A stretch of 64,000 nucleotides of DNA from a bacterium (lineage in GTDB: Bacteria > Patescibacteriota > Minisyncoccia > Minisyncoccales > JAZDGI01), in assembly GCA_043807085.1 (NCBI GenBank), contig JAZDGI010000005.1, forward strand, positions 5,816-69,815, given 5' to 3'. A program made the translations under genes and the position numbers. Below, one piece after another: positions 1-64,000 of this stretch (positions within the stretch are counted from its first letter, which is position 1; each line of letters begins with the position of its first letter). The notes beneath the pieces are model-generated. The model was given only the letters and a program-made list of their open reading frames with translations, had not been told where the DNA came from and searched no databases.

Positions 1-266
1 TCGGGGAGGGCGATAAAAACGACATCGCTCGGCGTTCTAAGATTAATAATGACTGCTCTCGCTATCTCGCTTAGTCTTCTTTTTATCTTGTTGCGCGCAA
101 CGGCTTTTTGGGAAACCTTCAGGGAAACCGAGAAGGCAACCCTCGTCCAACTTAAATCATTCGGCAAAGCCTTTAAGATTAAAAAACCAGCGTTAAAAGC
201 CTTTCCCTTCTTAAAAACCCGGTCAATATCCGCTCTCTTTTTCAGCCTGCACTTAAGGGGCAACAT
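1..266 (-). CDS. rnpA: Ribonuclease P protein component, N-terminal part (gene runs off the window start)
   Basis: Not in the ORF track because it is cut by the window edge. Reverse translation from ATG at 266 gives MLPLKCRLKKRADIDRVFKKGKAFNAGFLILKALPNDLSWTRVAFSVSLKVSQKAVARNKIKRRLSEIARAV. This fits the RnpA pattern (..FSVSKK..AV.RN.IKRRLRE..). It lies directly downstream of rpmH, the classical arrangement. Confidence 0.8.
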   Translation of the reverse strand, partial: MLPLKCRLKKRADIDRVFKKGKAFNAGFLILKALPNDLSWTRVAFSVSLKVSQKAVARNKIKRRLSEIARAVIINLRTPSDVVFIALP

Positions 267-286
267 TTGATTTATATATTAAGAGA

Positions 287-421
287 TCAAACGGTTAATC
301 TGCGGCGCTTCTTTTTCCGCCGGTTAGCGACGACCCTTCTCCCTCCGCCGCTCTTTTGTCTTTTTAAAAATCCATGAGATCTCTTTCTTTTTTTCTTTTT
401 AGGCTGGTAAGTAAAACTCAT
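287..421 (-). CDS. rpmH: 50S ribosomal protein L34
   Basis: 44-aa ORF below the ORF-track cutoff: MSFTYQPKKKKRKRSHGFLKRQKSGGGRRVVANRRKKKRRRLTV. This is the L34 signature (TYQP..rKR...HGF..R). It ends in TGA and sits upstream of rnpA, divergent from dnaA. Confidence 0.93.
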   Translation of the reverse strand: MSFTYQPKKKKRKRSHGFLKRQKSGGGRRVVANRRKKKRRRLTV

Positions 422-521
422 AATAATTAATAATCGCAAAAAAATAAGGCCGTGTCAATGTTTTTGTCGTCCGCACAGGTTCTCCACAGGATATCAACAA
501 AAAGTTTTATTTTATATCAAA

Positions 522-549
522 TTTACATTTATCCCTTGATGAGTATAAT
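522..549 (+). promoter_or_regulatory. Sigma70-type promoter of dnaA (TTTACA-16 nt-TATAAT); predicted leaderless transcript
   Basis: TTTACA at 522..527, a 16-nt spacer, then TATAAT at 544..549. The dnaA ATG starts at 556, 6 nt after the -10 element, and there is no Shine-Dalgarno. Confidence 0.55.
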
Positions 550-555
550 TAAAAC

Positions 556-1905
556 ATGACCAACGAAGAGCTTTGGCAAGCGGTTCTAGCCCAAATCCAG
601 CTGACTATTTCTTCAGCCAATTTCACCACTTGGTTTAAAAACACGGGCATTGTTTCAATTGGCCAGGGAGAGGCGGCAATCTCCGTGCCAAACTCGTTTG
701 CCAAGGAATGGCTTGAACAAAAATACAAAAAGCAGATTTTAAAAATTATTCACAGCCTAAACGAAGAGGTTAAAGACGTTAGGTATTTGATTGAAAAAAC
801 GGAATCAAAAACCATCAGAAGGCCGGCGGTTTCTTTCCCGGAACCCGGACAGCTTGACTTCCAGGAATTCAAAACCGACAAAGAAACCAATCTTAACCCT
901 CGTTATACTTTTGACAATTTCATCGTCGGCTCGTTTAACGAACTGCCTCACGCCGCGGCCTGGGCCACGTCAAAAAATCCGGGCGCGGTTTACAATCCTC
1001 TTTTTATCTACGGAGGAGTGGGGCTTGGGAAGACCCATCTTCTTCAGGCCCTGGGCAACGAAATCGTTAAAAATTTTCCACAAAAAAAAGTAAAGTACGT
1101 TGCTTCGGAAAAGTTTACTTCTGGCGTAATAACTTCTATAAAAAATCGGGAGATTGAAGCCTTTAAGGCAAAATACCGGCTCATTGACGTTTTGATTATT
1201 GACGATATCCAGTTCTTGGCCGGGAAAGAAAAGACCCAGGAAGAATTCTTCCACATTTTCAACGGCCTTTACGAAAAGAGCAAGCAGATTATCCTTTCCT
1301 CTGACAGGCCGCCAAAGGCTATTCAGGCCCTGACAGAAAGATTGCGATCCAGGTTTGAGGGAGGCATGATCGCTGACATCAGCTCGCCCGACTATGAAAC
1401 AAGAGTGGCGATTCTTAAGGGCAAATGCCAAGAAAAAAACATTAATTTCCCAGAAGAGGTTTTAGGCTTTATTGCCAATAATATTCAGAGAAACGTCAGA
1501 GAGTTGGAGGGAGCTCTAAACCGCTTGGTCGCCCACCAAAAACTCCAAAACCAAACGCTGGACATTGAAGCAGCCAAAGCCCTGTTAAAGAGCTTCCTTC
1601 TCTCGCCAAGCAGGATAATCAGCGTAAAAAAAATAATCCAGTCGGTCGCAGAGCTTTACGATCTTAAAGAAAAAGATCTTTTACTGACCTCAAGGAAAAA
1701 AGAAATTGTCAGGCCCAGACAAATAGCAATGTATCTGATGAGAGAAGAAACTAAAAGCTCTTTCCCTTTTATCGGCCGCAGGTTTGCCGGGAAAGACCAC
1801 ACGACAGCCATTCACGCCTTTCAAAAAATCGCCAGAGAGCTGGAAAGCGACCAGGAGCTAGCCGAAGAAATTTCACTGATTAAAGAGAGGATATATAACG
1901 GCTGA
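556..1905 (+). CDS. dnaA: Chromosomal replication initiator protein DnaA
   Basis: 449 aa. AAA+ Walker A (GGVGLGKTHLL), Walker B (LIIDDIQF), sensor motifs and the C-terminal DNA-binding domain (RQIAMYLMRE...FAGKDHTTAIHA). Confidence 0.98.
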   Translation: MTNEELWQAVLAQIQLTISSANFTTWFKNTGIVSIGQGEAAISVPNSFAKEWLEQKYKKQILKIIHSLNEEVKDVRYLIEKTESKTIRRPAVSFPEPGQLDFQEFKTDKETNLNPRYTFDNFIVGSFNELPHAAAWATSKNPGAVYNPLFIYGGVGLGKTHLLQALGNEIVKNFPQKKVKYVASEKFTSGVITSIKNREIEAFKAKYRLIDVLIIDDIQFLAGKEKTQEEFFHIFNGLYEKSKQIILSSDRPPKAIQALTERLRSRFEGGMIADISSPDYETRVAILKGKCQEKNINFPEEVLGFIANNIQRNVRELEGALNRLVAHQKLQNQTLDIEAAKALLKSFLLSPSRIISVKKIIQSVAELYDLKEKDLLLTSRKKEIVRPRQIAMYLMREETKSSFPFIGRRFAGKDHTTAIHAFQKIARELESDQELAEEISLIKERIYNG

Positions 1906-1919
1906 CGGTGTTAATTATT

Positions 1920-2085
1920 TGTGGAAAACTTCGTTCTTTTTTTCCAGCCCGTTCTAACGCCAATTCTTCCCCAGCTTTTCCACGTAGATATCAAGGCCAT
2001 TTTTAAAGCGCCGATAGACGGCGGAAAAAACTTATCCACAGCGCCAACAACAACAATAAACGTTTAAAATATTATTATTAAAAAA
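1920..2085. promoter_or_regulatory. oriC-like DnaA-box cluster plus an A/T-only tract in the dnaA-dnaN spacer
   Basis: Perfect TTATCCACA at 2032..2040. TGTGGAAAA at 1920..1928 (TTTTCCACA on the other strand). TTTTCCACG at 1976..1984. A/T-only run at 2063..2085. Confidence 0.6.
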
Positions 2086-2096
2086 CCTAAAAGATT

Positions 2097-3260
2097 ATGA
2101 AAATTATTATTCTGCAGGAAAAATTAAAACAAGGACTTAATCTCGTAGAGAGAATGGCGTCAAAACTTACAACTCTGCCGATTTTAAATAACATTTTGCT
2201 GAAAACAGAAAAAAACTTTCTTAATATTGCGGCCACCGATCTTGAGGTTGGCATAAACTGGTGGGTCTTAGCTAAAACCGAGGAAGAAGGCTCTTTGGTT
2301 TTACCATCGCAAACAATATCCAGCCTGATTAATTTTTTACCTAACAAGCCCTTAAGTATTAACTCAAAAGGGCTGATCGCCAACTTGGAATGCGAGAATT
2401 ATAAGTCAACCGTGAAAAGCCTTGACCCAAACGAATTTCCCGCTATACCCGTTCTTTCTGACGGCGAGAGCTTGGAGCTTCCGGCCGGCCTCCTGTGTGA
2501 AGGACTTAGCCGCGTGGCCGGCATTGCCGCCCCCTCAACAACTAGGCCGGAAATCTCCGGAGTGTATTTTATTTTTCAAAAAGGCATGGTTAAAATGGTG
2601 GCTACCGACAGCTTTAGGCTGGGAGAAAAAACTATTATTAATAAAAAAGACGGAGAAGTAGGCAAGGATCGCTCTTTCATTTTGCCCCAAAAGGCGGCTC
2701 GCGAAGTTATTAATATCTTTGGCCAGAGAGAAGGGGATGTGAAAATTTATTTTTCGCCAAATCAGGTAATGTTTGAGGCCTCAATGGCCGAAACCAAGCA
2801 TCCGCAAGTCCAGCTTGTTTCTCGTTTGATTGAGGGAGAGTTCCCTGACTATCAAGAGATAATTCCCCAGACATACACGAGCAGGGTAGCTGTTTTAAAA
2901 AAGGAGCTTTTAAATCAGGTTAAGGCTGCCGGCTTGTTCAGCGGCCGGACCAACGAGATAAAGTTAAAAATAAATCCAAAAACAAAAGGCGAGGGTGAGG
3001 TTGAAATTATGAGCCAAAGCCAAGATCTCGGAGAGTACCGCGGCCTGATTCGGTCCGAAGTAAAAGGCAAGGGGCTAGAGATTTCTTTTAATCATCGCTT
3101 TCTGCTGGAAGGGTTGTCCAGCCAGTCTTCCGATCAGGCGAAAGACGGAAAAAACGAAGAAATTATTTTTGAATTAACCGGCGAGGATGGGCCAGCTATT
3201 TTAAAGACGGACCAGGAACCGGGCTTTGTTTATGTTTTAATGCCGATTAAAAAAGGCTAA
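2097..3260 (+). CDS. dnaN: DNA polymerase III beta sliding clamp
   Basis: 387 aa. Typical N-terminus (MKIIILQEKLKQGLNLVERMAS...PILNNILLKTE), three-domain length, directly downstream of dnaA. Confidence 0.95.
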   Translation: MKIIILQEKLKQGLNLVERMASKLTTLPILNNILLKTEKNFLNIAATDLEVGINWWVLAKTEEEGSLVLPSQTISSLINFLPNKPLSINSKGLIANLECENYKSTVKSLDPNEFPAIPVLSDGESLELPAGLLCEGLSRVAGIAAPSTTRPEISGVYFIFQKGMVKMVATDSFRLGEKTIINKKDGEVGKDRSFILPQKAAREVINIFGQREGDVKIYFSPNQVMFEASMAETKHPQVQLVSRLIEGEFPDYQEIIPQTYTSRVAVLKKELLNQVKAAGLFSGRTNEIKLKINPKTKGEGEVEIMSQSQDLGEYRGLIRSEVKGKGLEISFNHRFLLEGLSSQSSDQAKDGKNEEIIFELTGEDGPAILKTDQEPGFVYVLMPIKKG

Positions 3261-3268
3261 CTTATTAG

Positions 3269-4261
3269 ATGCGGCAGTTAAGGTTTTTATTTTTATTTCT
3301 CGCCGCCGCCATTTTAATGGCGGCCTTTGATTTTGTTTTTGTCTTATTCTCTTTGCCGCAAGTCGCAGATGTTTTACCCTTAGACGGAGAGCGGAACGTT
3401 TCAGAGAGAGCTGTGATTACCATACGTTTTAACAAGCCGGTTTCCAGGCAAGAGCTGAAGCATTTAATTTTTCCCGAAACTTACGGCGAGTGGAAATTTA
3501 CAGACCCTTTGATTAAAAATCATTTATTCAAAACATTAACTTTCATTCCGGCAGAAAAATTCAGTCCGGGAACGCAGTTTTTTGTAAGATTAGAAAATAT
3601 CAGAGGGTTCGGACTTGGCGCGGAAAACTTTTTTGCTTTTTCTTTTAGGACTGCGCCGGACAAAGAGGCTCTGGCAAAGAGGGTCACCTTGCTTGAAACC
3701 CCCTTGGATTGGCAAGATCATAAGCTGTCTTGCGAGGCGGCCTCTTTAAAAATGGCGCTTTGCGGGAAAGGGATAAGGGTTTCCGAGGAAGAAATAATGG
3801 CAGAAATAGGCGTTGACACGACCTCCAGGCAGGGAAAGGTCTGGGGGGACCCTTATGAAAAATTTGTCGGGGAGATTGATGGCAGAATTTGTCAAACAGG
3901 CTATGGGGCTTATTGGCCGGCAGTAGCCCGGGCGGCTCTTAAGTGGAGGGAAAGCGAAAGTTTCACGAATTGGAATTTGGAAAATTTAATTAACGAGATT
4001 GAGCAGAAAAATCCAGTTGTCGTTTGGGGGGTACTCCCTGATAAGCCATTGACTGATTGTTCTTGGTATACGAGAGAGGGAAAATATGTAAAAGCTTTTA
4101 GAGAGGCGCACGTCAGATTGCTGATAGGGTTTGTCGGGCCGGCAGATTCCCCTTCTCAAATTATTTTGAACGATCCTTTGGCTGGCCAGCTTTACTGGTC
4201 AACCGCTGACTTTCTTAAGAATTGGAGCGCGTTTAATAACAGCGGAGTGGCGGTCAGGTAG
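3269..4261 (+). CDS. Membrane-anchored protein with an Ig-like domain and a C39-like (YvpB-type) cysteine peptidase domain
   Basis: 330 aa. N-terminal TM helix and a Big_5/SbsA-like segment (RAVITIRFNKPV). The C-terminal half has a candidate Cys nucleophile (KLSCEAASLKMAL) and His (REAHVRLLIGF), as in peptidase_C39_2 proteins. Confidence 0.6.
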   Translation: MRQLRFLFLFLAAAILMAAFDFVFVLFSLPQVADVLPLDGERNVSERAVITIRFNKPVSRQELKHLIFPETYGEWKFTDPLIKNHLFKTLTFIPAEKFSPGTQFFVRLENIRGFGLGAENFFAFSFRTAPDKEALAKRVTLLETPLDWQDHKLSCEAASLKMALCGKGIRVSEEEIMAEIGVDTTSRQGKVWGDPYEKFVGEIDGRICQTGYGAYWPAVARAALKWRESESFTNWNLENLINEIEQKNPVVVWGVLPDKPLTDCSWYTREGKYVKAFREAHVRLLIGFVGPADSPSQIILNDPLAGQLYWSTADFLKNWSAFNNSGVAVR

Positions 4262-6173
4262 AAGAGAGCAGGGGGATCGCTTTTTCCAGGAATTGATGCC
4301 AAATAGGCGCCGCAAGCATGGCGCCTGGCTTGCCGGGCGAGATATTGTTGCTGTTTCCCGCCCAGACACCGACAACGATTGACGGGGTATAGCCAATAGT
4401 CCAAGCGTCGCGGTAGTCCTGGGAGGTTCCGGTTTTAACGGCAACCTTATAATTATCAAAATAAAGGGCGGACCTCGGGCCAAAAAGCGGAGTGCGGGCT
4501 TCATTATCCGCCAAAATATCAGTGATTAAATCAGCCACGCTGCTTTCTATGACTCTTTTTGGGTCTTTTTTGTTTTCAAAAACGATATTGCCTTTTCCGT
4601 CTTCAATTTTTAAAATCGCTGTTGGCGCTAGTTTTACTCCGCTGTTGGCGAAAACGCCGTAAGCCGAAGCCATCTCCAGCAGCTTTACTTCCCAGCCCCC
4701 AAGAACGATTGATGGCCCAAAGGGAGGCTTTAAAGTCGTGATGCCGAGGGATTGGGCTGTTTTTATGCTGTTTTCCAGACCGGCCAACTCCAGAAGAACC
4801 TTTACCGAAGGAACGTTCAGCGACTGGGCCAGGGCTTCTCTTAGCGTAACCGGACCGCGGAACTTCCCGTCGTAGTTTTGGGGCGTATATTCTTTTTCTC
4901 CCCAGACGCCAAAATTAGTCGGTTCGTCTACAGCGACATATTTGTCGTCGTATCCGTTTTCAAAGGCCGTGGCGTAAACAAACGGCTTAAAAGAGGAGCC
5001 TGGTTGCCGGCCAGGATTTTCTTTTGTGCCGACGACAACATTAAATTTTGGGTCGAATAAACAGGTTTTGCCAGAAACGCAATCTTTCGGATAGGGCTCG
5101 GCGTTGTAATCTCCGGTTCCGACGGTTAGAGCCAGCACCTCGCCGGTTTTTGGGCTGATGGCCACTAGTCCGGCATTGTGGACGTTGGCTGGCTTGTTTT
5201 TTTCAACCCCTTCTCTGGTGGCTTTTTCAGCTGCCTCCTGCAGTCGCCAGTCAAGAGTCGTGTAAACTTTTAACCCGCCAGACATTAAAAAATCTTCGTC
5301 GTATTTTTCTTCCAGCTGCTGCTTGACCCACAGGGTGAAATAAGGAGCTTTTAGCTGGGCCTGTTTTTCTTTGAAGTTTATTTCCCGCTGTTTTGCCGCG
5401 CCAGCTTCTTCTTCTGAAACAAACCCGACCTTAGCCATTCTATTTAAGACATAATCTTTTCTCGCCAAAAGACTTGCTTTGTTTTCGCCGTAAGGAGAGA
5501 GATAGGACGGCCCCTGGATTAGAGCCGCCAGGGTCGCGGCCTCCTCAAGAGAAAGATCAGAAGAAGACTTTTCAAAATAAGTTTGGCTGGCCGCTTCAAC
5601 GCCGTAAGCGTTTTGGCCGAAAGGAATTTGATTGAGATACCATTCTAAAATCTGATCTTTTGAGTAGCGGCGATCCACCTCAATGGCCAAGACAATTTCC
5701 CTGATTTTTCTTTCAGCGGTTTTTTTGTTGGATAGAAAAGTGGATCTTATCAGCTGCTGGGGAATGGTTGATCCTCCGTAGGTAGGCTTGCCGATTTTTA
5801 AATCAGCCAAAATGGCTCTGGCGATTCCTTTTGGGTCAATGCCCCAATGGCTGTAAAAACTAGAGTCTTCCGCGGCGATGACCGCGTTTTTTAAAATATC
5901 CGGAATTGAGGACAAAGGCGTCCACGTCCTTTTTTCTTCGCCGTAGACTTCATACAAAAGAACCTGGCCTGTGCGGTCGTAGATTTTGGTTGATTGAGGG
6001 ATCTGTCTCTCGGTGAAAACTTCCGGTCTGGGGAAGTCTTTAGTGTAATAGAAAAACAAAAACAGGCTTCCGAACAAAAAAATCGCCGAGCCCCCGGCTA
6101 AAATCTTTAGAGCCAGAAACCATTTCCCGGAGCTTTTTAGGATATTTTTTCGCCTGAAGACGCGTCTGGGCAT
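4254..6173 (-). CDS. Class A penicillin-binding protein (glycosyltransferase + transpeptidase)
   Basis: 639 aa. N-terminal TM anchor, GT51 motifs (EDSSFYSHWGIDP, GGSTIPQQL), transpeptidase SxxK (SSFKP) and KTG (VKTGTS). Confidence 0.92.
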   Translation of the reverse strand: MPRRVFRRKNILKSSGKWFLALKILAGGSAIFLFGSLFLFFYYTKDFPRPEVFTERQIPQSTKIYDRTGQVLLYEVYGEEKRTWTPLSSIPDILKNAVIAAEDSSFYSHWGIDPKGIARAILADLKIGKPTYGGSTIPQQLIRSTFLSNKKTAERKIREIVLAIEVDRRYSKDQILEWYLNQIPFGQNAYGVEAASQTYFEKSSSDLSLEEAATLAALIQGPSYLSPYGENKASLLARKDYVLNRMAKVGFVSEEEAGAAKQREINFKEKQAQLKAPYFTLWVKQQLEEKYDEDFLMSGGLKVYTTLDWRLQEAAEKATREGVEKNKPANVHNAGLVAISPKTGEVLALTVGTGDYNAEPYPKDCVSGKTCLFDPKFNVVVGTKENPGRQPGSSFKPFVYATAFENGYDDKYVAVDEPTNFGVWGEKEYTPQNYDGKFRGPVTLREALAQSLNVPSVKVLLELAGLENSIKTAQSLGITTLKPPFGPSIVLGGWEVKLLEMASAYGVFANSGVKLAPTAILKIEDGKGNIVFENKKDPKRVIESSVADLITDILADNEARTPLFGPRSALYFDNYKVAVKTGTSQDYRDAWTIGYTPSIVVGVWAGNSNNISPGKPGAMLAAPIWHQFLEKAIPLLSST

Positions 6174-6203
6174 AGTAATTATTTTAGCAAAAAAAGACCC
6201 CTC

Positions 6204-6231
6204 TTGACAAGGGTTCTAGGTTTGCTAAAAT
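6204..6231 (+). promoter_or_regulatory. Near-consensus sigma70 promoter (TTGACA-16 nt-TAAAAT) firing into a 450-nt non-coding region
   Basis: TTGACA at 6204..6209 and TAAAAT at 6226..6231. The promoter is embedded in an 11-bp inverted repeat: ATTTTAGCAAA at 6181..6191 and TTTGCTAAAAT at 6221..6231. Confidence 0.6.
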
Positions 6232-6243
6232 AAAAATATAAAT

Positions 6244-6324
6244 ATGAATAAGATAGCTAGTCAAAAATTCTGTTTTTATTGCTGGTGCCATAACTCCAGA
6301 AGCTGGCTGTTTTGTTTTGTGTAA
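6244..6324 (+). CDS. Candidate 26-aa Cys/aromatic-rich small ORF (leader peptide or small protein)
   Basis: The ATG lies 12 nt after the -10 element. Peptide: MNKIASQKFCFYCWCHNSRSWLFCFV. Its 3' end covers the first copy of a duplicated AGCTGGCTGTTTT(T)GTTT segment that can pair with CAGCCAG at 6341..6347. No homology is recognisable. Confidence 0.25.
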   Translation: MNKIASQKFCFYCWCHNSRSWLFCFV

Positions 6325-6340
6325 CCCTCGTCTTTAAGAG

Positions 6341-6372
6341 CAGCCAGTTTCTTTAAGGAGCTGGCTGTTTTT
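6341..6372 (+). terminator. Intrinsic-terminator-like hairpin (CAGCCAG / CTGGCTG + T-run)
   Basis: CAGCCAG at 6341..6347 pairs with CTGGCTG at 6361..6367, followed by TTTTTGTTT. The left arm can alternatively pair with CTGGCTG at 6304..6310. Confidence 0.45.
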
Positions 6373-6689
6373 GTTTGGCTTGAGGCGCGGCCGCGACTAG
6401 TATCGGCCGCTCTCCAGGCTGAAAATTTAAAAATCAGCCAGAGGGCCTGGGTTCTGGCGAAAAAAAAGAAAGGAGAAAAACATGCATCCTCGTTTTCACC
6501 CCGTATGTCCAATGTGGCCTTAAATAGATGAGGCCAAACCAGCGGGCGGAGAAGGGTCGTTCTTCTCCGTTCGCTGGGACTCGGCGAGAAGGAGTCGCCG
6601 TCAACAAAGGCCGAGGAGAGAGTAGAGATACTTTCTCCTTGGCCCCCTTTCATTCTTCTCGGTCTTAGTATGTTATATTTTGAAACAAT

Positions 6690-7820
6690 ATGGCCCTGTT
6701 TAAGTTTTTGTATGCCAACACAAGGAATAAAGACATGCTTTACGCGGCGGGGATGTTTCTTCCAGACCCGACCTTTTTGGTTGGCGTTAATTTCAAAAAT
6801 TATATTTTTTTAGACCAGAGGACCTTGAGACTGTTCAAAGAAAAAAACAGAAACCCCGGAATTAAGGCCGTTCTTTTAGACCCCCTCTTAGAGGAGGCTA
6901 AAAAGATAAAAGAAAAAACGACGTTAGCCGAGAAACTGGCCTTCTGCCTTTTTAAAAAATATAACCTTTTTGGAAGGCTGGTTGACGTTCCTTCGGATTT
7001 TCCCCTTTCTTTGGCCGATTTTCTTAGGGCGAAAGGAGCGATTCTCTCCCCTGAAAATCCCTTCTGGCCGAAGAGAGATCGAAAATCGCCAGAGGAGGTG
7101 GAGATAATGCGGCAAGGCGTCAAAAAAATCCAAAAAGTTTTCGCTCTTATCCGGAACATTCTTGCAGATGCCCGTATTGTCCGCGGCAAAATTGTTTATC
7201 AAAATAAGCTTCTCACTAGCGAATTCCTTAAAAAGAAAGCCGAACTTCTGTTGATAGAAGAAGGGATGAGGAGCGAAGAGGGAATTATTATCTCTTCTGG
7301 AGGGCAATCTGCTCTCCCTCATCATCCTGGTAGCGGACCGATAAGCCCTTGCGCCCCTGTTATTTGCGATATTTTTCCTCGGGATTCAGAAACAGGGTAT
7401 TTTGTTGATATGACCAGAGTCTTTTTGAAAGGAAAGCCATCGGCCAAGCTTCAAAAGATGTACGCTGCGGTAAAAAATGCCCAAGCAGAAGCAATAAAAA
7501 AAGTCAGGCCAGAGGTAAAAGCCTTTGAAATTTATGACGCATGCAATAACTTTTTTAAAAAATTGGGATATGCAACGCGAGGGGACAAGGGGTTTATCCA
7601 TGGGGCTGGCCACGGCGTCGGTCTGGACATTCACGAGCCGCCTTTTTTAGCTGGCTGGTCAGACTCGGTTCTCGTCCCGGGCAACGTGCTGACGATTGAA
7701 CCCGGCTTGTATTATCCCAAGATCGGCGGAATACGCATTGAGGATATGGTTTATGTGTCTAAAAAAGGATGCGAAGTTCTCTCTGCTTGCTCCGAGAAAG
7801 AAAGCTGGGTTATCTCCTAG
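6690..7820 (+). CDS. M24 family Xaa-Pro aminopeptidase/dipeptidase
   Basis: 376 aa. Metal-ligand motifs of the pita-bread fold (FVDMTR, HGAGHGVGLDIHEPP, EPGLY, GGIRIEDMV). Confidence 0.88.
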   Translation: MALFKFLYANTRNKDMLYAAGMFLPDPTFLVGVNFKNYIFLDQRTLRLFKEKNRNPGIKAVLLDPLLEEAKKIKEKTTLAEKLAFCLFKKYNLFGRLVDVPSDFPLSLADFLRAKGAILSPENPFWPKRDRKSPEEVEIMRQGVKKIQKVFALIRNILADARIVRGKIVYQNKLLTSEFLKKKAELLLIEEGMRSEEGIIISSGGQSALPHHPGSGPISPCAPVICDIFPRDSETGYFVDMTRVFLKGKPSAKLQKMYAAVKNAQAEAIKKVRPEVKAFEIYDACNNFFKKLGYATRGDKGFIHGAGHGVGLDIHEPPFLAGWSDSVLVPGNVLTIEPGLYYPKIGGIRIEDMVYVSKKGCEVLSACSEKESWVIS

Positions 7821-7832
7821 TTTGTCTTCGGC

Positions 7833-9077
7833 TTGAGATGGATGTATATTAAAAGAATGAAGAGAAATACCGATCCTAAAAAAATAGAAGAAGCAGTATC
7901 CTCTCGTTTTATCGAAAGAATCTATCCATCAAAAAAGGCTCTAGAAGATTTTTTGAAATCAGGCAGAAGAATGGATATTTACATTGGTTTTGATCCTACA
8001 GGGCCAGAGCTTCATTTAGGACATTCTACAAATTTTTTGCTTCTTAAAAAATTTCAAGAATTAGGGCACAAAGTTATTCTTCTCGTCGGCGATTTTACTG
8101 CTCGGATTGGCGACCCAACGGGAAAGTCAATTACCAGGAGAGCTTTAACGAAAGAGCAGGTTTTAGAAAATTGCAAAACCTACGAAAACCAAGCGAGTAA
8201 AATCTTAGATTTTAATTCTAATGCCAACCCTGTTGTAATAAAATTTAACAGCCAGTGGCTGAGCAAACTAACGCTAGAAGACGTTATTAAATTAACTGCC
8301 CATTTTACAGTTAACCAAATGATCCAAAGAGATATGTTTCAACAGAGGATAGAAGAAAAGAAGGAAATTTATATAAATGAGTTTTTGTATCCTATGTTGC
8401 AAGGATATGATTCAGCAACACTTGGTGTGGATATTGAGGTTGGCGGTACAGACCAAACCTTTAACATGTTAGTAGGGCGAGACCTTGTCAGGATTTATAA
8501 AAATAAAGAAAAATTCGTTATTACAACTCCCTTGTTAATTAATCCCAAAACCGGCAAAAAATTGATGTCAAAAAGTGAAGGAGGTTATATCGCCCTGAAC
8601 GATTCTCCTCAAGAAATGTATGGGAAAGTGATGGCTTTACCCGATGAAGTAATTATCTCTTGCTTGCAATTATGCACAGAGATGCCATTGGTAGAGATTC
8701 AAGTGATGGAAAAAAATCTAAAACAAAAGCAATGTAATCCCCGCGATTTAAAAATAAAATTGGCCAAGGAAATCGTTAGTATCTATCATGGTCAAAAATT
8801 TGCGCTTTTAGCGGAAAAAGAGTTTGAAAAAGTTTTTAAAGACAAAGAGCTGCCGACAGAAATTCCGGGAGTTTTTGTGCGGGAAAAAACCCTAAACATC
8901 CTTGACTTGTTGGTTAAAACAAAGCTAGCCGCTTCCAAGTCCGAAGCCAAAAGGCTGGTTTTGCAAAAAGGAGTTAGGGTGGATGGAGCTGTTTTAGACG
9001 ACTGGAAAGCGGTTGTAGCGATAAAAAAAGACTTGGTGGCGCAAGTCGGCAAAAGAAAAGTCGTTAAGGTTATTTAA
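7833..9077 (+). CDS. tyrS: Tyrosine--tRNA ligase
   Basis: Class I motifs HLGH and KMSKS-like (KLMSKS), with a C-terminal S4 domain (SKSEAKRLVLQKGVRVDG). The track start is TTG at 7833; in-frame ATGs at 7842 and 7857 are alternative starts. Confidence 0.95.
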   Translation: MRWMYIKRMKRNTDPKKIEEAVSSRFIERIYPSKKALEDFLKSGRRMDIYIGFDPTGPELHLGHSTNFLLLKKFQELGHKVILLVGDFTARIGDPTGKSITRRALTKEQVLENCKTYENQASKILDFNSNANPVVIKFNSQWLSKLTLEDVIKLTAHFTVNQMIQRDMFQQRIEEKKEIYINEFLYPMLQGYDSATLGVDIEVGGTDQTFNMLVGRDLVRIYKNKEKFVITTPLLINPKTGKKLMSKSEGGYIALNDSPQEMYGKVMALPDEVIISCLQLCTEMPLVEIQVMEKNLKQKQCNPRDLKIKLAKEIVSIYHGQKFALLAEKEFEKVFKDKELPTEIPGVFVREKTLNILDLLVKTKLAASKSEAKRLVLQKGVRVDGAVLDDWKAVVAIKKDLVAQVGKRKVVKVI

Positions 9078-9084
9078 AACAAAA

Positions 9085-9107
9085 CCCCGAGACATGCTCG
9101 GGGTTTT
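9085..9107 (+). terminator. Rho-independent terminator after tyrS
   Basis: CCCCGAG at 9085..9091, loop ACATG, CTCGGGG at 9097..9103, then TTTT. An A-run precedes it, so it could act in both directions. Confidence 0.8.
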
Positions 9108-9252
9108 GGCTACTCAACTTCTTCTTTTTCTTCGGTTTCTTCTAGGTAAATCATGAATGCAGTTTCTTATTCTTAAATTTTTGGGATTTCGACCTTTGAG
9201 GTCTGTGTAGGAGCATTATATAGCTTCCAAAGCCGCTGTCAAGCGGCTTTTG

Positions 9253-9570
9253 TTAGATCATCTCTATTTTAAAATCTTTTTTCTTTTTTGACCAAGCCCA
9301 TATCTCCACCTCGGCGCTAAAAGCCGCTTTTGGCGCTATTTTATTTTCTTTAAAAAACTTTTGTATTTTTTTTCGTCTGGCCGATAAATTAGACACAGTG
9401 GTTAGCTGAATGAATTTAAGGCCTCCGGTTGTTTTTTTGCAGCAGACCATATCAAAAACGCCGAAGATATCGTTTTGTTTGAACCTGACTTTCGGCGGAT
9501 ACCAGTAAGCCCATTTGTCTTCGCAGAGAATTTGGACCGCTTTTTTTCTAATTTCAGCCTCCCTCGGCAT
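9253..9570 (-). CDS. Hypothetical protein (possible restriction-endonuclease-like fold)
   Basis: 105 aa. The segment DIFGVFDMVCCKK...LKFIQLTT loosely resembles Hjc/PD-(D/E)xK cores, but the E-x-K triad is not intact. It is followed by hairpin 9229..9250. Confidence 0.4.
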   Translation of the reverse strand: MPREAEIRKKAVQILCEDKWAYWYPPKVRFKQNDIFGVFDMVCCKKTTGGLKFIQLTTVSNLSARRKKIQKFFKENKIAPKAAFSAEVEIWAWSKKKKDFKIEMI

Positions 9571-9572
9571 TA

Positions 9573-10313
9573 TTATATTTTCAAATTAGAGTAAATATTT
9601 TGAACGCTTTCTAACTCGTCTAGCGCGCCAAATAATTTTTGACATGATTCTTTTGCTCTTTTCTCGGCGTCAATTTCTTCTTTTGGCACCCACTCCAGAG
9701 AAGAGTCCTCGCTCTTGATTCCTTTTTCTTCCAGCCCTTTTCTTGTTTTTTCCAATTCTTCCGGCTTGGTGTAGATCTCTAAAATATCATTGCGCCAAAC
9801 AACGTCCTGCGCCCCTGCCTCAATCGCTGACATCTCTAATTCTTCGCGGGACTTCATTTGTGGATCGGGGGCTGGCGGCTGGGAATTTATCGTTATTACT
9901 CCCTTTCTTTCAAACATCCACTTGACCGCTCCTTCGGCAACTAATTTCCCCCCGTACTGGTTTAGAGTCTGCTTTATTTCTCCGAGAGCGCGGTTTTTAT
10001 TGTCGGTTATCCCCTCAATAATTATCGCTATTCCCTCGGGGCCGTAAGCCTCAAACAGAATTTCTTCCAAGCCCTCTTCTTCTTGGCCTCCTTCGGCTCT
10101 TTTAATTGCCCTTTCCACGTTTTCTTTGGGCATATTAAAATTTTTAGCTTGTTCTATGGCCATTCTTAATTTATAATTGCTTTCCGTGCTGGCTCCTCCC
10201 TCTTTGACCGCCACTGAAATAACGCGGGCCATTTTTGAAAAAATTTGGCCGCGTTTTTGATCGGTAATCTCTTTTTGGTGTTTAATTGTCTTTGCGTGGC
10301 TGTGGCCGCTCAT
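9573..10313 (-). CDS. yebC: YebC/PmpR family DNA-binding regulator
   Basis: Family N-terminus MSGHSHAKTIKHQK begins at the ATG at 10313. The 26-codon extension in the track is rejected. That ATG forms an ATGA overlap with the comEA stop. Confidence 0.9.
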   Translation of the reverse strand: MSGHSHAKTIKHQKEITDQKRGQIFSKMARVISVAVKEGGASTESNYKLRMAIEQAKNFNMPKENVERAIKRAEGGQEEEGLEEILFEAYGPEGIAIIIEGITDNKNRALGEIKQTLNQYGGKLVAEGAVKWMFERKGVITINSQPPAPDPQMKSREELEMSAIEAGAQDVVWRNDILEIYTKPEELEKTRKGLEEKGIKSEDSSLEWVPKEEIDAEKRAKESCQKLFGALDELESVQNIYSNLKI

Positions 10314-10732
10314 ATTTTTACTTTTCTTTTTAAGAGTAGGATACCAAATCCTGAGAAAATAGCAACGGCTATGGCTGTGGACAAGACCCAAAAGAATCCC
10401 GAAGGATTAGGCGGTTGTTCTTTTGGCTGTTCTTTGAGTTGTTCTTTCTGCTCTTGCTCGAAAAGTTCGGCAGGCAGAGCTTTTTCAACCCAGGCCAATC
10501 CTTGTTTTTTAATATCCTCAACTCTTAATTTGCTGATGCCTTTTATTCTAACCAGGTCTTCCAAGGAAGAAAACGGCCTTAAAGAAACCAATTCCAGGCC
10601 TCGAGCCTCTCCTATATGGACAATTTTGATTAGATCGCTCAGAGGAGCGGTATTAATGTCTATTTTTTCTGCGGCGAACACTCCGCGCCAGGCAAAGAAG
10701 AGGAGAAGGACCACTCTTGACAAAAGCTTCAT
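10310..10732 (-). CDS. comEA: ComEA-like helix-hairpin-helix DNA-binding protein
   Basis: 140 aa. Signal/TM at the N-terminus, HhH repeats (INTAPLSDLIKIVHIGEARGLELV...LEDLVRIKGISKLRVEDI), C-terminal TM helix. Confidence 0.8.
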   Translation of the reverse strand: MKLLSRVVLLLFFAWRGVFAAEKIDINTAPLSDLIKIVHIGEARGLELVSLRPFSSLEDLVRIKGISKLRVEDIKKQGLAWVEKALPAELFEQEQKEQLKEQPKEQPPNPSGFFWVLSTAIAVAIFSGFGILLLKRKVKI

Positions 10733-10756
10733 AATATATTACAATACGAAAGATAG

Positions 10757-10876
10757 GCCCTAAAACTGGGGGCAGGGAACTTTTCTTAGCCGGATAGCTT
10801 GGCTCAGGCGAAGCTACTCCTCGGAAAAGCTCTAAACTTCTGTTCCAATAACTAAAGTTGCCCCCAGTTTTAGGGC
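10757..10876. other. 120-nt structured element closed by a perfect 18-bp inverted repeat
   Basis: GCCCTAAAACTGGGGGCA at 10757..10774 pairs with TGCCCCCAGTTTTAGGGC at 10859..10876. Nested helices: CTTTTC/GAAAAG, TAGCTT/AAGCTA, GGAAC/GTTCC. It lies 7 nt after the PilB-like stop and 24 nt before the comEA start. Confidence 0.7.
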
Positions 10877-10883
10877 TTTGTCG

Positions 10884-12158
10884 TTATTGTTCTTCTTCTG
10901 AGGCCACCCTGTCTAGCTCTTCAATTGTAGTGATCCCCGCTAAAACTTTAATCAGCCCGTCGCAATATATTGTTTTCATCCCTCTTTTTATTGCCAACTC
11001 CTTTATTTCTGAAACAGAGGGCTTTTTGAGTATTAATTTTTCCATTTCGTCGTCAACCAGAAAAGCTTCGTATATTCCGATTCTCCCTTTGTAGCCGGTA
11101 AAATTGCATTTTTTGCACTGGCCGGCCTTTGGTATTTTTATATTTTTTGGCGGTTTTTTAAGGGCTATCTTTATTTTTTTTAATTCTTGGCTGGACGGGG
11201 CTTCAAATTTCGCGCAGCTTGGACAAATTTTTCTGACCAGTCTTTGGGCAATAATTAAATTAATGGCTGGACCGAGATCGGCCGGGTTGGCCCCCAGATT
11301 TATGAGCCTGAAGATAGTTCCGGCGGCGTCATTGGTATGCAGGGTTGTTAAGACAAGGTGACCCGTCAGAGAGGATTGCAGTCCTATATTAGCTGTTTCT
11401 ATGTCCCTGATTTCTCCTACCAAGATTACGTCCGGGTCCTGTCTGACGATTGCTCTGAGCCCTGAAACAAAATCATATCCTTTTTCCGGGGCCACCTGGG
11501 TCTGGGAAACGCCCTCAAGCCGGTATTCCACAGGGTCTTCAATGGTTATGATCTTGATTTCCGGCCGACAGACTTCTTTTAAAAAGGCGTAAAGCGTGGT
11601 GGTTTTGCCCGAGCCTGTTGGCCCGGTGACAACGATCATTCCGTTGGGTTTTTTGATTTCTTTTTTGAAAAGCTCCAGAAGATCTTTTCTCAAGCCCAAA
11701 ACATCCAAGCCCATCACTGATTTTGGGTTTAAGACCCTTAAGACGATCGCTTCTCCCTCTTCTGCGGGCAAAACAGACGCTCTTATTTCAATCAGAGAAG
11801 AGGCTGTTTTAACGGAAAATCGGCCGTCTTGGGGCCGATCGGAAATATTTAGCTTGATCCCCGAAAGCAATTTAATTCTTGAAAGAAGGCTTTCGTAGAT
11901 CGGTTTTTCAAAAAATAAAATATCTTGCAGCAGGCCGTCCAATCTCATCCTTAACTTGACTTCTTCTTTTTCTGCCTCAATATGAATGTCTGAAGCTCCC
12001 AGAGAAATAGCGCCGCAGAGGATGGTTTCTATAATTTTTGTCGTTTCCTCTTTAAAAGACAGCTCAATTTCTTTTTTTAGGTCAATAACGTTTTCAATTT
12101 TCTTATTTCGGCCCTGAGAGACGTCCACCAGCCCGGTAATTTCTTTTGGAGTTTCCAT
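10884..12158 (-). CDS. GspE/PilB-family type II/IV secretion ATPase (short form, no N-terminal MshEN-type domain)
   Basis: 424 aa. Walker A (GPTGSGKTTT), Asp box, Walker B, His box, tetracysteine motif (CPSC...CKKC). Confidence 0.9.
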   Translation of the reverse strand: METPKEITGLVDVSQGRNKKIENVIDLKKEIELSFKEETTKIIETILCGAISLGASDIHIEAEKEEVKLRMRLDGLLQDILFFEKPIYESLLSRIKLLSGIKLNISDRPQDGRFSVKTASSLIEIRASVLPAEEGEAIVLRVLNPKSVMGLDVLGLRKDLLELFKKEIKKPNGMIVVTGPTGSGKTTTLYAFLKEVCRPEIKIITIEDPVEYRLEGVSQTQVAPEKGYDFVSGLRAIVRQDPDVILVGEIRDIETANIGLQSSLTGHLVLTTLHTNDAAGTIFRLINLGANPADLGPAINLIIAQRLVRKICPSCAKFEAPSSQELKKIKIALKKPPKNIKIPKAGQCKKCNFTGYKGRIGIYEAFLVDDEMEKLILKKPSVSEIKELAIKRGMKTIYCDGLIKVLAGITTIEELDRVASEEEQ

Positions 12159-12186
12159 TTTAAAATTGTAAAATTAAAAAGAACTA

Positions 12187-12639
12187 ATGTCAATAAAACA
12201 CATAGAAATTTTGACCCTGAACTATCGGCAAACGCAAAGCGCCGGGAAAGTTTTGGCTGAAGAAATTTTGGAAACGTCCGGTCAAAAATCATTTGTCTTG
12301 GGACTGGAGGGAGAGCTAGGAGGAGGGAAGACCACTTTTTTGCAGGGGTTTGCCCAAGGGCTCGGCATTAAAGAAAAAATTACCAGTCCGACTTTCGTGA
12401 TTATGAAAAGATTCAAGATCAAAAATTTAAAATTTAAGAATTTTTATCATTTTGACTGCTACCGCATCCAAAAAGCCGAAGAGATTTCGGTAACGGGGCT
12501 TAAAGAGATAATTTCTGATCCGCAAAACATTGTTGCTATTGAGTGGTCGGAGAGAATAAAAAAGATTATGCCTAAAAACGCTTTGCGGCTAAGTTTTGTT
12601 TATATGGGCAAAGACAAGAGAAAAATCGTGATAGAATAA
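12187..12639 (+). CDS. tsaE: tRNA t6A37 biosynthesis ATPase TsaE
   Basis: 150 aa. GELGGGKTTFLQG P-loop, SPTFVIM and YHFDCYR motifs. Confidence 0.9.
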   Translation: MSIKHIEILTLNYRQTQSAGKVLAEEILETSGQKSFVLGLEGELGGGKTTFLQGFAQGLGIKEKITSPTFVIMKRFKIKNLKFKNFYHFDCYRIQKAEEISVTGLKEIISDPQNIVAIEWSERIKKIMPKNALRLSFVYMGKDKRKIVIE

Positions 12640-12643
12640 AAGA

Positions 12644-13513
12644 ATGCCAGAGAAAGAACGATTAATCGTTATTGACGCGAATTCGGTGATCCACCGAGCT
12701 TATCACGCTCTGCCTCCTTTGACAACGAAAAAAGGGGAATTGGCAAATGCGGTCTATGGATTTCTTTTGGTTTTTTTAAGGGTAATAAAGGAATTCCGGC
12801 CGGATTATATTGCCGCGGCTTTTGATTTGCCCCTGCCGACCTTTAGGCATGATCGTTTCAAGGAGTACAAAGCTAAAAGGCTAAAAACGCCAGACGATCT
12901 CCGCTCTCAGATAACAAAAACAAAAGAAATCCTTCTGGCTTTTGGCGTTCCGGTTTTTGAAAAGGAAAAGTTTGAGGCAGACGACATCATCGGCACTTTA
13001 GCGGAACTAGCCTCTTCTGAAATTGAAACAATAATTGTTTCGGGCGACTTTGATGTCTTGCAGCTCGTCTCTCCAAAAACCAAAGCCTATGTTTTAAGAA
13101 AGGGCGTCAAAGACATAGTTCTGTACGATGAAACTTTGGTCAGGGAAAGATATCAAGGACTAAACCAGCGCCAGATCATTGACTTTAAGGCCTTAAGGGG
13201 AGATCCTTCCGATAATATTCCCGGCGTCAGGGGTATTGGCGAAAAAACCGCCTTTGACTTAATAAAGGAATTCAACAATCTTAACAATCTTTATGAAAAC
13301 ATCAGCGACGTAAAGCCAAGAGCGAAAGAGCTGCTTTTGGCGCAAAAAGAAAATGCTTTTTTGAGCCGCGATCTGTCGGCCATACGCAAAGACGCGCCCA
13401 TAGAGCTTGATTTAAGCAGGTGCGATTTTAATAAAAACTACAACAAGGAGGCGGCCAGGCAGGCGCTGGAATCTCTTGAGTTTTACAGCTTGATAAAAAG
13501 ACTGCCGTCTTGA
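12644..13513 (+). CDS. Stand-alone 5'-3' exonuclease (Pol I N-terminal / FEN-like)
   Basis: 289 aa. PIN-like domain (LIVIDANSVIHRAYHALP), acidic metal sites, H3TH (GDPSDNIPGVRGIGEKTA). No polymerase domain follows. Confidence 0.9.
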   Translation: MPEKERLIVIDANSVIHRAYHALPPLTTKKGELANAVYGFLLVFLRVIKEFRPDYIAAAFDLPLPTFRHDRFKEYKAKRLKTPDDLRSQITKTKEILLAFGVPVFEKEKFEADDIIGTLAELASSEIETIIVSGDFDVLQLVSPKTKAYVLRKGVKDIVLYDETLVRERYQGLNQRQIIDFKALRGDPSDNIPGVRGIGEKTAFDLIKEFNNLNNLYENISDVKPRAKELLLAQKENAFLSRDLSAIRKDAPIELDLSRCDFNKNYNKEAARQALESLEFYSLIKRLPS

Positions 13514-13550
13514 GCTGAAAATGTGTTATGATTAAAAATATACATTTTCT

Positions 13551-14084
13551 ATGCGGATACGATTTTCGTTTCGGGCAATTTCAATAATTTTACTGGTGAT
13601 TTCTTTTTTGCTGGCAGCGATTTTCCGGGAGAAAATCGCTGTTGCTGCCGGCTTTTTAGCTGGCGGAGGACTTCTTTTTTTTATCGTAGAGATGTGCGTT
13701 ATAAAGCCCGTTCGCAAACTGCAGTCGGCTCTAAAAAAAATACGCGAAGAAAATTTCAGCTTTCGTTTGCCCCACCGGCCTTTTAATGAAATCGGCGATT
13801 TGTTCGCTATTTTTAACGAAGCCGCCCAGGCCCTGAAAGACTCAAGAGTCTCCATTGAAAAAGATAAAGCTGCTTTGGAAAAAAGCGCTTGGTCAAAGAC
13901 CGAAGAATTAAAAAATCTAACTGAAAAGTTTGAGAAGAAAGTGAAAGAGGCGAATAAAGAGGTTTATGAAAAAATGGAAGAACTGGAAAGATTTAATAAG
14001 CTGGCTGTCGGTCGGGAATTAAAAATGATTGAGTTAAAGGCAAAATTAAAAAAACTCGCAAGATATGCCAAGGCAAAAGGTTAA
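13551..14084 (+). CDS. Sensor histidine kinase, N-terminal fragment (TM + HAMP + coiled coil)
   Basis: 177 aa. Two TM helices, HAMP-like linker and the coiled-coil motif LAVGRELKMIELKAKL that normally precedes the kinase core. It ends 20 nt inside the next ORF. Confidence 0.7.
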   Translation: MRIRFSFRAISIILLVISFLLAAIFREKIAVAAGFLAGGGLLFFIVEMCVIKPVRKLQSALKKIREENFSFRLPHRPFNEIGDLFAIFNEAAQALKDSRVSIEKDKAALEKSAWSKTEELKNLTEKFEKKVKEANKEVYEKMEELERFNKLAVGRELKMIELKAKLKKLARYAKAKG

Positions 14085-15216
14085 AAAAGACAAGGAAGCG
14101 AGACTGGCCCTGCTGAATATGCTGGAAGATACCGAGGAGGCTAGGCGCCGGGCGGAAGAAGAAAAAAACAAAGCGCTGGCCGTGATCGCCAAGTTTACCG
14201 ACGGCCTTTTGGTTTTTAACGGAGAGAACAGGCTTTCTTTGATAAACCCTCCGGCCGAAAATTTTTTAGAAATAAAAGGAACGGAGGCTGTAGGCCGGTC
14301 GGTCTCCGAGTTAAGCGGTTTTCCTCTTTTTGCCAAATTGTTGGCTCTAGCCGACCCGGAGCTCAAAGAGGTTTTTAGAAAAGAACTGGCGATAAAAGAA
14401 GGATTGACTCTAGAGGCAAGCGTTGTCCCAATGGGGGGACGGGAAAAAGCTGGAGCGATAATAATTCTTCACGATATTACCAGGGAAAAAGCAATTGAGA
14501 GAATGAAGACGGAGTTCGTTTCTTTGGCCGCTCATCAGCTAAGAACGCCGCTCTCGGCAATTAAGTGGACGTTAAAAATGCTTTTAGATGGAGACGTTGG
14601 CGAAATTACGGCTGAACAAAGAGAAATAGTCAACAAGAGCTACCAAAGCACGGAAAGGATGATTGATTTGGTCAATGACTTGCTTAACACGACTAAAATT
14701 GAGGAGGGCAGATATCTTTTCAGTCCGAATCTTGTTGATATTGAACCTATTTGCAGAAACGTCATAGCGTTATTGGGGCCATCAGCCAAGAGAAAAAAAA
14801 TCAGCCTGAAACTTGTTGCGCCCTTTAAATCCCTGCCCAAGGTTAAGGCAGACACGGAAAAATTAAAACTGGCGATACAAAACCTTATTGATAATTCTAT
14901 CAGGTATACTTTGCCTGGCGGGAAAATAAAGGTTTCTCTGGCAGGCAGCAAGAAGGAAATAGAGTTCTATGTCCAGGACAACGGCGTAGGCATCCCCCAG
15001 AGACAAAAAGAAAGGGTTTTTTCTAAGTTTTTTCGCGCTGACAACGTGCTTAGAATAGATACGGAAGGATCGGGCTTGGGTCTTTTTATCGCTAAAAATA
15101 TTATTGAAGCCCACGGTGGGAAAATATGGTTTGAATCAAGGGAGGGGGAGGGCGCGACCTTTCATTTCACCTTGCCGGCGAAAGAAGAGTTTGCAGAATT
15201 CTTAAAAGAGTTTTAA
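14065..15216 (+). CDS. Sensor histidine kinase, C-terminal part (PAS + HisKA + HATPase_c)
   Basis: 383 aa. H-box (SLAAHQLRTPLSAI), N box (DNSIRYT), G boxes (DNGVGI, GSGLGL). It is in the +1 frame relative to the upstream fragment. Confidence 0.85.
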   Translation: MPRQKVKKDKEARLALLNMLEDTEEARRRAEEEKNKALAVIAKFTDGLLVFNGENRLSLINPPAENFLEIKGTEAVGRSVSELSGFPLFAKLLALADPELKEVFRKELAIKEGLTLEASVVPMGGREKAGAIIILHDITREKAIERMKTEFVSLAAHQLRTPLSAIKWTLKMLLDGDVGEITAEQREIVNKSYQSTERMIDLVNDLLNTTKIEEGRYLFSPNLVDIEPICRNVIALLGPSAKRKKISLKLVAPFKSLPKVKADTEKLKLAIQNLIDNSIRYTLPGGKIKVSLAGSKKEIEFYVQDNGVGIPQRQKERVFSKFFRADNVLRIDTEGSGLGLFIAKNIIEAHGGKIWFESREGEGATFHFTLPAKEEFAEFLKEF

Positions 15217-15227
15217 AATAAAAATGT

Positions 15228-15596
15228 ATGACAAGCAAAATTTTAATCATAGAGGACGATAAATTTTTACGCGAGCTATTAGCGCAAAAGCTTACCAAGG
15301 AAGGTTATGACAATATCCAGGCGGTTGACGGCGAAGAAGGAATAAAAATGATCAAAAGCGAACAGCCGGGATTGGTTCTTTTAGACCTAATTCTTCCTGG
15401 CATTGACGGATTTGAAGTTTTAGCAAGAATGAAGGAAGATTCTGCTGCGGCCTCAACGCCAGTTATTATTCTTTCCAATCTTGGGCAGAAAGAAGATGTT
15501 GAAAAAGGGTTGAATCTGGGAGCTGTGGACTATTTGATCAAGGCCCATTTTACCCTGGGAGAGATTATTGAAAAAGTAAGGAGAAACCTTAAATAA
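15228..15596 (+). CDS. Single-domain response regulator (receiver only)
   Basis: 122 aa. IEDD acidic pocket, phospho-acceptor DLILPGIDG, conserved K (IKAHF). Confidence 0.9.
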   Translation: MTSKILIIEDDKFLRELLAQKLTKEGYDNIQAVDGEEGIKMIKSEQPGLVLLDLILPGIDGFEVLARMKEDSAAASTPVIILSNLGQKEDVEKGLNLGAVDYLIKAHFTLGEIIEKVRRNLK

Positions 15597-15601
15597 TTTA
15601 A

Positions 15602-16378
15602 ATGCCCGAATTGCCGGAGGTTGAGACGATACGGCGTCAATTGGCCCGGAAAATTATCGGCAAAAAATTAAACGGCCTGCCGGCCGGCAGGCAAGGCTGG
15701 AAAATTATCGGCGTGCGGAGAAGGGCCAAGCTTTTAATAATTGATTTTGTCGGCGGGCAAAACCTTATTTTTCATCTAAAACTGACCGGTCAGCTGATCT
15801 TTAACGGAAAACCTTCGGCGCATACCCGCAAGGTTTTTAATTTTGGCGACGGCTCGCGGCTAATTTTTAATGACGCCCGGAAGTTCGGCTGGTGGAAAAA
15901 AACGAAAGGAACGGAAAAGATAGAAGATAAATTCGGGCCGGAGGCCTTGGAAATTAGCCTTGATGACTTCAAAAGAGATTTATCCCGAAAACCGAATGCC
16001 AAAATCAAACCTCTCTTGATGGACCAAAAATTTATTGCCGGCATCGGCAATATTTATTCAGATGAAATTTTATTTGCCGCTAGAGTTAATCCCTTGCGCC
16101 GGGTAAAATCCTTGGAGGTTAAAGAGGTTGGGCGAATTCATCAAAGTATCAAAAAAATTTTAGTAGAGGCGATCAAGTGCGGAGGTTCGTCGGTTGAATA
16201 TTATCTTGACGCTTGCGGCAAGAAGGGGGACTATGTTAAGTATCATAAAGTTTATCAAAGGGAAGGCAAAAAATGCTTTCGCTGCGGCGCGAGCATAGAA
16301 AGATTAAAAATCAGCGGCAGATCCGCTCGCTTCTGCCCCAAGTGCCAGCCTTTCGGCACGGCTCAGGGCAAGAAATAA
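15602..16378 (+). CDS. mutM: Formamidopyrimidine-DNA glycosylase
   Basis: N-terminal MPELPEVE, H2TH region, C-terminal zinc finger (CFRCG...CPKC). It carries a 51-nt in-frame insertion (see the repeat at 15648..15712). Confidence 0.92.
   Translation: MPELPEVETIRRQLARKIIGKKLNGLPAGRQGWKIIGVRRRAKLLIIDFVGGQNLIFHLKLTGQLIFNGKPSAHTRKVFNFGDGSRLIFNDARKFGWWKKTKGTEKIEDKFGPEALEISLDDFKRDLSRKPNAKIKPLLMDQKFIAGIGNIYSDEILFAARVNPLRRVKSLEVKEVGRIHQSIKKILVEAIKCGGSSVEYYLDACGKKGDYVKYHKVYQREGKKCFRCGASIERLKISGRSARFCPKCQPFGTAQGKK
15648..15712 (+). repeat. GC-rich palindromic micro-element flanked by a perfect 14-bp direct repeat, in frame in mutM
   Basis: GGAAAATTATCGGC occurs at 15648..15661 and again at 15699..15712. 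Between them lies the perfect 18-nt palindrome GCCTGCCGGCCGGCAGGC at 15675..15692. The repeat period is 51 nt = 17 codons (KIIG[KKLNGLPAGRQGWKIIG]). Confidence 0.9.
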
Positions 16379-16380
16379 TT

Positions 16381-17322
16381 ATGCTTATTTTTCTTTACGG
16401 GCAGGATACTTATAGATCGCGGCAAAAACTGAACGAGATGATTGGAGAATATAAATCGCTCCACAAAAAAGGGCTGAATTTTATAATTTTTGACGGCGCT
16501 GTTTATAATTTTCCCGATCTTAAAAACGAAATTGGGATCGTTTCTATGTTCAGCGACAAAAAACTGATTATCGCCAAGAATATTTTTTCTAATTTAAAGC
16601 TCAAGGACGATTTGCTGAAAAGTTCCGAAAAGCTTATGGGGCTAAAAGACATCATCTTATTTTACGAAGACGGCAAGGTTGCGGCTAGCGACGCTTTATT
16701 GAGGTTTTTGAAAAAGGAGGCTAAATGCCAGGAATTTGAGCCTTTGTCTGGCCAAAAGTTAAAAAATTGGATCAAGCTGGAATTTGAGAAGCAAAAAGCC
16801 AAGGCTTCTCCGGATGTTGCGGAAAAACTTTTCATTTCTTATGACAACGATCTCTGGCGGCTGGCTAATGATATTAAAAAGCTGGCCGTTTTTAAGTTAG
16901 GCCAAAAAGAAGAGATTAATATGACTGATTTCAGGAAGCTGGTAAAAACCGAGATTGAAAGCGATATTTTTAAAACGATTGAGGCGGCCGCTTCAAAGAA
17001 TGTCAAACTAGCGCTTTCTTTACTTCACGGGCATCTTCAGGCAGGCGCTGATCCGCTCTATCTTCTCTCCATGCTGAATTACCAATTTAGAAATATATCA
17101 GAGATCAGGAGTCTAATTGAAAAGGGCGTTCAGTATCAGCTAATCGCCCCGACGACAAAGCTTCATCCTTTTGTCGTCAGAAAAACTTATGCTCTTTGTC
17201 AAAAATTTACTATGGCCGGAATTAAAAAAATCTACCAGAGTATTTTTCAGGCGGACCTAGATATTAAAACCGGGAAGGTTGACGCGGAAACAGCTCTTGA
17301 TTTGCTTATTTCTGGGATTTAG
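16381..17322 (+). CDS. holA: DNA polymerase III delta subunit
   Basis: The family N-terminus MLIFLYGQDTYRSRQKL starts at ATG 16381. The track start at 16273 lies inside mutM and is rejected. Confidence 0.8.
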   Translation: MLIFLYGQDTYRSRQKLNEMIGEYKSLHKKGLNFIIFDGAVYNFPDLKNEIGIVSMFSDKKLIIAKNIFSNLKLKDDLLKSSEKLMGLKDIILFYEDGKVAASDALLRFLKKEAKCQEFEPLSGQKLKNWIKLEFEKQKAKASPDVAEKLFISYDNDLWRLANDIKKLAVFKLGQKEEINMTDFRKLVKTEIESDIFKTIEAAASKNVKLALSLLHGHLQAGADPLYLLSMLNYQFRNISEIRSLIEKGVQYQLIAPTTKLHPFVVRKTYALCQKFTMAGIKKIYQSIFQADLDIKTGKVDAETALDLLISGI

Positions 17323-17572
17323 CGATGGCTTTAGCAATACGGGATTTTTTTCGGTTGGCGGTATTTTTTTTGATAACCCCTGTTTTAGCGGCTTTGTCCA
17401 GGGCTTTGTAGACTTCGGACAGGAGTTTTTTTGCTTCTTCAGCTTTTTTTTGGGAAAGCAAAGATCGAGTCTCTTTCAAAATGCTTTTAACTTTGTTTTT
17501 CGCTTTTATATTTTTGGTTCTGCGCCTTTTGCTTTGGCGCAGAGCTTTTTTCGCCGACTTAGTAATAGGCAT
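17306..17572 (-). CDS. rpsT: 30S ribosomal protein S20
   Basis: 88 aa from ATG at 17572: MPITKSAKKALRQSKRRRTKNIKAKN... The 12-codon upstream extension is rejected. Confidence 0.93.
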   Translation of the reverse strand: MPITKSAKKALRQSKRRRTKNIKAKNKVKSILKETRSLLSQKKAEEAKKLLSEVYKALDKAAKTGVIKKNTANRKKSRIAKAIAKSQK

Positions 17573-17630
17573 ATGGTTTTTTTTACCACCTTTTAAATTT
17601 TTAATCAAGTATGCTAAAAATAAGATAGAG

Positions 17631-18818
17631 ATGAAGGGTTTAATTAAAAAATTTATTCCTAAATTTTTAATTGGCTGGTATCATTTCGGACTGGTGTTTT
17701 TGGCTGCGATTATTTACGGCCGGCCTTCAAAAAAAATAAAAGTAATTGGGGTTACGGGCACCGACGGCAAATCAACCACCGTGCATTTAATTGCCAAAGT
17801 TTTAGAGGAAGCGGGATATAAAACGGCCCTAATGTCTTCTATTAGTTTTAAAATTGGCGAAAAAGAATTGGTGAATAAGCTCAAAATGACAATGCCTGGC
17901 CGTTTTGTTATTCAAAGATTTTTGAGCCAAGCGATAAAAGAGGGTTGTGAATATGTGGTTTTGGAAGTCAGTTCCGAAGGAACAAAACAGCACCGGCACG
18001 AATTTATTGATTTTGAAGCCGCGGTTTTTACCAATTTATCACCGGAGCATATTGAGAGCCACGGCGGTTTCGAAAATTACAAAAAAGCCAAAGGAAAATT
18101 ATTTGAAGCGACAAAAAACATTCACGTCATCAATCTTGATGATGAAAACACAGATTATTTTTGGCAATTTCCGGCAAAAAAGAAGTTTGGCTACAAAATT
18201 TCCGATTACCCCGATTTAAAAATTAAATTGTTGGGAGAATTTAATAAATATAATGCCTTGGCAGCGATATATGTTGGCTTATCGCAAGGGATTGGTTTGG
18301 AGGTTTGCAAAAAAGCCGTGGAAAATTTTGAAGGGATTCCCGGCAGAATGGAAATGGTAATTCAAGAGCCGTTTAGGGCTATTGTTGATTACGCAGTCAC
18401 TCCGAACGCTTTAGAGAAGGCATATCAAGCAGTAAAGCCGAATATCTGTGTCCTGGGTTCTTGCGGCGGAGGAAGGGACAAATGGAAAAGAAAGGTTCTT
18501 GGCGAGATAGCCGGAAAATATTGCGATGAAGTAATTGTTACTGACGAGGACCCTTATGATGAAAATCCGATGGAAATAATTGAGCAGGTGGCAAATGGGG
18601 CTGGTCAAAAAGCCAAAAAGATTTTAGATAGAAGAGAGGCGATAAAAAAAGCTTTGAATTTGGCAAAAGTTGGCGATACGGTAATTATTACCGGCAAGGG
18701 ATGCGAACCATGGATGTGCGTGGCCGGCGGCAAAAAAATTCCGTGGGACGATCGACGGGTTGCGATCGAGGAGTTCCGGAAACTGAAAATAGTTGACAAG
18801 CCGTCCTTTATTTTCTAA
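17631..18818 (+). CDS. murE: Mur ligase family protein (MurE-like UDP-MurNAc-tripeptide synthetase)
   Basis: ATP site VIGVTGTDGKSTT and a DNPR-like segment (VTDEDPYDENP). The start is set to ATG 17631 (MKGLIKKF...), because the track start overlaps rpsT. Confidence 0.75.
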   Translation: MKGLIKKFIPKFLIGWYHFGLVFLAAIIYGRPSKKIKVIGVTGTDGKSTTVHLIAKVLEEAGYKTALMSSISFKIGEKELVNKLKMTMPGRFVIQRFLSQAIKEGCEYVVLEVSSEGTKQHRHEFIDFEAAVFTNLSPEHIESHGGFENYKKAKGKLFEATKNIHVINLDDENTDYFWQFPAKKKFGYKISDYPDLKIKLLGEFNKYNALAAIYVGLSQGIGLEVCKKAVENFEGIPGRMEMVIQEPFRAIVDYAVTPNALEKAYQAVKPNICVLGSCGGGRDKWKRKVLGEIAGKYCDEVIVTDEDPYDENPMEIIEQVANGAGQKAKKILDRREAIKKALNLAKVGDTVIITGKGCEPWMCVAGGKKIPWDDRRVAIEEFRKLKIVDKPSFIF

Positions 18819-18833
18819 TATTTATTATTTAAT

Positions 18834-19544
18834 ATGTCTATACCTGAAATTACCATTTCCGGAGAAAAGATTTTTGAGGTCTTTAATTTCCCGGTTACCA
18901 ATACCCTTCTTTTGAGTTTTGTCATAACTTTTAGCATAATTGCGGCCTTCTCGGCCGTTTTTAAAAAAGCTGCTTTTCTACCCGGCCGGCTTCAGAATTT
19001 CTTTGAGTGGATTCTGGAGTCGCTTTATAATTTTTTCCATTCAATTACTCTTTCTAAGGAGAAAACAATAGAAATTTTTCCTATTGCCGCCACCTTATTT
19101 TTGCTGATTTTGGCGTCAAACCTTATGGAACTAGTTCCGGGTGTTGGCATTTTTCATTTCTTGCGATCGCCCAGCTCTGATTTGAACTTTACCCTGCCCC
19201 TGGCTCTTTTTTCTATTTTGTACATTAATTTTCTGGCCTTAAGAAGAGTCGGCCTTTTCCATTATCTAAAGAAGTTTATAAACATCAAAAACCCTATTTT
19301 GTTTTTTGTGGGATTTTTGGAGGGGATAGGTGAAATGACAAGGATTTTTTCTTTGGCTATACGTCTTTTCGGCAATCTTTTTGCCGGCGAGGTGCTTTTA
19401 ATCGTTACTTCTTTTTTGTTCGCCTACCTTCTTCCCTTGCCCTTTTTGGGGTTGGAAATTATGGTGGCCGTTATCCAGGCCTTTATTTTCTCTTCGCTGA
19501 TAGTTATTTTTTACGCGTCGTCGGTTCAAACGGAACATGGATAA
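18834..19544 (+). CDS. atpB: F-type ATP synthase subunit a
   Basis: 236 aa polytopic protein with the essential-Arg motif LAIRLFGNLFAGE. Confidence 0.93.
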   Translation: MSIPEITISGEKIFEVFNFPVTNTLLLSFVITFSIIAAFSAVFKKAAFLPGRLQNFFEWILESLYNFFHSITLSKEKTIEIFPIAATLFLLILASNLMELVPGVGIFHFLRSPSSDLNFTLPLALFSILYINFLALRRVGLFHYLKKFINIKNPILFFVGFLEGIGEMTRIFSLAIRLFGNLFAGEVLLIVTSFLFAYLLPLPFLGLEIMVAVIQAFIFSSLIVIFYASSVQTEHG

Positions 19545-19773
19545 TAATAACCAGAAAGCCAAAGTTTTTTACGCTGTTTCTCTGGGCTTGGAGCTTGGTT
19601 TTTTGATCGCTGTTCCTTTGGTCGTTTTTTTGGCGGCTGGAGTTTTTTTAGACAGGATCATTGGCGTTGCTCCCGTTTTTTTGATAACATTTGTCATTGC
19701 CAGTCTAATTGGGATATTTTTTGAAGTTAGGTATTTGATTTTGCCGTTTTTGGAAAAAAGGTCATCAAAGTAA
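19537..19773 (+). CDS. AtpZ/AtpI-like small membrane protein
   Basis: 78 aa, two TM helices (LGLELGFLIAVPLVVFLAAGVFLD...), located inside the atp operon between atpB and atpE. Confidence 0.6.
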   Translation: MDNNNQKAKVFYAVSLGLELGFLIAVPLVVFLAAGVFLDRIIGVAPVFLITFVIASLIGIFFEVRYLILPFLEKRSSK

Positions 19774-19776
19774 TAA

Positions 19777-20031
<255 letters not shown>

Positions 20032-20034
20032 TCA

Positions 20035-20520
20035 ATGGAAGGGCTTGGAATAAATTGGAAAATTTTGATCGGGCAGATTGTCAACTTCGCTATTCTTTTC
20101 TATCTTTTGAAAAGGTTTGCTTTCAAGCCCTTTTTGGCCTTGCTGGAAAAAAGAAGGGTAAAGATTGAGGATGGGATGAAAAAATCTGCAGAAGCTGAAG
20201 CTTCCCTTCAGAGAATAAAGGAATTAGGCAGGACTTTGTTGGCTGAAAAAGAAAAAAAAGCTTCGGAATTGATTAAGAAAGGCGAACTAAGAGCCAAAGA
20301 AATGGAAAAGAAGATAATTGAGGAAGCCGAAGAGGAAAAAAGCAGGATTATTGATGCGGCAAAAAAAACGATGGACAAAGAAATAGTCAGGGAAAGAGAG
20401 GCTCGGGAGAAGAAGATGGTTGAGGGCGTTTTCTTTTTGGCGGAAAAGTTTCTGAAAGAAAAGCATAATCAAGAAAATGATAAAAAATTTATTGAAGAGC
20501 TCGTGTCTGATTTAAAATAA
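20035..20520 (+). CDS. atpF: F-type ATP synthase subunit b
   Basis: 161 aa. One N-terminal TM helix followed by a long charged coiled coil. Operon position supports the call. Confidence 0.88.
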   Translation: MEGLGINWKILIGQIVNFAILFYLLKRFAFKPFLALLEKRRVKIEDGMKKSAEAEASLQRIKELGRTLLAEKEKKASELIKKGELRAKEMEKKIIEEAEEEKSRIIDAAKKTMDKEIVREREAREKKMVEGVFFLAEKFLKEKHNQENDKKFIEELVSDLK

Positions 20521-20909
20521 TGACTAAAAAAGCGGTTTCTAGCTGGGCCAGGGCGTTATTCCTGGCGCAAAAAGGAAAGGAGCAAACAGAGAGGGGTAGG
20601 ATAGCAGTTAAGCTTGTTCAAATACTTAAAGACCGGAGAAAGGAGCGTTTTTTGCCAAAAATACTGGAAGAGTCAAAAAGAATCCAAAGAAGAGAGGAGG
20701 GTATATCCTTGATTTTCGGCGCTAAGCAAGAGCCGTCCGTTATCAAGAAGGTAAAGCTTATGATTCCCAATATTTTTAAGGCAGATGGGGCCGTTGAAGT
20801 AAAGACAGATGAAAAAATTATCGGAGGGTTTCGTCTGGAAACGGAAAACTTTTTAATCAAGGCTTCTGTCAAGGACTTTTTAGATTATTTAAAAGCAAAA
20901 GTTTTATAA
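20520..20909 (+). CDS. atpH: F-type ATP synthase subunit delta (short form)
   Basis: 129 aa between atpF and atpA, with the C-terminal OSCP-like motif (IIGGFRLE). Assigned mainly from operon position. Confidence 0.7.
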   Translation: MTKKAVSSWARALFLAQKGKEQTERGRIAVKLVQILKDRRKERFLPKILEESKRIQRREEGISLIFGAKQEPSVIKKVKLMIPNIFKADGAVEVKTDEKIIGGFRLETENFLIKASVKDFLDYLKAKVL

Positions 20910-20910
20910 A

Positions 20911-22437
20911 ATGGCTGAAAAAATAGAACAATTAAAAAAACAACTAGAGGATATAAAACTGAAGCCGATCGTGGAAGAAATCGGCCGAGTTTTGGAAGTT
21001 AAAGACGGGGTGATTAAGGCTTCGGGCCTGGAAAAAGTGGAAAATTTTGAGCTGGTGGAAGTTGAGGCAAAAAACGTCGTCGGCTTAACATTGAACTTGG
21101 AAGAATACGAAACAGGAATAGTTCTGCTGGGAAAAGGAGCGGATGTTAAAGAGGGCGATATTGTCAGGCGGACTAAAAAAACCCTGTCTATCCCTGTGGG
21201 CGAGGGTTTTCTGGGGCGCGTGGTCAATCCCTTAGGAGAGCCGGTTGATGGAGCCGGGAAAATAGAGGCTGTAAGCTTTTCTCCTATGGAAAGAATGGGA
21301 CCGTCGGTGATTGAAAGGGAGCCCGTAAGAACTCCCCTGCATACCGGCGTTTTGGCTATTGATGGATTGATTCCTATCGGTAGAGGACAAAGAGAATTGA
21401 TTTTGGGAGACAGGGGGACGGGCAAAACAGCTTTGGCGATAGACGCGATTTTAAATCAAAAAAAAGAAAAAAATCGGCCGATTTGCATTTACGTGGCTAT
21501 TGGCCAAAAGAAATCAAGAGTTAAAAGAATTATCAAAATTTTGGAAGAAAAAGGGGCCTTGGAGTATACTATTGTGGTCTGCGCTTTTGCCGACGATCCG
21601 GCCAGCTTTCTTTATCTGGCTCCTTTGGCCGGCGCTTCTCTCGGAGAATATTTTAGAGATCAGGGGAAAGATGTTTTGATTATTTTTGACGATCTGACCA
21701 AGCAGGCCTGGGCATGGAGAGAAATATCCTTGATTTTAAGGCGTCCGCCGGGCCGCGAAGCTTATCCTGGAGATATTTTTTATTTGCATTCCAGGCTCTT
21801 GGAAAGAGCTGCCAAACTTTCCAAGGAAAAAGGCGGAGGGTCTTTAACGGCCCTGCCGATTATTGAAACGCACGCTGGAGATATTTCAGCTTATATTCCG
21901 ACCAATGTAATTTCTATCACCGACGGTCAGATATTTTTGGATTCTTCTCTTTTTTGCAAGGGCCAGCGGCCGGCTATTGATATTGGCAAGTCTGTTTCAC
22001 GCGTTGGCTCCCACGCCCAACTGCCAGCCATGAAAAAGATCGCCGGCAATTTGAAACTGAATCTAGCCCAGTTTCAGGAGCTGGAAAGATTTTCCGAATT
22101 TACCGAGGAGCTTGATCCGGAGACTAAAAAGATAATAGAAAAAGGCAAAAAGATGCGGGAAATTTTAAAGCAATCTGATCTGGCTCCTTTATCGTTTGAA
22201 AAAGAGATCGTTGTTATTTTTGCCGGAGTAAAAGGATTTTTAGACGATTTGGAAATAGGAAAAGTCGCCGGCTTCAAAAAAGAATTAATCGGCGAGATAG
22301 AAAGAATGAATCCGGAAATTTTTGCTAAAATCGGCGAAAAAGGAGAATTGGATGAAAAAACTCAAGCTGGCCTTGAAGAGATAATAAGCAAAATAGTAAA
22401 AAGCTATGGAGCTGAAAGAAATCAGGAGAAAAATTGA
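20911..22437 (+). CDS. atpA: F-type ATP synthase subunit alpha
   Basis: 508 aa. P-loop GDRGTGKT and typical alpha motifs. Confidence 0.98.
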   Translation: MAEKIEQLKKQLEDIKLKPIVEEIGRVLEVKDGVIKASGLEKVENFELVEVEAKNVVGLTLNLEEYETGIVLLGKGADVKEGDIVRRTKKTLSIPVGEGFLGRVVNPLGEPVDGAGKIEAVSFSPMERMGPSVIEREPVRTPLHTGVLAIDGLIPIGRGQRELILGDRGTGKTALAIDAILNQKKEKNRPICIYVAIGQKKSRVKRIIKILEEKGALEYTIVVCAFADDPASFLYLAPLAGASLGEYFRDQGKDVLIIFDDLTKQAWAWREISLILRRPPGREAYPGDIFYLHSRLLERAAKLSKEKGGGSLTALPIIETHAGDISAYIPTNVISITDGQIFLDSSLFCKGQRPAIDIGKSVSRVGSHAQLPAMKKIAGNLKLNLAQFQELERFSEFTEELDPETKKIIEKGKKMREILKQSDLAPLSFEKEIVVIFAGVKGFLDDLEIGKVAGFKKELIGEIERMNPEIFAKIGEKGELDEKTQAGLEEIISKIVKSYGAERNQEKN

Positions 22438-23287
22438 ATCGGTTAACAATATCCGGAATTTAACCAGCGCCCTGGAAACTTTGTCGGCTTTAAAAATGAA
22501 GAAAGCTCAGAAGACCGCTATTCTTTCCCGTCCTTTTAGTCATAAAATTGCGGTTTTCCTGGAAGAAATAGAGCCTTTATTCAAAGAAAAGAAATCCGTT
22601 TTTTTTCGGGAAGAAAAAGCGGGCAAAATTTTATTCGTGGCGATTACTTCCGATCGGGGATTTTGCGGTTCGTTTAATCAGAATATTTTGCGGCGGGCGG
22701 AAAAGGAAATCAAAGAGAGGTCGTCTCAGGGCACAGAACTAATAGAAGTTTTTCCGGTCGGCAAGAAGGGGACGGCTTTTTTTAAAAAAAGAGGCAGGGA
22801 TATAAAATATAGTTTTATTGGCATCGGAGACGCCGCTACTCTGGAAGAAGTAAAGCCAATTTCTGATTTTTTGATAAAGTCTTTTTTGGAAAAAAAATTT
22901 CAAGAGATACATCTCGTTTGGTCAGACTTTGTATCCACTTTTTTGCAGAAACCGCGCCATACCCAAATTTTACCACTGAAAAAAGAAAATCTTGAAGAGT
23001 TTTTCGGCAGAGAAGATAAATACGAAAGAAGAGAATTTTTAGTTGAGCCCTCTCTGAGGTTGTTGGCTAAAGAAGTGGTGCCTCAATTGGTTGAATATCT
23101 GATTTATCAGGCAATCTTAGAAAATAACGCTTCGGAACACTCGGCCAGGATGATGGCGATGAGGAATGCGTCTGATAACGCCCAAAAAAAATCAAGCGAA
23201 TTGAAATTGGAGTATAACAAGGCCAGACAGGAGCAAATAACCAGCGAGGTCCTGGAAATTTCTTCAGCCAAAGAGGTATTAGATTAA
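22406..23287 (+). CDS. atpG: F-type ATP synthase subunit gamma
   Basis: 293 aa. N-terminal MELKEIRRKIESVNNIRNLTSALE and C-terminal helix (QEQITSEVLEI). Confidence 0.93.
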   Translation: MELKEIRRKIESVNNIRNLTSALETLSALKMKKAQKTAILSRPFSHKIAVFLEEIEPLFKEKKSVFFREEKAGKILFVAITSDRGFCGSFNQNILRRAEKEIKERSSQGTELIEVFPVGKKGTAFFKKRGRDIKYSFIGIGDAATLEEVKPISDFLIKSFLEKKFQEIHLVWSDFVSTFLQKPRHTQILPLKKENLEEFFGREDKYERREFLVEPSLRLLAKEVVPQLVEYLIYQAILENNASEHSARMMAMRNASDNAQKKSSELKLEYNKARQEQITSEVLEISSAKEVLD

Positions 23288-23296
23288 TAAGTTTAA

Positions 23297-24658
<1,362 letters not shown>

Positions 24659-24673
24659 TTGACCTAAATTGTT

Positions 24674-24913
24674 ATGGAGGTGGAAATATTAACCCCTAAG
24701 GGGCTTGAATTCAAAGGAGAAGCTATTTGCCTGACCTTGCCTACTTTGGCTGGAGAAATTTCGGTTTTGCCTAAACACGCCTCTTTGATATCGGTTTTGA
24801 AGCCGGGCAGGATGAGGATTAAAACCGAGAAAGAAGAAATGATTAAACAAATTGAAGGAGGAATCCTGGAGGTTTCGGGCGATAAAGCCGTTATTCTTTT
24901 AAAAAAGTTCTAA
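24674..24913 (+). CDS. atpC: F-type ATP synthase subunit epsilon (beta-sandwich domain only)
   Basis: 79 aa in the last operon position, with the typical N-terminal domain pattern (LPTLAGEISVLPKHASLISVLKPG). Confidence 0.85.
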   Translation: MEVEILTPKGLEFKGEAICLTLPTLAGEISVLPKHASLISVLKPGRMRIKTEKEEMIKQIEGGILEVSGDKAVILLKKF

Positions 24914-24936
24914 AAGCGCGCATGGATTGGTGAAGC

Positions 24937-24965
24937 TTGACATTTAAAAAGTACTTTGGTATAGT
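24937..24965 (+). promoter_or_regulatory. Consensus-like sigma70 promoter (TTGACA-17 nt-TATAGT)
   Basis: TTGACA at 24937..24942 and TATAGT at 24960..24965. An AAAGGAG ribosome-binding site lies upstream of the ATG at 25011. Confidence 0.65.
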
Positions 24966-25010
24966 ATCATTGGCTTTTTCCAAATTTTATTGAAAGGAGA
25001 GTGATGACAA

Positions 25011-25736
25011 ATGGTAGAGAAAAAGAAAAAGGATCTCGGTCAATTTTTGCTGGAGGGGGACTTTCTAAAAGACTCTGAACTCCAAATTGCCAAGGAAGCG
25101 GCAAAACAGACTGGAAAGAATCTGGCCGAGGTGCTCTCGGAAAAAAAATTGGTGACGCCCGAGACATTGGCCACTGCTTTGAGCTTCCTGTATGGCGCCC
25201 AAATAGTAGATCTGGGGAGATGTGAAATTCAGCCCGCGGCGTTGGCCCTTATCTCGGAGTCAGTGGCCCGGAGTAGCAACGTTCTTCCTTTGTCTGTGAA
25301 TGGGAGCGAGCTAATCGTGGCCGTAGATGACCCTAGTGATATCCTGTTAATTAATACTTTGGCTTCTCTGACCAGCCAGCGCATTCGACCGGTGGTTCCT
25401 CTCCATGGCGACCTTAAAAAGGCCGTTGAGTATTACTATGGGGACCCCGAAATTGCTGTCCGTGAACAGGCCGGAGCCGCGAAAGCGGCTATTGAATCGG
25501 TAGCGAGGAAGCTTCTTCTCCTCGCCAAAAGAGAGAACGTCGCGGTAATCCATATTGAAATGGATTTAAGGGACGGGGGGGCGGAGGTAACTTTTGAGGC
25601 TAAGGGCGAGGATGCTCTGTGTTACCTGTCAATTACTTTGCCGCCATGTCTCTATCAGTCGTTAATTGTCTGCTTTAACGCAACGGCCGGAGTGAAGGTG
25701 GTGGAAGAAAGGAGGGCAATGGTAAAATTGAAATAA
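25011..25736 (+). CDS. Stand-alone T2SS/T4P ATPase N-terminal (GspE_N / MshEN-like) domain protein with a unique C-terminal half
   Basis: 241 aa. Residues ~8-145 follow the GspE_N pattern (LGQFLLEGDFLKDSELQIAKEAAKQTGKNLAEVL...VDLGRCEIQPAALALI...NVLPLSVNGSELIVAVDDPSD). The last ~95 aa have no recognisable motif. Confidence 0.7.
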   Translation: MVEKKKKDLGQFLLEGDFLKDSELQIAKEAAKQTGKNLAEVLSEKKLVTPETLATALSFLYGAQIVDLGRCEIQPAALALISESVARSSNVLPLSVNGSELIVAVDDPSDILLINTLASLTSQRIRPVVPLHGDLKKAVEYYYGDPEIAVREQAGAAKAAIESVARKLLLLAKRENVAVIHIEMDLRDGGAEVTFEAKGEDALCYLSITLPPCLYQSLIVCFNATAGVKVVEERRAMVKLK

Positions 25737-25750
25737 ATCCTTTTGTCCTA

Positions 25751-25785
25751 GGGGGAGTCGCGGTGCGGCCCCCTTTCTTTTTTTT
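25751..25785 (+). terminator. Rho-independent terminator
   Basis: GGGGG at 25751..25755 pairs with CCCCC at 25769..25773, followed by TTTCTTTTTTTT. Confidence 0.6.
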
Positions 25786-25806
25786 GGAAATTTGTTATAA
25801 TTGGGA

Positions 25807-25974
25807 ATGAAAAAAATGTCAAAATCAATCAGGAAATATATTCGCTTGGAAAAAGCCCGAATCCATCGGAGTCTTTTGAGCTTAGCCGACCAAGATAAAT
25901 TGATTGGCGAGCTGTATCAAAAATTTACAAAAAAAGATGGTAATCCAGGAAATTTACCAATTAGCGATAAATAA
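25807..25974 (+). CDS. Small basic protein (55 aa), candidate leaderless gene
   Basis: Below the ORF-track cutoff. MKKMSKSIRKYIRLEKARIHRSLLSLADQDKLIGELYQKFTKKDGNPGNLPISDK. An extended -10 element (TGTTATAAT, 25793..25801) ends 5 nt before the ATG. It overlaps the NIF3-like start by 38 nt. Confidence 0.45.
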   Translation: MKKMSKSIRKYIRLEKARIHRSLLSLADQDKLIGELYQKFTKKDGNPGNLPISDK

Positions 25975-26881
25975 GGGAATTGAAGCTGATTTCCGCGGCC
26001 AGGCTGGAGTGGAAAAGTTTTTGCAAAGGAAAAAAGAAAAATACGAAAAACTTTCCGAGAAAGAAAGGGCGATTTTTGATTTAGATCTTTTGGGCAATCC
26101 TTACGCTGACAGCCGTATTTTGAATATGGCTGCTGATAAGGACATTAAAAAGATTTTGGCCGGCATTGATATAGAGCCGGCTGAAATTTTGTTAGCCAAA
26201 GAAATTGGCCGGATTGATTTAATTATATCGCACCATCCGATGGGCAAGGCCTTGGCCTCTCTGGCCGACGTGATGGAAATGCAGTGCGATGTCTTAAACC
26301 AATATGGCGTACCCATTAATGTTGCCGAAGGACTGATGAAAGAGAAAATTTCCGAAGTGGCTAGGGGAGTCAATCGGTTAAACCACCAACGGACGGTTGA
26401 TGCGGCCAAGATTTTAGGATTCAACCTGATGTGTCTTCATACAATCTGCGACAATCTGGTGGCGAAATTTTTAAAAGATAAAATTGAAAAACAAGACTTT
26501 GACAGGGTTGGCGATTTGCTGGATTCTCTGAAAGAGATTCCTGAATACCAAGAAGCAATGAAAATCGGAGCCGGTCCGAAAATTTTTGTCGGCGCTCCGG
26601 AAAATCGCTGCGGGAAAATCGCCCTGACCGAGATTACCGGCGGCACAGAGGGGTCTTCAAAAATCTACGAAAAAATGGCGGGCGCCGGCATTGGCACGAT
26701 AGTCGGCATACATGTTTCCGAGAACCATAAAAAAGAAGCGGAAGCCGCCAATGTTAATATGGTTATTGCCGGCCATATGTCTTCGGACTCTTTGGGCATG
26801 AATCTCTTTTTAGACGAACTAGAGAAGAAAGGCATAGAGGTCGTTCCCTGCTCTGGTCTTATCAGGGTTAAAAGAATATAG
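25937..26881 (+). CDS. NIF3-like dinuclear-metal-centre protein (GTP cyclohydrolase 1 type 2 homologue family)
   Basis: 314 aa from ATG 25937 (MVIQEIYQLAI...). His-rich metal motifs (ISHHPMG, CLHTICDN, AGHMSSD). The track's TTG start at 25904 is an alternative. Confidence 0.8.
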   Translation: MVIQEIYQLAINKGIEADFRGQAGVEKFLQRKKEKYEKLSEKERAIFDLDLLGNPYADSRILNMAADKDIKKILAGIDIEPAEILLAKEIGRIDLIISHHPMGKALASLADVMEMQCDVLNQYGVPINVAEGLMKEKISEVARGVNRLNHQRTVDAAKILGFNLMCLHTICDNLVAKFLKDKIEKQDFDRVGDLLDSLKEIPEYQEAMKIGAGPKIFVGAPENRCGKIALTEITGGTEGSSKIYEKMAGAGIGTIVGIHVSENHKKEAEAANVNMVIAGHMSSDSLGMNLFLDELEKKGIEVVPCSGLIRVKRI

Positions 26882-26895
26882 CATTGTTTCTTTTC

Positions 26896-26967
26896 GTCCC
26901 CATAGCTTAACGGATAAAGCGCGGCCCTCCGAAGGCCGAAATCGAGGTTCGATTCCCCGTGGGGACA
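26896..26967 (+). tRNA. tRNA-Arg (anticodon CCG)
   Basis: 72-nt cloverleaf. Acceptor GTCCCCA/TGGGGAC, D arm GCTT/AAGC, anticodon arm CGGCC-CTCCGAA-GGCCG, T loop TTCGATT. There is one A-C mismatch in the T stem, and CCA is not encoded. Confidence 0.85.
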
Positions 26968-26968
26968 C

Positions 26969-26997
26969 TTGACACGAGGGGGCGTTGACTCTAAAAT
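26969..26997 (+). promoter_or_regulatory. Consensus sigma70 promoter (TTGACA-17 nt-TAAAAT)
   Basis: TTGACA at 26969..26974, an exact 17-nt spacer, TAAAAT at 26992..26997. It starts 2 nt after the tRNA-Arg 3' end. Confidence 0.7.
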
Positions 26998-27003
26998 TTA
27001 AAG

Positions 27004-27164
27004 TTGAGGGGGGTGCGGGTTTTTGCCCTAAGGACAAACGGTTTTTTAGCGGAGGAGGCTAATAGCAGCTGCCTAGCAATGTCCAACTAGACTTTAGTAA
27101 AGGTCAATTTCGTTGAGGACCGTCCCCCTTCACTAAAAAAGCAGGGCTTTGGCTCTGCTTTTTT
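27004..27164 (+). ncRNA. Unclassified ~160-nt structured RNA (orphan sRNA or riboswitch-like leader)
   Basis: Bounded by the consensus promoter and by an intrinsic terminator (GCAGGGC 27141..27147 / GCTCTGC 27152..27158, with A6 and T6 flanks). A 9-bp closing helix pairs 27005..27013 with 27124..27132. Internal hairpins include 27046..27062, which displays GGAGGAG in its loop. No ORF. Confidence 0.45.
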
Positions 27165-27193
27165 AGTTGCCCAGATTGTGCTAAAATAAATTT

Positions 27194-27778
27194 ATGAAAT
27201 CAGAGAAATACGAAATTGTCGTTTCTGGAGCGGCTCGGTGCAGTCATTGCGCTCAAAACATAGAAGAAATAGCCAAAGAAGTTGGTCGGGAAATCGCTCG
27301 CCGTAAATGCAACCTGGTGACGGGAGCCACTACCGGGATTCCTTATTTTTCGGCTTTGGGGTGCAACGAGGCTGGCGGATTTAACATAGGTTTCTCGCCG
27401 GCAGTTTCCGAATCGGCGCACATCAAAACTTATAAGCTTCCTTTGGAGCCGTTTGATATAATGATTTATACCGGAGCTGATTATACCGGCCGGAATGTTA
27501 TGATGACCAAATCGGCTGACGGCGTTATCATTATCTGCGGCCGCATGGGAACATTGCACGAATTCGTGACTGCTTTTGAGTTGCAAAAGCCAATTGGCGT
27601 CTTGGAAGGCACGGGCGGCACGGCTGATAAAATCAGAACGATTGCCACCGGCCCTTACCGCGGAGTCAACAAAATAATTTACGAAAGGGATCCTAAAAAA
27701 TTAGTGGACAGATTGATTAATCAAATAGAGCAAGAAAAAAAAGCAAATTCCAGCTCCCTGAAAAGGTCGAGAAAATAA
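27194..27778 (+). CDS. SLOG-superfamily (TIGR00725 / LOG-like) nucleotide-binding protein
   Basis: 194 aa. Rossmann-like pattern VVSGAAR...LVTGATTGIPY...GRNVMMTKSADGVIIICGRMGTLHEF. Confidence 0.65.
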   Translation: MKSEKYEIVVSGAARCSHCAQNIEEIAKEVGREIARRKCNLVTGATTGIPYFSALGCNEAGGFNIGFSPAVSESAHIKTYKLPLEPFDIMIYTGADYTGRNVMMTKSADGVIIICGRMGTLHEFVTAFELQKPIGVLEGTGGTADKIRTIATGPYRGVNKIIYERDPKKLVDRLINQIEQEKKANSSSLKRSRK

Positions 27779-27796
27779 TTAAGTCTTATTAATTCT

Positions 27797-28054
27797 ATGC
27801 CAGAAAAAGAGGGCAAATTAATCGGCAAAATCACTCACTATTTTGGCAATATCGGAGTGGCCGTCATTGAGCTTTCATCTGCTTTAAAAATCGGAGAAGA
27901 AATACGGATTGTCGGCGGCGAGACCGATTTTTCTCAAACCGTTGATTCAATGGAGATTGACCGCAAAAAGATTGAAAAAGCCAAGTCCGGCGATTCAGTC
28001 GGCCTAAAAGTCAGCCAAAAAGTCAGGGAAGATTACAAGGTTTACAAGGTCTAA
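27797..28054 (+). CDS. Small beta-barrel protein resembling translation-factor domain 2
   Basis: 85 aa. GKITHYFGNIGVAVIELSSALKIGEEIRIVG...GDSVGLKV resembles EF-Tu domain-2-type barrels. Confidence 0.5.
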   Translation: MPEKEGKLIGKITHYFGNIGVAVIELSSALKIGEEIRIVGGETDFSQTVDSMEIDRKKIEKAKSGDSVGLKVSQKVREDYKVYKV

Positions 28055-28081
28055 AAAATTTTAGAAATTAATTTTCCCGCG

Positions 28082-29329
28082 ATGCGGTTTATCGCTGATT
28101 TTCATATTCACAGCAAATATTCCCGGGCCACTTCAAAGGATATGAATTTGGAATCCCTTGATAAATGGGCTGAAATCAAGGGAATTAAGGTTTTGGGCAC
28201 GGGCGACTTTACTCATCCCGCATGGATTAAAGAACTAAAAGAGAAACTGAAACCCGCTGAAGACGGGCTTTTAAAATTAAGAGCTTCGCGGGGCGAAACG
28301 CGGTTTATTTTAACTTCGGAAATAAGCTGTATCTATTCTAAGGCAGGAAAAACCAGAAAAATTCACATTATTGTTTTCGCTCCCTCTATTGAGGCGGTAG
28401 AAAAAATCAACAGTCGTTTGAATCTGATCGGCAATTTAAAATCTGACGGCCGGCCGATTTTGGGCTTGGACGCCAAAGAGTTGGCAAGGATTGTTTTAGA
28501 CTCCTCGCCCGATTGCTTGGTTGTCCCGGCTCATGCCTGGACCCCATGGTTCGCTGTTTTTGGCTCAAAATCCGGCTTTGATTCGCTTGAGGAATGCTTT
28601 GAGGAATATTCTAAACATATTTACGCGGTGGAAACAGGGCTGTCCAGCGATCCGGCTATGAATTGGCGGATGATCGGCTTAGACAAGGTTGCTTTGATCA
28701 GCAATTCGGACGCTCATTCTCCGTCAAAAATCGGCAGAGAGGCGAATGTTTTTGATACAGAAGTTTCTTACCCGGCGATTATTGAGGCGATAAAGACAAA
28801 AAATCCGCAAAAATTTTTATATACTATTGAGTTTTTTCCCGAAGAAGGCAAATATCATTATGACGGCCACCGGCTTTGCGGTGTCAGTTTGTCTCCTCAA
28901 GAATCCAAAAAATACAATAATATCTGCCCTAATTGCGGGAGACCGCTGACTATCGGCGTTTTAAACCGAGTTGAAAAATTAGCTGACCGGCCGGAGAATT
29001 TCAAGCCGACCAACGCTATTCCTTTTAAAAGTCTTATTCCTTTGTCAGAAATTATCGCCGATTCTTTGGGCGTGGGGCCAACAGCTAAAAAAGTTTTTTC
29101 CGAGTATCGAAGTCTGATTAAAAAATTCGGCAATGAGTTTAATATTTTACTCAACGTTTCCAGAGAAGAGCTGGCTGGAGCGACTTTGCCTGAAATTGCC
29201 GAAGCCGTAATTCGCGTAAGAGAAGGCAGGGTTTCAATTGAGCCGGGGTACGATGGCGTTTATGGAAAAATAAGAATATTTTCCAAAAGCGAAAAAAAAG
29301 CTCCGGTCAGCCAAAAAACCCTATTCTAA
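28082..29329 (+). CDS. Endonuclease Q-like PHP-domain nuclease (TIGR00375 family)
   Basis: 415 aa. N-terminal FIADFHIHSKYSRATS, further His/Asp metal ligands (PAHAWTPW, NSDAHS), zinc-finger segment (CPNCGRPLTIGVLNRV). Confidence 0.8.
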   Translation: MRFIADFHIHSKYSRATSKDMNLESLDKWAEIKGIKVLGTGDFTHPAWIKELKEKLKPAEDGLLKLRASRGETRFILTSEISCIYSKAGKTRKIHIIVFAPSIEAVEKINSRLNLIGNLKSDGRPILGLDAKELARIVLDSSPDCLVVPAHAWTPWFAVFGSKSGFDSLEECFEEYSKHIYAVETGLSSDPAMNWRMIGLDKVALISNSDAHSPSKIGREANVFDTEVSYPAIIEAIKTKNPQKFLYTIEFFPEEGKYHYDGHRLCGVSLSPQESKKYNNICPNCGRPLTIGVLNRVEKLADRPENFKPTNAIPFKSLIPLSEIIADSLGVGPTAKKVFSEYRSLIKKFGNEFNILLNVSREELAGATLPEIAEAVIRVREGRVSIEPGYDGVYGKIRIFSKSEKKAPVSQKTLF

Positions 29330-29348
29330 ATTAAAAAAAAAGACCGCG

Positions 29349-29543
29349 TCATCGTTTCGATAATAATGATGCGGTTTCGATAGGGTCTAGCTCCCACCCC
29401 AGTTCCTCCAGAGAGTTCCTAATCGCGGTGATCGTTTGCCGCGCCCTAGACTTGGCTTTGACAGACACCTCTCCGACCGGAATTAAGTGCCTTATCAGAT
29501 TATTAACGTACACGAGGTTTTTATTAAGACCGTCGGCTTCCAT
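29349..29543 (-). CDS. Hypothetical small protein
   Basis: 64 aa. Strong ribosome-binding site (GGGAGGG, 5-6 nt before the ATG). No recognisable motif. Confidence 0.5.
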   Translation of the reverse strand: MEADGLNKNLVYVNNLIRHLIPVGEVSVKAKSRARQTITAIRNSLEELGWELDPIETASLLSKR

Positions 29544-29625
29544 TTTTTCCCTCCCTTGCGTAATTTTATATTTTTACTAACACGTTTTTTAATTTTAGTA
29601 AAGTAATCTATAATTAACAAAAAAG

Positions 29626-30597
29626 ATGAAAGACATTGATTTGATCCGCAGGCTAAATAAAGATTGGCAGCTAGGGAATATAAAAATTAAAAAAGCTGGC
29701 GGCCAGACGAACCGCAATTATATTATTGAGAGTAAAGGCCGGAAGTTTTTTGTTCGTTTGCCGTGGGAAACCAGAGTAATTAACAGACAGATTGAGGGGA
29801 AAAATATTTTAGCTCTAAGCCGCAATAAAAAACTGCGGGAAATTTTACCGAAATATTATATCTATATTCTAAGAGGCAAAAATATTTTATCTTCAAAGAG
29901 CGAAAAATTTGATCTGCCCGATGGCGCAATGGTAATGGAATATATCCCCGGGAGGATATTCACGCTTTCTTTATTCAAAATAAAGAAATATCAGGAGAAA
30001 TTGGCGCGAATGTTTTATGCTTTTCATGCAAGCAAAGTCTGTTTCAAGAATAAATACAGCGTTTTCCGAGACGAGCTTGCAAAATACAGGGCTGCCGTTG
30101 AAAGGCGCGCTATCCCCAAATTTATAGGCAAAAAAACTATCCGGACTCTTAAAAAAATTGAAGCGGATATTAAAAATAAAATCCCCCGATTAAAAAGGGG
30201 CGTTCCGGCGCATAATGATTTTATTTTCCAAAATTTTATAGTCGGGAATGATGGGAAAATATATCTTTTGGACTTTGAATACGCCGGAACGAATATTAAA
30301 GGAGGACTTCTCTACGACTTCGCGTTTTTATTCGCTGACAATCTTTTTAGAAAGCCGGCTATGACCAAAGAATTATTTAACGAGTTTTTGAAAATAGCAG
30401 ATAAAGTATATGGGAAGGTTCTTGATAGGAGCCAGATTTATCAACTGGCCGCAGTCATCCCTGTTATGCAGGTTTGGTGGGGGTTATTGCGTTATTTTGA
30501 TTCTAAATCAAAAAAAGAGAAAATCTTTTTCAAAGAATATATTTTGAAAAGAACGAACTGGCTGGATAAAATAAAAAGAGGAGTCAGGGAATCTTGA
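29626..30597 (+). CDS. Choline/aminoglycoside-kinase-family phosphotransferase
   Basis: 323 aa. Brenner motif (PAHNDFIFQNF) and metal-binding LLDFEYAG. Confidence 0.8.
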   Translation: MKDIDLIRRLNKDWQLGNIKIKKAGGQTNRNYIIESKGRKFFVRLPWETRVINRQIEGKNILALSRNKKLREILPKYYIYILRGKNILSSKSEKFDLPDGAMVMEYIPGRIFTLSLFKIKKYQEKLARMFYAFHASKVCFKNKYSVFRDELAKYRAAVERRAIPKFIGKKTIRTLKKIEADIKNKIPRLKRGVPAHNDFIFQNFIVGNDGKIYLLDFEYAGTNIKGGLLYDFAFLFADNLFRKPAMTKELFNEFLKIADKVYGKVLDRSQIYQLAAVIPVMQVWWGLLRYFDSKSKKEKIFFKEYILKRTNWLDKIKRGVRES

Positions 30598-31363
30598 CTC
30601 CGGTGAAAAAACAAACGCTTTCGGCCACCCCCTCCGCGAAATCAAGAGGAGATTCGTGGCCGTTCTCTCCCCTGATTTTTACGAGCTCCTTAAAGTCTGA
30701 TCGGGCGTTGACGGGGCAAGCCAGAAATCCGACGCGGTCGGCGGCTGGTTTGCCGCCCAGCGAGTCGTCTATCAGAAGCATTTCCGAAAGAGGAACGCCC
30801 GTTATTTCGGCGAGTCTGACGGCACCCGTTCCCTTGTCTATCCCTTTGGGGCTGATATCCACTGCGATGCTTGAAACATTAATTTCCAAGAATTCAATAA
30901 TGTCTCGCAGGGATTCTCTTATTATCCGTTCGCAATCAGCTAAAGAAGCGGTGCTGTCTTTTACCTCAATGGCGACGTTTACCTCTTTCCCGACATAAGG
31001 AAAAAGAAATGGATATTTCGTCGCTAGCCGCGGGATTCTTTTACGGTTGATTTCGTCAAACACCTCCTTCATCTCCGGCGTGAAAGCGGGGTGATACCTT
31101 CTCTCTTGGGTTTTTGGATTGAATAAAACCAGACCGCTTTCTGTTATCGACCAAGAGTCCGGAATTTCCATAAACCTAGAAATTCCGAGGACGTATGACG
31201 CCTCCCTGCCCGTACAAAATCCGAAGCGGGCTATTTTGCCCAGATTAGCCTGCTCAATAAGCCAGGAAAGCTTAGGCAGCCCGGAAAATACGCTGATAGG
31301 GGTTTTCCCGCTGGTTGACACAATAGTATCGTCAATGTCGGCCAGAATATATCTTATCGGCAT
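30584..31363 (-). CDS. HAD-superfamily (type IIB-like) phosphatase
   Basis: 259 aa. Motif I (ILADIDDTIV) and motif IV (LLIDDSLGGKP). It converges on and overlaps the kinase gene by 14 nt. Confidence 0.75.
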   Translation of the reverse strand: MPIRYILADIDDTIVSTSGKTPISVFSGLPKLSWLIEQANLGKIARFGFCTGREASYVLGISRFMEIPDSWSITESGLVLFNPKTQERRYHPAFTPEMKEVFDEINRKRIPRLATKYPFLFPYVGKEVNVAIEVKDSTASLADCERIIRESLRDIIEFLEINVSSIAVDISPKGIDKGTGAVRLAEITGVPLSEMLLIDDSLGGKPAADRVGFLACPVNARSDFKELVKIRGENGHESPLDFAEGVAESVCFFTGVKIP

Positions 31364-31446
31364 GGGCCCCTCCTTCTTTATTAAGAACTTGATGATATAC
31401 TACTTATACTTTTACAATTTGTCAACTAGTGCTAATATATTTTTAT

Positions 31447-32037
31447 ATGCAAAGAAAAACTATTTTCCAGAGGAAAACCAAAGAAACGGACATAAAAATA
31501 GAGCTGAATATTGACGGGATAGGCAAGGGAGACATTTTAACCCCCATTCCTTTTTTTAATCATCTCTTGGACAACTTCGCCAAGCATGGGCTTTTTGATC
31601 TGAAGATAAGAGCCGCAGGAGATATTGAGATTGATCAGCACCATCTGATTGAAGATATCGGGATTTGTCTCGGCGAGGCATTCAAAACAGCTCTCGGCGA
31701 TAAAAAAGGAATCAATCGGTCTGGTTATTTCGTGTTTCCATTAGACGAAGCGCTTTCGGCCGTAGCATTAGACGTTTCGGGCAGGGCATTTTTAGATTTT
31801 AATTGTAAATTCAAAAAAGAAAAAATCGGCGATTTGGATTCTGATTTAGTCAAAGAGTTTTTTTGGGGATTTGTCAGGCATTTAGAGGCGACTCTGCACT
31901 TGCGAGTTTTGCGCGGCGAAAACGAGCACCACAAAGCTGAATCTCTTTTTAAAGCCTTCGGTAAAGCAATGAAAACCGCTTGCTCAAAAGATAAAAGGAT
32001 TTTAAAAGAGTTGCCCAGCACTAAAGGCTTAATTTAG
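31447..32037 (+). CDS. hisB: Imidazoleglycerol-phosphate dehydratase
   Basis: The family N-terminus MQRKTIFQRKTKETDIKIELNIDG starts at ATG 31447. HHLIED and ENEHHKAES metal motifs. Confidence 0.93.
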   Translation: MQRKTIFQRKTKETDIKIELNIDGIGKGDILTPIPFFNHLLDNFAKHGLFDLKIRAAGDIEIDQHHLIEDIGICLGEAFKTALGDKKGINRSGYFVFPLDEALSAVALDVSGRAFLDFNCKFKKEKIGDLDSDLVKEFFWGFVRHLEATLHLRVLRGENEHHKAESLFKAFGKAMKTACSKDKRILKELPSTKGLI

Positions 32038-32088
32038 CGATGAAGGGTTTTACCCCTCATCTTTATCTTCGTTTTTATAAATAAAAAC

Positions 32089-33153
32089 TTGATGATGAAA
32101 GACCGCATTAAAAGAATGGGCCATTACGAACCGCCCTTGGAGGGAAGAGGCTCTAAGGATTTTTTGCTTTTGGATTTTAATGAGAGGACAACTCCAGCTA
32201 GCCCTAAAGTCAAAGAGGCCCTAAGAAAGTTTATTGAGGCTGACAGAACGCAGGTTTATCCGGAATACGGCAACTTAGAGATGAAAATCGCTGAATATGC
32301 CGGCGTGAAAAATGGCCAGGCAATGGTAACCAATGGCGGCGACCAAGGCATTGATATTATCTGTAGAGGGTTTTTAGACGAAGGAGACAGGGTGATTATT
32401 CCTTTTCCGGCTTTTGCCATGCATTATCAGTCGGCCGGAATACAGGGAGCAGAGAGCTTAGAACCGAAATATAATAGCAATGGAGGATTTCCATTAGAAG
32501 AAACTTTAAATTTGCTGGAAGATGAAAAAGTACAATTAATTATTCTTTGCAATCCGAATAATCCCTTGGGCAGTATAATCCCGCTTGAAAATGTTGAGAA
32601 AATTTTAGAAAAAGCCAAGGAAAAAAATATCGCAGTCTTACATGACGAAGCTTATTTTGAGTTTTCCAAAATCACCGCTAAAGATTTAATAGAAAAATAC
32701 GACAATCTTTATATTATTAGGACGCTTGCTAAGGCCTTTGGCTTGGTGGCGAGCAGGGCGGGATATGTTATTTCAAAAGAAGAAAATATTCAAGAGTTAT
32801 TGAAGATCCGCGGACCTTATGATGTAAATATGTTTGCCAAGACGGCAATTTTAGCCGCTCTTTCCGATGTTGATTATATGCAAGCATATATCAAGGAAGT
32901 GATGGAGATTTCCAAGCCGAAATTAGAGCAGTTTTTAAAAGAAAAAGGGATTTTCTTTTACCCGAGTTGGGCTAACTATCTTCTTTTAGCGCTAGAAAAT
33001 CCAAAAGAAATAATAGAAAAATTAAAATCCAAGGGAATTTTAGTCAGGCCAAAGTCCGCTTCTGACGGCAAAGATGCGGTCAGGGTCAGCGTTGGCGCCT
33101 TGAAAGATACGGAGAAATTTGTCAAAGCGCTCAAAGAGGTTCTGCCTGGTTGA
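32089..33153 (+). CDS. hisC: Histidinol-phosphate aminotransferase (class II PLP aminotransferase)
   Basis: 354 aa. YPEYG, NPNNPLG and the PLP-Lys region (IIRTLAKAFGL..SRAGY). Confidence 0.85.
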   Translation: MMMKDRIKRMGHYEPPLEGRGSKDFLLLDFNERTTPASPKVKEALRKFIEADRTQVYPEYGNLEMKIAEYAGVKNGQAMVTNGGDQGIDIICRGFLDEGDRVIIPFPAFAMHYQSAGIQGAESLEPKYNSNGGFPLEETLNLLEDEKVQLIILCNPNNPLGSIIPLENVEKILEKAKEKNIAVLHDEAYFEFSKITAKDLIEKYDNLYIIRTLAKAFGLVASRAGYVISKEENIQELLKIRGPYDVNMFAKTAILAALSDVDYMQAYIKEVMEISKPKLEQFLKEKGIFFYPSWANYLLLALENPKEIIEKLKSKGILVRPKSASDGKDAVRVSVGALKDTEKFVKALKEVLPG

Positions 33154-33211
33154 CACCGGTTGAAATAAAAGTAAAATTAGAAAGGTTTAAGGGTTTGAGT
33201 AAAATTTAAGC

Positions 33212-34117
33212 ATGAGCCATTCAGAATCAGAAATGCCGAATCAAAATAATATTGAAAAAGTATTGATTGAGTATTTGGCCGAGACCACGAAAGAAATCAA
33301 TAAAAAAGCGGCCAATGGCGAAGGAAAGGAAATTTTAGGCGAGGTCATCAACCGGCCCGACGATGTTGATATTGGCATTGATAAAGTTGGAGAAGAAATT
33401 TTGGAGAGATTGCTGAAAAAATACGGAATAGGGGCGACAATTTTTTCCGAGCCGGAATCCAGGGACATTAAAAACGGTCACAATATTTACGGGTCCATTG
33501 ACCCTTTTGACGGATCAATTCTTTTTCTCAATGGCCTGCGGCAAAATTGGTATACGGCTCTGAGCTTCTATGAAAAAGACAGAACCCCTATTTGCACCGG
33601 TATTTCCGATATTCTAAACGAAAAATTTTATATCTCAACGAGCGCTGGTAATTATCTTTTGGGCAAGGAAAATGATATAACTAAAATAGCCAGATCAAAC
33701 AGAAAAAAAATAACCGAGCCCATTATCTTGGCCAGTTATTTGATGAGCTCTCTATATTCTAAAAAATTTCTTGATATCTTCGGGGACTTGATCAAAAATT
33801 TGCACCCCAAAGCTCTTTTTTATCCTCAAGGGGGATCTTTTATCTACGCGTTTTTAGCGGCGGGCTTGGTTGACGCTTATGTGATGTTTGACGAACCCAG
33901 ATCGGAAATAGATCCGGGATATCCCATGGCCAAAAGAGCCGGCTGCTCAATAGTCAGCGTGAATTCCGACGGGAGCTATCAGGACTACGAGTTTTTGCCC
34001 AGCCGCCAGCACGATAAGGTTGATTTGCTGGTGGCTTCAGCCACTTCCGAAATTCGAGACGAGATAATAAAAATTTATGTTAAAAAATATGCCGAAAAAT
34101 ACTCTTTTGGGGTATAA
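33212..34117 (+). CDS. Inositol monophosphatase/FBPase-family phosphatase (candidate HisN-like histidinol-phosphate phosphatase)
   Basis: 301 aa. IMPase-type motif (SIDPFDGS). The HisN assignment rests only on gene context. Confidence 0.55.
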   Translation: MSHSESEMPNQNNIEKVLIEYLAETTKEINKKAANGEGKEILGEVINRPDDVDIGIDKVGEEILERLLKKYGIGATIFSEPESRDIKNGHNIYGSIDPFDGSILFLNGLRQNWYTALSFYEKDRTPICTGISDILNEKFYISTSAGNYLLGKENDITKIARSNRKKITEPIILASYLMSSLYSKKFLDIFGDLIKNLHPKALFYPQGGSFIYAFLAAGLVDAYVMFDEPRSEIDPGYPMAKRAGCSIVSVNSDGSYQDYEFLPSRQHDKVDLLVASATSEIRDEIIKIYVKKYAEKYSFGV

Positions 34118-34958
34118 GCCAATTCAAAAATTTATCAAAGGAGTGGGCCGCGACGTCAAAAAATATTTTAAAAAGGACAAAGGCTGCGTTGTCGGACTGG
34201 GAGACGACGGATTTTTTTACGGGCTCGGGCTTTATCAATGGTTATCCCAAGAAAAGGGGGATATTAATTTTATAGGAATGGATGATGATGGCAAGGAATT
34301 GGATGAAGAAAAAATGAGGGAGAGGAAAATCTTGCTGGTTGATAATGATGTTGTTACCGGTAAAGGATACAAGAGAACGATGGAAATAATGAGAGGGAAA
34401 AAAGAAAAGCTAAAGCTGAAAGACGTAAAATACGCGGTCCTCTGCGACAGGACTGGATTAGCCGACTTTTCAGTGGAGGGTTATTCGGCCCATGCGCCAT
34501 GGAGCCTGGAAAAATTGGACGGCACCGATTTAAAAATTATTCAGGAGCTTTCGGAGGATGGAAGAAGGTCTTTTATTGAAATCGCCAAAAAAACAGGCTT
34601 TAGTCAGGTTGCCGTGAAAAACAGAGTGGAGAGATTGATCGGGGCGGATTTTTTGAAAATCCAGGGACAGCTGAACATCGCGAAATGCTATTCAGTTAGC
34701 GCTCATATTGAAATTGAGGCTGATAAAGAAACGGTGGAAAGAATGATTGAAAAATTTGAAAAATCTCCCCTGATTTATCATTTGGCCAAAACATCGGGAA
34801 AGTATAACCTATTGCTAGACATTATTGTTCCCAATTTAGAAAACATAGAGAGCTTCATTGACAAGGAAATACGTCGGGAACTTAACGTAAAACATATTGA
34901 AATAAGCATCGGCGATTTGCCGATAATTCCCAAAACCTGGAATCCTAAAATCGTTTAG
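34077..34958 (+). CDS. Fusion protein: phosphoribosyltransferase-like domain + Lrp/AsnC-type regulator
   Basis: The N-terminal part has a PRPP-loop-like motif (KILLVDNDVVTGKGY). The C-terminal part is a full Lrp/AsnC module (DLKIIQELSEDGRRSFIEIAKKTGFSQVAVKNRVERL plus a RAM-type domain). An alternative ATG is at 34089. Confidence 0.7.
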   Translation: MLKNMPKNTLLGYKPIQKFIKGVGRDVKKYFKKDKGCVVGLGDDGFFYGLGLYQWLSQEKGDINFIGMDDDGKELDEEKMRERKILLVDNDVVTGKGYKRTMEIMRGKKEKLKLKDVKYAVLCDRTGLADFSVEGYSAHAPWSLEKLDGTDLKIIQELSEDGRRSFIEIAKKTGFSQVAVKNRVERLIGADFLKIQGQLNIAKCYSVSAHIEIEADKETVERMIEKFEKSPLIYHLAKTSGKYNLLLDIIVPNLENIESFIDKEIRRELNVKHIEISIGDLPIIPKTWNPKIV

Positions 34959-34967
34959 CTCTGGGTA

Positions 34968-34995
34968 TTGACAAGTAGTCTCGGTTTTATAGAAT
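34968..34995 (+). promoter_or_regulatory. Promoter upstream of greA (TTGACA-16 nt-TAGAAT)
   Basis: TTGACA at 34968..34973 and TAGAAT at 34990..34995. An ~75-nt leader with a 10-bp inverted repeat follows. Confidence 0.55.
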
Positions 34996-35073
34996 AGAAT
35001 ATAGAGCGATACTTTAGAAAATAAATAAAAAAAGCTTTTTGGCTCAACTTTCTAAAGTTTGCTTTGCAAGGCG

Positions 35074-35559
35074 ATGCCTATTATTGTTCAAGAAAAAAAG
35101 TATTATTTAACTAAGGATGGCCTGGAAAAGATAAAAAAAGAATATGAAGGGTTAAAAAACCTTAAGCTGTCAAAAATAAAAGGCGAGTCTCCTAAAATTT
35201 GGCAGTCTGAAGACTTGAACCCGGAATACCTTTCTTTTCGTGAAGATTTGGATTTTCTTGAATCAAGAATAATCGAGCTGGATTATATTTTGAAGAATTC
35301 CGACTTGATTAAAAATTCCGCCAAGATTAAAAAAGACGTGGTAAATTTGGGCGCTCGAATTATCGTTGAAGCTGATGGTCAAAATGACGAATTTGAAATC
35401 GTTGGAACCCTTGAAGCTAATCCCGCTTTGGGGAAAATTTCCGACGAATCGCCTGTCGGAAGGGCTTTGCTCGGTCATAAAGCTGGAGAAGAGGTTGTTA
35501 TTTCTTCCCCGATAAAAACCACCTATAAAATCAAAAAAATTAAATATCAGCTATCGTAG
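35074..35559 (+). CDS. greA: Transcription elongation factor GreA
   Basis: The start is set to ATG 35074 (MPIIVQEKKYYLTKDGLEKIKKEYE...). C-terminal FKBP-like domain (SDESPVGRALLGHKAGEEV). Confidence 0.88.
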   Translation: MPIIVQEKKYYLTKDGLEKIKKEYEGLKNLKLSKIKGESPKIWQSEDLNPEYLSFREDLDFLESRIIELDYILKNSDLIKNSAKIKKDVVNLGARIIVEADGQNDEFEIVGTLEANPALGKISDESPVGRALLGHKAGEEVVISSPIKTTYKIKKIKYQLS

Positions 35560-35628
35560 TTTTAGACAAGGCCGTATTGTGATAAGATTAAAGCCAGGAT
35601 AGATGTCCTGGTTTTAATTTTATAAAAG

Positions 35629-36252
35629 ATGACTAAGATTAACAGGGTTATTAAAACTTTAGTCGCTTCAGACATTTTTTTACAAACGGGTTGGGGGCTG
35701 ATCGGCCCGATTTTCGCCATCTTTTTAATTGGGCAAATTGAGGGAGGAAATTTGAAGATGGTTGGTTTTGTGGCCGCTGTTTATTGGGTTGCCAAATCAA
35801 TCATCCAGCCGTTTATCGCCAGCTGGCTGGACAAAAATCATGGCGAGAAAGATGATTTTGCCTTTTTGGTAGCGGGAATGTATGTTGCCAATTTAATTCC
35901 TTTGGGTTATATTTTTTCTACCCAGCCCTGGCATATTTATGCCTTGGAGTTTGTCCGAGCTTTGGCAATGGCTTGCGTCATACCCACCTGGGCGGGAATA
36001 TTCACCAGGCATATAGACAAGGGCAGAGAAGCCTTTTCCTGGAGCTTGGAAAGCACTGGTATTGGTTTTGCCGCCGGGTTAGCCGGCGCCTCTGGCGCGT
36101 GGCTAGCCAGCATTTTCGGATTTAAAATCGTTTTTGTTTTAGTAAGTATTTTTGGTTTATTGTCCTCCTCTGCCCTTCTTTTGATCAGAAAGAATATTTT
36201 TCAAAAAGACGGCTTTGCCCCGCGCGTGCCGCCCGCCGAAAAACCATTTTAA
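35629..36252 (+). CDS. Half-size (6-TM) MFS-like membrane protein
   Basis: 207 aa, about six predicted TM helices. Its last 13 codons are duplicated at 37211..37249. Confidence 0.6.
   Translation: MTKINRVIKTLVASDIFLQTGWGLIGPIFAIFLIGQIEGGNLKMVGFVAAVYWVAKSIIQPFIASWLDKNHGEKDDFAFLVAGMYVANLIPLGYIFSTQPWHIYALEFVRALAMACVIPTWAGIFTRHIDKGREAFSWSLESTGIGFAAGLAGASGAWLASIFGFKIVFVLVSIFGLLSSSALLLIRKNIFQKDGFAPRVPPAEKPF
36214..36252 (+). repeat. Direct repeat, copy 1 (3' end of the MFS-like gene)
   Basis: TTTGCCCCGCGCGTGCCGCCCGCCGAAAAACCATTTTAA encodes FAPRVPPAEKPF-stop. It matches copy 2 at 33 of 39 nt; the first 20 nt are identical. Confidence 0.9.
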
Positions 36253-36308
36253 TTTAAGCCAAGAATAAATTCTCTTGAAAAGGGCAGTTTTTTTGATATA
36301 ATAAAGAT

Positions 36309-36617
36309 ATGAACAAGGCATTATTGAGAGAAAATAAGTCTTTACCGGACTTTTTTAAGCCGCTTTTGTGGTCTTATAATTTTTCTAAGATTAATTCTGA
36401 AAATCATAAAGAGGCAATTATTGCTAACGCAATTAATTATGGCGATCTTAAGCATTGGCGCTGGATAAATAAAGCTTATGGAAGAAATGCGATTGTCGGT
36501 GTTCTAAAAAATATGCCAGCGACCGGATTAAGACCGAGAGCTCTTCGTCTGGCCTCAATTATTTTTTCTATTAAAAATTTCAAATATGAACCAAGAGGCA
36601 CTAAGCGAGAAAGGTAA
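36309..36617 (+). CDS. Small protein paired with the AbiEii-like nucleotidyltransferase (putative antitoxin partner)
   Basis: 102 aa. It overlaps the downstream NTase gene by 32 nt. The assignment is by operon context only. Confidence 0.45.
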   Translation: MNKALLRENKSLPDFFKPLLWSYNFSKINSENHKEAIIANAINYGDLKHWRWINKAYGRNAIVGVLKNMPATGLRPRALRLASIIFSIKNFKYEPRGTKRER

Positions 36618-37203
36618 GAAAATTTTGTCTGAACTGCGAAATTTCAGCAATTTTTATCTTGCTGGCGGAACGGCTTTGGCTTTGCAAATCGGGCATCGAA
36701 AATCCGCTGACTTTGATTTGTTTTCAGAAAAAAAAATTAGCGGAGGGCTCTTGAGCAAAATTAAAAATGTTTTTCATCAAAATTCGTTTGCGTTATCTGT
36801 TAATAATCCGGACGAGCTGACCGTTTTCATTGATGGCATAAAAATCACTTTTTTAAAATATCCCTTTCGGGTGATTTCAAAATTAGTTGAATATGAAGGA
36901 GTAAACTTATTAAGCATTAAAGAAATTGCCGCCACGAAAGCATATACTGTCGGCAGAAGATGCTCATATAAAGACTATATTGATCTATATTTTATTATTT
37001 CGGAACATCTTTCTGATTTGAATGAAATTATTAAACTAGCCGAGAAAAAATACGGCGGCGAATTTAATTCACGGCTTTTTTTAGAGCAGCTTGTTTATGT
37101 GGAAGATATTAAAGACACCGAAATTATTTTTTTAAAACAAGCAGTCGGCAAAAAAGATGTAGAATCCTTTTTCCAAAAAAAAATCGGGGAAATAAAATTG
37201 TAG
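36586..37203 (+). CDS. Nucleotidyltransferase, AbiEii/AbiGii (DUF1814)-type toxin family
   Basis: 205 aa. NTase signature YLAGGTALALQIGHRKSADFDLF (G[GS]...DxD). Confidence 0.7.
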   Translation: MNQEALSEKGKKILSELRNFSNFYLAGGTALALQIGHRKSADFDLFSEKKISGGLLSKIKNVFHQNSFALSVNNPDELTVFIDGIKITFLKYPFRVISKLVEYEGVNLLSIKEIAATKAYTVGRRCSYKDYIDLYFIISEHLSDLNEIIKLAEKKYGGEFNSRLFLEQLVYVEDIKDTEIIFLKQAVGKKDVESFFQKKIGEIKL

Positions 37204-37210
37204 AAAGCTA

Positions 37211-37249
37211 TTTGCCCCGCGCGTGCCGCCAAGCGAGAAACCGTTTTGA
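37211..37249 (+). repeat. Direct repeat, copy 2 (orphan duplicate of the MFS-like gene 3' end)
   Basis: TTTGCCCCGCGCGTGCCGCCAAGCGAGAAACCGTTTTGA would encode FAPRVPPSEKPF-stop. It lies immediately upstream of the PolX ATG at 37251. Confidence 0.9.
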
Positions 37250-37250
37250 T

Positions 37251-38978
37251 ATGAAGAACCAAGATTTGGCGAAAATATTTTATGGAATAGCGGATTATTT
37301 GGAGATGGATAGGGTGGCTTTTAAGCCCTTTGCCTGGCGAAAAGTTGCCGTTGTTTTGGAGGCAATGAAAGAAGACGTCGGAGAGGTTTACAAAAAAGGA
37401 GGAAGGAAGGCTTTGGAGGAAATTCCGGGGGTTGGGAAAAGCATTGCTGAAAACATAGAAGAATATCTGAAAACAGGCAAGGTCAAATATTATGAAAGAT
37501 TTAAAAAAAGCCTGCCGATAAATTTACCGGAGATGATTGCGGTTGAGGGGTTAGGCCCTAAAAAAGCCAAGGTTCTTTATGAAAGATTGGGAGTGAAAGA
37601 TTTAAAAACATTGGAAAAGGCGGCTAGGGCCCATAAAATCGCTTCTTTATTCGGATTTGGAGAGAAAACTGAAAAGAATATTTTAGAGGGGATTAACTTT
37701 TTGAAAAGAAGCAAGGGGAGATTTTTGCTGGGAGAAATTCTGCCCAAAGCCGGCGAGGTTTTGGAAAAGCTAAGAAGCTTGAAAGAATCGGAAAAGGTGG
37801 ATATGGCCGGTTCTTTGCGGAGAAAGAAAGAAACTATTGGCGATGTTGATTTTCTGGCTATTTCCAGGAAGCCCAAGCCGATAATGGATTTTTTTGTTTC
37901 TTTGCCCGGAGTTGTCAGAGTCTGGGGCAAGGGTTTGACAAAAACGTCGGTAAGAACGGAAGAAGGCTTTGATATGGATATCAGGGTAGTGCCCAAAAGA
38001 AGTTATGGTTCAGCTCTTCAGTATTTTACAGGGTCTGTGGATCATAATATTGCCACGAGAAAAATTGCCATGGACAAGGGACTGAAGCTTTCTGAATACG
38101 GGCTTTTTAAGGGCTCAAAAATGATTGCCGGCGCTAGCGAAGAGGAGATTTATAAAGCTTTGGGCATGGAATGGATTGAGCCGGAAATAAGGGAAAATCA
38201 GGGTGAAATCGCCGTCGCCCAAAACAATCAACTCCCGAAGCTGATTAATTATAAAGATATTAGGGGTGATTTGCACTGCCATTCCGATTGGGCCGGCGGA
38301 AAAAATTCTATTGAAGATCTGTCAGGAGCCGCTCAAAAAATAGGCTATGAATATCTGGGCATAGCCGACCATACAAAGTTTTTGAGGATTGAACACGGGC
38401 TGGATGAAAGAAAATTAGAATTGAGAAATAAGGAAATTGACAAAATAAACGAAAAATTTAAGGTTCAAGGTTCAAGGTTCAAGATATTGAAGGGTTGCGA
38501 GGCGAATATTTTGAACGACGGCTCAATTGATATTAAGGATGATGCCTTGGCGAAGTTAGATTTTGTTATCGCCGGTATTCACTCCTCTTTCAAAATGGCG
38601 AAAGAAAGAATAACAGAAAGAATAATAAGGGCGATGAGAAATCCCAATGTAGATATTATTTCTCATCCGACAGGTCGAATCTTGAAAAAAAGGGATGAAT
38701 ATCAGATTGATTTCAGCAAAATTTTAAGAATCGCCAAGGAAACCGAGACTATTCTGGAGATAAATTCTTATCCTGAAAGATTAGATTTAAACGACCAGAA
38801 TATCAGGCGAGCCAAAGTCGCGGGAGTAAAAATGATTATTAATACCGACGCTCACCGGAAGGATCAGCTGGTACTTATGGAATTGGGCGTTTCCCAGGCC
38901 CGTCGCGGCTGGGCCGAGAAGGAAAACATAATAAATTGCCGGCCATTAGATAAACTATTAAAATTTTTTAAGAAATAA
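37251..38978 (+). CDS. Family X DNA polymerase with C-terminal PHP domain (PolX)
   Basis: The start is set to ATG 37251 (MKNQDLAKIFYGIADYLEM). HhH motifs, catalytic GDVDFL and PHP motifs (GDLHCHSDW, ADHT, NTDAH). The track's TTG at 37212 lies inside repeat copy 2. Confidence 0.92.
   Translation: MKNQDLAKIFYGIADYLEMDRVAFKPFAWRKVAVVLEAMKEDVGEVYKKGGRKALEEIPGVGKSIAENIEEYLKTGKVKYYERFKKSLPINLPEMIAVEGLGPKKAKVLYERLGVKDLKTLEKAARAHKIASLFGFGEKTEKNILEGINFLKRSKGRFLLGEILPKAGEVLEKLRSLKESEKVDMAGSLRRKKETIGDVDFLAISRKPKPIMDFFVSLPGVVRVWGKGLTKTSVRTEEGFDMDIRVVPKRSYGSALQYFTGSVDHNIATRKIAMDKGLKLSEYGLFKGSKMIAGASEEEIYKALGMEWIEPEIRENQGEIAVAQNNQLPKLINYKDIRGDLHCHSDWAGGKNSIEDLSGAAQKIGYEYLGIADHTKFLRIEHGLDERKLELRNKEIDKINEKFKVQGSRFKILKGCEANILNDGSIDIKDDALAKLDFVIAGIHSSFKMAKERITERIIRAMRNPNVDIISHPTGRILKKRDEYQIDFSKILRIAKETETILEINSYPERLDLNDQNIRRAKVAGVKMIINTDAHRKDQLVLMELGVSQARRGWAEKENIINCRPLDKLLKFFKK
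38460..38483 (+). repeat. Heptanucleotide tandem repeat (AAGGTTC x3 + AAG) in frame in PolX
   Basis: Three perfect 7-nt units (21 nt = 7 codons) encode KVQGSRF(K) between PHP motifs. Confidence 0.95.
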
Positions 38979-38982
38979 TTTT

Positions 38983-39426
38983 GTGGAAAAGTCAGCCGGA
39001 GCTGTAATTTTTAGGAAACAAGAGGGTCGAACCATGTTCTTGCTTTTGCATTACCCTTCGGCCTCTCATCGGACCGACAAAGAATACTGGGATTTGCCAA
39101 AAGGGCATATTGAGCCGGGCGAAACCGAGGGAAAGACCGTCTTGCGGGAAGTGCAGGAAGAAACTGGACTTACCGAATTCAAATTTATTCCCAAGTTTAG
39201 AGAAGTCATAAAATACTTTTTTAAGTGGGAAGGGAAAACGATTTTTAAAACTGTGGCTTTTTATCTGCTGGAAACAGAAACCGAAGAAATCAAAATTTCT
39301 CCAGAGCATATTGGCTTTGTTTGGCTGCCATACGAAGAAGCAAAAGAGAGATTGAGCTTTAAAAATGCCAAAGAAATTTTAGAAAAGGCGAATAATTTTT
39401 TTAACAAAAATGCTGCGATTAGTTAA
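38983..39426 (+). CDS. NUDIX hydrolase
   Basis: 147 aa. Nudix box GHIEPGETEGKTVLREVQEETGL. GTG start. Confidence 0.9.
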   Translation: MEKSAGAVIFRKQEGRTMFLLLHYPSASHRTDKEYWDLPKGHIEPGETEGKTVLREVQEETGLTEFKFIPKFREVIKYFFKWEGKTIFKTVAFYLLETETEEIKISPEHIGFVWLPYEEAKERLSFKNAKEILEKANNFFNKNAAIS

Positions 39427-39555
39427 AACTCCGATTCAAAAATAGGGTAAGATAGGGTGCGGATATCTCGGTCTTTAAAAAAAATCAGAAAGATTTTAAT
39501 TATTATAAGGTTAAGGTGAAAAATTTTCTATAGTCTATAGAAAAGGAGTTTCAAA

Positions 39556-39687
39556 ATGTGCGATCATCCGGTTCAGTTAGCCTTTGAGGGGTTTCCGCCG
39601 CCTGAAGAGAAGCAACCGCCCACCGTTATTATAACCCATTCCCCACCAGAGGGAGTTGGAGTAGAGCGCAGAACCCTTGAGATGTGA
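39556..39687 (+). CDS. Candidate 43-aa proline-rich small protein
   Basis: AAAGGAG lies 7 nt upstream of the ATG. Peptide: MCDHPVQLAFEGFPPPEEKQPPTVIITHSPPEGVGVERRTLEM. A 17-nt palindrome (39526..42) precedes it and a strong terminator follows. Below the ORF-track cutoff. Confidence 0.4.
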   Translation: MCDHPVQLAFEGFPPPEEKQPPTVIITHSPPEGVGVERRTLEM

Positions 39688-39711
39688 GATACAGTTCTTA
39701 AAGGCCAAAAA

Positions 39712-39737
39712 GCCGCCATATATATTTATATGGCGGC
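39712..39737. terminator. Bidirectional terminator hairpin (11-bp stem)
   Basis: GCCGCCATATA at 39712..39722 pairs with TATATGGCGGC at 39727..39737, between the small ORF (+) and rplT (-). Confidence 0.75.
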
Positions 39738-39741
39738 CTAT

Positions 39742-40086
39742 CTATTTTATTTTTTCAATAATTTTTCCAAATATCTGCGGATGATTTTTTGCCAGCTCGG
39801 ATAAAATTTTTCTATCCAGGCCAATTTTATTTTTTTTGAGACCGTTAATAAACCGGCTATAAGATAAGCCATGAGTTCTGGAAGCCGCATTAATTTGAAT
39901 TTGCCACAATCTGCGGAAATCTCTTTTTTTTACCTTGCGATCTCGGTAAGAATATTCCCAGGCGTGCTGCAGGGCTTCTTTGGCCGCTTTTAATTTTGAT
40001 TTTCTGCCCCAACGAAAACCTTTGGCCTCTTTTAATAAATGCCTCCGTCTTTTTTGAAAAACTTTTCCGCCTTTTACTCTAGCCAT
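39742..40086 (-). CDS. rplT: 50S ribosomal protein L20
   Basis: 114 aa: MARVKGGKVFQKRRRHLLKEAKGFRWGRKSK... The infC-rpmI-rplT order is conserved. Confidence 0.97.
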   Translation of the reverse strand: MARVKGGKVFQKRRRHLLKEAKGFRWGRKSKLKAAKEALQHAWEYSYRDRKVKKRDFRRLWQIQINAASRTHGLSYSRFINGLKKNKIGLDRKILSELAKNHPQIFGKIIEKIK

Positions 40087-40089
40087 AAA

Positions 40090-40266
40090 TCAGCAAATAA
40101 ATTTTTTTATTATTTTAGCTTCGGACTTTGAAACTAAAACCCATTTGCGCGAGGATCGTATTTTTTGTCCTGTTTTTTTGGCGCGGAAGTGGTTGAGTCC
40201 GGTCGGCCTTCTAAAAATTTTTCCAGTTTTGGTTATCTTGAACCTTTTGGCGATTGAATTTCTCAT
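40090..40266 (-). CDS. rpmI: 50S ribosomal protein L35
   Basis: 58 aa, below the track cutoff: MRNSIAKRFKITKTGKIFRRPTGLNHFRAKKTGQKIRSSRKWVLVSKSEAKIIKKFIC. It fits the L35 pattern and lies between infC and rplT. Confidence 0.9.
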   Translation of the reverse strand: MRNSIAKRFKITKTGKIFRRPTGLNHFRAKKTGQKIRSSRKWVLVSKSEAKIIKKFIC

Positions 40267-40268
40267 TT

Positions 40269-40775
40269 TTATTGTTTGGCGATAATCATTGAGAATCCGC
40301 GCATTTCTCTTTTTAATTCTCTTTCAATTTTTATCGGCACCAGAGCGTTAAGAAAATTTAGGAATTGGCCGATTTTTCCCTTGGCAAATTCTCCCAACCC
40401 CTTTTCCCTCCCGCGCAAAACCATTTCTACTCTCACTTTGTCACCGGCTTTTAAAAATTTCTCCGCCTGACGAGCTCTGGTTTCCATATCGTGCTGGGAT
40501 ATATTGAAAGTTAATCTTATTCCCTTTAGTCCGCCGCTTTTTTTGCCGCCGGGCGACTTTTCTTTCTTTCGGAGCCAGTAAAGGTATTTTCCGTAGTCTG
40601 ATATTTTACAGACCGGCGGTTCTACTTTTTCGGTGACCTGGATCAAATCTAAATTGCGTTCTTTGGCAAGCCGAAGCGCTTCTTGCGCCGCCATGATTCC
40701 CAGCTGTTTGCCGGTTTCATCTATGACTCTTACTGACGCGGCTGTTATTTGATTATTCGCTTTTGGTTTTAGCAA
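40269..40775 (-). CDS. infC: Translation initiation factor IF-3
   Basis: 168 aa. NNQITAASVRVIDETGKQLG plus the C-terminal domain. Non-ATG (TTG) start, as is usual for infC. Confidence 0.93.
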   Translation of the reverse strand: MLKPKANNQITAASVRVIDETGKQLGIMAAQEALRLAKERNLDLIQVTEKVEPPVCKISDYGKYLYWLRKKEKSPGGKKSGGLKGIRLTFNISQHDMETRARQAEKFLKAGDKVRVEMVLRGREKGLGEFAKGKIGQFLNFLNALVPIKIERELKREMRGFSMIIAKQ

Positions 40776-40801
40776 AAATAATTACTAAATAATTATTGCT
40801 G

Positions 40802-41145
40802 TGGAGGTGGTGGGAATTGGACCCACGTCCGAAAAGTTTTTTCAAAATAATTCTACAGGCTTAGTCCGGTTTTAGTAAGTATAGAATTTAAACCGGGCGA
40901 AAGTTCTATGCTTTGAATCCAAATGTTTTTCAATAGTCTTTCTGGATTCAGGAGAGAACTATTTATCTCGCTGATATGACACCTAATTTTGCCTAGCGAG
41001 AATCAGCAAATTAGATGCCGCTTAAGCGTAAACTAAAGCGGGTTTTTGAAATAAGTTGGCACTTATTATTTTTGCCGTTTTTTAAAAGTTCCGGCAACTT
41101 TGCCTGCTTATTTTAATCGGCTCTTCGTCAAGTCCGATCACCCCC
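40802..41145 (-). ncRNA. ssrA: tmRNA (SsrA)
   Basis: 5' GGGGGUGAUCGGACUUGACG... and a 3' tRNA-like end GGACGUGGGUCCAAUUCCCACCACCUCCA. The acceptor stem GGGGGUG/CACCUCC has the G3:U pair. The tag reading frame at 41022..41060 is GCC AAC ... GCT TAA = ANLFQKPALVYA-stop, preceded by AUAAGU (compare E. coli AUAGUC-GCA AAC). Confidence 0.9.
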
Positions 41146-41590
41146 ATTTTTTTAACTCTCTCTCAATTTCTCTTTTTACATCCCTTTTCTTGAATGTCTC
41201 TCTCTTATCGTACTGTTTTTTACCCTTAGCTAATCCGAATTCAAGCTTTATCTTGCCTTTCAAAGTATACACCTTTAGGGGTATTAAAGTCAAGCTTTTT
41301 TCTTGAGATTTGCCGATTAAATATCGTATCTCTTTCTTTTTTAAGAGCAATTTGCGCGATCTCTCCGGATTGTAGTCGCCCGGCGCGTTTTTGGGCTGGT
41401 AAGGAGGGACATTGGCGCCGATCAAAAAAGGTTCGCCGTCTTGGCTGATGATGACATAAGACGCCTGAAGCGAAATCCGGCCATTTTTGATGGATTTTAC
41501 TTCCTGTCCGATTAAGGCTATTCCCGCCTCAAACTTTTCCAGAATTTCGTAGTTAAAATACGCCTTTCTATTTTCCGCTAAGATTTCCAT
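41138..41590 (-). CDS. smpB: SsrA-binding protein SmpB
   Basis: 150 aa. ENRKAYFNYEILEKFEAGIALIGQEVKSI... with a basic C-terminal tail. The last 8 nt overlap the tmRNA 5' end. Confidence 0.95.
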   Translation of the reverse strand: MEILAENRKAYFNYEILEKFEAGIALIGQEVKSIKNGRISLQASYVIISQDGEPFLIGANVPPYQPKNAPGDYNPERSRKLLLKKKEIRYLIGKSQEKSLTLIPLKVYTLKGKIKLEFGLAKGKKQYDKRETFKKRDVKREIERELKKWG

Positions 41591-41704
41591 ATCAGGCAGT
41601 AGAAACTCGACTAAATTTTATTTATTTCGTTGCCGCGGCAGCGGTCGAGTTTTCACTACCTGGCATACTTTAATTTTAGCAGAATTTGAGCTAAACTAAT
41701 AATA

Positions 41705-43375
41705 ATGCTTCGGCAAGAAATTAAAAATTTAGTGGAAAAAGCGGTAAAAGAGCTCTACGGAATAGGGGCTGAAATTAGAATTGACCAGCCGGAAAATGCG
41801 GATTTTGGGGATTATTCCACAAATGTGGCGATGCTACTCAAAAAAAATCCTCAAGAAGTAGCAGGGGCGATAAAATCCCCGATTTTAGAAAAAGTAGAAG
41901 TAAAAAACGGGTTTATCAACTTTTGGGTCAGTCAGAGAGAACTAGAAAAGTTATATTCTGAATATCTAAAAAAAGGCGTGAGATTTTTTCAAAATAAACC
42001 CCAAAAGAAAGAAATAATTGTCATTGAGTATTCTTCTCCAAATATCGCTAAGCCCCTTGGTATTCACCATCTCCGATCAACTATTATCGGTCAGGCGCTG
42101 GTTAATATCTTGCGGTTTATCGGTCATAAAATAATTTCCTTAAGTTTTCCGGGCGATTTTGGCACCCAATTCGGCTTTTTAATTGCCGCCTATAAGCGCT
42201 GGGGCGGCCGCGAGAAACTAAAGAAAAACCCAATTTCCGAAATGCTTAATCTTTATGTCCGTTTTTCGCAGGCGGCTAAAGAAGACCCAAGACTTCTTGA
42301 GGACGGGCGAAGGGAATTTAAAAAACTGGAACAGGGCGATATTGAAAATAAAAAGCTCTGGAAATGGTTTTCAGATGAATCATTGCGGGATTTCGATCGG
42401 GTTTATAAATTGCTTGATGTTAAAATTGAAAATACAATCGGCGAAAGCTTTTATGAGCCGGAATTAAAATCTTTAGTCCAAGACGCTTTAAAAAGAGGCA
42501 TTGCCGAAAAAGGCGAAGATGGCGCGATTGTGATTAAAATTCCAAATAGCGATACTCCGGAGATAATCCAAAAAGCGGACGGAGCCACGATTTATACGAC
42601 CAGAGAATTAGCCGCTATCCGCCATCGCATTAAGAAATGGCAGGCAACAAAAATTTTGTACGCTGCGGCCAACCAGCAAACATTTCATCTTGCCCAGGTT
42701 TTCGGCGCGGCCCAGCGGCTCGGCATTGCCAAGCTTGAGCAGTTGGGCCATATAAAATTTGGCATGATGCTGGGGCCTGGCGGAAAAAAATTCGCTACCC
42801 GAGAAGGCCGATTGATACCAATGGAGGAAGTTTTGAATGAAGCAGTTTTGCGGGCTAGAAAAATTATTGAAGAACTAAATTCTTCTTTAACTGAATTGGA
42901 AAAAGAAAAAATCGCCAAAGAGGTTGGAATTGGAGCGGTAAAATTTTTTGACCTCTCTCACAATCGCTTGTCTGATATTATTTTTGAGTGGGACAACATT
43001 TTAAATTTAAAGGGCTTTGCTTCTCCTTATATCCAATATACTTATGCTCGTTTGGCAAGCATACTAAGGAAAGGTAATTTCAAAAAGAAAACAGGCAGTT
43101 TTGTTATCACTCATCCGTTAGAAAGAAAAATAATATTAATGATTCTCGGTTTTGGTGAAATATTGCAAGAAATCGGTAAAACATATTTTCCAAACCAGCT
43201 GGCGGAATATATTTATAAGTTAAGTAATGAATTAAATGCCTTTTACGAAGTACTGCCCATATTAAAAGCAGAAGCCAAAGAAAGAGAAAGCCGCCTTAAT
43301 CTTATTTTGGGAGCGAAAGAAATTTTAAAAACCGGACTAAATCTTTTAGGCATTTCCGCGCCGGAGAAAATGTGA
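41705..43375 (+). CDS. argS: Arginine--tRNA ligase
   Basis: 556 aa. SSPNIAKPLGIHHLRS (HIGH region) and C-terminal DALR anticodon-binding domain. Confidence 0.95.
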   Translation: MLRQEIKNLVEKAVKELYGIGAEIRIDQPENADFGDYSTNVAMLLKKNPQEVAGAIKSPILEKVEVKNGFINFWVSQRELEKLYSEYLKKGVRFFQNKPQKKEIIVIEYSSPNIAKPLGIHHLRSTIIGQALVNILRFIGHKIISLSFPGDFGTQFGFLIAAYKRWGGREKLKKNPISEMLNLYVRFSQAAKEDPRLLEDGRREFKKLEQGDIENKKLWKWFSDESLRDFDRVYKLLDVKIENTIGESFYEPELKSLVQDALKRGIAEKGEDGAIVIKIPNSDTPEIIQKADGATIYTTRELAAIRHRIKKWQATKILYAAANQQTFHLAQVFGAAQRLGIAKLEQLGHIKFGMMLGPGGKKFATREGRLIPMEEVLNEAVLRARKIIEELNSSLTELEKEKIAKEVGIGAVKFFDLSHNRLSDIIFEWDNILNLKGFASPYIQYTYARLASILRKGNFKKKTGSFVITHPLERKIILMILGFGEILQEIGKTYFPNQLAEYIYKLSNELNAFYEVLPILKAEAKERESRLNLILGAKEILKTGLNLLGISAPEKM

Positions 43376-43454
43376 GATTGACATTTTTTAAAAAATCTTT
43401 TAGTTTAAATAAACCATCGTATTTTTAAAATAAAAAATGGGAAAGGAGATTGGC

Positions 43455-43706
43455 ATGACTGGAAGCGCTAATGAGAGAAAATTTGAGAAGCCCTCTCGGT
43501 TAACGCCAACCGAAAAAAGAATATTGAGTTTGATTGCCCAGAAGATACCGCGGGAAGAAATTGCCAACTCTTTGCATATCTCCCTCAAAGCCGTTGCTAA
43601 AGAACTTCACGCGATCAGGGAAAAATTGGAGATTGGTAGCAGCGGGTTGGCGGTTGATACCGATAAGCGGACGGTCGAGAAGGCCGCCGCCGAAGATATA
43701 ACTTGA
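43455..43706 (+). CDS. Small LuxR/GerE-type HTH protein
   Basis: LTPTEKRILSLIAQKIPREEIANSLHISLKAVAKELHAIREKL. ATG 43455 is preferred (GGAG lies 6 nt upstream); the track start at 43437 is the alternative. Confidence 0.7.
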   Translation: MTGSANERKFEKPSRLTPTEKRILSLIAQKIPREEIANSLHISLKAVAKELHAIREKLEIGSSGLAVDTDKRTVEKAAAEDIT

Positions 43707-43874
43707 ATTGGCAGAGCGCTTAACGCCTCGCCAATTTTTATTGATAAAAGCGGTTTAAAAAAAATATTGTGAACTCGACTGGGAGATAGAAATTAACTAT
43801 ACTCAATTCACGCGGCCATTAGTGGCTAGAAGAAATTCTAGTCCTTTTTATTATCCAAAAAAAACAAAAACTTT

Positions 43875-43898
43875 ATATTATTGCTATAGCAATAATAT
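43875..43898. promoter_or_regulatory. Perfect 24-nt palindrome (candidate operator) upstream of the PaaX-like gene
   Basis: ATATTATTGCTATAGCAATAATAT. It shares the 19-mer ATTGCTATAGCAATAATAT with 44502..44520. Confidence 0.6.
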
Positions 43899-43913
43899 AG
43901 CGTTAGAATACGA

Positions 43914-44489
43914 TTGATGAATAAGTATAAATATTATTTTAAAAAGCCGAAATCGGAAATCTCAAAAGATATCGTGAAAGGATTGCTGGTGGGCGGGGCA
44001 GTTTGTATCTCCGCAGCCTCACCTTATTTTGCTTCAAATTTGATGCGAGCCATAAGGCAAAGCAAAAAATATGAGAGAAAAAGATTTTACGACACTTTTT
44101 ATAGGCTGAAAAAACGTGGATGTATTAAGTTTGAAAAAAAGAATCACCAAATTTATATAAGCCTGACTGACGAGGGCAGGAAAAAAGCCGGAATATATCA
44201 AATTAACGACTTGGAGATTAAAAAACCTAAAAAATGGGACGGGAGATGGAGAATAATTCTTTTTGATATTTCTGAAGTAAAAAAAATAAAAAGAGAAGCT
44301 TTCCGCGGAAAATTAAAAGAATTAGGTTTTTATCCCTTTCAAAAGAGCGCCTGGATTCATCCTTACGATTGTCGCAACGAAGTTGAGCTACTGAAAGACT
44401 TTTTCGGCTTAGGTGAGCAGGAGCTTCGCTTAATTGTCGCGCAAGATATTGGGGAAAATATTTTTTTGAGAAATATCTTTAAAATTTAA
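43914..44489 (+). CDS. PaaX-family-like regulator (wHTH + Cas2-like C-terminal domain)
   Basis: 191 aa. WDGRWRIILFDISEVKKIKREAFRGKLKELGFYPFQKSAWIHPYDC is the hallmark PaaX C-domain pattern. An N-terminal TM-like segment is present. Confidence 0.65.
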   Translation: MMNKYKYYFKKPKSEISKDIVKGLLVGGAVCISAASPYFASNLMRAIRQSKKYERKRFYDTFYRLKKRGCIKFEKKNHQIYISLTDEGRKKAGIYQINDLEIKKPKKWDGRWRIILFDISEVKKIKREAFRGKLKELGFYPFQKSAWIHPYDCRNEVELLKDFFGLGEQELRLIVAQDIGENIFLRNIFKI

Positions 44490-44501
44490 CGACGCCATAA
44501 A

Positions 44502-44520
44502 ATTGCTATAGCAATAATAT
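44502..44520. promoter_or_regulatory. Second copy of the palindrome-containing 19-mer, upstream of ileS
   Basis: ATTGCTATAGCAATAATAT (core palindrome ATTGCTATAGCAAT), 74 nt upstream of the ileS ATG. Confidence 0.55.
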
Positions 44521-44594
44521 GGAGTTAGTTTTAAAAGGGTGATTTGTTTTGGTTGATAAAAGCAGGATAAAATGATATTCTGGACAATACGAAT

Positions 44595-47500
44595 ATGGAT
44601 GTAAACTTTCCGGAGCTTGAGGAGAAAATTTTAAAATTCTGGCGGGAAAACCTGATTTTTAAAAAATCAATTTCACGGCGCAAAAAGAGCCGCAATTTTG
44701 TGTTTTACGAGGGCCCGCCCACGGCCAACGGAAAGCCTGGAATCCATCATGTTTTGACCAGGGTTTTTAAAGACATTATCTGCCGCTATAAAACTATGCG
44801 GGGTTTTAGAGTTGAGAGAAAGGCCGGCTGGGACACTCACGGCTTGCCGGTAGAGCTGGAAGTTGAAAAAAAATTAGGGTTGAAAAATAAAAAAGACATT
44901 GAAAAATACGGCATAGCTAAATTTAATAAAAATTGCCAAGAATCGGTTTGGCAATATAAAAAAGAATGGGAGAAATTAACCGACAGGATTGGTTTTTGGC
45001 TTGACGAGGACAATCCGTACGTCACCTATCAAACGGAATACATTGAAACCGTTTGGCATATTTTGAAGCGGATTTACCAAAAAGGCCTGCTTTATCATGA
45101 TTACAAGGTGGTTCCTTATTGCCCAAGGTGTGGAACTACCTTATCCAGCCACGAGGTTGCCCAAGGATACGAAAAGATCAAAGATCCTTCTATTTTCGTC
45201 AAATTCAGGATTAAAAATCCGGAATTCAAAGATTCTTATTTGCTGATTTGGACCACTACTCCCTGGACGTTGCCAGGCAACGTGGCGATTGCCGTTAATC
45301 CCGAGATGGCTTATGCCAAAATCAAATCGCCAGATATAGAAGAGTATTTAATTTTAGCTAAAGACAAAATAGCCGAACGGCAAATAAAAGGAAAAATAGT
45401 CCAAGAATTTAAGGGAAAGGATTTAGCCGGATTGGCTTACGAGCCAGCGTACGCTGACGAGGATTTTTCTAAAAGCGCCTACAGAGTCATTTTGGCTGAT
45501 TTTGTTTCTTTGGAAAGCGGCACTGGTTTAGTTCATATTGCCCCGGGTTTTGGATTGGAAGATATGGAAGCTGTAAAAAATCAAAACACAGAATCAAAAA
45601 GGCAGGGTCTGCCCGAACTCCCAATTTTATTGCCAGTGAACGAAGAAGGGAAATTCGCGCTTGACGCCAAGAAGTGGGCCGGAATGTTTGTCAAAGAAGC
45701 GGACCCTTTGATTATTAACGATCTGAAAGAAAGGGGTTTTTTGTTCGCTGAAGAATTATACGAACACGATTACCCTTTTTGCTGGCGCTGTCATTCTCCG
45801 CTGCTTTATTACGCCAGAAAATCTTGGTTTATTCAGACGACCAAAATTAAGGACGATCTTATTGGGAATAATCAAAAAATAAATTGGGTTCCGGTTCATT
45901 TGAAAGAAGGAAGATTCGGCGAGTGGTTAAGAGATTTGAAAGACTGGGCTTTGACCAGAGAAAGATATTGGGGAACTCCCCTGCCTATTTGGCAATGCAA
46001 GACCTGCGGAAAGCAGGAAATTATCGGCTCTAGAAAAGAACTATTCGGCCGAGCTTCTTCGGGCAGCAGATATTTTATTTTCCGCCACGGGTATTCTTTA
46101 AGGCAGATTAAAAAGGTATCTTCCTGCTGGCCGGAAAAAGTACCATTTCCCTTGACGAAAAAAGGAGAGAGGGAGGTTGAGGTCGCGGCGAAAAAACTAA
46201 AAAATAAAAAAATTGACTTAATTTTTTCCTCCGACCTGTTGAGAGCGAAGCAAACCGCCCGAATTATCGCCAAAGAAACCGGAGCCAAAATAATTATCGC
46301 CAAGCAATTGAGGGATTATAACGTGGGAGTTTTTAACTATAAAAATCCGAAATTATCTTGGGAATATTTGGAGAAAAGCGAAAATCCGATTTTAACGAAA
46401 TTGCCCAAGGGAGAGAGTCTGGCAAATATCAGAAAAAGAATGTACGAATTTTTAAAAAGAGTAAATGAAAAATACCCGGCAAAAAACATTGTTATCGTGT
46501 CTCACGAGCTCCCTTTGACGATTTTAGAGCAGACCTTAAGCGGCTTGGAATTAGAAGAAATATTGAAACAAAGGGCGCAGCGGAAAATAAATCCAATCGC
46601 TACGGCCGAATGGCGGGAGATAAAGTTTAAAACCCTTCCCTTTAACGGCAATTACGAAATAGATCTCCACCGCCCTTATATTGACGAAATGAAATTTCAG
46701 TGTCTGGGTTGTCAGGGTGAGATGGAAAGGGTTTCTGAAGTTATAGATTGCTGGTTTGATTCGGGCTCTATGCCCTTTGCCCAGGCGCGCTGGCCGTTCA
46801 GCGGAAACTTGAAGCCTGAACCCTCTGGCGCGAAACCTCCGAAACTGTTCCCGGCAGATTATATTGCCGAAGGGGTTGATCAGACGAGAGGCTGGTTTTA
46901 CACCCTATTGGCGATCTCCACGCTTTTAGGATTTGGTTCTCCCTACAAGAATGTCATTTCCTTGGGCCATATTTTAGATGAAAAGGGAGAAAAAATGTCA
47001 AAATCGAAAGGTAATATTGTTGATCCGTGGTATATTGCCGGCCGGTACGGGGCAGACGCCGCCCGTTGGTATTTTTATACCGTCAACCAGCCCGGCGAAG
47101 CGAAATTGTTTTCAGAGAAAGATATTGACCAGGCATTAAAAAGATTTATTTTGATATTTTGGAATTGTTTTACCTTCTGGGAAACATACAAAAAAAATTC
47201 AAAAGTCAAAAGCCAAAAGACAAAACCAAAGAATGTTTTAGATAGGTGGATTATTTCCAGGCTGAACCGGCTGGTTTTAGAAGCGACCGAATCTTTGGAC
47301 AGATTTGATGTGACAGGCGCGGCTAGAATTATTGAAAATTTTGTAATCAACGATTTGTCTTTGTGGTATATTAGAAGATCCAGAAAGCGGTTCAAAGAGA
47401 TTGAGAATTTTTTAGCCCTTATTCTTTTGGCTGTATGCAAACTTGGCGCGCCCTTCTTTCCTTTTTTGAGCGAAGAAATATACCAAAAAATTTCCGGTTG

Positions 47501-48065
47501 CCGATTTTCAGCTTCCAAATCAGTGCATTTGGAAAAGTGGCCGATAGCGGATAAAAAATTAATTGATAAAAAACTGGAGGGAAGCATGAACGAGGTTCGC
47601 GAGATAGTCAATTTAGGATTGAGAGAAAGGGCGAAGTCGGGCATTAAGGTCAGGCAGCCTCTCGGTAAATTACAAATTACAAATTGCAAATTACAAAAAG
47701 AGGAAGAACTTCTGGGGCTAATAAGAGAAGAGGTTAATGTTAAGGAAATTACTTTCGGCGAGTCTTTAAGGCTAGATACGGAAATAACCGAAGAACTTGA
47801 AAGGGAAGGAATTGTTCGGGAAGTTGTTCGTCAGATTCAGGGAATGAGAAAAGAGGCAAAATTGCGGCCGAAAGATAAAATTTCAGTGAGCTATTTAGCC
47901 GAAGGCGAATTGGGCGAAATTTTGGAAAAAAGTAAAAGTTTGATGCTGGAGGAGGCGAATATAAGCGATTTAGTCCGACGAAGAGAGATTTCGGGGGAGT
48001 TTCTCGCTCAAAAAGAAATAAAGGTCGGCGATGAAAAATTATGGCTGGGAATTAAGAAAATTTAA
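44595..48065 (+). CDS. ileS: Isoleucine--tRNA ligase with an inserted histidine-phosphatase (PGAM-like) domain
   Basis: 1156 aa. HIGH-type motif (GKPGIHHV), CP1 editing domain, KMSKS. Residues ~487-685 (nt ~46053..46655) form an extra domain with RHG, LTKKGE, SSDLLRAKQTA and SHE motifs. Confidence 0.95.
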   Translation: MDVNFPELEEKILKFWRENLIFKKSISRRKKSRNFVFYEGPPTANGKPGIHHVLTRVFKDIICRYKTMRGFRVERKAGWDTHGLPVELEVEKKLGLKNKKDIEKYGIAKFNKNCQESVWQYKKEWEKLTDRIGFWLDEDNPYVTYQTEYIETVWHILKRIYQKGLLYHDYKVVPYCPRCGTTLSSHEVAQGYEKIKDPSIFVKFRIKNPEFKDSYLLIWTTTPWTLPGNVAIAVNPEMAYAKIKSPDIEEYLILAKDKIAERQIKGKIVQEFKGKDLAGLAYEPAYADEDFSKSAYRVILADFVSLESGTGLVHIAPGFGLEDMEAVKNQNTESKRQGLPELPILLPVNEEGKFALDAKKWAGMFVKEADPLIINDLKERGFLFAEELYEHDYPFCWRCHSPLLYYARKSWFIQTTKIKDDLIGNNQKINWVPVHLKEGRFGEWLRDLKDWALTRERYWGTPLPIWQCKTCGKQEIIGSRKELFGRASSGSRYFIFRHGYSLRQIKKVSSCWPEKVPFPLTKKGEREVEVAAKKLKNKKIDLIFSSDLLRAKQTARIIAKETGAKIIIAKQLRDYNVGVFNYKNPKLSWEYLEKSENPILTKLPKGESLANIRKRMYEFLKRVNEKYPAKNIVIVSHELPLTILEQTLSGLELEEILKQRAQRKINPIATAEWREIKFKTLPFNGNYEIDLHRPYIDEMKFQCLGCQGEMERVSEVIDCWFDSGSMPFAQARWPFSGNLKPEPSGAKPPKLFPADYIAEGVDQTRGWFYTLLAISTLLGFGSPYKNVISLGHILDEKGEKMSKSKGNIVDPWYIAGRYGADAARWYFYTVNQPGEAKLFSEKDIDQALKRFILIFWNCFTFWETYKKNSKVKSQKTKPKNVLDRWIISRLNRLVLEATESLDRFDVTGAARIIENFVINDLSLWYIRRSRKRFKEIENFLALILLAVCKLGAPFFPFLSEEIYQKISGCRFSASKSVHLEKWPIADKKLIDKKLEGSMNEVREIVNLGLRERAKSGIKVRQPLGKLQITNCKLQKEEELLGLIREEVNVKEITFGESLRLDTEITEELEREGIVREVVRQIQGMRKEAKLRPKDKISVSYLAEGELGEILEKSKSLMLEEANISDLVRRREISGEFLAQKEIKVGDEKLWLGIKKI
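47199..47226 (+). repeat. Heptanucleotide-periodic repeat in ileS (TCAAAAG TCAAAAG CCAAAAG ACAAAAC)
   Basis: Four 7-nt units read through as SKVKSQKTKP. Confidence 0.8.
47667..47694 (+). repeat. Heptanucleotide tandem repeat in ileS (AAATTAC x2, AAATTGC, AAATTAC)
   Basis: Four 7-nt units with one substitution encode KLQITNCKLQ. Confidence 0.95.
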
Positions 48066-48069
48066 AAAA

Positions 48070-48444
48070 ATGCCGTTTTTAAACTTCGGAGATTTCGGCC
48101 GGCTGACAAAACCAACTAAAGAAGCGCCAAGTAAAAAGCCGGCGGCAAAAGACGTCAAAAAAGACCCCTCTCTCTATGGCGGCAAAGACTATTTGAAAGG
48201 AGAAACGGGAAGGAACTGGTTGAGAACGGATGAGGCTTGGAAAATTATGAAAAAGTCGGCGGGAGAGAGAGTCTCTTTTGAAAAAGAGTTGCTCAGAGGC
48301 GGTCAGGGGATTTCCAGGCAAAAAATGGAAGAGGATTATAAAAAAATAACCCAATTCCCCAATCAATATAAAAAGGAGCATGGCGTAGACGAGAAAGAAA
48401 GAAATATAAGAGTTGAAACTTATAAAAAATTCCTGGGCAAATAA
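48070..48444 (+). CDS. Hypothetical lysine-rich protein
   Basis: 124 aa from ATG 48070 (MPFLNFGDFGRL...). The track start at 48031 overlaps the ileS end. No recognisable motif. Confidence 0.5.
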   Translation: MPFLNFGDFGRLTKPTKEAPSKKPAAKDVKKDPSLYGGKDYLKGETGRNWLRTDEAWKIMKKSAGERVSFEKELLRGGQGISRQKMEEDYKKITQFPNQYKKEHGVDEKERNIRVETYKKFLGK

Positions 48445-48449
48445 ATTTT

Positions 48450-49181
48450 TTGATGTTCGTCCACTACAGAACCCAGGGCCTGGTTGTTGAAAAAAGAGAG
48501 AGAGGAGAGGCTGATTTGATATTCACGATTTACACGAAAGATTTCGGGAAATTGGAAATTTTGGGAAGAGCCGTCCGTAAAATTTCTTCAAAATTGAGAT
48601 CGGCCGTAAGGGTCTTTTGCCTTTCGGAGATGGAATTTGTCCAGGGTAAGAGATACAAAACTCTGACCGACGCGATTTTGATTGAAAAATTCGGCAATAT
48701 AAAAAAAGATCTGGGAAGATTGGCGGTTGCCCATAAAATCGCCGATATTTTAGATGAGCTGATTAGCGGTCAGGAGCGCGATGAAAAAGTTTGGCGGCTT
48801 TTAAAGGAAACATTTGACATCTTGGATAACCGGAGAATCGTTAACTGGCAGATTGTTTTTTATTTCTTTTTTTGGAATTTTATTTCTCTTTTAGGCTATC
48901 GACCGGAGCTCTATTGTTGCTCATTCTGCAAAAAGAAGTTGGAACCAGAAAGATTATTTTTCAGCCACAAAGAAGGGGGCGTCATTTGCCAAAATTGCGC
49001 CAAAAGAGCAGAATTAAAAGAAGAGATTGATTCGGAAGCGGTAAAAATTTTGAGGATAATAATTAGAAAAGACTGGGAAATGCTTTCAAAATTAAAAATT
49101 GACAAAAACAGCCTTAAGGAACTGCAAACAATTTCCGGACGGCATTATTTATATCTATGCGAAAGCTTATCTTCTTTATAA
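48450..49181 (+). CDS. recO: DNA repair protein RecO
   Basis: 243 aa. OB-fold N-terminus (YRTQGLVVEKRERGEADLIFTIYTKDFGKLEILGRAVRK) and a Cys4 zinc motif (CCSFC...CQNC). Confidence 0.85.
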   Translation: MMFVHYRTQGLVVEKRERGEADLIFTIYTKDFGKLEILGRAVRKISSKLRSAVRVFCLSEMEFVQGKRYKTLTDAILIEKFGNIKKDLGRLAVAHKIADILDELISGQERDEKVWRLLKETFDILDNRRIVNWQIVFYFFFWNFISLLGYRPELYCCSFCKKKLEPERLFFSHKEGGVICQNCAKRAELKEEIDSEAVKILRIIIRKDWEMLSKLKIDKNSLKELQTISGRHYLYLCESLSSL

Positions 49182-50779
49182 TAATTATCGTGACGGCGGC
49201 GGGCGGTTTTGGTTTTTGGAATTATCAAAAAAATACTTATTCAAAAGACGTTTTGAGGCTGGAAATTCTTGGTCCCAAAGAAGTTTTGGCGGGCCAGGCT
49301 GTTGAGTACAGCGTAAAATATAAAAATAACGGAGATTTCCGCCTTGATAACCCCCAGCTTATTTTTGAGCCGCCTTCGCACGCCATCGGAGAGAACGGCG
49401 ATATTTTTGAAAGGCAAACTTCGGTTGTAAGCGAAGCGATTTATCCTGGGCAAGAGCAGACTTTTTCTTTCAAAATGCGGATTCTAGACAAAGAAGGAGA
49501 AATAAAAACCGCTAAAGCTATTTTAAGTTATCAGCCTAAGGGGCTGAAGGCCAGATACGAGTCTTCAACCAGTTTTACTCTTGTTGTAAAATCCGCGCCC
49601 ATTACTTTTGATTTTGATTTGTCTTCTAAAACCGAAGCCGGGGAAAATTTCACTTTCAGAGCTAACTATTTTTCCAATTTAGACTATGTTTTAACCGATA
49701 TGAGGATACAGATGGAATATCCTTCCGGCTTTGAGCTTATTGGTTCTTCCCCTAAATCTTTAGGAGGAAGCGAGTGGGAAATTCCGGTTTTGAACAAATC
49801 TCAGGGCGGCCGGATTGAAATTCAGGGCAAGATTCAGGGCGAAATCGGCGAGGCGAAGGTTTTCCGGGCCAAACTCGGAATCTGGAAAAAAGGAGAGTTT
49901 ATTTTATTAAAAGAAATAAATGCGGGAACAGAATTAATTAATCCGTCAATCTATTTGAGGCAGGAAATAAACGGCAATCCTCAATACGTTGCCCAGCCAG
50001 GAGATTGGCTGCATTACAAGGTTTATTTTAAAAATATCGGCAATAATGAATTGAATAATTTGTTCCTCGTTAATAATCTTGAGGGCGACGCCTTTGACTT
50101 TTCAACTATAAAATCAGATAACGGCAACTATCAGCCAGGGGATAATTCTGTTGTTTTTGATTGGCGGTCGGTGTCCGATCTCCAATATTTGGCTCCGACC
50201 CAGGAGGGAAAAATTGATTTTTGGATAAAACTGAAAGATGACCTGGGCAATGTGAACAATCCAATGGTTAAAAATAAAGTTTTTATTTCCCAGATCAAAG
50301 AAGAATTTACGACGAAAATCGGATCGAAGTTGGAGATTGTCCAGAAAGGATTTTTTCAGGATGAGGTTTTCGGCAATAGCGGGCCTTTGCCGCCGCAAGC
50401 CGGTCAAACGACCACTTACACGATTTTATGGCAGGTAAAAAATTATTACTCCGACGTTAAAAACGTGAAGGTTAAAGCTGTCTTGCCGCAATCATTATCG
50501 TTAACCGGAAAAATTTTCCCCGAAACAGAATTTTCTAAATTCACTTTTGATTCCCGATCAAGAGAGATCGTCTGGTCGGTTGGCGATTTGGCGAGAGGTA
50601 CAGGGCTGTCTAGCCCAGGACCAAATGTTTCTTTCCAAGTTGCTCTTGCTCCAGCTTCCTACCAAACCGGCCAGATGGAAATTATCGGGCAAGCCGAAGT
50701 TTCGGGAGAAGATGGCTGGACAGAAGATATCATCAGGGCCACAGCGTCGGCTGTAACTACTTCGTCAATCGTCAGATAA
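49157..50779 (+). CDS. Membrane-anchored protein with repeated beta-sandwich (DUF11/CARDB-like) modules
   Basis: 540 aa. N-terminal TM helix, then repeats of the type 'Y.V.YKN.G...L.N..L'. No catalytic motif is recognised. Confidence 0.55.
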   Translation: MRKLIFFIIIIVTAAGGFGFWNYQKNTYSKDVLRLEILGPKEVLAGQAVEYSVKYKNNGDFRLDNPQLIFEPPSHAIGENGDIFERQTSVVSEAIYPGQEQTFSFKMRILDKEGEIKTAKAILSYQPKGLKARYESSTSFTLVVKSAPITFDFDLSSKTEAGENFTFRANYFSNLDYVLTDMRIQMEYPSGFELIGSSPKSLGGSEWEIPVLNKSQGGRIEIQGKIQGEIGEAKVFRAKLGIWKKGEFILLKEINAGTELINPSIYLRQEINGNPQYVAQPGDWLHYKVYFKNIGNNELNNLFLVNNLEGDAFDFSTIKSDNGNYQPGDNSVVFDWRSVSDLQYLAPTQEGKIDFWIKLKDDLGNVNNPMVKNKVFISQIKEEFTTKIGSKLEIVQKGFFQDEVFGNSGPLPPQAGQTTTYTILWQVKNYYSDVKNVKVKAVLPQSLSLTGKIFPETEFSKFTFDSRSREIVWSVGDLARGTGLSSPGPNVSFQVALAPASYQTGQMEIIGQAEVSGEDGWTEDIIRATASAVTTSSIVR

Positions 50780-50790
50780 AGCACGCTTTT

Positions 50791-52062
50791 ATGGAGAATC
50801 TAATGGAGAAAATTGTAAGTTTGTGCAAGAGGCGGGGATTTATTTTTCCTTCCTCGGAGATTTATGGCGGGCTGGCTAATTCGTGGGATTATGGCCCGTT
50901 GGGAACAGAATTGAAAAATAATATCAAGCAGCTTTGGTGGAAAAAATTCGTTCAAAGCCGCGATGATATGGTCGGGATAGACGCATCGCTTATTATGAAT
51001 CCTAAAGCTTGGGAGGCGTCAGGCCATTTAAAAGAATTCACCGATCCGCTTGTTGAATGCAAAAATTGCCACAGCCGATTCAGGGCCGATCATAAAACAT
51101 GTCCGGATTGCGGCAAAAAAGAATTTACCCAAGAAAGACATTTCAATTTGATGTTGAAAACTTTTTTGGGTCCAGTAGAAGATGATTCCAGCGTCGTTTA
51201 TTTCCGGCCGGAAACCGCTCAAGCGATGTTCGTTGATTTTAAAAGCATTTTAGAGGTTTCGCGTAAAATTTTGCCTTTCGGCATTGCTCAAATCGGCAAA
51301 GCGTTCAGAAACGAAATTACTCCCGGCAATTTTATTTTCCGGACCCGGGAGTTTGAGCAAATGGAAATTGAGTATTTTATTCTTGAAAAAGATTGGAAAG
51401 ATTATTTTGAAGTGTGGCGGAAAGAGGTGTGGAATTGGATGACAAATGACCTGGGCCTTGACAAAAAACACGTTCACGAACTAGATGTGCCAGACGGCGA
51501 GCGCGCGCACTATTCAAAGAAGACCATCGATTTTGAGTATGACTATCCGTTTGGGAAAAAAGAGCTTTATGGTTTGGCTTATCGTACCGATTTTGATTTG
51601 AAAAATCACTTTAAAGAACCGCCGTACAAAGAGGAGGGTGTTGACGCCTTCTATCCGCATGTGATTGAGCCGACATGGGGAGTTGACCGCTCGGTTTTAG
51701 CTGTACTTTTAGAATCTTACAAAGAGGATGCTAAAAGAGTTGTTTTAAAGCTTCCGATAAAGCTAGCTCCGTATAAAGTCGCTGTTTTTCCGCTTTTAGC
51801 GAATAAGCCGGAACTCGTAAAATTAGCCAGGAAAATTTACGATGATTTGCGCAAGGATTTTATGATTGCCTGGGACGACCGTGGGAACATCGGCAAACGT
51901 TATTATTCTCAAGACGAAATCGGCACGCCGTATTGCATCACCGTTGACTTTGACAGCTTGAAAAAAAACGACGTCACCATCCGCGACCGCGACACTATGA
52001 AGCAAGAAAGAAGAAAAATTAAAGATTTAGTCAAAATCTTAAAAGAAAAATTAGAAAATTAA
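50791..52062 (+). CDS. glyQS: Glycine--tRNA ligase (dimeric class II type)
   Basis: 423 aa. RRGFIFPSSEIYGGLANSWDYGPLG, class II motifs, C-terminal anticodon-binding domain. An alternative ATG is at 50803. Confidence 0.93.
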   Translation: MENLMEKIVSLCKRRGFIFPSSEIYGGLANSWDYGPLGTELKNNIKQLWWKKFVQSRDDMVGIDASLIMNPKAWEASGHLKEFTDPLVECKNCHSRFRADHKTCPDCGKKEFTQERHFNLMLKTFLGPVEDDSSVVYFRPETAQAMFVDFKSILEVSRKILPFGIAQIGKAFRNEITPGNFIFRTREFEQMEIEYFILEKDWKDYFEVWRKEVWNWMTNDLGLDKKHVHELDVPDGERAHYSKKTIDFEYDYPFGKKELYGLAYRTDFDLKNHFKEPPYKEEGVDAFYPHVIEPTWGVDRSVLAVLLESYKEDAKRVVLKLPIKLAPYKVAVFPLLANKPELVKLARKIYDDLRKDFMIAWDDRGNIGKRYYSQDEIGTPYCITVDFDSLKKNDVTIRDRDTMKQERRKIKDLVKILKEKLEN

Positions 52063-53331
52063 ATGTTTAAGAAGACTACGCTGGAAAACGGGTTGAGGAT
52101 TATTACCGTGCCGCAGGAGAACACCGAGGCTGTGACGGTGCTGGTTCTAGTTGGAACGGGTTCAAAATACGAGGAAAAAGAGGTCAACGGCATTTCTCAT
52201 TTTTTGGAGCATATGTATTTTAAGGGCACCAAAAAGCAGCCGACTTATTTGGAGGTGGCGGAAACCTTAGATAAAATCGGCGGAATCTACAACGCTTTTA
52301 CCGCCGAAGATTATACCGGTTATTTTGCCAAAGTTTCAGCCGGCCATTTAGATACGGCGCTGGAATGGGTTTCTGATATTTTTTTAAATTCCATTTTGCC
52401 TAAAGCTGAAATTGAAAAAGAAAAAGGAGTTATTAAGGAAGAGCTGAATATGCATCAGGATATTCCGATGAATTATGTCCAGCTTTTGTGGGCTAGGCTT
52501 CTATACGGAGACCAGCCGGCCGGTCGAGATATTGTTGGCACGAAAGAAACGCTAAGCAAAATGACGCGAGAGAAACTCCTTAGTTATATGAAAAGCCAAT
52601 ATGTCGCAAGCAATACCATTATTTGCGTTGCCGGTAAAATGACAGCCAGTAAGACTCTGGTTAAGGTCAAAAGATATTTCGCTAAAATAACGACCGCCAA
52701 GCCAGCGCAAAAACCTCCGGTTTTTGAAAGGCAGACCGCGCCTGAAAGCTTAATTTATTTTAAGGAAACCGATCAGAGCCATCTGTGCTTAGGCGTGAGA
52801 GCGTATAATCTTTCCCATCCGTTAAGATATGCCCAAGAGCTTTTGGGCGTGATTTTGGGCGGGATGATGAGCTCTCGGCTTTTTGTGGAAGTAAGAGAAA
52901 GGCTTGGTTTGACTTATTACATTAAAACCGCCATTGAAGATAATGCCGACACAGGGTATCTGGTTACTCAGGTGGGGGTGGATAATAAACGAGTGGAGCA
53001 GACTATTTCTGTGATCCTCAAAGAATATAAAAGGGTTTCTCAAGAAAAAATTTCAGCCGCGGAATTAAAGAAAGCCAAGGATTATGTTAAGGGGAAAATG
53101 GTGCTTGAGCTGGAGCCTTCAGACACCAAAGCTTTTTTTTACGCCGGGCAGGAGCTCTTGGAAAAAAAGATTCTTCTCTCGGAGCAAGTTTTCAAGAAAA
53201 TTGATAAAGTTTCAGAAAATGATATTCTTAAAGTAGCTGGAGATATTTTCAGGCCCGAAAATTTAAACGTTGCTTTGGTCGGCCCGTTTAAGGATAAAGA
53301 TAAATTTTCCAAGCTGTTAAATGACTGGTGA
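52063..53331 (+). CDS. M16 family (pitrilysin/insulinase-like) zinc peptidase
   Basis: 422 aa. Inverted zinc motif HFLEHMYFKGT. Confidence 0.9.
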   Translation: MFKKTTLENGLRIITVPQENTEAVTVLVLVGTGSKYEEKEVNGISHFLEHMYFKGTKKQPTYLEVAETLDKIGGIYNAFTAEDYTGYFAKVSAGHLDTALEWVSDIFLNSILPKAEIEKEKGVIKEELNMHQDIPMNYVQLLWARLLYGDQPAGRDIVGTKETLSKMTREKLLSYMKSQYVASNTIICVAGKMTASKTLVKVKRYFAKITTAKPAQKPPVFERQTAPESLIYFKETDQSHLCLGVRAYNLSHPLRYAQELLGVILGGMMSSRLFVEVRERLGLTYYIKTAIEDNADTGYLVTQVGVDNKRVEQTISVILKEYKRVSQEKISAAELKKAKDYVKGKMVLELEPSDTKAFFYAGQELLEKKILLSEQVFKKIDKVSENDILKVAGDIFRPENLNVALVGPFKDKDKFSKLLNDW

Positions 53332-54370
53332 AAACGGAAAAATTCTGGATATTTCATGGGGGACGATTCTTAAAATTGCCTTTGCCGGTTTTTCTTTCTA
53401 TTTGATTTTTTTAATCAGGAACATTCTCGTTCTTATTATTTTTTCCGTTATTGTTTCTTTGCTTTTTAATCCTGCCATTGATTTCATCCAAAAGCGCAGA
53501 ATTCCGCGTCTTTTGGCGGTCATCTCTGTTTATGTGGCGATTTTCGGTTTTCTTGGCGGGGTTCTCTATTTAATCTCCTCGCCTTTCATTTCCGAAACTC
53601 AAAGATTCTCCCAGCTTTTTCCGCAATACTTTGAAAGAATGTCGCCGGTTTTAAAAGGTTTGGGCGTTGGCGCTTTTGAGAACTTTGACGTTTTTACCAA
53701 GACACTGCAAAATTGGCTTGCTAGCGCTTCTTCCAGCGTATTTTCCGCGGTTTCGGCTATTTTCGGCGGTATTTTTTCAACGATAACGATTTTCACCATT
53801 GCCTTTTTTCTTTCTCTGGAGGGAAAAGGAGTAAAAAAAATAATTGTTCTTTTTTCGCCTAAAAGATACGAGGACTATATTGCGGAGCGTTGGCTGAAAA
53901 GTCAAAACAAAGTAGTAGGCTGGTTTGCGATAAAATTTTTAACATCTGTTCTTGTGGGGTTGCTGACCTTTGCCGCCGCTAAAATTTTAGGAGCAGATTA
54001 CGCCATTTCTCTGTCGCTTCTGGCGGGCGCGTTCAATATCGTTCCGATAGTCGGCCCGATTGTTTCGGGCGTAATAATTTTTGGCTTTGTGGCTTTGACG
54101 TCTTTGGTTAAAGCGATATTTATTTTAATCGCCTTCATTCTTATCCAGCAGATCGAGGGCAATGTCGTGACCCCGATTTTAGCCAAAAGATTTGTCGGGG
54201 TTCCGCCGGTCTTGGTTTTAGTCTCTTTGCTGATCGGCGGGAAACTTTGGGGATTTTTAGGAGCTTTTTTGGCTATTCCTTTGGCCGCCGTAATTTTCGA
54301 AATTTTAAGAGATTTTTTGAAAAGAAAGAAAGGAGAGGGGATAGCGGAGATAGAAGAAGAAAGAGAATGA
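53321..54370 (+). CDS. AI-2E family transporter (PerM/UPF0118)
   Basis: 349 aa polytopic membrane protein with the family C-terminal pattern (QQIEGNVVTPIL...GAFLAIPLAAV). Confidence 0.85.
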   Translation: MTGENGKILDISWGTILKIAFAGFSFYLIFLIRNILVLIIFSVIVSLLFNPAIDFIQKRRIPRLLAVISVYVAIFGFLGGVLYLISSPFISETQRFSQLFPQYFERMSPVLKGLGVGAFENFDVFTKTLQNWLASASSSVFSAVSAIFGGIFSTITIFTIAFFLSLEGKGVKKIIVLFSPKRYEDYIAERWLKSQNKVVGWFAIKFLTSVLVGLLTFAAAKILGADYAISLSLLAGAFNIVPIVGPIVSGVIIFGFVALTSLVKAIFILIAFILIQQIEGNVVTPILAKRFVGVPPVLVLVSLLIGGKLWGFLGAFLAIPLAAVIFEILRDFLKRKKGEGIAEIEEERE

Positions 54371-55068
54371 GTATTTTATATATCGTCGCGACTCCCATCG
54401 GCAATCTTGAGGATATTACCAAAAGAGCCCTCCGCGTTTTGGCGGAGGTTGATTTGATTTTGTGCGAGGATACCAGACAAACCCAAAAATTATTAAATTT
54501 TTATAATATTAAAACTAAAACTTTAAGCTATCATCAGCACTCAAAGCTTCAAAAAATTGGCCAGATTATTCAGCTTTTGAAATTGGGCAAAAATTTGGCC
54601 TTGGTTTCGGACGCCGGCACGCCGGGAATTTCAGACCCCGGCAATCAATTAGTCGCGCAGGTTGCATCCGCGCAAATTACACAGGTGCAACCTGTGCCTG
54701 GATCTTCGGCTCTGACTGCGGCAGCCAGCGTTTCCGGTTTTCCGATGGATAAGTTTTTATTTTTGGGCTTCCCGCCAATGAAAAAGAAAAGGAAAAAATT
54801 TTTTGAAGAGATTCTAGGCTCAAAATACCCGGTGATCTTTTACGAGTCGCCGCACAGGATCATAAAAACTCTAAAGGAGCTAAGCTCCTTCGTTGAGGGG
54901 CTTAGCTCCTTAGATATAATGGTTGGACGAGAACTAACTAAAAAGTTTGAAACGATTTATAGGGGAAAAATTGGAGAGATAACGAAGACTTTAGAAAAAG
55001 AAGGTCCTCGAGGCGAATTCGCGGTTGTTGTCAATCGGAATATTGCTAATTTGCCGCTGCTTTGCTAA
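54367..55068 (+). CDS. rsmI: 16S rRNA (cytidine1402-2'-O)-methyltransferase
   Basis: The family N-terminus MSILYIVATPIGNLEDITKRALRVL starts at ATG 54367, in an ATGA overlap with the upstream stop. The track start at 54247 is rejected. Confidence 0.9.
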   Translation: MSILYIVATPIGNLEDITKRALRVLAEVDLILCEDTRQTQKLLNFYNIKTKTLSYHQHSKLQKIGQIIQLLKLGKNLALVSDAGTPGISDPGNQLVAQVASAQITQVQPVPGSSALTAAASVSGFPMDKFLFLGFPPMKKKRKKFFEEILGSKYPVIFYESPHRIIKTLKELSSFVEGLSSLDIMVGRELTKKFETIYRGKIGEITKTLEKEGPRGEFAVVVNRNIANLPLLC

Positions 55069-55097
55069 AAAAAGGAGAGCTGGTACTGTTCCACCTC

Positions 55098-55334
55098 TCA
55101 TTTGACGCCATGCTCTTTTAGATAGCGCAAAGCGTCCTCCATCGTTTGGATTTTTTCGGCGTCTTCGTCGGGTACCTCCAGCTCGAATTCTTCTTCCAGC
55201 GCCATAACCAGCTCTATCAGGTCCAGGGAATCGGCGTTGAGGTCGTCTTTGAACGAAGTAGCGGTCGTAATTTCCCCTTCCTCAACACTGAATTTTTCAG
55301 CAATGATTTTTTTGAGCCTTTCTTCTAGCTCCAT
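55098..55334 (-). CDS. acpP: Acyl carrier protein
   Basis: 78 aa with the phosphopantetheine site [20 protein letters not shown]. Confidence 0.93.
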
Positions 55335-55374
55335 CGAGCCCTCCTTTAGAAAAAAATAACAGAATATTTATCAT

Positions 55375-56826
55375 ATGTCAACCAAGACAACCAAGAAAAA
55401 AACATTTTATATTACCACCAGCATTCCCTATGTTAACGCGCCGCCGCACATAGGTTTTGCCCAGGAACTGATCCAGGCGGATGTTTTGGCCCGCTATCAC
55501 CGCGGCTTGAGCGAAGACGTTTTCTTTCTGACCGGTACCGACGAGAACGGCTTAAAAAACGCGCTGGCGGCTGAAAAAGCAGGGAAGACTCCCCAAGAAT
55601 TTGTTGATGAAATATCAGAAAAATTTAGGCTTTTGACAAAAAGTTTGAACCTATCAAACGACGATTTTATCAGAACTAGCGACAAAAAGAGGCATTGGCC
55701 AGCCGCTCAAAAAGTTTGGTCTCTGCTAAAAGAGAGCGGGGATATTTACAAAAAGAAATACAGGGGCCTTTATTGCGTCGGCTGTGAAGCTTTTATCAAA
55801 GAAAAAGACCTTGTTAACGGACAATGTCCGGTTCATCTGAAAAAGCCAGAAGTTTTAGGGGAAGAGAATTATTTTTTCCGGCTGTCAAAATACGCAGCTT
55901 TAGTAGAAAAGGAAATCAGAGAAAATAAGATAAAAATCGTCCCGGAATCCAAAAAAAATGAAATTTTGAATTTTATAAGTCAGGGAGTTGAAGATGTCAG
56001 CTGCTCCCGCTCAAAAGAGAAGTTAAAATGGGGAGTGCCGGTTCCAGGCGACCAAAACCAGATAATTTATATCTGGCTGGAGGCGCTTTCAAATTATATT
56101 TCTGCTTTAAATTACGCTTCAAACGGAGACAAATTTAAAAAATTCTGGCCGGCCGATATTCATTGCATGGGAAAAGATATTTTCCGTTTTCACGCCTTGC
56201 TCTGGCCAGCGGTGCTTGTGTCTATTAAATTGCCTTTGCCCAAGACAATTTTTGTACGCGGATTTATGACTTCCGGCGGTCAAAAAATGTCAAAGTCATT
56301 AGGCAATGTTGTTGATCCTTTTGAACTGGTAAAGAAATATGGGACAGACGCTGTTCGCTATTTTCTTTTGCGGGAAATTCCAGCGACAGAGGATGGAGAT
56401 TTTACTATTGAAAAATTTGAACAGAGATATAATAGCGATTTGGCAAGTGGTTTAGGGAATTTAGTAGCCAGAGTAATAACGATGGCTAAAAATCCGAAAT
56501 CCGAAATCCGAAGCACGAAACAAATTCAAAATTTTAAATTCCAGACAACAATAAATAAAACTAAGAAAGATTACGAAAAATCCTTAGAAGAGTTTAGGTT
56601 TAATGAGGCGTTGATTGCGATTTGGGAGTTGATTAGTTTTTGCGACGAATATATTGAAAAAGAAAAGCCGTGGGAGGGAGGAAAAAATGATGTTATTAGC
56701 GGTTTGTTATTCGTCATTAGCCAGCTAGCAGAATTATTAGAGCCATTTTTGCCTGAAACCGCGGAAAAAATAACTAAACAGCTTAAAATCCAAAAAAGCG
56801 AACTATTATTCCCCCGTTTAAAATGA
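55375..56826 (+). CDS. metG: Methionine--tRNA ligase
   Basis: 483 aa. TSIPYVNAPPHIGF (HIGH-type), zinc knuckle CVGCEAF...CPVH, KMSKS. Confidence 0.95.
   Translation: MSTKTTKKKTFYITTSIPYVNAPPHIGFAQELIQADVLARYHRGLSEDVFFLTGTDENGLKNALAAEKAGKTPQEFVDEISEKFRLLTKSLNLSNDDFIRTSDKKRHWPAAQKVWSLLKESGDIYKKKYRGLYCVGCEAFIKEKDLVNGQCPVHLKKPEVLGEENYFFRLSKYAALVEKEIRENKIKIVPESKKNEILNFISQGVEDVSCSRSKEKLKWGVPVPGDQNQIIYIWLEALSNYISALNYASNGDKFKKFWPADIHCMGKDIFRFHALLWPAVLVSIKLPLPKTIFVRGFMTSGGQKMSKSLGNVVDPFELVKKYGTDAVRYFLLREIPATEDGDFTIEKFEQRYNSDLASGLGNLVARVITMAKNPKSEIRSTKQIQNFKFQTTINKTKKDYEKSLEEFRFNEALIAIWELISFCDEYIEKEKPWEGGKNDVISGLLFVISQLAELLEPFLPETAEKITKQLKIQKSELLFPRLK
56490..56517 (+). repeat. Heptanucleotide tandem repeat in metG (AAATCCG x3 + AAGCACG)
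   Basis: Three perfect units and one degenerate unit encode (K)NPKSEIRST. A further 7-nt-periodic tail (AAACAAA TTCAAAA TTTTAAA) follows. Confidence 0.95.
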
Positions 56827-56827
56827 A

Positions 56828-57667
56828 ATGCTGATTGATACTCACGCGCATTTGAATTTTAACGCGTTTAAAGACGATGCCGACGAGGTGATTCGTCGGT
56901 CTTTGGCTGGAGGGGCTAAAATGATAAATGTCGGCTCGCAGTATTCAACATCAAAGCGGGCGGTGGAAATAGCTGAATCCGCCAGCTGGCGAGATAAAGG
57001 TGTTTACGCGGCAATCGGCCTTCATCCTGTTCATCTGGCTGATGGAATTTTTGAGGCGAAATTAGATAAAGAAGAAATAGCTTTCCGAGCGGACAACGAA
57101 AATTTTGATTACAAAAGATATAAAGATTTAGCCGAGTCAAAAAAGGTGGTGGCCGTGGGCGAGATCGGCTTGGATTACTATTATTATCCCAAAAATAAAG
57201 CAAAGTTAAGCCAATTTATAAATAGGCAGAAAAAGGCCATCTCTGACCAAATGCATTTGGCCGAAGAATTAAATTTGCCTGTAATTTTTCATTGCCGCAG
57301 CGCTCATAATGACCTAATAAACGAGATCGGATCTCCTAAAATAACGGGCGCTATCCACTGCTTTACAGGAACGTGGGAAGACGCAAAAAGATATTTAGCA
57401 ATGGGATTTTACCTCGGCTTTAACGGCATAATTTTTAAGCTAAACTTAGACGATATAATCAAGAAAACGCCGCTGGATAGGATTTTGCTGGAAACCGATT
57501 GTCCTTATTTGGCGCCTCCGCCCGCCGTAGCTTTAGCGAAGGAGGGCCGCAACGAACCTCTTTTCATAAAATATGTCGCGCAAAAAATCGCCGAGCTAAA
57601 GGGCGAAACTTTCGAAAAGATTGCCGAAATCACCACTCAAAACGCCCAAAATCTCTTCAGAATTTAA
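56828..57667 (+). CDS. TatD family metal-dependent hydrolase
   Basis: 279 aa. IDTHAHLNF, GEIGLDYY, FHCR, ETDCPYLAP. Confidence 0.92.
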   Translation: MLIDTHAHLNFNAFKDDADEVIRRSLAGGAKMINVGSQYSTSKRAVEIAESASWRDKGVYAAIGLHPVHLADGIFEAKLDKEEIAFRADNENFDYKRYKDLAESKKVVAVGEIGLDYYYYPKNKAKLSQFINRQKKAISDQMHLAEELNLPVIFHCRSAHNDLINEIGSPKITGAIHCFTGTWEDAKRYLAMGFYLGFNGIIFKLNLDDIIKKTPLDRILLETDCPYLAPPPAVALAKEGRNEPLFIKYVAQKIAELKGETFEKIAEITTQNAQNLFRI

Positions 57668-57716
57668 TAATCCGCATATTGAAAAAGGTGCTTTTTTGTT
57701 ATAAATTGAGAGTATT

Positions 57717-60152
57717 ATGGAATCGTATAATCCGCGGAAAATTGAGGCAAAATGGCAGAAAATCTGGGAGAAAAAAGGGTTTTATAAAGCTGAAGATTTT
57801 TCCAAAAAGCCCAATCGGTACATTCTGTTTGAATTCCCTTATCCTTCCGGAGAGGGTCTTCATGTCGGCCACCCCAGAAGCTACGTTGCCTTAGACGCAA
57901 TTGCTCGCAAAAGGAGGATGGAAGGATTTAATGTTTTGTTCCCGATTGGCTGGGACGCTTTTGGTTTGCCGACGGAAAACTATGCCATTAAAACCGGCGT
58001 CCATCCGAAGGTTGCCACCGAGAAAAACATCGCCACTTTCAAAAGACAACTAGAATCTTTGGGTTTGTCTTTTGATTGGTCGAGAGAAATCAATACGACC
58101 GACCCGAAATATTATAAATGGACGCAATGGATTTTTCTGAAACTTTTTGAAAAAGGTTTAGCTTATCAAGCGGAAATACCGGTTAATTGGTGTCCCTCCT
58201 GTAAAATCGGCTTGGCCAACGAAGAAGTGGTGGACGGTCAATGCGAGCGCTGCGGCGCCGAGGTTGGAGAGAAATTATTAAAGCAATGGATGATAAAAAT
58301 CACGAAATACGCCGACAGGTTGATTGACGATTTGAAAAATGTTGATTTCCCCGAGCGGGTTAAAGCCCAGCAAATAAACTGGATAGGTAGGAGCGGTGGG
58401 GTTAACTTGAGAAATAAGATTAAGGATATGGACATTGAGTTTGAGGTCTACGACTCAATTCCTCAGACTTTTTTGGCCCAGACTTTTACCGTTATTGCCC
58501 CCGATCACCCTTTATTGCAAAAGTTGATTGAAGGTACTGAATACGAAAGACCGGCTTTGGAGTTTGCCCGCAAAATTATCAAGAAAAGAACGGAAGAAAA
58601 ATACGAAACCATCAAAGAGCTCGAAGGAATTTTCACGGGGAGATACGTTGAGAATTATATGGGTACTGGCCGAGACTTGCCAATTTGGGTGGCTAGTTAT
58701 GTTCTTTCTGAATACGGGACAGGCATAGTCAATTGTAGTGCTCACGATGAGAGGGATTTCGCTTTCGCTAAAAAATATAAAATTCCTCTCCGCGCTGTTT
58801 TATTGCCCGAAGACAAGGCATTAGCCGAAAAGGTAAAGAATTTAGAAGTCTTTTATCGGGAACCAGACGGGATTCTTCAAGAGCCCTTAGCGTTCAAAGG
58901 GATGAGATGGGCAGAAGCTAAAGAGCCGATAATTGATTATTTGATAAAAAATAATTTAGGCAGTAGGGCCGTCAATTATAAGTTGCGCGACTGGGTTTTT
59001 TCCAGACAGCATTATTGGGGAGAACCAATCCCGATTATCCATTGCGAAAAGTGCGGGATAGCGCCAGTTCCAGAAAAGGATTTGCCGGTGGAGTTGCCTT
59101 ATGTGGAAAAATACCAGCCGACAGGCACGGGCGAGTCGCCTCTGGCCGCGATTGCCGAGTGGGTCAACATCAAATGTCCCAAATGCGGCGGCCACGCAAA
59201 GAGGGAAACAGATACTATGCCTAATTGGGCCGGCTCCAATTGGTACTATTTAAGATATTTGGACCCTAAAAATGATAAAGCATTGGCGGATGCTAAAAAA
59301 ATAAAATACTGGATGCCGGTTGATTGGTATAACGGCGGCATGGAGCATACCACTCTACACCTTTTATACTCCCGTTTTATTTATAAATTCCTTTTTGATA
59401 TTGGCGTGGCACCGCAGCCCGAACCTTACCAGAAAAGAACTTCTCACGGTATGGTTTTGGCCGAGGACGGCAGGAAGATGTCAAAATCTTTTGGCAATGT
59501 CATTAACCCCGATGATATCGTAGAAAAATTCGGAGCGGATACAATGCGTCTTTATGAAATGTTTATGGGGCCATTTGATCAAGCGGTTTCCTGGAGCACA
59601 CGGGGCGTGATAGGCGTTTCAAGATTTTTGGGAAAGACCTGGAATTTAGTTTTGGAATGCCGCGGAAATAAAGAAAGCAGCCAAAAGATTTTAAGGGTTA
59701 TTAGCAAGCTTAATAAAAAAATCAACGACGATTTAGAGGTAATGAAATTCAACACTATAATTTCTTCTTTCATGGAATTTATTAATTTAGGCCAAGAACA
59801 TAAAAATGAGATAGGCAAAGAAATAATTGAAAAATTTTTAATTTTAATTTCGCCTTTTGCTCCCCATATTGCCGAAGAGTTATGGGATCAAACGGGTCAT
59901 AAAAACAGCATCTTTTTAGAAAAATGGCCGAAGTGTGATCCAAGGTTTATTAAAGACGAAATAATGACTCTGATTATCCAGATTAACGGCAAGTTTCGCG
60001 ATAAAATTGAGGTAGGCCTAGAAACCACGAAAGAGGAGGCCGAAAAATTGACTTTGGGGCGAGAAAGGGTTAAACAATGGATATCGGGCAAGGAAATAAA
60101 AAAGATAATTTTTGTCCAAAATAAACTAATTAATATCGTATGTGCGGGATAG
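57717..60152 (+). CDS. leuS: Leucine--tRNA ligase
   Basis: 811 aa. YPSGEGLHVGH (HIGH), CP1 editing domain, KMSKS. Confidence 0.97.
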   Translation: MESYNPRKIEAKWQKIWEKKGFYKAEDFSKKPNRYILFEFPYPSGEGLHVGHPRSYVALDAIARKRRMEGFNVLFPIGWDAFGLPTENYAIKTGVHPKVATEKNIATFKRQLESLGLSFDWSREINTTDPKYYKWTQWIFLKLFEKGLAYQAEIPVNWCPSCKIGLANEEVVDGQCERCGAEVGEKLLKQWMIKITKYADRLIDDLKNVDFPERVKAQQINWIGRSGGVNLRNKIKDMDIEFEVYDSIPQTFLAQTFTVIAPDHPLLQKLIEGTEYERPALEFARKIIKKRTEEKYETIKELEGIFTGRYVENYMGTGRDLPIWVASYVLSEYGTGIVNCSAHDERDFAFAKKYKIPLRAVLLPEDKALAEKVKNLEVFYREPDGILQEPLAFKGMRWAEAKEPIIDYLIKNNLGSRAVNYKLRDWVFSRQHYWGEPIPIIHCEKCGIAPVPEKDLPVELPYVEKYQPTGTGESPLAAIAEWVNIKCPKCGGHAKRETDTMPNWAGSNWYYLRYLDPKNDKALADAKKIKYWMPVDWYNGGMEHTTLHLLYSRFIYKFLFDIGVAPQPEPYQKRTSHGMVLAEDGRKMSKSFGNVINPDDIVEKFGADTMRLYEMFMGPFDQAVSWSTRGVIGVSRFLGKTWNLVLECRGNKESSQKILRVISKLNKKINDDLEVMKFNTIISSFMEFINLGQEHKNEIGKEIIEKFLILISPFAPHIAEELWDQTGHKNSIFLEKWPKCDPRFIKDEIMTLIIQINGKFRDKIEVGLETTKEEAEKLTLGRERVKQWISGKEIKKIIFVQNKLINIVCAG

Positions 60153-61969
60153 TAGGCTATATTGGCAAAAAAAACGCCGTTCCGATTCTAATGGAAGGGC
60201 TAAAAAGAGAAAGCTACCGAGGGTATGATTCCAGCGGCATTGTTGTGTTTGGAAACGGTAAGCCAGTCTGTATAAAGGCGGTTGGGAAACTGGAAAATCT
60301 TGAAGAGAAATTAAGCGATAACAGCCCGCAAGGAACTTTAGGATTGGGCCATGTCCGCTGGGCGACCCATGGCGGCGTAACCGAGGAAAACGCTCATCCG
60401 CATCACGACTGCAAAAATAATATCTGGCTGGTTCACAACGGCATTATTGAGAATTACAAAGAGCTGAAGAAAAAACTGGAAGAAAAAGGGCATAAATTTG
60501 TTTCTCAAACAGATACAGAGGTTATCGTCCATTTAGCTGAAGAATTTTTTAAAGGAAATTTGGAAGAAGCCATCAAAAAAACCACAGCTTTTTTAAGGGG
60601 CACTTATGGAATAGCCGCGATTTCCCGTGATGATCCTGACAAGATTGTTGTCGCCCGATTGAGCAGTCCTCTGGTAATCGGCTGGGGGGATAATGAGTAT
60701 ATGGTAGCCTCTGATCCGGCGGCTGTAATCGGCCATACTAGAACCATAACTTATCTATATGATAACGAAATAGCGACGATTACTTTGGCTGGCGGTCCTA
60801 AAATCTGGACGATAATAAAGGAGCCGATAGAAAAAAGAAAAGAAAATATAGGCTGGACCGTGGAGGAGGCTCAAAAAGGCGGCTATGCCCATTTTATGCT
60901 TAAAGAAATAATGGAAGAGCCCGAGGCAATTGAGAATGCGATGAGAGGCAGATTGGTGCCCGAGGATGGCCAGGTGAGATTGGGCGGGTTAAGTTCTGTT
61001 GGGGTTAAACTAAGAGAGATTGATAAGCTAATTTTAATTGCCTGCGGCACAGCAGCTCACGCCGCTAGAACTGGCGAATACATGCTGGAAGAATACGCTG
61101 GTATTCCGACTGAAGTTGATGTTGGCTCAGAATTCAGGTATCGAAAGCCCGTTTTGGATAAGCAGACGGCTGTTATTTGCATTTCTCAATCAGGCGAAAC
61201 AGCCGACACTTTAGCCGCTTTGCGGGAAATGAAGCAAAAAGGAATTTTGGCCTTGGGAGTTACCAATGTGGTCGGCTCAACTCAAGCCAGAGAAACTGAT
61301 GCCGGAGTTTATACCCGGTCAGGGCCCGAGATGGCTGTCGCATCAACCAAAGCTTTTATTGGCCAATTGACAACTTTGGCTATGTTAACAGTTTATTTAG
61401 GCCGGCAAAGGGATATGGCTTTGGTCATGGGCAAAAGAATTGTTGTCGAGCTTTCGAAGCTGCCTGAATTAGCCCGGCAAGTTTTGAAACAAGCGTCGGA
61501 AATAGAAAAAATTGCAAAAAAATATAAAGACTTCAAAAATTTTTATTTTATTGGCCGAAAGTATAATCATCCGGCAGCGCGCGAAGGCGCTCATAAATTC
61601 AAAGAAGTCACTTATCTTCACGCCGAAGGAGTCAGGGCGGGAGAACTGAAGCATTGCGAGCTGGCCCTAATTGACGAAAGTTTCCCAACTGTGGCCATTT
61701 GCCCTTCGGACTCGGTCTATGAAAAAATGATTTCCAATATCCAGGAAATAAAGGCCCGTAAGGGACCAGTTATCGCTATTGCCACTGAAGGCAACGAAGA
61801 GATTAAAAATTTGGTTGATGACGTCATTTATATCCCCAAAACCTTGGAAATGCTGACGCCGATTCTGTCAGTCATTCCCCTGCATCTCCTCGCTTATTAC
61901 GTGGCCAAAGAATTAGGTTACGACATTGATAAACCCAAAAATTTGGCCAAAAGCGTAACTGTTGAGTAA
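60140..61969 (+). CDS. glmS: Glutamine--fructose-6-phosphate aminotransferase
   Basis: 609 aa. N-terminal MCGIVGY, two SIS domains, C-terminal KSVTVE. Confidence 0.98.
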   Translation: MCGIVGYIGKKNAVPILMEGLKRESYRGYDSSGIVVFGNGKPVCIKAVGKLENLEEKLSDNSPQGTLGLGHVRWATHGGVTEENAHPHHDCKNNIWLVHNGIIENYKELKKKLEEKGHKFVSQTDTEVIVHLAEEFFKGNLEEAIKKTTAFLRGTYGIAAISRDDPDKIVVARLSSPLVIGWGDNEYMVASDPAAVIGHTRTITYLYDNEIATITLAGGPKIWTIIKEPIEKRKENIGWTVEEAQKGGYAHFMLKEIMEEPEAIENAMRGRLVPEDGQVRLGGLSSVGVKLREIDKLILIACGTAAHAARTGEYMLEEYAGIPTEVDVGSEFRYRKPVLDKQTAVICISQSGETADTLAALREMKQKGILALGVTNVVGSTQARETDAGVYTRSGPEMAVASTKAFIGQLTTLAMLTVYLGRQRDMALVMGKRIVVELSKLPELARQVLKQASEIEKIAKKYKDFKNFYFIGRKYNHPAAREGAHKFKEVTYLHAEGVRAGELKHCELALIDESFPTVAICPSDSVYEKMISNIQEIKARKGPVIAIATEGNEEIKNLVDDVIYIPKTLEMLTPILSVIPLHLLAYYVAKELGYDIDKPKNLAKSVTVE

Positions 61970-63665
61970 ATTTATGATTAAAGACAGCAACAAAATATTT
62001 TTGCTTGGAAATGAGGCGATAGTGCGCGGGGCTTTAGCCTCGGGCGTTGATTTTGTGGCAACGTATCCAGGGACGCCTTCTTCGGAAATCGGCAACATCT
62101 TCAATAAAATTGCCAAAGAAAACGGCGTTTATTTTGAATTTTCCACTAACGAAAAGGCGGCTTTGGAGGCTGGAATAGGAGCTTCGTTTTCTGGATTGAA
62201 AACAATGGTGGCGATGAAAAATTTCGGCCTTAACGTTTGCCTGGATTCTTTAATTCCGTTTGTTTATACTGGCAGCAAAGGAGCGACCGTTATCGTCGTG
62301 GCTGACGATCCTTCCTGTCACAGCTCGGCCCAGTCAGAAGAAAATACAAGGCCGATAGCTGATTTGGCCCATATCCCGATTCTAGAGCCGGCCGATCCGC
62401 AGGAATGTTTTGATTTTGTGAAGCTCGGCTTTGAAATTTCCGAAAAGTTTAGCCTTCCGATTTTGATCAGGACGACAACAAGAGTGGCGCATCAAAGCGC
62501 TCAAGTAAGTTTGGGCGAAATCCGAAATCCAAAACCCCTGCCTGGCCGGCAGGCAGGCGAAATCCAAAATGGCAGGTTTGTTAGAGATCAAAAAAGGTTC
62601 GTGACGATGCCGCCGCGGGTTTTGGAGATGAAAAAAGAGCTTTTGGAAAAAATAGAAAAAATCCGGCTTTTCGCTGAGCAAAACACAAAAAACAAGACAC
62701 AAAATACGAAAATAGGTATAATTACCTCCGGAGTTTCTTATTTATATGTCATGGAGGCGTTAAAGGAACTCAATTTAAATTTGCCGGCTTTGAAGCTTGA
62801 TTTTTTCTATCCTTTGCCGGAAAAGAAAATTAAAAGTTTCATTAAGAATTTTAAAAAGGTCTTAATCGTTGAGGAATTGGAGCCGTTTTTGGAAAAAGAA
62901 ATTGAAAGATTGGCAAAAGAAGCTAATTGCCGGCTTGAAATTCACGGCAAAGATTTATTGCCAATCGTCGGCGAGCTCAAACCAGAAATCGTTGAAGTCG
63001 CTATCGCCAAACTCGTCGGCAGAAAATTAGAAATTAGAAATTCGAAATTAGAAATTTCGCAGATTAAGCATCTGCCGAGGTTTTGCCCGGGATGCCCATA
63101 TCATATGGTTTTTGCAGCGATAAAAAAAGCTACTCCTTTGGATGCGATTTTTGGCGGCGACATCGGCTGTTATATGCTGGGAGCGATTCCGCCTCAAGGG
63201 CTTTACGATTACCTTTCTTCAATGGGGTCATCTATCGGCATTGGGCATGGAGTTTCCAAGGCAACCAACCAGAAGGTGATTACTTTTATCGGGGACTCAA
63301 CTTTTTTCCATGCCGGAATTCCCGCTTTATTGAATGCGGTTTTTAATAAATCAAATCCTTTGATTATTATTTTAGATAACGGCACAACGGCCATGACCGG
63401 CCATCAGCCGAATCCGGGCACAGCCGTGAAAAAAGATTCTAAATACGAATTTGAATGGAAAGGCTATGGACAAAACTCACTGGCGTCAGAAAAGCCATTA
63501 TCCATTGAGGAAATTGTTAAGGCCTGCGGCGTTAAAAATTTAAAAGTCGTTAATTCTTTCAATCTAAGCGAAGTGGAAGCTGCCGTGAAAGAATTTTTGC
63601 CGAGAGCAGAAGTTTCAGTAATAATCGCCCGGGGAATCTGCGCCTTGCTCGCCAAAAAATTATGA
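61962..63665 (+). CDS. iorA: Indolepyruvate:ferredoxin oxidoreductase alpha subunit-like (TPP enzyme)
   Basis: 567 aa. LLGNEAIVRGALASGVDFVATYPGTPSSEI, a CPGCPY motif and a TPP-binding GDSTFFHAG. It contains several micro-repeats. Confidence 0.85.
   Translation: MSKFMIKDSNKIFLLGNEAIVRGALASGVDFVATYPGTPSSEIGNIFNKIAKENGVYFEFSTNEKAALEAGIGASFSGLKTMVAMKNFGLNVCLDSLIPFVYTGSKGATVIVVADDPSCHSSAQSEENTRPIADLAHIPILEPADPQECFDFVKLGFEISEKFSLPILIRTTTRVAHQSAQVSLGEIRNPKPLPGRQAGEIQNGRFVRDQKRFVTMPPRVLEMKKELLEKIEKIRLFAEQNTKNKTQNTKIGIITSGVSYLYVMEALKELNLNLPALKLDFFYPLPEKKIKSFIKNFKKVLIVEELEPFLEKEIERLAKEANCRLEIHGKDLLPIVGELKPEIVEVAIAKLVGRKLEIRNSKLEISQIKHLPRFCPGCPYHMVFAAIKKATPLDAIFGGDIGCYMLGAIPPQGLYDYLSSMGSSIGIGHGVSKATNQKVITFIGDSTFFHAGIPALLNAVFNKSNPLIIILDNGTTAMTGHQPNPGTAVKKDSKYEFEWKGYGQNSLASEKPLSIEEIVKACGVKNLKVVNSFNLSEVEAAVKEFLPRAEVSVIIARGICALLAKKL
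62517..62569 (+). repeat. Composite: GAAATCC heptamers plus a GC-rich palindrome flanked by an 11-nt direct repeat, in frame in iorA
   Basis: GAAATCC occurs at 62517, 62524 and 62559. The hairpin is CCTGCCTG-GCCGG-CAGGCAGG at 62537..62557. GAAATCCAAAA occurs at 62524..62534 and again at 62559..62569. The segment encodes EIRNPKPLPGRQAGEIQN. Confidence 0.9.
62679..62713 (+). repeat. Degenerate heptanucleotide-periodic tract in iorA
   Basis: CAAAACA CAAAAAA CAAGACA CAAAATA CGAAAAT encodes (E)QNTKNKTQNTKI. Confidence 0.7.
63024..63051 (+). repeat. Heptanucleotide tandem repeat in iorA (AAATTAG x2, AAATTCG, AAATTAG)
   Basis: Encodes KLEIRNSKLE. The one variant unit (TCG in place of TAG) removes what would otherwise be an in-frame stop codon. 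Confidence 0.95.
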
Positions 63666-64000
63666 AAGATTTCAATATTATCATCAATGGCGTTGGAGGG
63701 CAGGGGTTAATTACCTTGCTGAAAATTATTTCTGAAGCCGCCAAAAGCTCTGGTTTTGACATTAGAGCTTCCGAACTCCATGGTCTGTCCCAGAGAGGCG
63801 GATCAGTAGAGGTTTATATCAGGTTTGGCAAAAAAATCTGGTCTCCGTTAGTCTCTCAAGGAAAAGCTGATTTAATAATTTCTCTGGAAGAGCAGGAATC
63901 TTTAAACGGCTTGTATTATTCTTCTCCAAACACCGCTTTTTTGATCAATCAATACCGCACGCCGACTTTTACCAAAGACCGAACAGAAGAAGAGGTTCTA
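63662..64000 (+). CDS. iorB: Indolepyruvate:ferredoxin oxidoreductase beta subunit-like, N-terminal part (runs off the window end)
   Basis: Not in the track because it is open at the window edge. The ATG at 63662 forms an ATGA overlap with the iorA stop. MKDFNIIINGVGGQGLITLLKIISEAAKSSGFDIRASELHGLSQRGGSV matches the gamma/beta-subunit pattern of 2-oxoacid:ferredoxin oxidoreductases. Confidence 0.8.
   Translation, partial: MKDFNIIINGVGGQGLITLLKIISEAAKSSGFDIRASELHGLSQRGGSVEVYIRFGKKIWSPLVSQGKADLIISLEEQESLNGLYYSSPNTAFLINQYRTPTFTKDRTEEEVL

Follow-up and report, generated by a model that had tools for sequence, protein, structure and literature searches.

A conserved, structured mRNA leader with the layout of a ribosome-dependent attenuator upstream of an M24 peptidase gene and tyrS in a Patescibacteria bacterium

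Between the PBP1A and M24 peptidase genes of an uncultivated Patescibacteria bacterium of groundwater type lies an approximately 500-nt gap that is taken up by a conserved mRNA leader with extensive structure. On balance, this gap probably represents the 5' leader of a gene cassette, in which a ribosome-dependent transcription attenuator (module 1, 6204-6376) is combined with a second structured leader module (module 2, 6377-6660); all positions refer to the window, i.e. the whole stretch of 64,000 nt that was analysed. In module 1, a near-consensus promoter would give rise to a transcript starting a few nt before the AUG of a short open reading frame (ORF1), the last codons of which (6298-6314) would pair with the 5' arm of an intrinsic terminator (T1, 6336-6372). 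If ORF1 is translated, a ribosome at its stop codon would cover this antiterminator strand, so that T1 forms and transcription stops; a ribosome stalled at the [C/Y]-W-[C/Y]-[H/F] codons (6280-6291) would leave the strand free, so that the antiterminator forms and RNA polymerase reads on, possibly into the M24 gene and the tyrosyl-tRNA synthetase gene tyrS. Without translation, the start of ORF1 (6242-6262) could sequester the antiterminator strand. Module 2 folds into conserved hairpins (C, D, S and E), contains a second small ORF led by a Shine-Dalgarno sequence, uORF2, and closes with T2, a strong hairpin resembling a terminator that lies immediately upstream of the M24 gene. The attenuator would probably sense how much charged aromatic or Cys tRNA is available, with a peptide-specific stall as an alternative.

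To our knowledge, almost nothing is known about gene control in CPR/Patescibacteria, which have tiny genomes and few recognisable regulators. Our literature search revealed no leader-peptide attenuator described in Patescibacteria, and no such element appears to have been described there before. If the proposed mechanism is correct, a ribosome-coupled attenuator based on a leaderless mini-ORF would mean that CPR bacteria use translation itself as a sensor, and the leader would represent a first cis-regulatory RNA family for CPR/Patescibacteria. Moreover, its reuse with different cargo near tyrS would provide a handle on what these organisms sense.

The locus, its relatives and its cargo genes

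The host is a Paceibacteria-like CPR bacterium. All elements of the gap lie on the + strand, between the divergent PBP1A gene (- strand) and, on the + strand, the cargo gene for an M24 metallopeptidase of the Xaa-Pro type (6690..7820) followed by tyrS (7857..9077; start likely at 7857 or 7842). In most of the approximately 85 loci examined, PBP1A and tyrS are found back-to-back in divergent orientation, separated by gaps of only ~30-170 nt, and tyrS appears to be the ancestral divergent neighbour of PBP1A. Additional cargo sits between the two genes in the window and in the related loci L033 and L017, in all three of which tyrS lies downstream of the leader. The comparison of these gene orders suggests that in the window a cassette of leader and M24 gene was inserted between the normally adjacent PBP1A and tyrS. 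The spacer is in fact a hot spot for insertions: L033 and L035 carry a Y1/IS200-like transposase and REP-like palindromes there, and MITE-like elements occur at other loci. The cargo itself differs, consisting of the M24 peptidase in the window, a DIT1/PvcA-like enzyme in L017 and, at the same position in L035, different small ORFs that include a Cys-rich one of 66 aa. While the DIT1/PvcA-like enzyme belongs to a family using Tyr, the M24 peptidase and the L035 cargo match no single amino acid.

Homologous leaders were found at the same site in at least two other lineages, L033/L035, both from Hainich groundwater, and L017/L018/L023, and four sequences from the three lineages (window, L033, L035 and L017) were compared. 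The parts common to all of them are the promoter, a short leaderless or nearly leaderless ORF with the motif [C/Y]-W-[C/Y]-[H/F], an intrinsic terminator and an antiterminator. Homology of the leader was detected by nhmmer in L033 (E = 2.5e-21) and L035 (E = 0.003), and likewise by the covariance model R1, built from window positions 6377-6580, which matched L033 with 75 bits (E = 3e-23) and L035 with E = 0.002. Further strains of the L033 species carry identical leaders that add no information. Different genes, such as those for cupin and NUDIX proteins, lie upstream of the closest M24 homologues (49-61% identity), and no leader homologue was found upstream of these homologues or of other M24 genes; nor does the window hold a second copy of the gap region that would indicate a repeat or mobile element. 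A decayed gene in the gap was considered as well, and tblastn searches with the cupin and other proteins flanking M24 genes and with the DIT1/PvcA-like cargo of L017 gave only noise.

A covariance-model search against Rfam 15, as the preliminary description of this DNA had proposed, covered among others the Thr, Phe, His, Trp and Leu leaders, T-box, PyrR, 6S, SRP and RNase P; it identified no family in the gap at the gathering threshold, the only matches within the window being tmRNA and one tRNA, both elsewhere. The best sub-threshold match in the gap was SSRC34_2 (29.6 bits vs a threshold of 48), and the Thr and Phe leader models reached 20.8 and 15.8 bits, respectively, vs a threshold of 55. 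Even at E <= 10 nothing credible was detected in the gap, including T-boxes and recognised amino-acid leaders, and a search of the L033 leader likewise gave no matches.

Promoter, putative leader peptide and switch geometry of module 1

The leader promoter, which had been recognised from the sequence at the outset, consists of TTGACA (6204-6209) and TAAAAT (6226-6231) separated by 16 nt, with a TG at 6223-6224 (6204..6231, + strand), and matches 11 of 12 consensus positions. It is also kept in L033 and L035, and the stretch 6217-6249 shares 85% identity with the leaderless promoter of tyrS in the relative L017. A promoter scan returned three promoter-like sites vs 0.7 expected. The leader promoter is mirrored on the - strand by the PBP1A promoter (6181..6210), with a -35 box TTGTCA at 6210-6205 and, after 18 nt, a -10 box TAAAAT at 6186-6181, and the -35 boxes of the two promoters overlap. 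Its -10 box lies 7 nt before the PBP1A ATG at 6173, which is a leaderless arrangement. The 11-bp inverted repeat in which the leader promoter had been described as nested is longer than assumed, with 24-nt arms (6179-6202 / 6210-6233) that are 83% complementary, and is explained by the two mirrored divergent promoters.

ORF1 is a 26-codon, leaderless or nearly leaderless ORF (6244..6324, + strand) that encodes the putative leader peptide MNKIASQKFCFYCWCHNSRSWLFCFV. Its start follows the -10 box by 12 nt, it is oriented like the downstream genes, and it has no Shine-Dalgarno site. CPR bacteria have few of the classical regulators and mostly do without Shine-Dalgarno sites. In the genome of the window, too, such sites are rare, and in many genes 6-8 nt separate the -10 box from the ATG, which makes leaderless initiation of ORF1 plausible. 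In L033 the distance from the -10 box to the AUG is 17 nt, and thus the mRNA is not strictly leaderless there. The start codon of ORF1 is predicted to lie within a long hairpin.

L033, L035 and L017 have homologous ORFs, 24-40 codons in length, in which the core [CY]W[CY][HF] recurs; in the window this core is C-W-C-H (6280-6291), and C-W-Y-H or Y-W-Y-F occur among the homologues. In a six-frame search of 913 kb, a short ORF bearing this motif was found at just one other, unrelated place. The mini-ORF had been correctly located in the preliminary description, but its peptide contains four Cys, four Phe and two Trp residues rather than five Cys and five Phe. Likewise, conservation at the peptide level proved to be partial: the Trp codon and its aromatic or Cys neighbours are conserved, whereas the C-terminus is not. 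A 1-nt indel between L033 and L035 shifts the frame of the C-terminal half with the stop codon staying nearby, which would be tolerable for a leader peptide but not for a functional protein, and the L017 peptide has 40 aa and a charged N-terminus. The idea of a Cys-sensing leader is unlikely since Cys is not conserved, with four scattered residues in the window, three in L033, one in L035 and none in L017. The ORF1 peptides are rich in aromatic residues and Cys, but none of the four has a homocodon run, they share no enrichment of any one amino acid, and a codon cluster for one sensed amino acid was found in none (window, L033, L035, L017). With identical regulatory codons not occurring in a run, no particular amino acid can be assigned as the signal.

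A segment near the ORF1 end (6298-6319) is duplicated with 86% identity at 6356-6377, and each copy can pair with 6341-6352, the downstream pairing forming the terminator, as had been noted before. T1 (6336..6376, + strand) has arms at 6336-6353 and 6355-6372, and its hairpin of 18 pairs (-22.6 kcal/mol) is followed by UUUUUGUUU, with a U-run at 6368-6376. Equivalent terminators are found at the same place in L033, L035 and L017. The 5' strand of the antiterminator, A1 (6298..6314, + strand), is part of the ORF1 3' end and has 6336-6353 as its pairing partner; this duplex of -25.2 kcal/mol in the window was equalled by 0/1000 shuffles. In all four sequences the best upstream duplex partner of the terminator 5' arm was located at the 3' end of ORF1, ending 4-18 nt before the stop codon, and its strength was equalled by 0, 1, 3 and 1 of 1000 shuffles. 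The pairing sequences themselves vary by lineage (CUGGCUG/CAGCCAG, GUUGGCG/CGCCAAU and GGCUAG/CUAGCC). The attenuator logic first proposed from the window is thus borne out in its geometry, since the 3' end of the ORF, the 5' arm of the terminator and the terminator itself are arranged alike in three lineages whose sequences differ. The layout comprises a short ORF on the same strand, T1 after this ORF, and an antiterminator 5' strand that would lie under a ribosome finishing the ORF.

Covarying hairpins and a second small ORF in module 2

The structure of the gap is far beyond chance, with the + strand favoured, in agreement with the initial reading of the sequence. The + strand fold of 6238-6689 has -185.5 kcal/mol (z = -8.7) and is 36 kcal/mol more stable than that of the - strand (-149.7 kcal/mol, z = -4.7), and the fold of 6443-6670 alone reaches z = -5.8. 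Stable GC-rich hairpins were confirmed at 6382-6414, 6539-6577, 6578-6600 and 6609-6644. From 5' to 3' on the + strand, hairpin C (4 + 7 bp, 6382..6414) shows five compensatory pairs relative to L033. Hairpin D (6417..6439), GGCUGA-AAAAUUUAAAAA-UCAGCC, has a loop that is 100% conserved in L033, where a 21-nt stretch including this loop is identical, and its alternative closing stem CCAGG (6414-6418) / CCUGG (6446-6450) is kept in L033 and L035. Hairpin S (6515..6536) uses the last uORF2 codons (UGG CCU) as its 5' arm, has the uORF2 stop codon at the base of its loop and contains the conserved UAAAUAGAU. Hairpin E (17 bp, 6539..6577) shows seven compensatory pairs relative to L033 and has a homologous hairpin in L035. 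Hairpin F (6578..6600) is specific to the window and not conserved in L033. The terminator-like T2 (6609..6659; 16 bp, -28.9 kcal/mol, followed by the pyrimidine-rich tail CCCUUUCAUUCUUCU) is located just upstream of the M24 gene, and similar strong hairpins with U-runs precede the cargo in L033 and L035.

Compensatory changes in the related intergenic region, for which the preliminary description had suggested looking, were indeed found. When the window is compared with L033, the hairpins C, D, S and E comprise 42 pairs that are 98.8% paired with 13 compensatory changes in an alignment fitted to the model, a number reached by 0/500 shuffles, with slid controls giving <=3, although the statistical power for covariation is limited because only three lineages are available and L033 and L035 are close relatives. 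Since MAFFT misaligns covarying helices, covariance-model and hand alignments were used, and the hand alignment showed 15 compensatory changes with 0/44 pairs broken. L035 has retained module 1 but has other sequence in place of most of module 2.

Module 2 also contains uORF2 (6482..6523, + strand), which the preliminary description had missed. It has 13 codons plus a stop (MHPRFHPVCPMWP*) and is preceded by the Shine-Dalgarno sequence AAGGAG (6470..6475, + strand) 6 nt before its start, one of the few strong ones in the window, which is kept as AGGAGG in L033 and AAGGAGG in L035. The L033 homologue (MHPRMYSHPVLCPIWP*) is identical at 11/13 aligned residues, and the two differ by six synonymous and two non-synonymous codon changes and two in-frame indels. 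From the comparison of these two lineages, the amino-acid sequence of uORF2 (consensus MHPRxHPVxCPxWP, 13-16 aa) is evidently under purifying selection. In hairpin S, a compensatory change from U:A to C:G coincides with a synonymous change of a Pro codon. Searches for alternative pairings that link uORF2 to T2 were negative or marginal, and sequestration of the uORF2 Shine-Dalgarno sequence gave a marginal signal, matched by 31 and 14 of 1000 shuffles, with a pairing partner that differs between the sequences. Likewise, no significant antiterminator for T2 was detected in the window (5' arm), L033 or L035. A candidate extended -10 box (TGtTATATT, 6671..6679, + strand) may give rise to a separate short-leader transcript of the M24 gene, and its position before the ATG is similar to that of the -10 boxes of other genes in the window. 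As both M24 and tyrS have promoter-like -10 boxes of their own, read-through at T1 may matter mainly for uORF2.

Comparison with known leaders and alternative explanations

Similar to the classical attenuators of E. coli (trp, his, pheA, thr, leu, ilv and pheST/pheM), module 1 combines a short ORF just after the promoter with an intrinsic terminator and an antiterminator that excludes it. The 5' strand of this antiterminator is supplied by the 3' end of the ORF and, when there is no translation, can be tied up in a third pairing. As in pheST/pheM, an aminoacyl-tRNA synthetase gene is located downstream, here tyrS. In contrast to these systems, the leader has the conserved [C/Y]-W-[C/Y]-[H/F] motif instead of a run of identical codons, ORF1 is leaderless or nearly so and lacks a Shine-Dalgarno site, the host is a CPR bacterium lacking amino-acid biosynthesis, and the cargo genes vary, with no Rfam leader model at threshold. 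T-box riboswitches occur upstream of tyrS in Firmicutes and other bacteria, and the proposed sensing of tRNA charging for synthetase control by a structured leader with terminator and antiterminator is reminiscent of them. However, the leader has no T-box motif and no Rfam T-box match even at E <= 10, and its switch would be coupled to a translated ORF rather than to tRNA binding. Unannotated leaderless short ORFs at the start of operon transcripts also act as ribosome-mediated sensors in mycobacterial polycysteine attenuators, which rely on consecutive Cys codons (Canestrari et al., bioRxiv 10.1101/834739). ORF1 is proposed to play a comparable role, and its copy in the window is Cys-rich, but Cys is not conserved, consecutive Cys codons are not conserved in the ORF1 homologues, and the switch relies on an intrinsic terminator.

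The conservation of uORF2 could alternatively mean that the small ORFs are independent genes, with uORF2 and possibly ORF1 encoding functional micropeptides with metal-binding or signalling roles or a precursor processed by the peptidase, with hairpins S, E and T2 as 3' UTR or terminator structure and M24 transcribed separately. We regard this as unlikely but well worth considering, as uORF2 is conserved as a sequence and not just in composition and has a strong Shine-Dalgarno site, T2 behaves like a plain terminator for which no antiterminator was found, M24 has its own -10-like box, and small ORFs, one of them Cys-rich, occupy the same position in L035. However, the uORF2 peptide is common to just two lineages, with 13-16 aa and no partner modification genes nearby it has no family to join, the C-terminus of ORF1 is not conserved, and short-peptide sequence conservation is likewise shown by cis-acting arrest peptides. 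This explanation partly overlaps with attenuation, because module 1 could attenuate a micropeptide gene.

A bolder and rather improbable extension is that both ORFs encode sequence-specific sensory peptides of an undescribed kind, i.e. nascent-chain stalling modules in a portable leader cassette that CPR bacteria attach to various cargo genes. The Trp motif of ORF1 and the MHPRxHPVxCPxWP-stop sequence of uORF2 would then stall the ribosome, and a Pro-rich or Pro-stop sensor might, for example, tune an Xaa-Pro peptidase to peptide or proline supply. TnaC, SecM, MifM and SpeFL are sequence-specific ribosome arrest peptides, MgtL and MgtP are leaders with Pro codons, and a Pro-stop ending provides a poor termination context, as in TnaC. 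Similar to such arrest peptides, uORF2 is very short, lies in an mRNA leader, is conserved in amino-acid sequence, is Pro-rich and ends in Trp-Pro-stop, and its stalling is putative; in contrast, it has no sequence similarity to any of them. Beside the Xaa-Pro peptidase, the peptide-conserved uORF2 of 13-16 codons is a concrete candidate for a new arrest peptide or micropeptide.

The strong fold of 6443-6670, the covarying stems, the perfectly conserved hairpin D stretch with its loop and the lack of an Rfam family would also be expected of a new non-coding RNA family (~6377-6660) that acts in trans or binds a protein and in which the small ORFs are incidental. The conserved structure is in line with the new structured RNA suggested initially, but its free-standing form fits less well than a cis-acting mRNA leader because the structured part holds a Shine-Dalgarno sequence and a peptide-conserved small ORF, the synonymous changes and in-frame indels of which would be unexpected. 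In addition, the element always lies on the same strand as, and directly upstream of, the cargo genes, and L035 retains module 1 with most of module 2 replaced, which together make a free-standing RNA distinctly improbable.

That the gap is a functionless scar of a mobile element, or that its real feature is the 125-aa protein encoded on the minus strand, is scarcely credible. The insertion hot spot would be in keeping with a scar, and the minus-strand ORF was called by PGAP as a GenBank hypothetical protein (MFH1180842.1, V1705_00340). However, selection is indicated by the compensatory changes, the conservation at the peptide level and the preserved geometry of the switch, and the gap resembles none of the genes found next to M24 in relatives, the cupin gene included. 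In a search of 1.84 billion cluster representatives, the minus-strand ORF has a single weak match derived from a low-complexity repeat (E = 3.9e-06), and it has no counterpart in L033. As a real protein it was rejected, and it is very probably spurious, as previously suspected; if this is true, an annotated hypothetical protein can be flagged as an artefact.

The least credible explanation, the earlier suggestion that ORF1 is a type I toxin repressed by an antisense RNA, could draw on its short, aromatic and Cys-rich peptide, its start codon within a long hairpin and a promoter-like site on the minus strand (6264-6235), but this site sits in AT-rich sequence, the peptide has no continuous hydrophobic transmembrane segment (the stretch is broken by polar HNSRS), its C-terminal half is frameshifted between L033 and L035, the 40-aa L017 version has a charged N-terminus, and the conserved antiterminator/terminator geometry would be left unexplained.

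The gap had also been said to stand out in a genome with almost no intergenic space. This statement was too strong, as the window holds other apparent gaps of 300-730 nt, for example at 10392-10883 and 54371-55097.

The gap between the PBP1A and M24 genes

The gene-free gap of 516 nt (6174-6689), flanked by divergent genes for PBP1A (4254-6173, minus strand; Transgly and Transpeptidase domains) and an M24 metallopeptidase (6690-7820, plus strand; followed by tyrS), is best explained as a ribosome-dependent transcription attenuator, followed by a second structured module with a peptide-conserved micro-ORF, upstream of the M24 gene. The elements listed in the preliminary description were all present: a promoter (TTGACA-16-TGcTAAAAT, 6204-6231, plus strand), a 26-codon mini-ORF (ORF1, 6244-6324, plus strand), a duplicated segment (6298-6319 and 6356-6377) with 6341-6352 complementary to either copy, an 18-bp terminator hairpin (6336-6372) with a U-run directly after it, and GC-rich hairpins. 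Some details required correction, as the ORF1 peptide contains four Cys and four Phe instead of five of each, and the inverted repeat at the promoter exists with arms of 24 nt rather than 11 bp. This repeat consists of two mirrored promoters with overlapping -35 boxes, of which the one on the minus strand drives a leaderless PBP1A mRNA. Nor is intergenic space nearly absent, as had been stated, since further gaps of 300-730 nt exist in the window. The other large, apparently gene-free gaps (10392-10883, 54371-55097 and 39427-39741) matched no Rfam family, and include a near-consensus promoter (TTGACA-17-TACAAT, 10717-10745) and a bidirectional terminator-like hairpin (54429-54448).

The fold energy of 6238-6689 was -185.5 kcal/mol (z = -8.7) on the plus strand compared to -149.7 kcal/mol (z = -4.7) on the minus strand, indicating a structure that greatly exceeds chance expectation and is a property of the plus strand. 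The gap region has no further copies within the window and matched no Rfam family at the gathering threshold, nor any credible one at E ≤ 10; the only Rfam-recognised RNAs of the window are a tmRNA (40799-41145, minus strand, 135.6 bits) and a tRNA (26896-26967, plus strand). A T-box identity was rejected, as was a decayed copy of the cupin gene or of other genes located 5' of M24 in relatives. The 125-aa minus-strand ORF (6276-6653), which is the GenBank hypothetical protein MFH1180842.1 (V1705_00340), yielded one weak match, to a repeat-derived sequence, among 1.84 billion cluster representatives, and lacks an equivalent in the corresponding homologous stretch of L033, one of the loci of relatives gathered around PBP1A. 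As suspected earlier, it thus looks spurious, resembling a gene-calling artefact that overlaps the conserved plus-strand leader.

The proposed attenuator module

The PBP1A of the window shares 65-72% identity with proteins of Paceibacterales and Nealsonbacteria MAGs, which marks the genome as one of the CPR/Patescibacteria. Hardly any Shine-Dalgarno sequences occur upstream of about 55 of its genes in the window, while operon-first genes typically carry a TATAAT-like box 6-8 nt 5' of the ATG, so that leaderless or near-leaderless initiation seems to be widespread in this bacterium. Translation of a promoter-proximal mini-ORF would therefore be plausible, and the few strong Shine-Dalgarno sites, for example those before 30584-31363 (minus strand), 25011 and the second small ORF of the leader (uORF2), are conspicuous.

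The TTGACA promoter occurs in all four sequences compared (the window and the relatives' loci L033, L035 and L017), with the ATG 8-17 nt past the -10 box and an ORF1 of 24-40 codons. The encoded peptides, MNKIASQKFCFYCWCHNSRSWLFCFV in the window, MNFKSVQNCWCHYYPAVSCWRVLI in L033, MENQNSAIKFCWYHFFPQSAVGEF in L035 and ...SQNTSYWYFYFFFLKEASFGLTKKL in L017, have in common a core with adjacent aromatic residues, [C/Y]-W-[C/Y]-[H/F]. In a six-frame regex scan of 913 kb, short ORFs bearing this core were found only at leader sites and in one unrelated place. An intrinsic terminator follows ORF1 in each sequence, and the strongest upstream partner of its 5' arm invariably lies at the 3' end of ORF1 and ends 4-18 nt before the stop. 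The resulting antiterminator duplexes (-25.2, -17.6, -15.3 and -16.7 kcal/mol in the window, L033, L035 and L017, respectively) were equalled in strength by 0, 1, 3 and 1 of 1000 dinucleotide shuffles, and this significant complementarity in three lineages supports the ribosome-dependent attenuator logic proposed earlier. The pairing sequences are wholly different between lineages, and it is the geometry that is conserved instead; longer folds of L033 and L035 favour the antiterminator. The type I toxin-like peptide that had been considered as an alternative was rejected, since a 1-nt indel between L033 and L035 frameshifts the C-terminal third of ORF1, with the stop still within a few nt, and such tolerance is that of a leader peptide, unlike a functional toxin or other protein.

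A ribosome at the ORF1 stop would cover the antiterminator strand (6298-6314) and allow the terminator (T1, 6336-6376) to form, while one held at the conserved core, 7-20 nt 5' of this strand, would leave it free; without translation, the 5' end of the window ORF1 (6242-6262) could sequester the strand. We infer that both ORF1 and uORF2 are translated, and that stalling at the Trp-centred core favours T1 read-through in response to either charged tRNA supply or a peptide-specific stall. Read-through would matter for M24 and for tyrS, which is probably co-transcribed with M24, and both also have -10-like boxes of their own.

The leader shares an ORF, a terminator and an overlapping antiterminator, three structural criteria, with the trp, his, phe and pheST leader-peptide attenuators and is thus of a known functional type, although it is a structural variant lacking their run of regulatory codons, and no Rfam leader model matches it. 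The leader also differs from the mycobacterial polycysteine leaderless sORFs, which contain Cys runs and work by masking a ribosome-binding site (bioRxiv 10.1101/834739). No paper on leader-peptide attenuation in Patescibacteria turned up in a full-text literature search, and the interest of the leader lies mainly in the fact that the regulatory RNA of CPR bacteria is almost unexplored.

The downstream structured RNA and uORF2

The second module, on the plus strand of the window and in L033, includes hairpin C (6382-6414) and hairpin D (6417-6439), where L033 matches the window at every position over 21 nt that include the loop. It also has a Shine-Dalgarno sequence AAGGAG (6470-6475), the 13-codon uORF2 (6482-6523), hairpin S (6515-6536), which contains the conserved UAAAUAGAU and takes its 5' arm from the final uORF2 codons, and hairpin E (6539-6577), which is long. 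The module's alternative closing stem, CCAGG/CCUGG, is found in L035 as well. The model-fitted alignment of the window and L033 contains 42 pairs, 98.8% of them paired, with 13 compensatory double changes, a number reached in none of 500 shuffles and compared to at most 3 in slid controls, and in a hand alignment of 44 pairs 15 were compensatory, 7 one-sided and none broken; this covariation rests on two sequences and an alignment biased towards structure. Hairpins C, D, S and E also form when the two sequences are folded separately.

uORF2, which the preliminary description did not include, encodes MHPRFHPVCPMWP in the window and MHPRMYSHPVLCPIWP in L033, with 11 of 13 aligned residues identical. 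Six identical residues differ in their codons (e.g. Arg, CGT vs AGA), there are two non-synonymous changes, and both indels are in frame. Such synonymous changes and in-frame indels are a signature of selection at the peptide level. The conserved micro-ORF is a tangible candidate for a sensory peptide of a new kind. It is Pro-rich and terminates in Trp-Pro-stop ahead of a gene for an Xaa-Pro-type peptidase, which, with two lineages to go by, hints at a stall linked to proline or to peptides. The signal for sequestration of its Shine-Dalgarno site was marginal and the pairing is not conserved.

L035 retains the attenuator, the closing stem, the Shine-Dalgarno site and hairpin E, and differs in its ORF (15 codons) and in its cargo. 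Behind the shared attenuator lies a Shine-Dalgarno-led 66-aa Cys-rich ORF (CxxxxxC...CPHPDC; L035 476-676, minus strand), possibly zinc-ribbon-like, followed by a second gene (L035 3-410, minus strand) with no Pfam match. Just before the cargo, the leaders of the window, L033 and L035 all close with a strong hairpin and its pyrimidine/U tail (T2, 6609-6644, plus strand, -28.9 kcal/mol in the window); no significant antiterminator was found for T2.

Genomic context and candidate signal

Synteny via M24 was of no help, as even the closest homologues share only about 50-60% identity and their neighbours differ. PBP1A and tyrS, however, are divergent neighbours, about 30-170 nt apart, at most of the PBP1A loci compared (about 85), and the plus-strand promoter stretch 6217-6249 has 85% identity with the promoter of the leaderless tyrS in L017, which together place the leader and M24 as a cassette within the ancestral PBP1A-tyrS promoter region. 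Homologous leaders occupy the equivalent site in two other lineages, L033/L035 and L017/L018/L023. L033 (identical to L106-L109) and L035, both from Hainich groundwater, were recovered by nhmmer (E = 2.5e-21 and 0.003, respectively) and by a covariance model of 6377-6580 (75 bits, E = 3e-23, and E = 0.002). A match of the leader covariance model within a large gene of the window (46110-46235, plus strand; 12.6 bits, E = 0.04) is probably due to chance.

The gene order of L033 is that of the window (PBP1A, leader, M24, tyrS); its M24 protein (L033 2370-3122, minus strand) is the catalytic domain alone (250 aa), and the 376-aa protein of the window adds an N-terminal domain. L017/L018/L023 carry a DIT1/PvcA-like gene as cargo, with tyrS next in order. 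The recurrent link to tyrS, this enzyme of a Tyr-using family and the Tyr codons of the core hint at tyrosine or aromatic amino acids as the sensed ligand, although no single ligand can be named since a homocodon run is absent.

In L033/L035 the leader is positioned after a Y1/IS200-like (RAYT-like) transposase that is flanked by REP-like palindromes GTTAGACGCnnGCGTCTAAC (L033 2345-2366, 3670-3690 and 4400-4420; L035 1140-1160 and 1870-1890). In L033 these palindromes also enclose the leader-plus-M24 block, a hint that the cassette is located in mobile or recombinogenic DNA. The PBP1A-tyrS spacer is an insertion hot spot, and small MITE-like insertions with inverted repeats (CCCCGTTAGAAAT...ATTTCTAACGGGG) were observed between the tyrS promoter and start in L038, L049, L083, L089 and L097. 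The true start of the window tyrS is probably ATG 7857 (MKRNTDPKKIEE..., matching the N-termini of relatives) or 7842, and not TTG 7833 of the ORF list. A TGtATATT box is located just 5' of the tyrS start, so that tyrS may retain its own leaderless promoter.

Follow-up and report, generated by a model that had tools for sequence, protein, structure and literature searches.

Among the repetitive DNA of bacteria, repeats with a length of about 20 nt are understood least, and the known families (REP, SDR and RPE) are lineage-specific and present in high copy number. SDR4 to SDR6 of Nostoc and other cyanobacteria are reportedly 21–27 nt long, nearly invariant, capable of forming hairpins and free of a transposase. 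They are also said to occur near heptamer tandem repeats, in high copy number and in cyanobacteria only. The precise insertion of cyanobacterial SDR5 into the palindrome HIP1 is described (PMC4390886, PMC3116915). REP, REPIN and SMAG-type sequences are described as GTAG/CGTC-tagged GC-rich palindromes of 20–40 bp, which are mostly intergenic, mobilised by RAYT and thought to travel as single-stranded hairpins (PMC3116915, PMC3733652); some REPs are intragenic, especially in replication and repair genes (PMC3733652). Rickettsia palindromic elements (RPEs) are portrayed as selfish sequences located in frame within conserved genes, in surface regions of the products (Ogata et al., 2000, Science 290:347; PMC3184786). 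They measure ~105–146 bp, are Rickettsia-specific and add 35–50 residues, according to one of these accounts (PMC3184786).

The mutM gene and the iorA-like gene of the window, which is the whole 64-kb stretch of DNA analysed here and comes from a candidate-phyla bacterium, carry inserts that are, judged from their sequences, variants of one 20-nt GC-rich palindrome, CCTGCCTGCCGGCAGGCAGG (P20). Single-stranded P20 forms a hairpin in which CCGG is the loop and the stem has 8 bp; variants of 21 nt keep this stem and add one loop base, which is T, A or G. The conserved unit of 20–22 nt consists of the two arms alone, with no internal sequence.

The SDRs, the REPs and the RPEs are the closest analogues of P20. 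The likeness to SDRs, judged by description and not by sequence, lies in the length (20–21 nt), the near invariance, the dispersal, the hairpin potential and the absence of a linked transposase gene, together with precise and duplication-free insertion (locus L057), nesting (L033, L062) and a location in heptamer arrays. Unlike the SDRs, P20 is low-copy and distributed over many phyla and viruses, and its in-frame entry into conserved enzymes is prominent. With REPs it shares a GC-rich palindrome of 20–21 nt, a 7–8-bp stem and a mostly intergenic location. However, it bears no conserved GTAG/CGTC tag (GTAG was noticed next to P20 in three cases, one in L044 and two in L147), appears not to be high-copy within the genomes listed, showed no doublet (REPIN) arrangement in an unsystematic look, had no RAYT gene noticed within 400 nt of the 120 sites, and is identical in distant phyla, whereas REP families are lineage-specific. 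P20 resembles RPEs as a palindrome that stands in frame in mutM, iorA and 18 further long-ORF sites, but its insertions comprise 20–21 nt, add seven residues and cross phyla. It differs from MITEs (total length ~50–500 bp) in lacking a target duplication and terminal inverted repeats around an internal sequence. The GC clusters of yeast mitochondria are short GC-rich palindromic modules in an AT-rich genome, occasionally in frame (var1) and polymorphic for presence or absence; they measure 30–50 bp, fall into several families and are reported with short AT-rich target duplications. They are similar to P20 as short, scattered GC-rich palindromes with in-frame copies, and differ in being organellar, eukaryotic and 30–50 bp long.

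The features at the mutM locus are as follows.

15602..16378, plus strand: mutM (fpg) ORF of 258 aa, host of the insertion (ORF list, Pfam, solved-structure matches)
15648..15661, plus strand: direct repeat copy 1, GGAAAATTATCGGC, encoding (R)KIIG of the Fpg motif ...L.RKIIGKK... (repeat search)
15675..15692, no strand assigned: perfect 18-nt palindrome GCCTGCCGGCCGGCAGGC, core of the insertion (sequence)
15677..15697, plus strand: mutM insertion of 21 nt, CTG CCG GCC GGC AGG CAA GGC, read as LPAGRQG (orthologue and codon comparison)
15699..15712, plus strand: direct repeat copy 2, GGAAAATTATCGGC, encoding (W)KIIG of the Fpg motif ...KI.G.RRRAK... (repeat search)

The mutM ORF matches the Pfam families Fapy_DNA_glyco, H2TH and zf-FPG_IleRS, and its product matches solved Fpg structures with an E-value of 5e-48. 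Across the repeat region the protein reads RKIIGKKLNGLPAGRQGWKIIGVRR. The mutM palindrome is two substitutions away from the 20-mer P20, and in single-stranded form it is predicted to make a hairpin of −8.3 kcal/mol, with 7 bp in the stem and 4 nt in the loop. The first-pass annotation had reported the 14-nt repeat, its 51-nt period and the 18-nt palindrome, all of which were verified at these positions, and had explained them as a 51-nt insertion of 17 codons bracketed by a 14-bp target duplication. Such an event would consist of a 37-nt hairpin element that entered mutM and duplicated 14 bp of its target, with a similar event in iorA. The period of the perfect 14-nt repeat does preserve the reading frame, and both palindromes of the window are bracketed by locally rare direct repeats. 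However, approximately 110 of the 120 closest Fpg orthologues are without the palindrome and yet encode KI(I/V)G in both places and retain the KKLNG spacer. These palindrome-free orthologues read ...KIIGKKLNG-RKIIG-VRRRAK..., so that the window gene exceeds them by only seven codons, or 21 nt; 10 of the 17 residues attributed to the insertion are present in them, and for these 10 the annotation's own refuting observation, residues that occur in orthologues free of the palindrome, was made. The codon alignments covered 11 Fpg genes, among which L001 and L167 are empty and L002, L003, L165 and L168 are filled. The edges of the insertion are ambiguous by 3 nt (15677–15697 is equivalent to 15674–15694) because of flanking GGC.

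Both repeat-encoding motifs are also present in solved Fpg structures. The motif of copy 1 (KIIG-type) was found in 120/120 orthologues and aligns to RIVGQKI of Lactococcus lactis Fpg (4cis), whereas the motif of copy 2, which palindrome-free orthologues also keep, aligns to GKIIQGIIRRGKYL of the same protein. These alignments indicate that the 14-nt repeat is ancestral, conserved Fpg coding sequence that is older than the insertion, and not an insertion scar. GGAAAATTATCGGC has two matches in the whole window, even with one mismatch allowed. A hand comparison of codon listings revealed no consistent difference in flanking-repeat similarity between insert-bearing and empty Fpg genes; the perfect 14-nt identity may thus be due in part to chance and codon bias. 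The window contains only seven direct repeats that are 12 nt or longer and have their copies within 70 nt, and because two of the seven bracket the two palindromes, the association is not a matter of chance. The insertion in mutM is very probably a 21-nt in-frame member of a dispersed palindrome family, flanked by repeats that are no target duplication.

In the AlphaFold model of Fpg (mean pLDDT 89.6), residues 24–32 form a coil of lowest local confidence (pLDDT ~67), and the insert coil is located between strands 22–23 and 33–41. The insertion thus lies in a predicted surface loop. At the insert position, 4cis has ~22 extra residues in the alignment, with both ancestral KI(I/V)G-type motifs present. 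The site would be a tolerant surface loop, at which this clade may have lost ~22 residues relative to canonical Fpg. What remains of the original proposal of an insertion tolerated in frame is an insertion relative to the orthologues in a predicted loop, with seven residues in place of 17 and without the target duplication.

The second palindrome interrupts a tandem array within a different enzyme gene.

61962..63665, plus strand: ORF of an iorA-like thiamine-diphosphate enzyme, host of the second palindrome (ORF list; Pfam POR_N, TPP_enzyme_C)
62516..62569, plus strand: heptamer tandem array GAAATCC/AAAATCC, interrupted by the iorA palindrome (Tandem Repeats Finder; repeat list)
62537..62557: iorA palindrome CCTGCCTGGCCGGCAGGCAGG with an 8-bp stem and a 5-nt loop (sequence; predicted fold −9.5 kcal/mol)
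62538..62558, plus strand: iorA insertion of 21 nt, seven codons, read as LPGRQAG (absent from orthologues; codon view)

Homologues of the iorA-like ORF are named indolepyruvate ferredoxin oxidoreductase subunit alpha in their source records. An identical copy of the 21-mer, also read as LPGRQAG, is present in an unrelated 204-aa ORF of L030. The direct repeat observed around this palindrome, CGAAATCCAAAA at 62523–34 and 62558–69, consists of units of the heptamer array, and orthologue L162 has an uninterrupted (GAAATCC)x4 and no palindrome at the site. Deletion of the 35-nt repeat period breaks the frame, and deletion of a 42-nt period leaves a protein six residues shorter than the closest orthologue. 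The comparison with L162 indicates that the 12-nt repeats are pre-existing array units, older than the insertion. The iorA palindrome was thus correctly assigned to the family of the mutM palindrome, and it is flanked by a direct repeat, but this repeat is no trace of the insertion. Both the frame-breaking period and the older array speak against a target duplication. The two palindromes are the sole family members in the window. CCCGAAGCTTCGGG (19924–37), the other GC-rich palindrome of the window, was rejected as a candidate; it encodes the conserved GRNPEASG loop of ATP synthase subunit c and is not an insertion.

A clean junction of the insertion is seen at L057, where a tRNA-Lys gene reads GTGGTAGA|GCAGCGGC and an upstream pseudo-copy reads GTGGTAGA-[P20]-GCAGCGGC. 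In this filled and empty pair exactly 20 nt are inserted, with no target duplication; L046 is a comparable case in tRNA-Val. A flanking direct repeat of at least 8 nt is missing at ~88% of 106 P20 sites, and a minority of sites in other genomes have flanking repeats of 11–19 nt (for example L041, L106, L080 and L011). This minority is what a target-duplicating element would predict, but the flank statistics and the L057 pair rule out target duplication as a general trait of the family, and a duplicating 37-nt element in the window is highly improbable. Direct repeats of at least 8 nt accompany 19% of the coding P20 sites compared with 3% of controls, whereas the enrichment at non-coding sites over non-coding controls is not significant; the coding enrichment could be mere co-occurrence in indel-tolerant linkers. 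P20 is located at the apex of a host hairpin at 6% of sites (0.8% of control positions), within its own copies (L033, L062) and, as in iorA, in heptamer arrays. The bases adjacent to P20 at 86 sites display only A/T or G/G preferences. Eighteen further sites fall within ORFs of 200 aa or more, and 13 of these sites are read in the LP..RQ frame (peptide reading; one third expected). The 21-mers are in coding DNA in 4/9 cases and the 20-mers in 14/93 (Fisher p = 0.05).

A genome scan with one genome per species (596 Gb) provided 120 listed loci, among which at least 86 contain P20; ~0.5 would be expected at equal base frequencies. Carriers among the matches listed belong to Patescibacteria, Bacteroidota, Omnitrophota, Planctomycetota, Gamma- and Deltaproteobacteria, Nitrospirota and Chloroflexi, and none of the 80/120 listed loci with titles is cyanobacterial. 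The isolates Winogradskyella echinorum KCTC 22026 and Flagellimonas yonaguniensis and also complete chromosomes carry P20. Among uncultivated viruses, P20 occurs in 35 stretches, compared with 0, 0 and 1 for three composition-matched control palindromes. Some viral contigs contain several family copies; a few hold 3–7, with six in 29.5 kb in one example. P20 is mostly intergenic and sometimes intragenic, usually with one or few copies per genome, and no contig appears twice among the 120 matches listed, although several are Mb-sized. Its sequence is constant, while the flanks vary at each site. The exact variants of the window recur elsewhere: the 16-nt core CCTGCCGGCCGGCAGG of the mutM palindrome in the unrelated loci L014, L024 and L054, and the iorA form in L030. 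The search for further copies was thus positive across phyla and in viruses, and the idea of a tiny dispersed hairpin element largely stood, for a family that extends far beyond this genome, without its target duplication.

Carriers are mostly metagenome-assembled genomes, and chimeric reads can yield perfect palindromes, which would be compatible with a hairpin chimera or adaptor-like sequence introduced during sequencing or assembly. Such an artefact is nonetheless highly improbable. The palindrome keeps the frame in conserved genes, occurs in isolate genomes and complete chromosomes, and combines a constant sequence with different flanks at every site. Substitutions distinguish the orthologous copies, which come from independent samples and were processed in separate pipelines (NCBI, ENA, Logan).

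No exact P20 was detected in cultured phage and plasmid collections by BLAST with a doubled 22-mer; all that matched, in GC-rich hosts, was weak and partial. When metagenomes were scanned with the flanking sequences of the window itself, no strain-level empty site emerged, and a JGI metagenome scan with the Fpg start plus P20 gave no match and no presence/absence polymorphism. When the 491 ORFs that lie within 400 nt of the 120 sites were compared with one another by BLAST, neither a recurring gene family nor a linked transposase was identified. Small GIY-YIG nuclease genes adjoin two P20 sites (L057, L005) and are not recurrent. An Rfam scan at gathering score, which covered 139 kb in 18 loci, matched no family other than tRNA and 5S rRNA, and none of these matches overlaps the palindrome. 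The literature search found no publication on the P20 20-mer or the peptides LPAGRQ, PACRQAG, RQAQGK and LSLSKH, in agreement with the earlier statement that no described element class matches; SDRs, REPs and RPEs are the nearest.

Different states were observed at the same codon of mutM. Among Fpg genes with 81–88% identity, P0033 is empty, P0056 contains the palindrome and P0040 contains another 24-nt module. This second dispersed module, CCCTTCGACTTCGCTCAGGGCAGG, is present in six unrelated viral contigs and occupies the same Fpg loop site in P0008 and P0040. A diverged copy of it encodes the end of the window's own Fpg.

16349..16372, plus strand: Fpg C-terminal tail PFGTAQGK, diverged copy of CCCTTCGACTTCGCTCAGGGCAGG (hand alignment, 18/24 nt)

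Most Fpg orthologues end in ...CPxCQ(K/R)(L), and a minority have tails such as PIRQAQGK and PFNAAQGK.

One ancient insertion in the Fpg clade, inherited vertically, lost precisely and repeatedly (palindromes are deletion-prone) and immobile today, could also produce such a pattern; the copies in other phyla would then be independent CCTG/CAGG origins or very old transfers. The insert is found at an identical codon position in all ten insert-bearing orthologues, and its copies differ by partly synonymous substitutions, as descent predicts. A decayed version is present in the Fpg of L006. The core of the palindrome consists of CCTG/CAGG repeats, in which one T-to-G change converts one perfect palindrome to another. 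Insert-bearing genes are dispersed over the orthologue tree, but the resolution of this tree, built by neighbour joining from a 250-aa protein, is poor and leaves room for a single origin. A single ancient insertion is nevertheless rather unlikely. It has to accommodate three states at one codon among closely similar genes, including an unrelated module, and an identical 20-mer in at least 86 unrelated contexts, where matched controls are nearly absent. Nested copies, the clean insertion in a tRNA pseudo-fragment and the multi-copy viral contigs also argue against it.

The Fpg inserts of L002 and L003 agree at 20/21 nt, compared with 70% gene-wide, and at 6/6 synonymous codons, compared with ~50%; the inserts of the window and L002 agree at 18/21 nt, compared with 72% gene-wide. 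In these alignments, the conservation of the insert exceeds that of the remaining gene by no more than a modest margin. The agreement between L002 and L003 is one observation in favour of a selected functional motif, which could be a binding site for a dimeric protein, an RNA hairpin with an effect on translation or on the stability of the transcript, or a peptide loop of benefit to Fpg and IorA. parS is a precedent for a palindrome bound by a conserved dimeric DNA-binding protein, and the near invariance of P20 across phyla, with a preserved stem and a variable loop base, would suit an analogous role. Selection for such a function is, however, improbable. Neither the neighbouring gene nor the position is consistent, copies lie in unrelated proteins, in pseudo-tRNA fragments and in each other, several peptide frames are used, decayed copies persist, and ~110/120 Fpg orthologues manage without the palindrome. 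An intrinsic terminator was ruled out from the site flanks, in which no T-run follows the P20 hairpins.

We consider it moderately probable (roughly 60%) that, taken as a whole, the observations reflect a dispersed P20 palindrome that was inserted into mutM and iorA and is mobile via a hairpin or single-stranded route. P20 would then be a very small non-autonomous mobile module, copied to new sites without target duplication. That it moves specifically as single-stranded or hairpin DNA is a tentative proposal, somewhat short of even odds; a single-stranded hairpin intermediate would be the likeliest route, or else template switching during replication. Insertion may favour DNA that extrudes loops, such as DNA between short direct repeats, tandem arrays, hairpin tips and P20 copies themselves. 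Selection would filter the products: the insertions that survive in coding DNA would have a length divisible by three (21-mers, or 20 plus 1), use the reading frame without cysteine, LP(A)GRQ, and be located in tolerant surface loops. The low copy number per genome (two in 64 kb) is unusual for a proliferating element and is a point against mobility. The negative results for a mobilising enzyme or donor mechanism, for strain-level polymorphism and for cultured phages and plasmids weigh against it as well. A broader possibility, which we regard as doubtful, is that P20 and CCCTTCGACTTCGCTCAGGGCAGG are both products of an undescribed, phylum-crossing process that inserts fixed GC-rich sequences of 20–24 nt into structure-prone DNA without target duplication. 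Its agent could be an enzyme that acts on single-stranded hairpins and is either widely shared or carried by viruses; a template-switch reaction is the other candidate. In conserved genes, of which mutM is one, the process would return repeatedly to the same permissive codons.

P20 stands out among short bacterial repeats in being identical in distant phyla and viruses, low-copy and duplication-free, and in its repeated presence at one and the same codon of the gene for a conserved repair enzyme. If P20 is indeed mobile, an insertion mechanism or a vector of very wide distribution would have escaped notice. Its mobility would likewise account for some of the unusual short GC-rich peptide insertions and tails (LPAGRQG, ...AQGK) in proteins predicted from environmental genomes, those of candidate phyla included. 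Such modules are a source of spurious alignment indels and could mark recent DNA turnover.

Two genes in the window (G+C ~42%) carry a related GC-rich palindrome within their coding sequence. The corresponding features are located as follows.

15602-16378, formamidopyrimidine-DNA glycosylase (Fpg, mutM) ORF; Pfam Fapy_DNA_glyco, H2TH and zf-FPG_IleRS; solved Fpg structures, E 5e-48
15648-61 and 15699-712, direct repeat GGAAAATTATCGGC, exact matches
15675-92, perfect 18-nt palindrome GCCTGCCGGCCGGCAGGC in mutM
15677-15697, true mutM insertion, CTG CCG GCC GGC AGG CAA GGC, encoding LPAGRQG, from codon-level comparison with orthologues
61962-63665, iorA-like ORF, host of the second palindrome
62537-57, iorA palindrome CCTGCCTGGCCGGCAGGCAGG, flanked by CGAAATCCAAAA twice

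The first-pass annotation described the repeat, the 18-nt palindrome and the iorA relative accurately, and all three were confirmed in position. With one mismatch allowed, GGAAAATTATCGGC occurs at these two sites only in the whole window, and an exhaustive listing of GC-rich hairpins yielded the mutM and iorA copies as the only family members in the 64 kb. The window contains only seven local direct repeats (12 nt or longer, within 70 nt), two of which bracket the two palindromes, and this association is not due to chance. Another of the seven is a perfect 12-nt repeat, AATTATCGCCAA (46262-46273 and 46292-46303, 30-nt spacing), with a palindrome-free interval. Separately, two GC-rich islands ~1 kb apart (36215-36240 and 37212-37235) have the 19-mer TTGCCCCGCGCGTGCCGCC in common, possibly reflecting paralogous genes or a repeat.

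The 120 closest Fpg proteins, all from Patescibacteria (Nealsonbacteria, Pacebacteria and other metagenome-assembled genomes), share 66-74% identity with the window protein, its own record aside, and are mostly 241-252 aa long. Approximately 110 of them are palindrome-free and read ...R(Q)L..KI(I/V)GKKL.G-.KI.G-(V/L)RRRAK..., with the two KI(I/V)G motifs and their spacer retained (for example P0003, RKIIGKRLNGRKIIGVRRRAK). Compared with these orthologues, the window Fpg is longer at the site by only seven codons, LPAGRQG; the in-frame insertion therefore comprises 21 nt and not the 51 nt and 17 residues originally proposed. The two motifs also align to RIVGQKI and GKIIQGIIRRGKYL in the solved Lactococcus lactis Fpg (PDB 4cis), where they are parted by ~22 further residues. 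The whole Patescibacteria Fpg clade lacks these N-terminal-domain residues of canonical Fpg, and the mutM palindrome is positioned exactly at the deletion scar. Because palindrome-free orthologues and 4cis hold both motifs, the 14-nt direct repeat represents two ancestral Fpg motifs that use identical codons in this genome by happenstance. In the AlphaFold model (66 orthologues, mean pLDDT 89.6), residues 24-32 (NGLPAGRQG) form a coil between strands 22-23 and 33-41 with the lowest model confidence in the N-terminal domain. The insertion is thus predicted to sit in a surface loop, as had been suggested, with a length of 7 residues rather than 17.

A sister insertion is present in iorA, and its palindrome is indeed a relative of that in mutM, corresponding to P20 (the 20-nt palindrome CCTGCCTGCCGGCAGGCAGG) plus one extra loop G. 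Orthologues read ...LGEI(Q/R)NPKS(K/E)I(Q/R)K..F..., relative to which the window protein is longer by seven residues, LPGRQAG. The orthologue in L162, a locus from another genome, has an empty site with a perfect, uninterrupted heptamer array, GGC (GAAATCC)x4 GAAAG. The 21-nt palindrome in the window interrupts this array, and the flanking CGAAATCCAAAA copies are therefore array units and not the insertion footprint previously assumed. Removing the 35-nt repeat period breaks the frame, and removing the alternative 42-nt period leaves the protein six residues short of its closest orthologue. Target duplication is absent at both genes, and the flanking repeats are older than the insertion. The model in which a 14-bp target was duplicated upon insertion accounts for the bracketing repeats, but with both mutM motifs present in palindrome-free orthologues and in 4cis it is highly improbable.

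Further in-frame heptamer arrays (3-5 copies) lie within long ORFs of 488-1164 aa.

38460-38483, AAGGTTC
47194-47225, AAAAGTC
47667-47697, AAATTAC
56490-56512, AAATCCG
63024-63056, AAATTAG

The encoded peptides, for example KNPKSEIRS and KLEIRNSKLEI, are of low complexity. Tandem repeats in the window most often have a period of 7, and three units equal 21 nt, the length of the palindrome insertion.

Inserts at the same mutM codon are present in other Fpg genes. The L002 gene reads GGC/CTG CCT GCC GGC AGG CAG GGT (the slash marks the insertion point) and contains perfect P20. Inserts in L168 and L003 differ by one substitution each, L165 carries CCTGCCTGACGGCAGGCAGG, L005 carries a 21-nt loop variant (GCCTGCC-GGCGA-GGCAGGC) and the L006 insert is decayed. 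The window and L002 inserts differ by three synonymous changes, one of which relocates the centre of the palindrome by 2 nt, generating the perfect 18-mer. The ten insert-bearing genes occupy at least seven places of a weakly resolved neighbour-joining tree (120 orthologues, insert masked), and pairwise identities appear to indicate turnover more clearly than the tree. Three states were observed at this codon among close relatives that are 81-88% identical pairwise: P0033 is empty (GAT GGC/CGC AAA), P0056 has the palindrome, and P0040, 88% identical to P0033, has a different 24-nt insert (CCT TCG ACG CGG CTC GGG GCA GGT). Conservation of the P20 copies in Fpg somewhat exceeds that of the gene (L002 versus L003, 20/21 against 70%; window versus L002, 18/21 against 72%), which would be compatible with constraint, recent re-insertion or plain descent alike. 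An alternative is one old insertion followed by repeated precise loss; given the three states at one codon, we consider this course unlikely.

The second insert type is also carried by P0008, though this protein is only 74% identical to P0040. It too is a dispersed module: CCCTTCGACTTCGCTCAGGGCAGG was found in six unrelated viral contigs.

L004 523-1281 (P0008) and L166 222-977 (P0040), 24-nt non-palindromic GC-rich insert, PSTSLGAG / PSTRLGAG, same codon as window 15677
Window 16349-16372, Fpg C-terminal tail PFGTAQGK, encoded by CCTTTCGGCACGGCTCAGGGCAAG, diverged copy of CCCTTCGACTTCGCTCAGGGCAGG (18/24 nt, hand alignment)

Most Fpg orthologues end in ...CPxCQ(K/R)(L), and a minority have tails such as PIRQAQGK, PFNAAQGK or, in P0006, LSLSKH.

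Both window insertions belong to a cross-phylum family of 20/21-nt palindromes, far wider than first proposed and extending to many phyla and viruses. A scan of one genome per species (596 Gb) with CCTGCCKGN{0,1}CCGGCAGGCAR matched at least 120 loci (G+C 33% to 72%), with exact P20 in 86 among the matches listed; ~0.5 exact copies are expected at equal base frequencies. Taxonomy rests on record titles, available for 80 of the 120 matches listed. Among these, Patescibacteria account for ~23 (including Saccharibacteria, WWE3, Uhr-, Wolfe-, Davies- and Doudnabacteria) and Bacteroidota for ~21, including the isolates Winogradskyella echinorum KCTC 22026 and Flagellimonas yonaguniensis and one complete Flagellimonas chromosome; Omnitrophota, Planctomycetota, Gamma- and Deltaproteobacteria, Thermodesulfovibrio, Nitrospira and Chloroflexi are also represented. 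No contig recurs among the matches listed, though several span 0.4-4.4 Mb, and exact copies therefore number about one per genome among them. The mutM core CCTGCCGGCCGGCAGG recurs in unrelated L014, L024 and L054, and the iorA 21-mer recurs in L030, again read LPGRQAG. In 2.9 million viral contigs, P20 was detected in 35 stretches, and three control palindromes of identical composition in 0, 0 and 1. Most carriers are metagenome-assembled, but with isolates and a complete chromosome among them, an artefact is extremely improbable. Local clusters comprise six copies or variants in 8 kb of a Bacteroidota genome (L028), five 20/21-mers within 350 nt of one phage ORF (L137; VDLSAGQAG...LPAKQAG), and six exact P20 in two different longer repeat families of the 29.5-kb viral contig IMGVR_UViG_3300037242_000417 (L147, L154, L155; ~60% G+C). 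One of these two families is preceded by GTAG, like REP elements.

An empty/filled pair is contained in one complete WWE3 genome (L057). The sequence of intact tRNA-Lys is ...GTGGTAGA/GCAGCGGC.... Its 5' end is repeated 280 nt upstream as a 32-nt pseudo-copy that P20 interrupts (...GTGGTAGA-[P20]-GCAGCGGC...); the insertion is exactly 20 nt long, without duplication. In L046, P20 lies in the D-arm of a tRNA-Val pseudo-copy (net +20 nt, one point change). In three Patescibacteria loci, partial 5' tRNA copies (Lys, Val and one without assigned type), each split by P20, precede or surround intact tRNA genes (L057 2104-2480; L046 3615-3787; L029 4017-4225). In L029, a complete tRNA-Met separates the 5' and 3' pieces of the disrupted tRNA. 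In L057 the pseudo-fragment is separated from intact tRNA-Lys by a 79-aa GIY-YIG nuclease ORF, and a small GIY-YIG / T5orf172 gene (L005 71-340) lies directly upstream of the Fpg gene with the loop variant (PPAGEAG); no general association of GIY-YIG genes with palindrome sites was found.

Direct repeats of 10 nt or more flank 4.7% of 106 sites, versus 0.4% of random positions, and ~88% of the sites lack flanking repeats of 8 nt or longer. The excess is significant at coding sites only (19% versus 3%, at least 8 nt; controls split coding/non-coding). P20 occupies a host-hairpin apex at 6% of sites versus 0.8% of controls, is nested in another P20, offset by one base from its centre, in L033 and L062, and is often found within tandem repeats of 7-9-nt units (TTCCACT, L041; TCTAAAA, L123; CTCTAAC, L127). 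Of 86 sites, 22 have A...T as adjoining bases, giving a 22-nt palindrome, and 25 have G...G or C...C. Of 18 copies within ORFs of at least 200 aa, 13 are translated in the cysteine-free frame LP(A)GRQ (peptides read by hand), and coding DNA shows a relative enrichment of 21-mers. No recurrent protein family was found within 400 nt of sites, and no Rfam family covers the palindrome in the 18 loci searched. Constraint on a functional motif would fit the conserved Fpg inserts; we regard this explanation as improbable.

P20 works most like the small dispersed repeats (SDRs) of cyanobacteria (Elhai 2008); unlike SDRs, its carriers are not cyanobacteria (titled loci among the matches listed) and its copy number is low. 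P20 also resembles REP/REPIN elements, some of which are reported inside repair genes (PMC3733652). In contrast to REPs, the GTAG/CGTC tag is absent, copy number is not high among the matches listed and no RAYT gene was seen near the sites. In-frame colonising of genes recalls Rickettsia RPEs; however, P20 is far smaller than RPEs and MITEs and lacks target duplication. P20 departs from each of these classes (REPs, RPEs, MITEs and SDRs) in some defining features, and a literature search for the 20-mer or its peptides found no paper.

These data support the initial idea that protein loops tolerate a tiny hairpin element, and we infer that P20 acts as a very small, non-autonomous mobile module. 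Its copying may proceed through single-stranded hairpin DNA or by template switching, and its putative targets would be loop-extruding DNA: between direct repeats, in tandem arrays and at hairpin tips. Selection would afterwards filter the insertions by length, reading frame and tolerant loops.

Follow-up and report, generated by a model that had tools for sequence, protein, structure and literature searches.

A predicted free-standing gene at positions 26969-27164 of the window (the whole 64 kb stretch of DNA that was analysed) encodes a ~160-nt non-coding RNA, its separate transcription being read from the sequence. The same element and promoter geometry recurred in more than 130 independent loci, which places the region clearly beyond chance. 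By homology and pattern searches, the RNA is assigned to a family that Rfam 15 lacks and that is common in metagenomes of Patescibacteria (CPR), which make up a very large, mostly uncultured share of bacterial diversity and have tiny genomes. An RNA that is conserved, strongly promoted and intricately folded in such reduced genomes likely does something important. Taken jointly, a core with a terminator, a separate promoter for the downstream SLOG gene, a pseudoknotted fold and a homodimer that is joined by two self-complementary octamers (PAL1 and PAL2) and acts in trans form the reading that we consider rather probable. A wider proposal stands at about an even chance, namely that this is an uncatalogued class of small Patescibacteria RNA with a core of ~130 nt, whose native state would be an RNA-RNA assembly (a closed dimer, chains or rings) formed through two covarying palindromic octamers that flank a pseudoknot-docked hairpin. 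With a perfect Shine-Dalgarno-like strand shown by each unit, such an assembly could be a multivalent trap for the 30S subunit or for a GGAG-binding protein.

Transcription signals and distribution of the RNA gene

The first-pass annotation of this DNA had proposed an orphan RNA gene equipped with a promoter and a terminator of its own, and both were found (Table 1), the promoter in 109/111 loci. The promoter match, TTGACA-17-TAAAAT, scores 11/12 and is the top site within 25-30 kb. The further claim that it was the best in the window did not stand, as a scan of all 64 kb returned a 12/12 site (TTGACA-16-TATAAT) on the minus strand (9242-9215). Perfect TTGACA -35 boxes number about 13 over the same stretch. 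Among the homologous loci, a perfect TTGACA, a spacer of 16-18 nt and TAnnnT were present in 109/111, and the distance from the end of the -10 to the GAGGGG of P1, the helix that closes the core, was 6-8 nt (109/111 loci). The RNA's own consensus promoter is predicted to start transcription at the foot of P1.

The clean intrinsic terminator flanked by A6 and T6 that had been described earlier is also in place. In RNAfold, pairing of the A run with the T run lengthens the hairpin to 13 bp, and a simple terminator scan overlooked it for that same reason. A hairpin and T-run after P1 were detected in 77/102 loci by a crude automatic test, so that the true count is at least 77. Among the loci read by eye, a single one (L003) had no separate hairpin and carried a U6 run directly after P1. 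Two marks of an independent sRNA gene are present, a promoter of its own set to begin transcription where the structure starts on its 5' side (109/111 loci) and an intrinsic terminator of its own (27135-27164; at least 77/102 loci). The structured core spans ~128 nt (27005-27132), with the terminator hairpin in addition. No plus-strand ORF of at least 30 aa overlaps the region, and it folds well (-63.3 kcal/mol, z = -3.3 relative to dinucleotide shuffles), both in agreement with the earlier reading.

Table 1 Features of the RNA gene and its flanks, in window positions
Feature	Position	Strand	Details	Basis
tRNA-Arg(CCG)	26896..26968	+	Upstream neighbour, context only	ARAGORN, Rfam
RNA promoter	26969..26997	+	-35 TTGACA 26969-26974; spacer 17 nt; -10 TAAAAT 26992-26997	Promoter scan
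P1, 5' strand	27005..27013	+	UGAGGGGGG; pairs with 27124-27132	RNAfold, covariation
P2 hairpin	27017..27028	+	GGG UUUUUG CCC	Covariation
Pseudoknot, 5' strand	27032..27036	+	GGACA in J2/3; pairs with 27080-27084	Covariation
P3, 5' strand	27039..27051	+	P3a 27039-27042; P3b 27046-27051	Covariation
Purine-rich junction strand	27052..27058	+	GAGGAGG (consensus GAAGGAGG), Shine-Dalgarno-like	Conservation, covariation structure
PAL1	27065..27072	+	Self-complementary octamer GCAGCUGC, directly 5' of P5	Offset and shuffle tests
P5 hairpin	27073..27090	+	CUAG / CUAG; loop holds pseudoknot 3' strand UGUCC 27080-27084	Covariation
PAL2	27091..27098	+	Octamer ACUUUAGU, directly 3' of P5; overlaps P6 5' strand	Offset and shuffle tests
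P6 hairpin	27091..27104	+	ACUUU AGUA AAGGU; 27091-27095 with 27100-27104	Covariation
P3, 3' strand	27111..27122	+	P3b 27111-27116; P3a 27119-27122	Covariation
P1, 3' strand	27124..27132	+	CCCCCUUCA	RNAfold, covariation
Intrinsic terminator	27135..27164	+	A6 27135-27140; 7-bp G+C stem 27141-27147/27152-27158; UUUG loop; T6 27159-27164	Sequence, RNAfold
SLOG operon promoter	27179..27187	+	Extended -10 TGCTAAAAT; ATG at 27194, 6 nt downstream; outside the RNA	Locus comparison

Starting from the neighbouring SLOG gene, with no use of the RNA sequence, homologues were recovered in 13 loci, and scanning metagenomes with a sequence pattern gave at least 120 loci. The pattern demanded GAGGGG, GGAGR and CCCCTC, and the conservation of these elements was therefore judged from the 13 SLOG-linked loci only. 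When the two neighbouring proteins were used as queries, the best 120 matches of each were all at least 73% identical, and more distant lineages lie outside this set. The homologous regions collected for covariation analysis, as the earlier annotation had suggested, showed a structure conserved across 100 sequences. A covariance model (R1) found one copy and no more in each of 100 loci, so the tandem direct repeats that precede the toxin gene in type III toxin-antitoxin systems are not seen here. With the same model, five Paceibacterota loci with a SLOG gene 64-67% identical had no copy within ~4 kb of that gene (as little as 2.4 kb on the truncated side of some of them), and the pattern had no match in viral contigs.

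The Infernal comparison with Rfam 15 that had been recommended, with 6S, SRP and riboswitch families in mind, gave no family match to the RNA at the gathering threshold over the whole window, RNase P models included. At E<=10, three diverse representatives (two divergent relatives besides the window region itself) returned only terminator-driven noise. A literature search covering structured RNAs of Patescibacteria/CPR, riboswitches, 6S, SRP, TIGR00725, palindromic homodimers and metatranscriptomes likewise yielded no description of this RNA, and an RNA family specific to Patescibacteria was found neither in the papers searched nor in Rfam 15.

Fold of the core and two self-complementary octamers

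Covariation across 100 sequences supported P1, P2, a two-part P3, P5 and P6, together with a pseudoknot that joins J2/3 to the P5 loop. Paired combinations filled 90.1% of cells, compared with 77.2% in shuffles (0/500 reached the observed value) and 44-53% with partners slid; here and below, slid partners and offsets make the fairer controls, because the sequences are related and shuffling overstates significance. Both sides had changed in 32/41 pairs. The core is predicted to consist of two three-way junctions (P1/P2/P3 and P3/P5/P6) locked by the pseudoknot. P1 is the 9-bp closing helix recognised in the earlier annotation, and its GAGGGG was kept in 13/13 of the homologues found without the RNA sequence. 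In P2, all 5 aligned pairs changed on both sides, with one pair being G-C in 48 and A-U in 47 sequences. P5 had 95.7% of cells paired and both-side changes in 4/4 pairs, and the corresponding values for P3a and P3b were 93.9% and 92.2%, with both-side changes in 8/10 pairs. P6, drawn in the earlier annotation as a hairpin at 27091..27106, is present with 76.9% of cells paired, and a subclass of the family has no stable P6.

The pairing of GGACA with TGTCC had been noted previously; it is the pseudoknot, and it covaries, with 90.6% of cells paired and 4/5 pairs changed on both sides. Its support is independent, because the pseudoknot is not part of the covariance model. Its variants include GGAC/GUCC, GGCC/GGCC, GGGC/GCCC, UGAC/GUCA and GCAC/GUGC. 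The purine strand was found in GGAG form in 11/13 of the unbiased homologues and is unpaired in the covariation-supported structure, which places the conserved consensus, as predicted from this fold, in the inner junction. It had earlier been assigned to the loop of a hairpin at 27046..27062 (TTAGC...GCTAA) displaying GGAGGAG. That hairpin can be drawn in the window and is not kept in relatives, one of its pairs being A.C in 35/108 sequences. It is replaced by P3b, in which its 5' arm pairs with 27111-27116; P3b covaries (the partner of 27048 is C in 31/38 sequences with G at 27048), and the hairpin partner only tolerates wobble.

On either side of P5 lies a self-complementary octamer. PAL1 was 78% fully self-complementary at offset 0 and at most 10% at other offsets. 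It occurred as 31 different octamers, with 89.5% of cells paired compared with 55.2% after partner shuffling (no shuffle of 1000 came near), and a separate covariation run gave 89.9%, PAL1 not being in the covariance model. Its innermost pair was G-C in 38, U-A in 23, C-G in 18 and A-U in 8 sequences, and the 8-bp duplex alone was computed at -14.5 kcal/mol. PAL2 was 60% fully self-complementary family-wide at offset 0, and 75% had at least 3/4 pairs; at other offsets the value was at most 5%, except for 18% at offset -3. There were 49 different PAL2 octamers, with 80.5% of cells paired compared with 48.4% after partner shuffling (again no shuffle of 1000 came near). PAL2 is imperfect in about 25-40% of relatives, and in the window it has 3/4 pairs with a central U.U. 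It overlaps P6, which covaries too, and PAL2 may therefore be important in certain lineages or states only.

Judging by these homologues, the sequences of PAL1 and PAL2 vary freely and their symmetry is kept, including the innermost pairs. Covariation of the innermost pairs rules out a mini-hairpin, as a hairpin cannot form them. Because the pairing cannot be satisfied within one molecule, a homodimer or multimer is implied. Compensated self-complementary segments that cannot pair within one molecule are what marks a self-assembling RNA, and PAL1 and PAL2 are both of this kind. RNAcofold favoured the dimer in 108/108 sequences by a median of 10.6 kcal/mol; the dimers were largely trivial strand-swapped duplexes, and this modelling weakly suggests dimerisation.

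The working form may be a symmetric homodimer, in which PAL1 would pair with PAL1' and PAL2 with PAL2', so that two 8-bp intermolecular helices would run between two four-way junctions. Were PAL1 and PAL2 to engage different partners, an open chain or a ring would form instead. P6 is expected to compete with PAL2 and could toggle the RNA between monomer and oligomer. We infer that the RNA works in trans as a stable molecule that depends on its shape and would offer the GAAGGAGG strand, in at least two copies, for contact with a protein, a ligand or the ribosome, its action being that of neither a leader nor a base-pairing regulator. At roughly 85 kDa, the dimer would be tractable for cryo-EM or crystallography. 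The case for it comes from two compensated palindromes in aligned sequences, which makes a direct test by native gels and compensatory heterodimer mutants (PAL1 GCAGGUGC with GCACCUGC) cheap.

Alternative readings of the locus

The RNA could instead be the partner or decoy of the product of a neighbouring gene, such as the stand-alone EF-Tu-domain-2-like beta-barrel protein (27797-28054) or SLOG, forming an RNP with possible autoregulation through AAAGGUCGA in the 5' region of the beta-barrel gene itself. We regard this as unlikely, although it has several points in its favour. The beta-barrel gene lies at most 1.2 kb downstream in 74/76 loci. Its product is homologous to EF-Tu domain 2, which in EF-Tu grips the aminoacyl end of tRNA, and could thus plausibly bind RNA. 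In 61/73 loci there is an AAGG[U/C]C[G/A] element, mostly 25-45 nt before the beta-barrel ATG, that is similar to a P6/J6-3 stretch in the RNA of the window (AAAGGUCAA, 27099-27107). P1 is invariant and does not covary in the 13 unbiased loci, which suggests sequence-specific recognition. However, the whole neighbourhood is syntenic, so the linkage may be merely inherited, and the likeness between mRNA and RNA is good only in the window, as the RNA segment varies in relatives (consensus RRYCRA) whereas the mRNA element is fixed. Direct pairing of the RNA with the AAAGGUCGA element of the downstream mRNA was considered separately and rejected; it is plausible only in the window, where it would use the P6 5' strand, and fails in relatives. 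A protein partner of this type would be compatible with an RNA dimer.

The layout of the locus also recalls a leader or riboswitch, in which the core would bind a ligand and decide between a stop at 27135-27164 and read-through into the SLOG / beta-barrel / MgtC / transporter / EndoQ operon. The first-pass annotation had offered such a leader of the 27194..29329 operon as an option, and had advised checking whether the RNA always precedes that operon. It does so, on the same strand, in 110/110 loci with at least 250 nt of downstream sequence, and for this reason a cis or operon-specific role could still apply. The downstream gene set is consistent over these 110 loci, the first gene being SLOG in 88/110 and EF-Tu-domain-2-like in 22/110. 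As in terminating riboswitches, there is a closing helix, many conserved junction nucleotides and a pseudoknot in an aptamer-like arrangement, a terminator that begins 2 nt past P1, and a co-oriented operon downstream.

Synteny upstream is about as strong, however, with a tRNA-Arg gene on the same strand at most 400 nt away in 75/104 loci (CCG 65, CCT 10) and a radical-SAM gene and a methyltransferase gene in most loci, so position alone says little for a leader. A terminating riboswitch would have no promoter between the RNA and the gene, whereas here a -10-like hexamer stands between the terminator and the first gene in 110/110 loci and is TG-extended in 86/110. The SLOG start codon lies 5-11 nt past the extended -10 in 60/76 loci. 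This conserved arrangement argues for a promoter belonging to SLOG itself and for an mRNA that is probably leaderless or nearly so, and a read-through RNA would have a long leader that lacks a Shine-Dalgarno sequence ahead of SLOG. The minimum-energy fold contains both P1 and the terminator, and inspection of the loci revealed no conserved antiterminator. The GGAGG strand could pair with pyrimidine-rich terminator arms (CCUCUUU or CUCC) as an antiterminator in some loci, an option that is absent in the window and in two other loci (L010 and L014). Intermolecular pairing, moreover, suits co-transcriptional control in cis poorly. On balance, the leader is improbable, and the likely annotation of the SLOG operon changes to a promoter of its own and a first gene read without a leader. 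The locus shows that a layout resembling a textbook riboswitch can be misleading.

Less probable still is a Shine-Dalgarno mimic, in which protomers would expose AAGGAGG and a dimer could hold two 30S subunits by their anti-SD tails, leading to sequestration or hibernation-like pairing. Here GAAGGAGG is the most conserved unpaired segment of the RNA, and genes in the window use AAGGAGG as a ribosome-binding site, for example downstream of the minus-strand promoters at 31425-31397 and 55381-55353, which indicates that the anti-SD is standard. In the homologue sequences, no conserved start codon follows GGAGG at a suitable spacing, which speaks for mimicry and not for a small ORF. The motif nevertheless decays in some members (GGAAG in L002, AGAGG in L021), the RNA has no link to ribosome genes, and the resemblance may be incidental, as purine-rich junction strands often make tertiary contacts.

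A divergent SRP/4.5S or 6S RNA missed by the Rfam models is the least credible reading and is already largely refuted. Size, a consensus promoter, a stable-looking form, wide distribution and a place beside a tRNA gene, as sometimes seen for SRP RNA (RF00169) and 6S RNA (RF00013), recall these housekeeping RNAs, and neither an SRP nor a 6S match was found in the window itself; against this, none of the three representatives matched either model even at E<=10. The 6S-like character suggested earlier gave way to a covariation-supported structure that is branched and pseudoknotted, unlike the ~180-nt rod with a large central bubble of 6S RNA. The earlier observation that an SRP domain IV arrangement is lacking held, and no GNRA tetraloop with an AGG/AGCA loop is conserved. 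An SRP reading of 'AGG...AGCA' was rejected: the sole AGCA of the window belongs to PAL1, a freely varying palindrome for which relatives have unrelated ones (GGAUAUCC, GGACGUCC and GCAAUUGC), and the domain IV motif is not conserved.

Comparison with known systems

The preferred reading, a pseudoknotted RNA joined into a homodimer and acting in trans, has parallels in several systems. The raiA motif RNA and similar orphans share with it an own promoter and terminator, a pseudoknotted multi-junction fold and a fixed position upstream of one gene of which they are not the leader. The raiA motif RNA differs in being from other phyla, with another fold and no homology, and to our knowledge self-complementary elements have not been reported for it.

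Retroviral dimer-linkage sites, such as the HIV-1 DIS and the PAL1/PAL2 of MoMuLV, are palindromes that form either a local hairpin or an intermolecular duplex. The predicted competition between P6 and PAL2 would work like this choice between hairpin and duplex. Dimer-linkage sites, which have been reviewed (PMC7357161), belong to the genomic RNA of eukaryotic viruses, whereas the Patescibacteria RNA is a small cellular RNA with no match in viral contigs.

Natural homo-oligomeric RNAs are still rare (PMC12990946). The HYER1 and HYER5 group IIC-derived ribozymes dimerise through a palindrome, and OLE, ROOL and GOLLD are homo-oligomeric (PMC12990946, PMC12286853). The Patescibacteria RNA has no sequence or model similarity to any of these, as judged from the negative Rfam result with three representatives, and is distinct in having two palindromes that flank one pseudoknotted hairpin. 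At ~130 nt it is also far shorter than OLE, ROOL and GOLLD, which are several hundred nt long. Like them and the HYER ribozymes, it is a bacterial non-coding RNA that would form a symmetric assembly by intermolecular pairing of identical molecules, a property read here from covariation alone. If this proves true, the RNA would be, in principle, a miniature relative of the ROOL and GOLLD assemblies.

Gene boundaries and distribution of the RNA

The Infernal search proposed in the first-pass annotation assigned the RNA to no known family, either in the window, which comes from a Patescibacteria MAG, or in two divergent relatives. Across the whole window Rfam 15 returned only the tRNA and one tmRNA gene, and at E ≤ 10 the RNA region itself gave only terminator look-alikes. 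The tmRNA gene (40799-41145, minus strand) scored 135.6 bits and encodes the tag peptide ANLFQKPALVYA (ARAGORN). The SLOG protein encoded downstream, which is TIGR00725-like, served to collect loci from reference genomes and metagenome contigs, and in 13 different sequences the same RNA stands upstream of SLOG. These 13 gave a degenerate DNA pattern, in which the GGAGR motif and portions of P1 are fixed; it matched at least 120 metagenome stretches and no viral contig. The survey covers one clade, whose sequences are mutually related. Covariance model R1 found a single copy in each of 100 loci among the matches listed, and no RNA near SLOG in five Paceibacterota loci where SLOG is only 64-67% identical.

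The promoter and intrinsic terminator described in the first-pass annotation are both present in the sequence, as are the other elements it listed, the promoter matching at 11 of 12 positions and starting at the base after tRNA-Arg(CCG). In the RNAfold drawing, pairing between the A and T runs extends the terminator stem to a 13-bp hairpin. The 166-nt transcript has a fold energy of -63.3 kcal/mol (z = -3.3), and no plus-strand ORF of at least 30 aa overlaps the region, as had been noted. Among the matches listed, 16-18 nt separate a perfect TTGACA from a TAnnnT ending 6-8 nt before P1 in 109 of 111 loci, which puts the predicted transcription start at the foot of P1. The RNA's own promoter is thus unusually well conserved, and the sequence signals establish the RNA as an independent transcription unit. 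In one relative (L003, 3960-4003) there is no separate terminator hairpin; a U6 run directly follows P1, and the SLOG -10 (TGGTAAAAT) begins 6 nt past it. There, either termination would use P1 as its stem or one transcript would cover both the RNA and SLOG.

Contrary to the earlier claim, the promoter is not the best in the window: a 12/12 site at 9242-9215 on the minus strand scores higher, and this genome has many perfect TTGACA boxes. The higher-scoring site (TTGACA-16-TATAAT) opens a compact transcription unit (9242-9085, minus strand) with an intrinsic terminator, a 14-codon ORF (MIYLEETEEKEEVE) and a hairpin, GACCUCAAAGGUC, holding the only other exact AAAGGTCGA of the window; the unit may encode a small RNA or a micro-protein. 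Within 38437-38500 and 10717-10790 on the plus strand, two further consensus promoters precede non-obvious sequence, with about three repeats of the heptamer TCAAGGT at 38465 and a G+C-rich stretch, ACGAAAGATAGGCCCTAAAACTGGGGGCAGGG, at 10746.

Features of the RNA gene and its surroundings (window positions, plus strand)
Feature	Position	Partner or sequence	Remark
tRNA-Arg(CCG)	ends 26968		
Promoter	26969-26997	TTGACA-17-TAAAAT	
P1	27005-27013	27124-27132	covariation-supported alignment
P2	27017-27019	27026-27028	covariation-supported alignment
Pseudoknot	27032-27036 (GGACA)	27080-27084 (UGUCC)	J2/3 (strand between P2 and P3) with P5 loop
P3a	27039-27042	27119-27122	covariation-supported alignment
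P3b	27046-27051	27111-27116	covariation-supported alignment
PAL1	27065-27072	GCAGCUGC	8 nt directly 5' of P5
P5	27073-27076	27087-27090	covariation-supported alignment
PAL2	27091-27098	ACUUUAGU	8 nt directly 3' of P5; imperfect in window, central U.U
P6	27091-27095	27100-27104	covariation-supported alignment
Terminator A6	27135-27140		
Terminator stem	27141-27147	27152-27158	7 bp
Terminator T6	27159-27164		
Extended -10 of SLOG	27179-27187	TGCTAAAAT	
AAGG[T/C]C[G/A] element	27762-27770	AAAGGTCGA	last codons of SLOG, 27 nt before ATG 27797

A conserved pseudoknotted fold

Collection of homologous regions and covariation analysis, also proposed earlier, yielded homologues and supported a conserved, pseudoknotted fold. 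In a model-based alignment of 100 distinct sequences among the matches listed, 90.1% of cells form standard pairs, compared to 77.2% in shuffles of these mutually related sequences (0 of 500 reached the observed value) and 44-53% when partners were slid. Both sides change in 32 of 41 pairs. The pseudoknot pairs in 90.6% of cases although it was left out of the covariance model, with variants including GGCC/GGCC, GGGC/GCCC, UGAC/GUCA and GCAC/GUGC. Of the helices recognized earlier, three thus proved correct: the closing helix (P1), the GGACA/TGTCC pairing (the pseudoknot) and the hairpin at 27091 (P6). P1 (GAGGGG/CCCCUC) is invariant in all 13 loci found without use of the RNA sequence, which suggests that its sequence matters besides its pairing.

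A hairpin at 27046-27062 with GGAGGAG in its loop, likewise proposed from the window, is not conserved among relatives. In 35 of 108 sequences among the matches listed, one of its pairs becomes an A.C mismatch. Where position 27048 is G instead of A, its partner in P3b is C instead of U in 31 of 38 cases, whereas its partner in the hairpin is still U. P3b takes its place, so that the conserved GAAGGAGG becomes the junction strand between P3b and P5. It is a perfect Shine-Dalgarno sequence; AAGGAGG is the ribosome-binding site used in this genome.

Self-complementary octamers on either side of P5

Among the matches listed, 78 of 108 unique sequences have at PAL1 a Watson-Crick palindrome that is perfect over at least 8 nt, compared to 7% of shuffled segments. 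With G.U counted, 78% are fully self-complementary at offset 0 and at most 10% at each of twelve neighboring offsets. This is achieved with 31 different octamers, including GCAGCUGC, GGAUAUCC, GGACGUCC, GCAAUUGC, UGCUAGCA, GGAGCUCC and CGCGCGCG. Its cells pair in 89.5% of cases, versus 55.2% with partners shuffled between these mutually related sequences; in the 100-sequence alignment count 89.9% are paired and four of four pairs change on both sides. The innermost pair is G-C in 38 sequences, U-A in 23, C-G in 18 and A-U in 8; it covaries and is impossible in a hairpin, and the pattern is therefore satisfied only by two molecules. Taken by itself, the PAL1 duplex contributes -14.5 kcal/mol.

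Across the family, again among the matches listed, PAL2 occurs as 49 different octamers, 60% of sequences being fully self-complementary at offset 0 and 75% having at least three of four pairs. At other offsets the fully self-complementary share is at most 5%, except for 18% at offset -3, which we attribute to a shifted register in the alignment. Pairing reaches 80.5% of cells, versus 48.4% with shuffling (sequences mutually related). Examples are CGAAUUCG, GAAAUUUC, GGAAUUCC, ACUUAAGU, GUUUAAAC and GCUCGAGC, and with G.U pairs GUUUGAAC. PAL2 shares bases with the 5' strand of P6, and in a subclass (e.g., L001, L003 and L023) PAL2 is clear and a stable P6 is missing. RNAcofold favored dimers in 108 of 108 sequences among the matches listed, with models that are mostly trivial strand swaps. 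Comparative evidence establishes both octamers as self-complementary elements kept by compensatory change.

We infer that the RNA would act as a symmetric homodimer in which PAL1 pairs with PAL1' and PAL2 with PAL2'. The two 8-bp helices would link P5 of one protomer to P3 of the other, giving two four-way junctions, and the assembly would display at least two copies of the GAAGGAGG strand. Alternatively, each palindrome may take a different partner, giving chains or rings. P6 could keep PAL2 bound in the monomer.

Possible roles and related RNAs

The most likely role is that of a trans-acting, shape-dependent assembly that would bind a protein, a ligand or the ribosome. Compatible with this, it is possible that the RNA is a dedicated partner of the neighboring beta-barrel or SLOG protein. 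The first-pass annotation asked whether the RNA always precedes TIGR00725/EndoQ genes: among the matches listed, 110 loci extend at least 250 nt downstream, and in 88 of these SLOG lies 45-207 nt past the matched pattern, while the other 22 have a small EF-Tu-domain-2-like beta-barrel gene instead. The beta-barrel gene is within 1.2 kb of the RNA in 74 of 76 loci and tRNA-Arg is upstream in 75 of 104 (both among the matches listed), with a radical-SAM gene and a methyltransferase gene upstream in most loci. The linkage to the operon is real. Alone it cannot show a functional tie, because the RNA sits inside a block syntenic on both sides (radical SAM on the minus strand, methyltransferase, tRNA-Arg, RNA, SLOG, beta-barrel, MgtC, amino-acid permease and EndoQ-like PHP nuclease).

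The beta-barrel protein (27797-28054; relatives L010-L145) is a free-standing protein of 85-93 aa homologous to EF-Tu domain 2, which in EF-Tu holds the tRNA by its aminoacyl end. Among the matches listed, 61 of 73 distinct loci carry a conserved AAGG[T/C]C[G/A] element upstream of the start codon of its gene, most of them at 25-45 nt; where SLOG is lacking, transcription past the -10 reaches this element first. This mRNA element resembles AAAGGTCAA in the RNA (27099-27107) and may serve in protein binding or as a signal for translation. In another relative (L024 1-374, CAZVOX010000001.1), the Pfam families assigned to the S-adenosylmethionine synthetase gene indicate that it carries an intein with a LAGLIDADG endonuclease domain.

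A leader controlling the SLOG operon in cis, which the first-pass annotation had considered, is unlikely and was not borne out. Each of the 110 loci examined among the matches listed has a -10-like hexamer between terminator and first gene, TG-extended in 86 and mostly TAAAAT or TATAAT. The SLOG start codon follows at the short distance of leaderless mRNAs, 5-11 nt past the -10 in 60 of 76 distinct loci among the matches listed (commonest 6-7 nt) and 6 nt beyond the extended -10 in the window (ATG at 27194); judged from this geometry, the SLOG mRNA appears leaderless. Read-through from the RNA's promoter is predicted to place about 190 nt without a Shine-Dalgarno sequence before SLOG. In addition, P1 and the terminator coexist in the minimum-energy fold, and inspection of the terminators revealed no conserved antiterminator. 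It is very unlikely that the RNA, which matches no Rfam family, is a disguised SRP or 6S RNA.

A literature search found no description of this RNA or of the arrangement palindrome, pseudoknotted hairpin, palindrome. The nearest known kind comprises HYER1/5, OLE, ROOL and GOLLD, none of which is homologous to it; OLE, ROOL and GOLLD are far longer. HYER1/5 form dimers via a palindrome, and OLE, ROOL and GOLLD are homo-oligomeric RNAs (PMC12990946, PMC12286853). Self-assembly of the present RNA is deduced from sequence, and we file it as an orphan, complex-folded bacterial non-coding RNA with sequence-level evidence for self-assembly.
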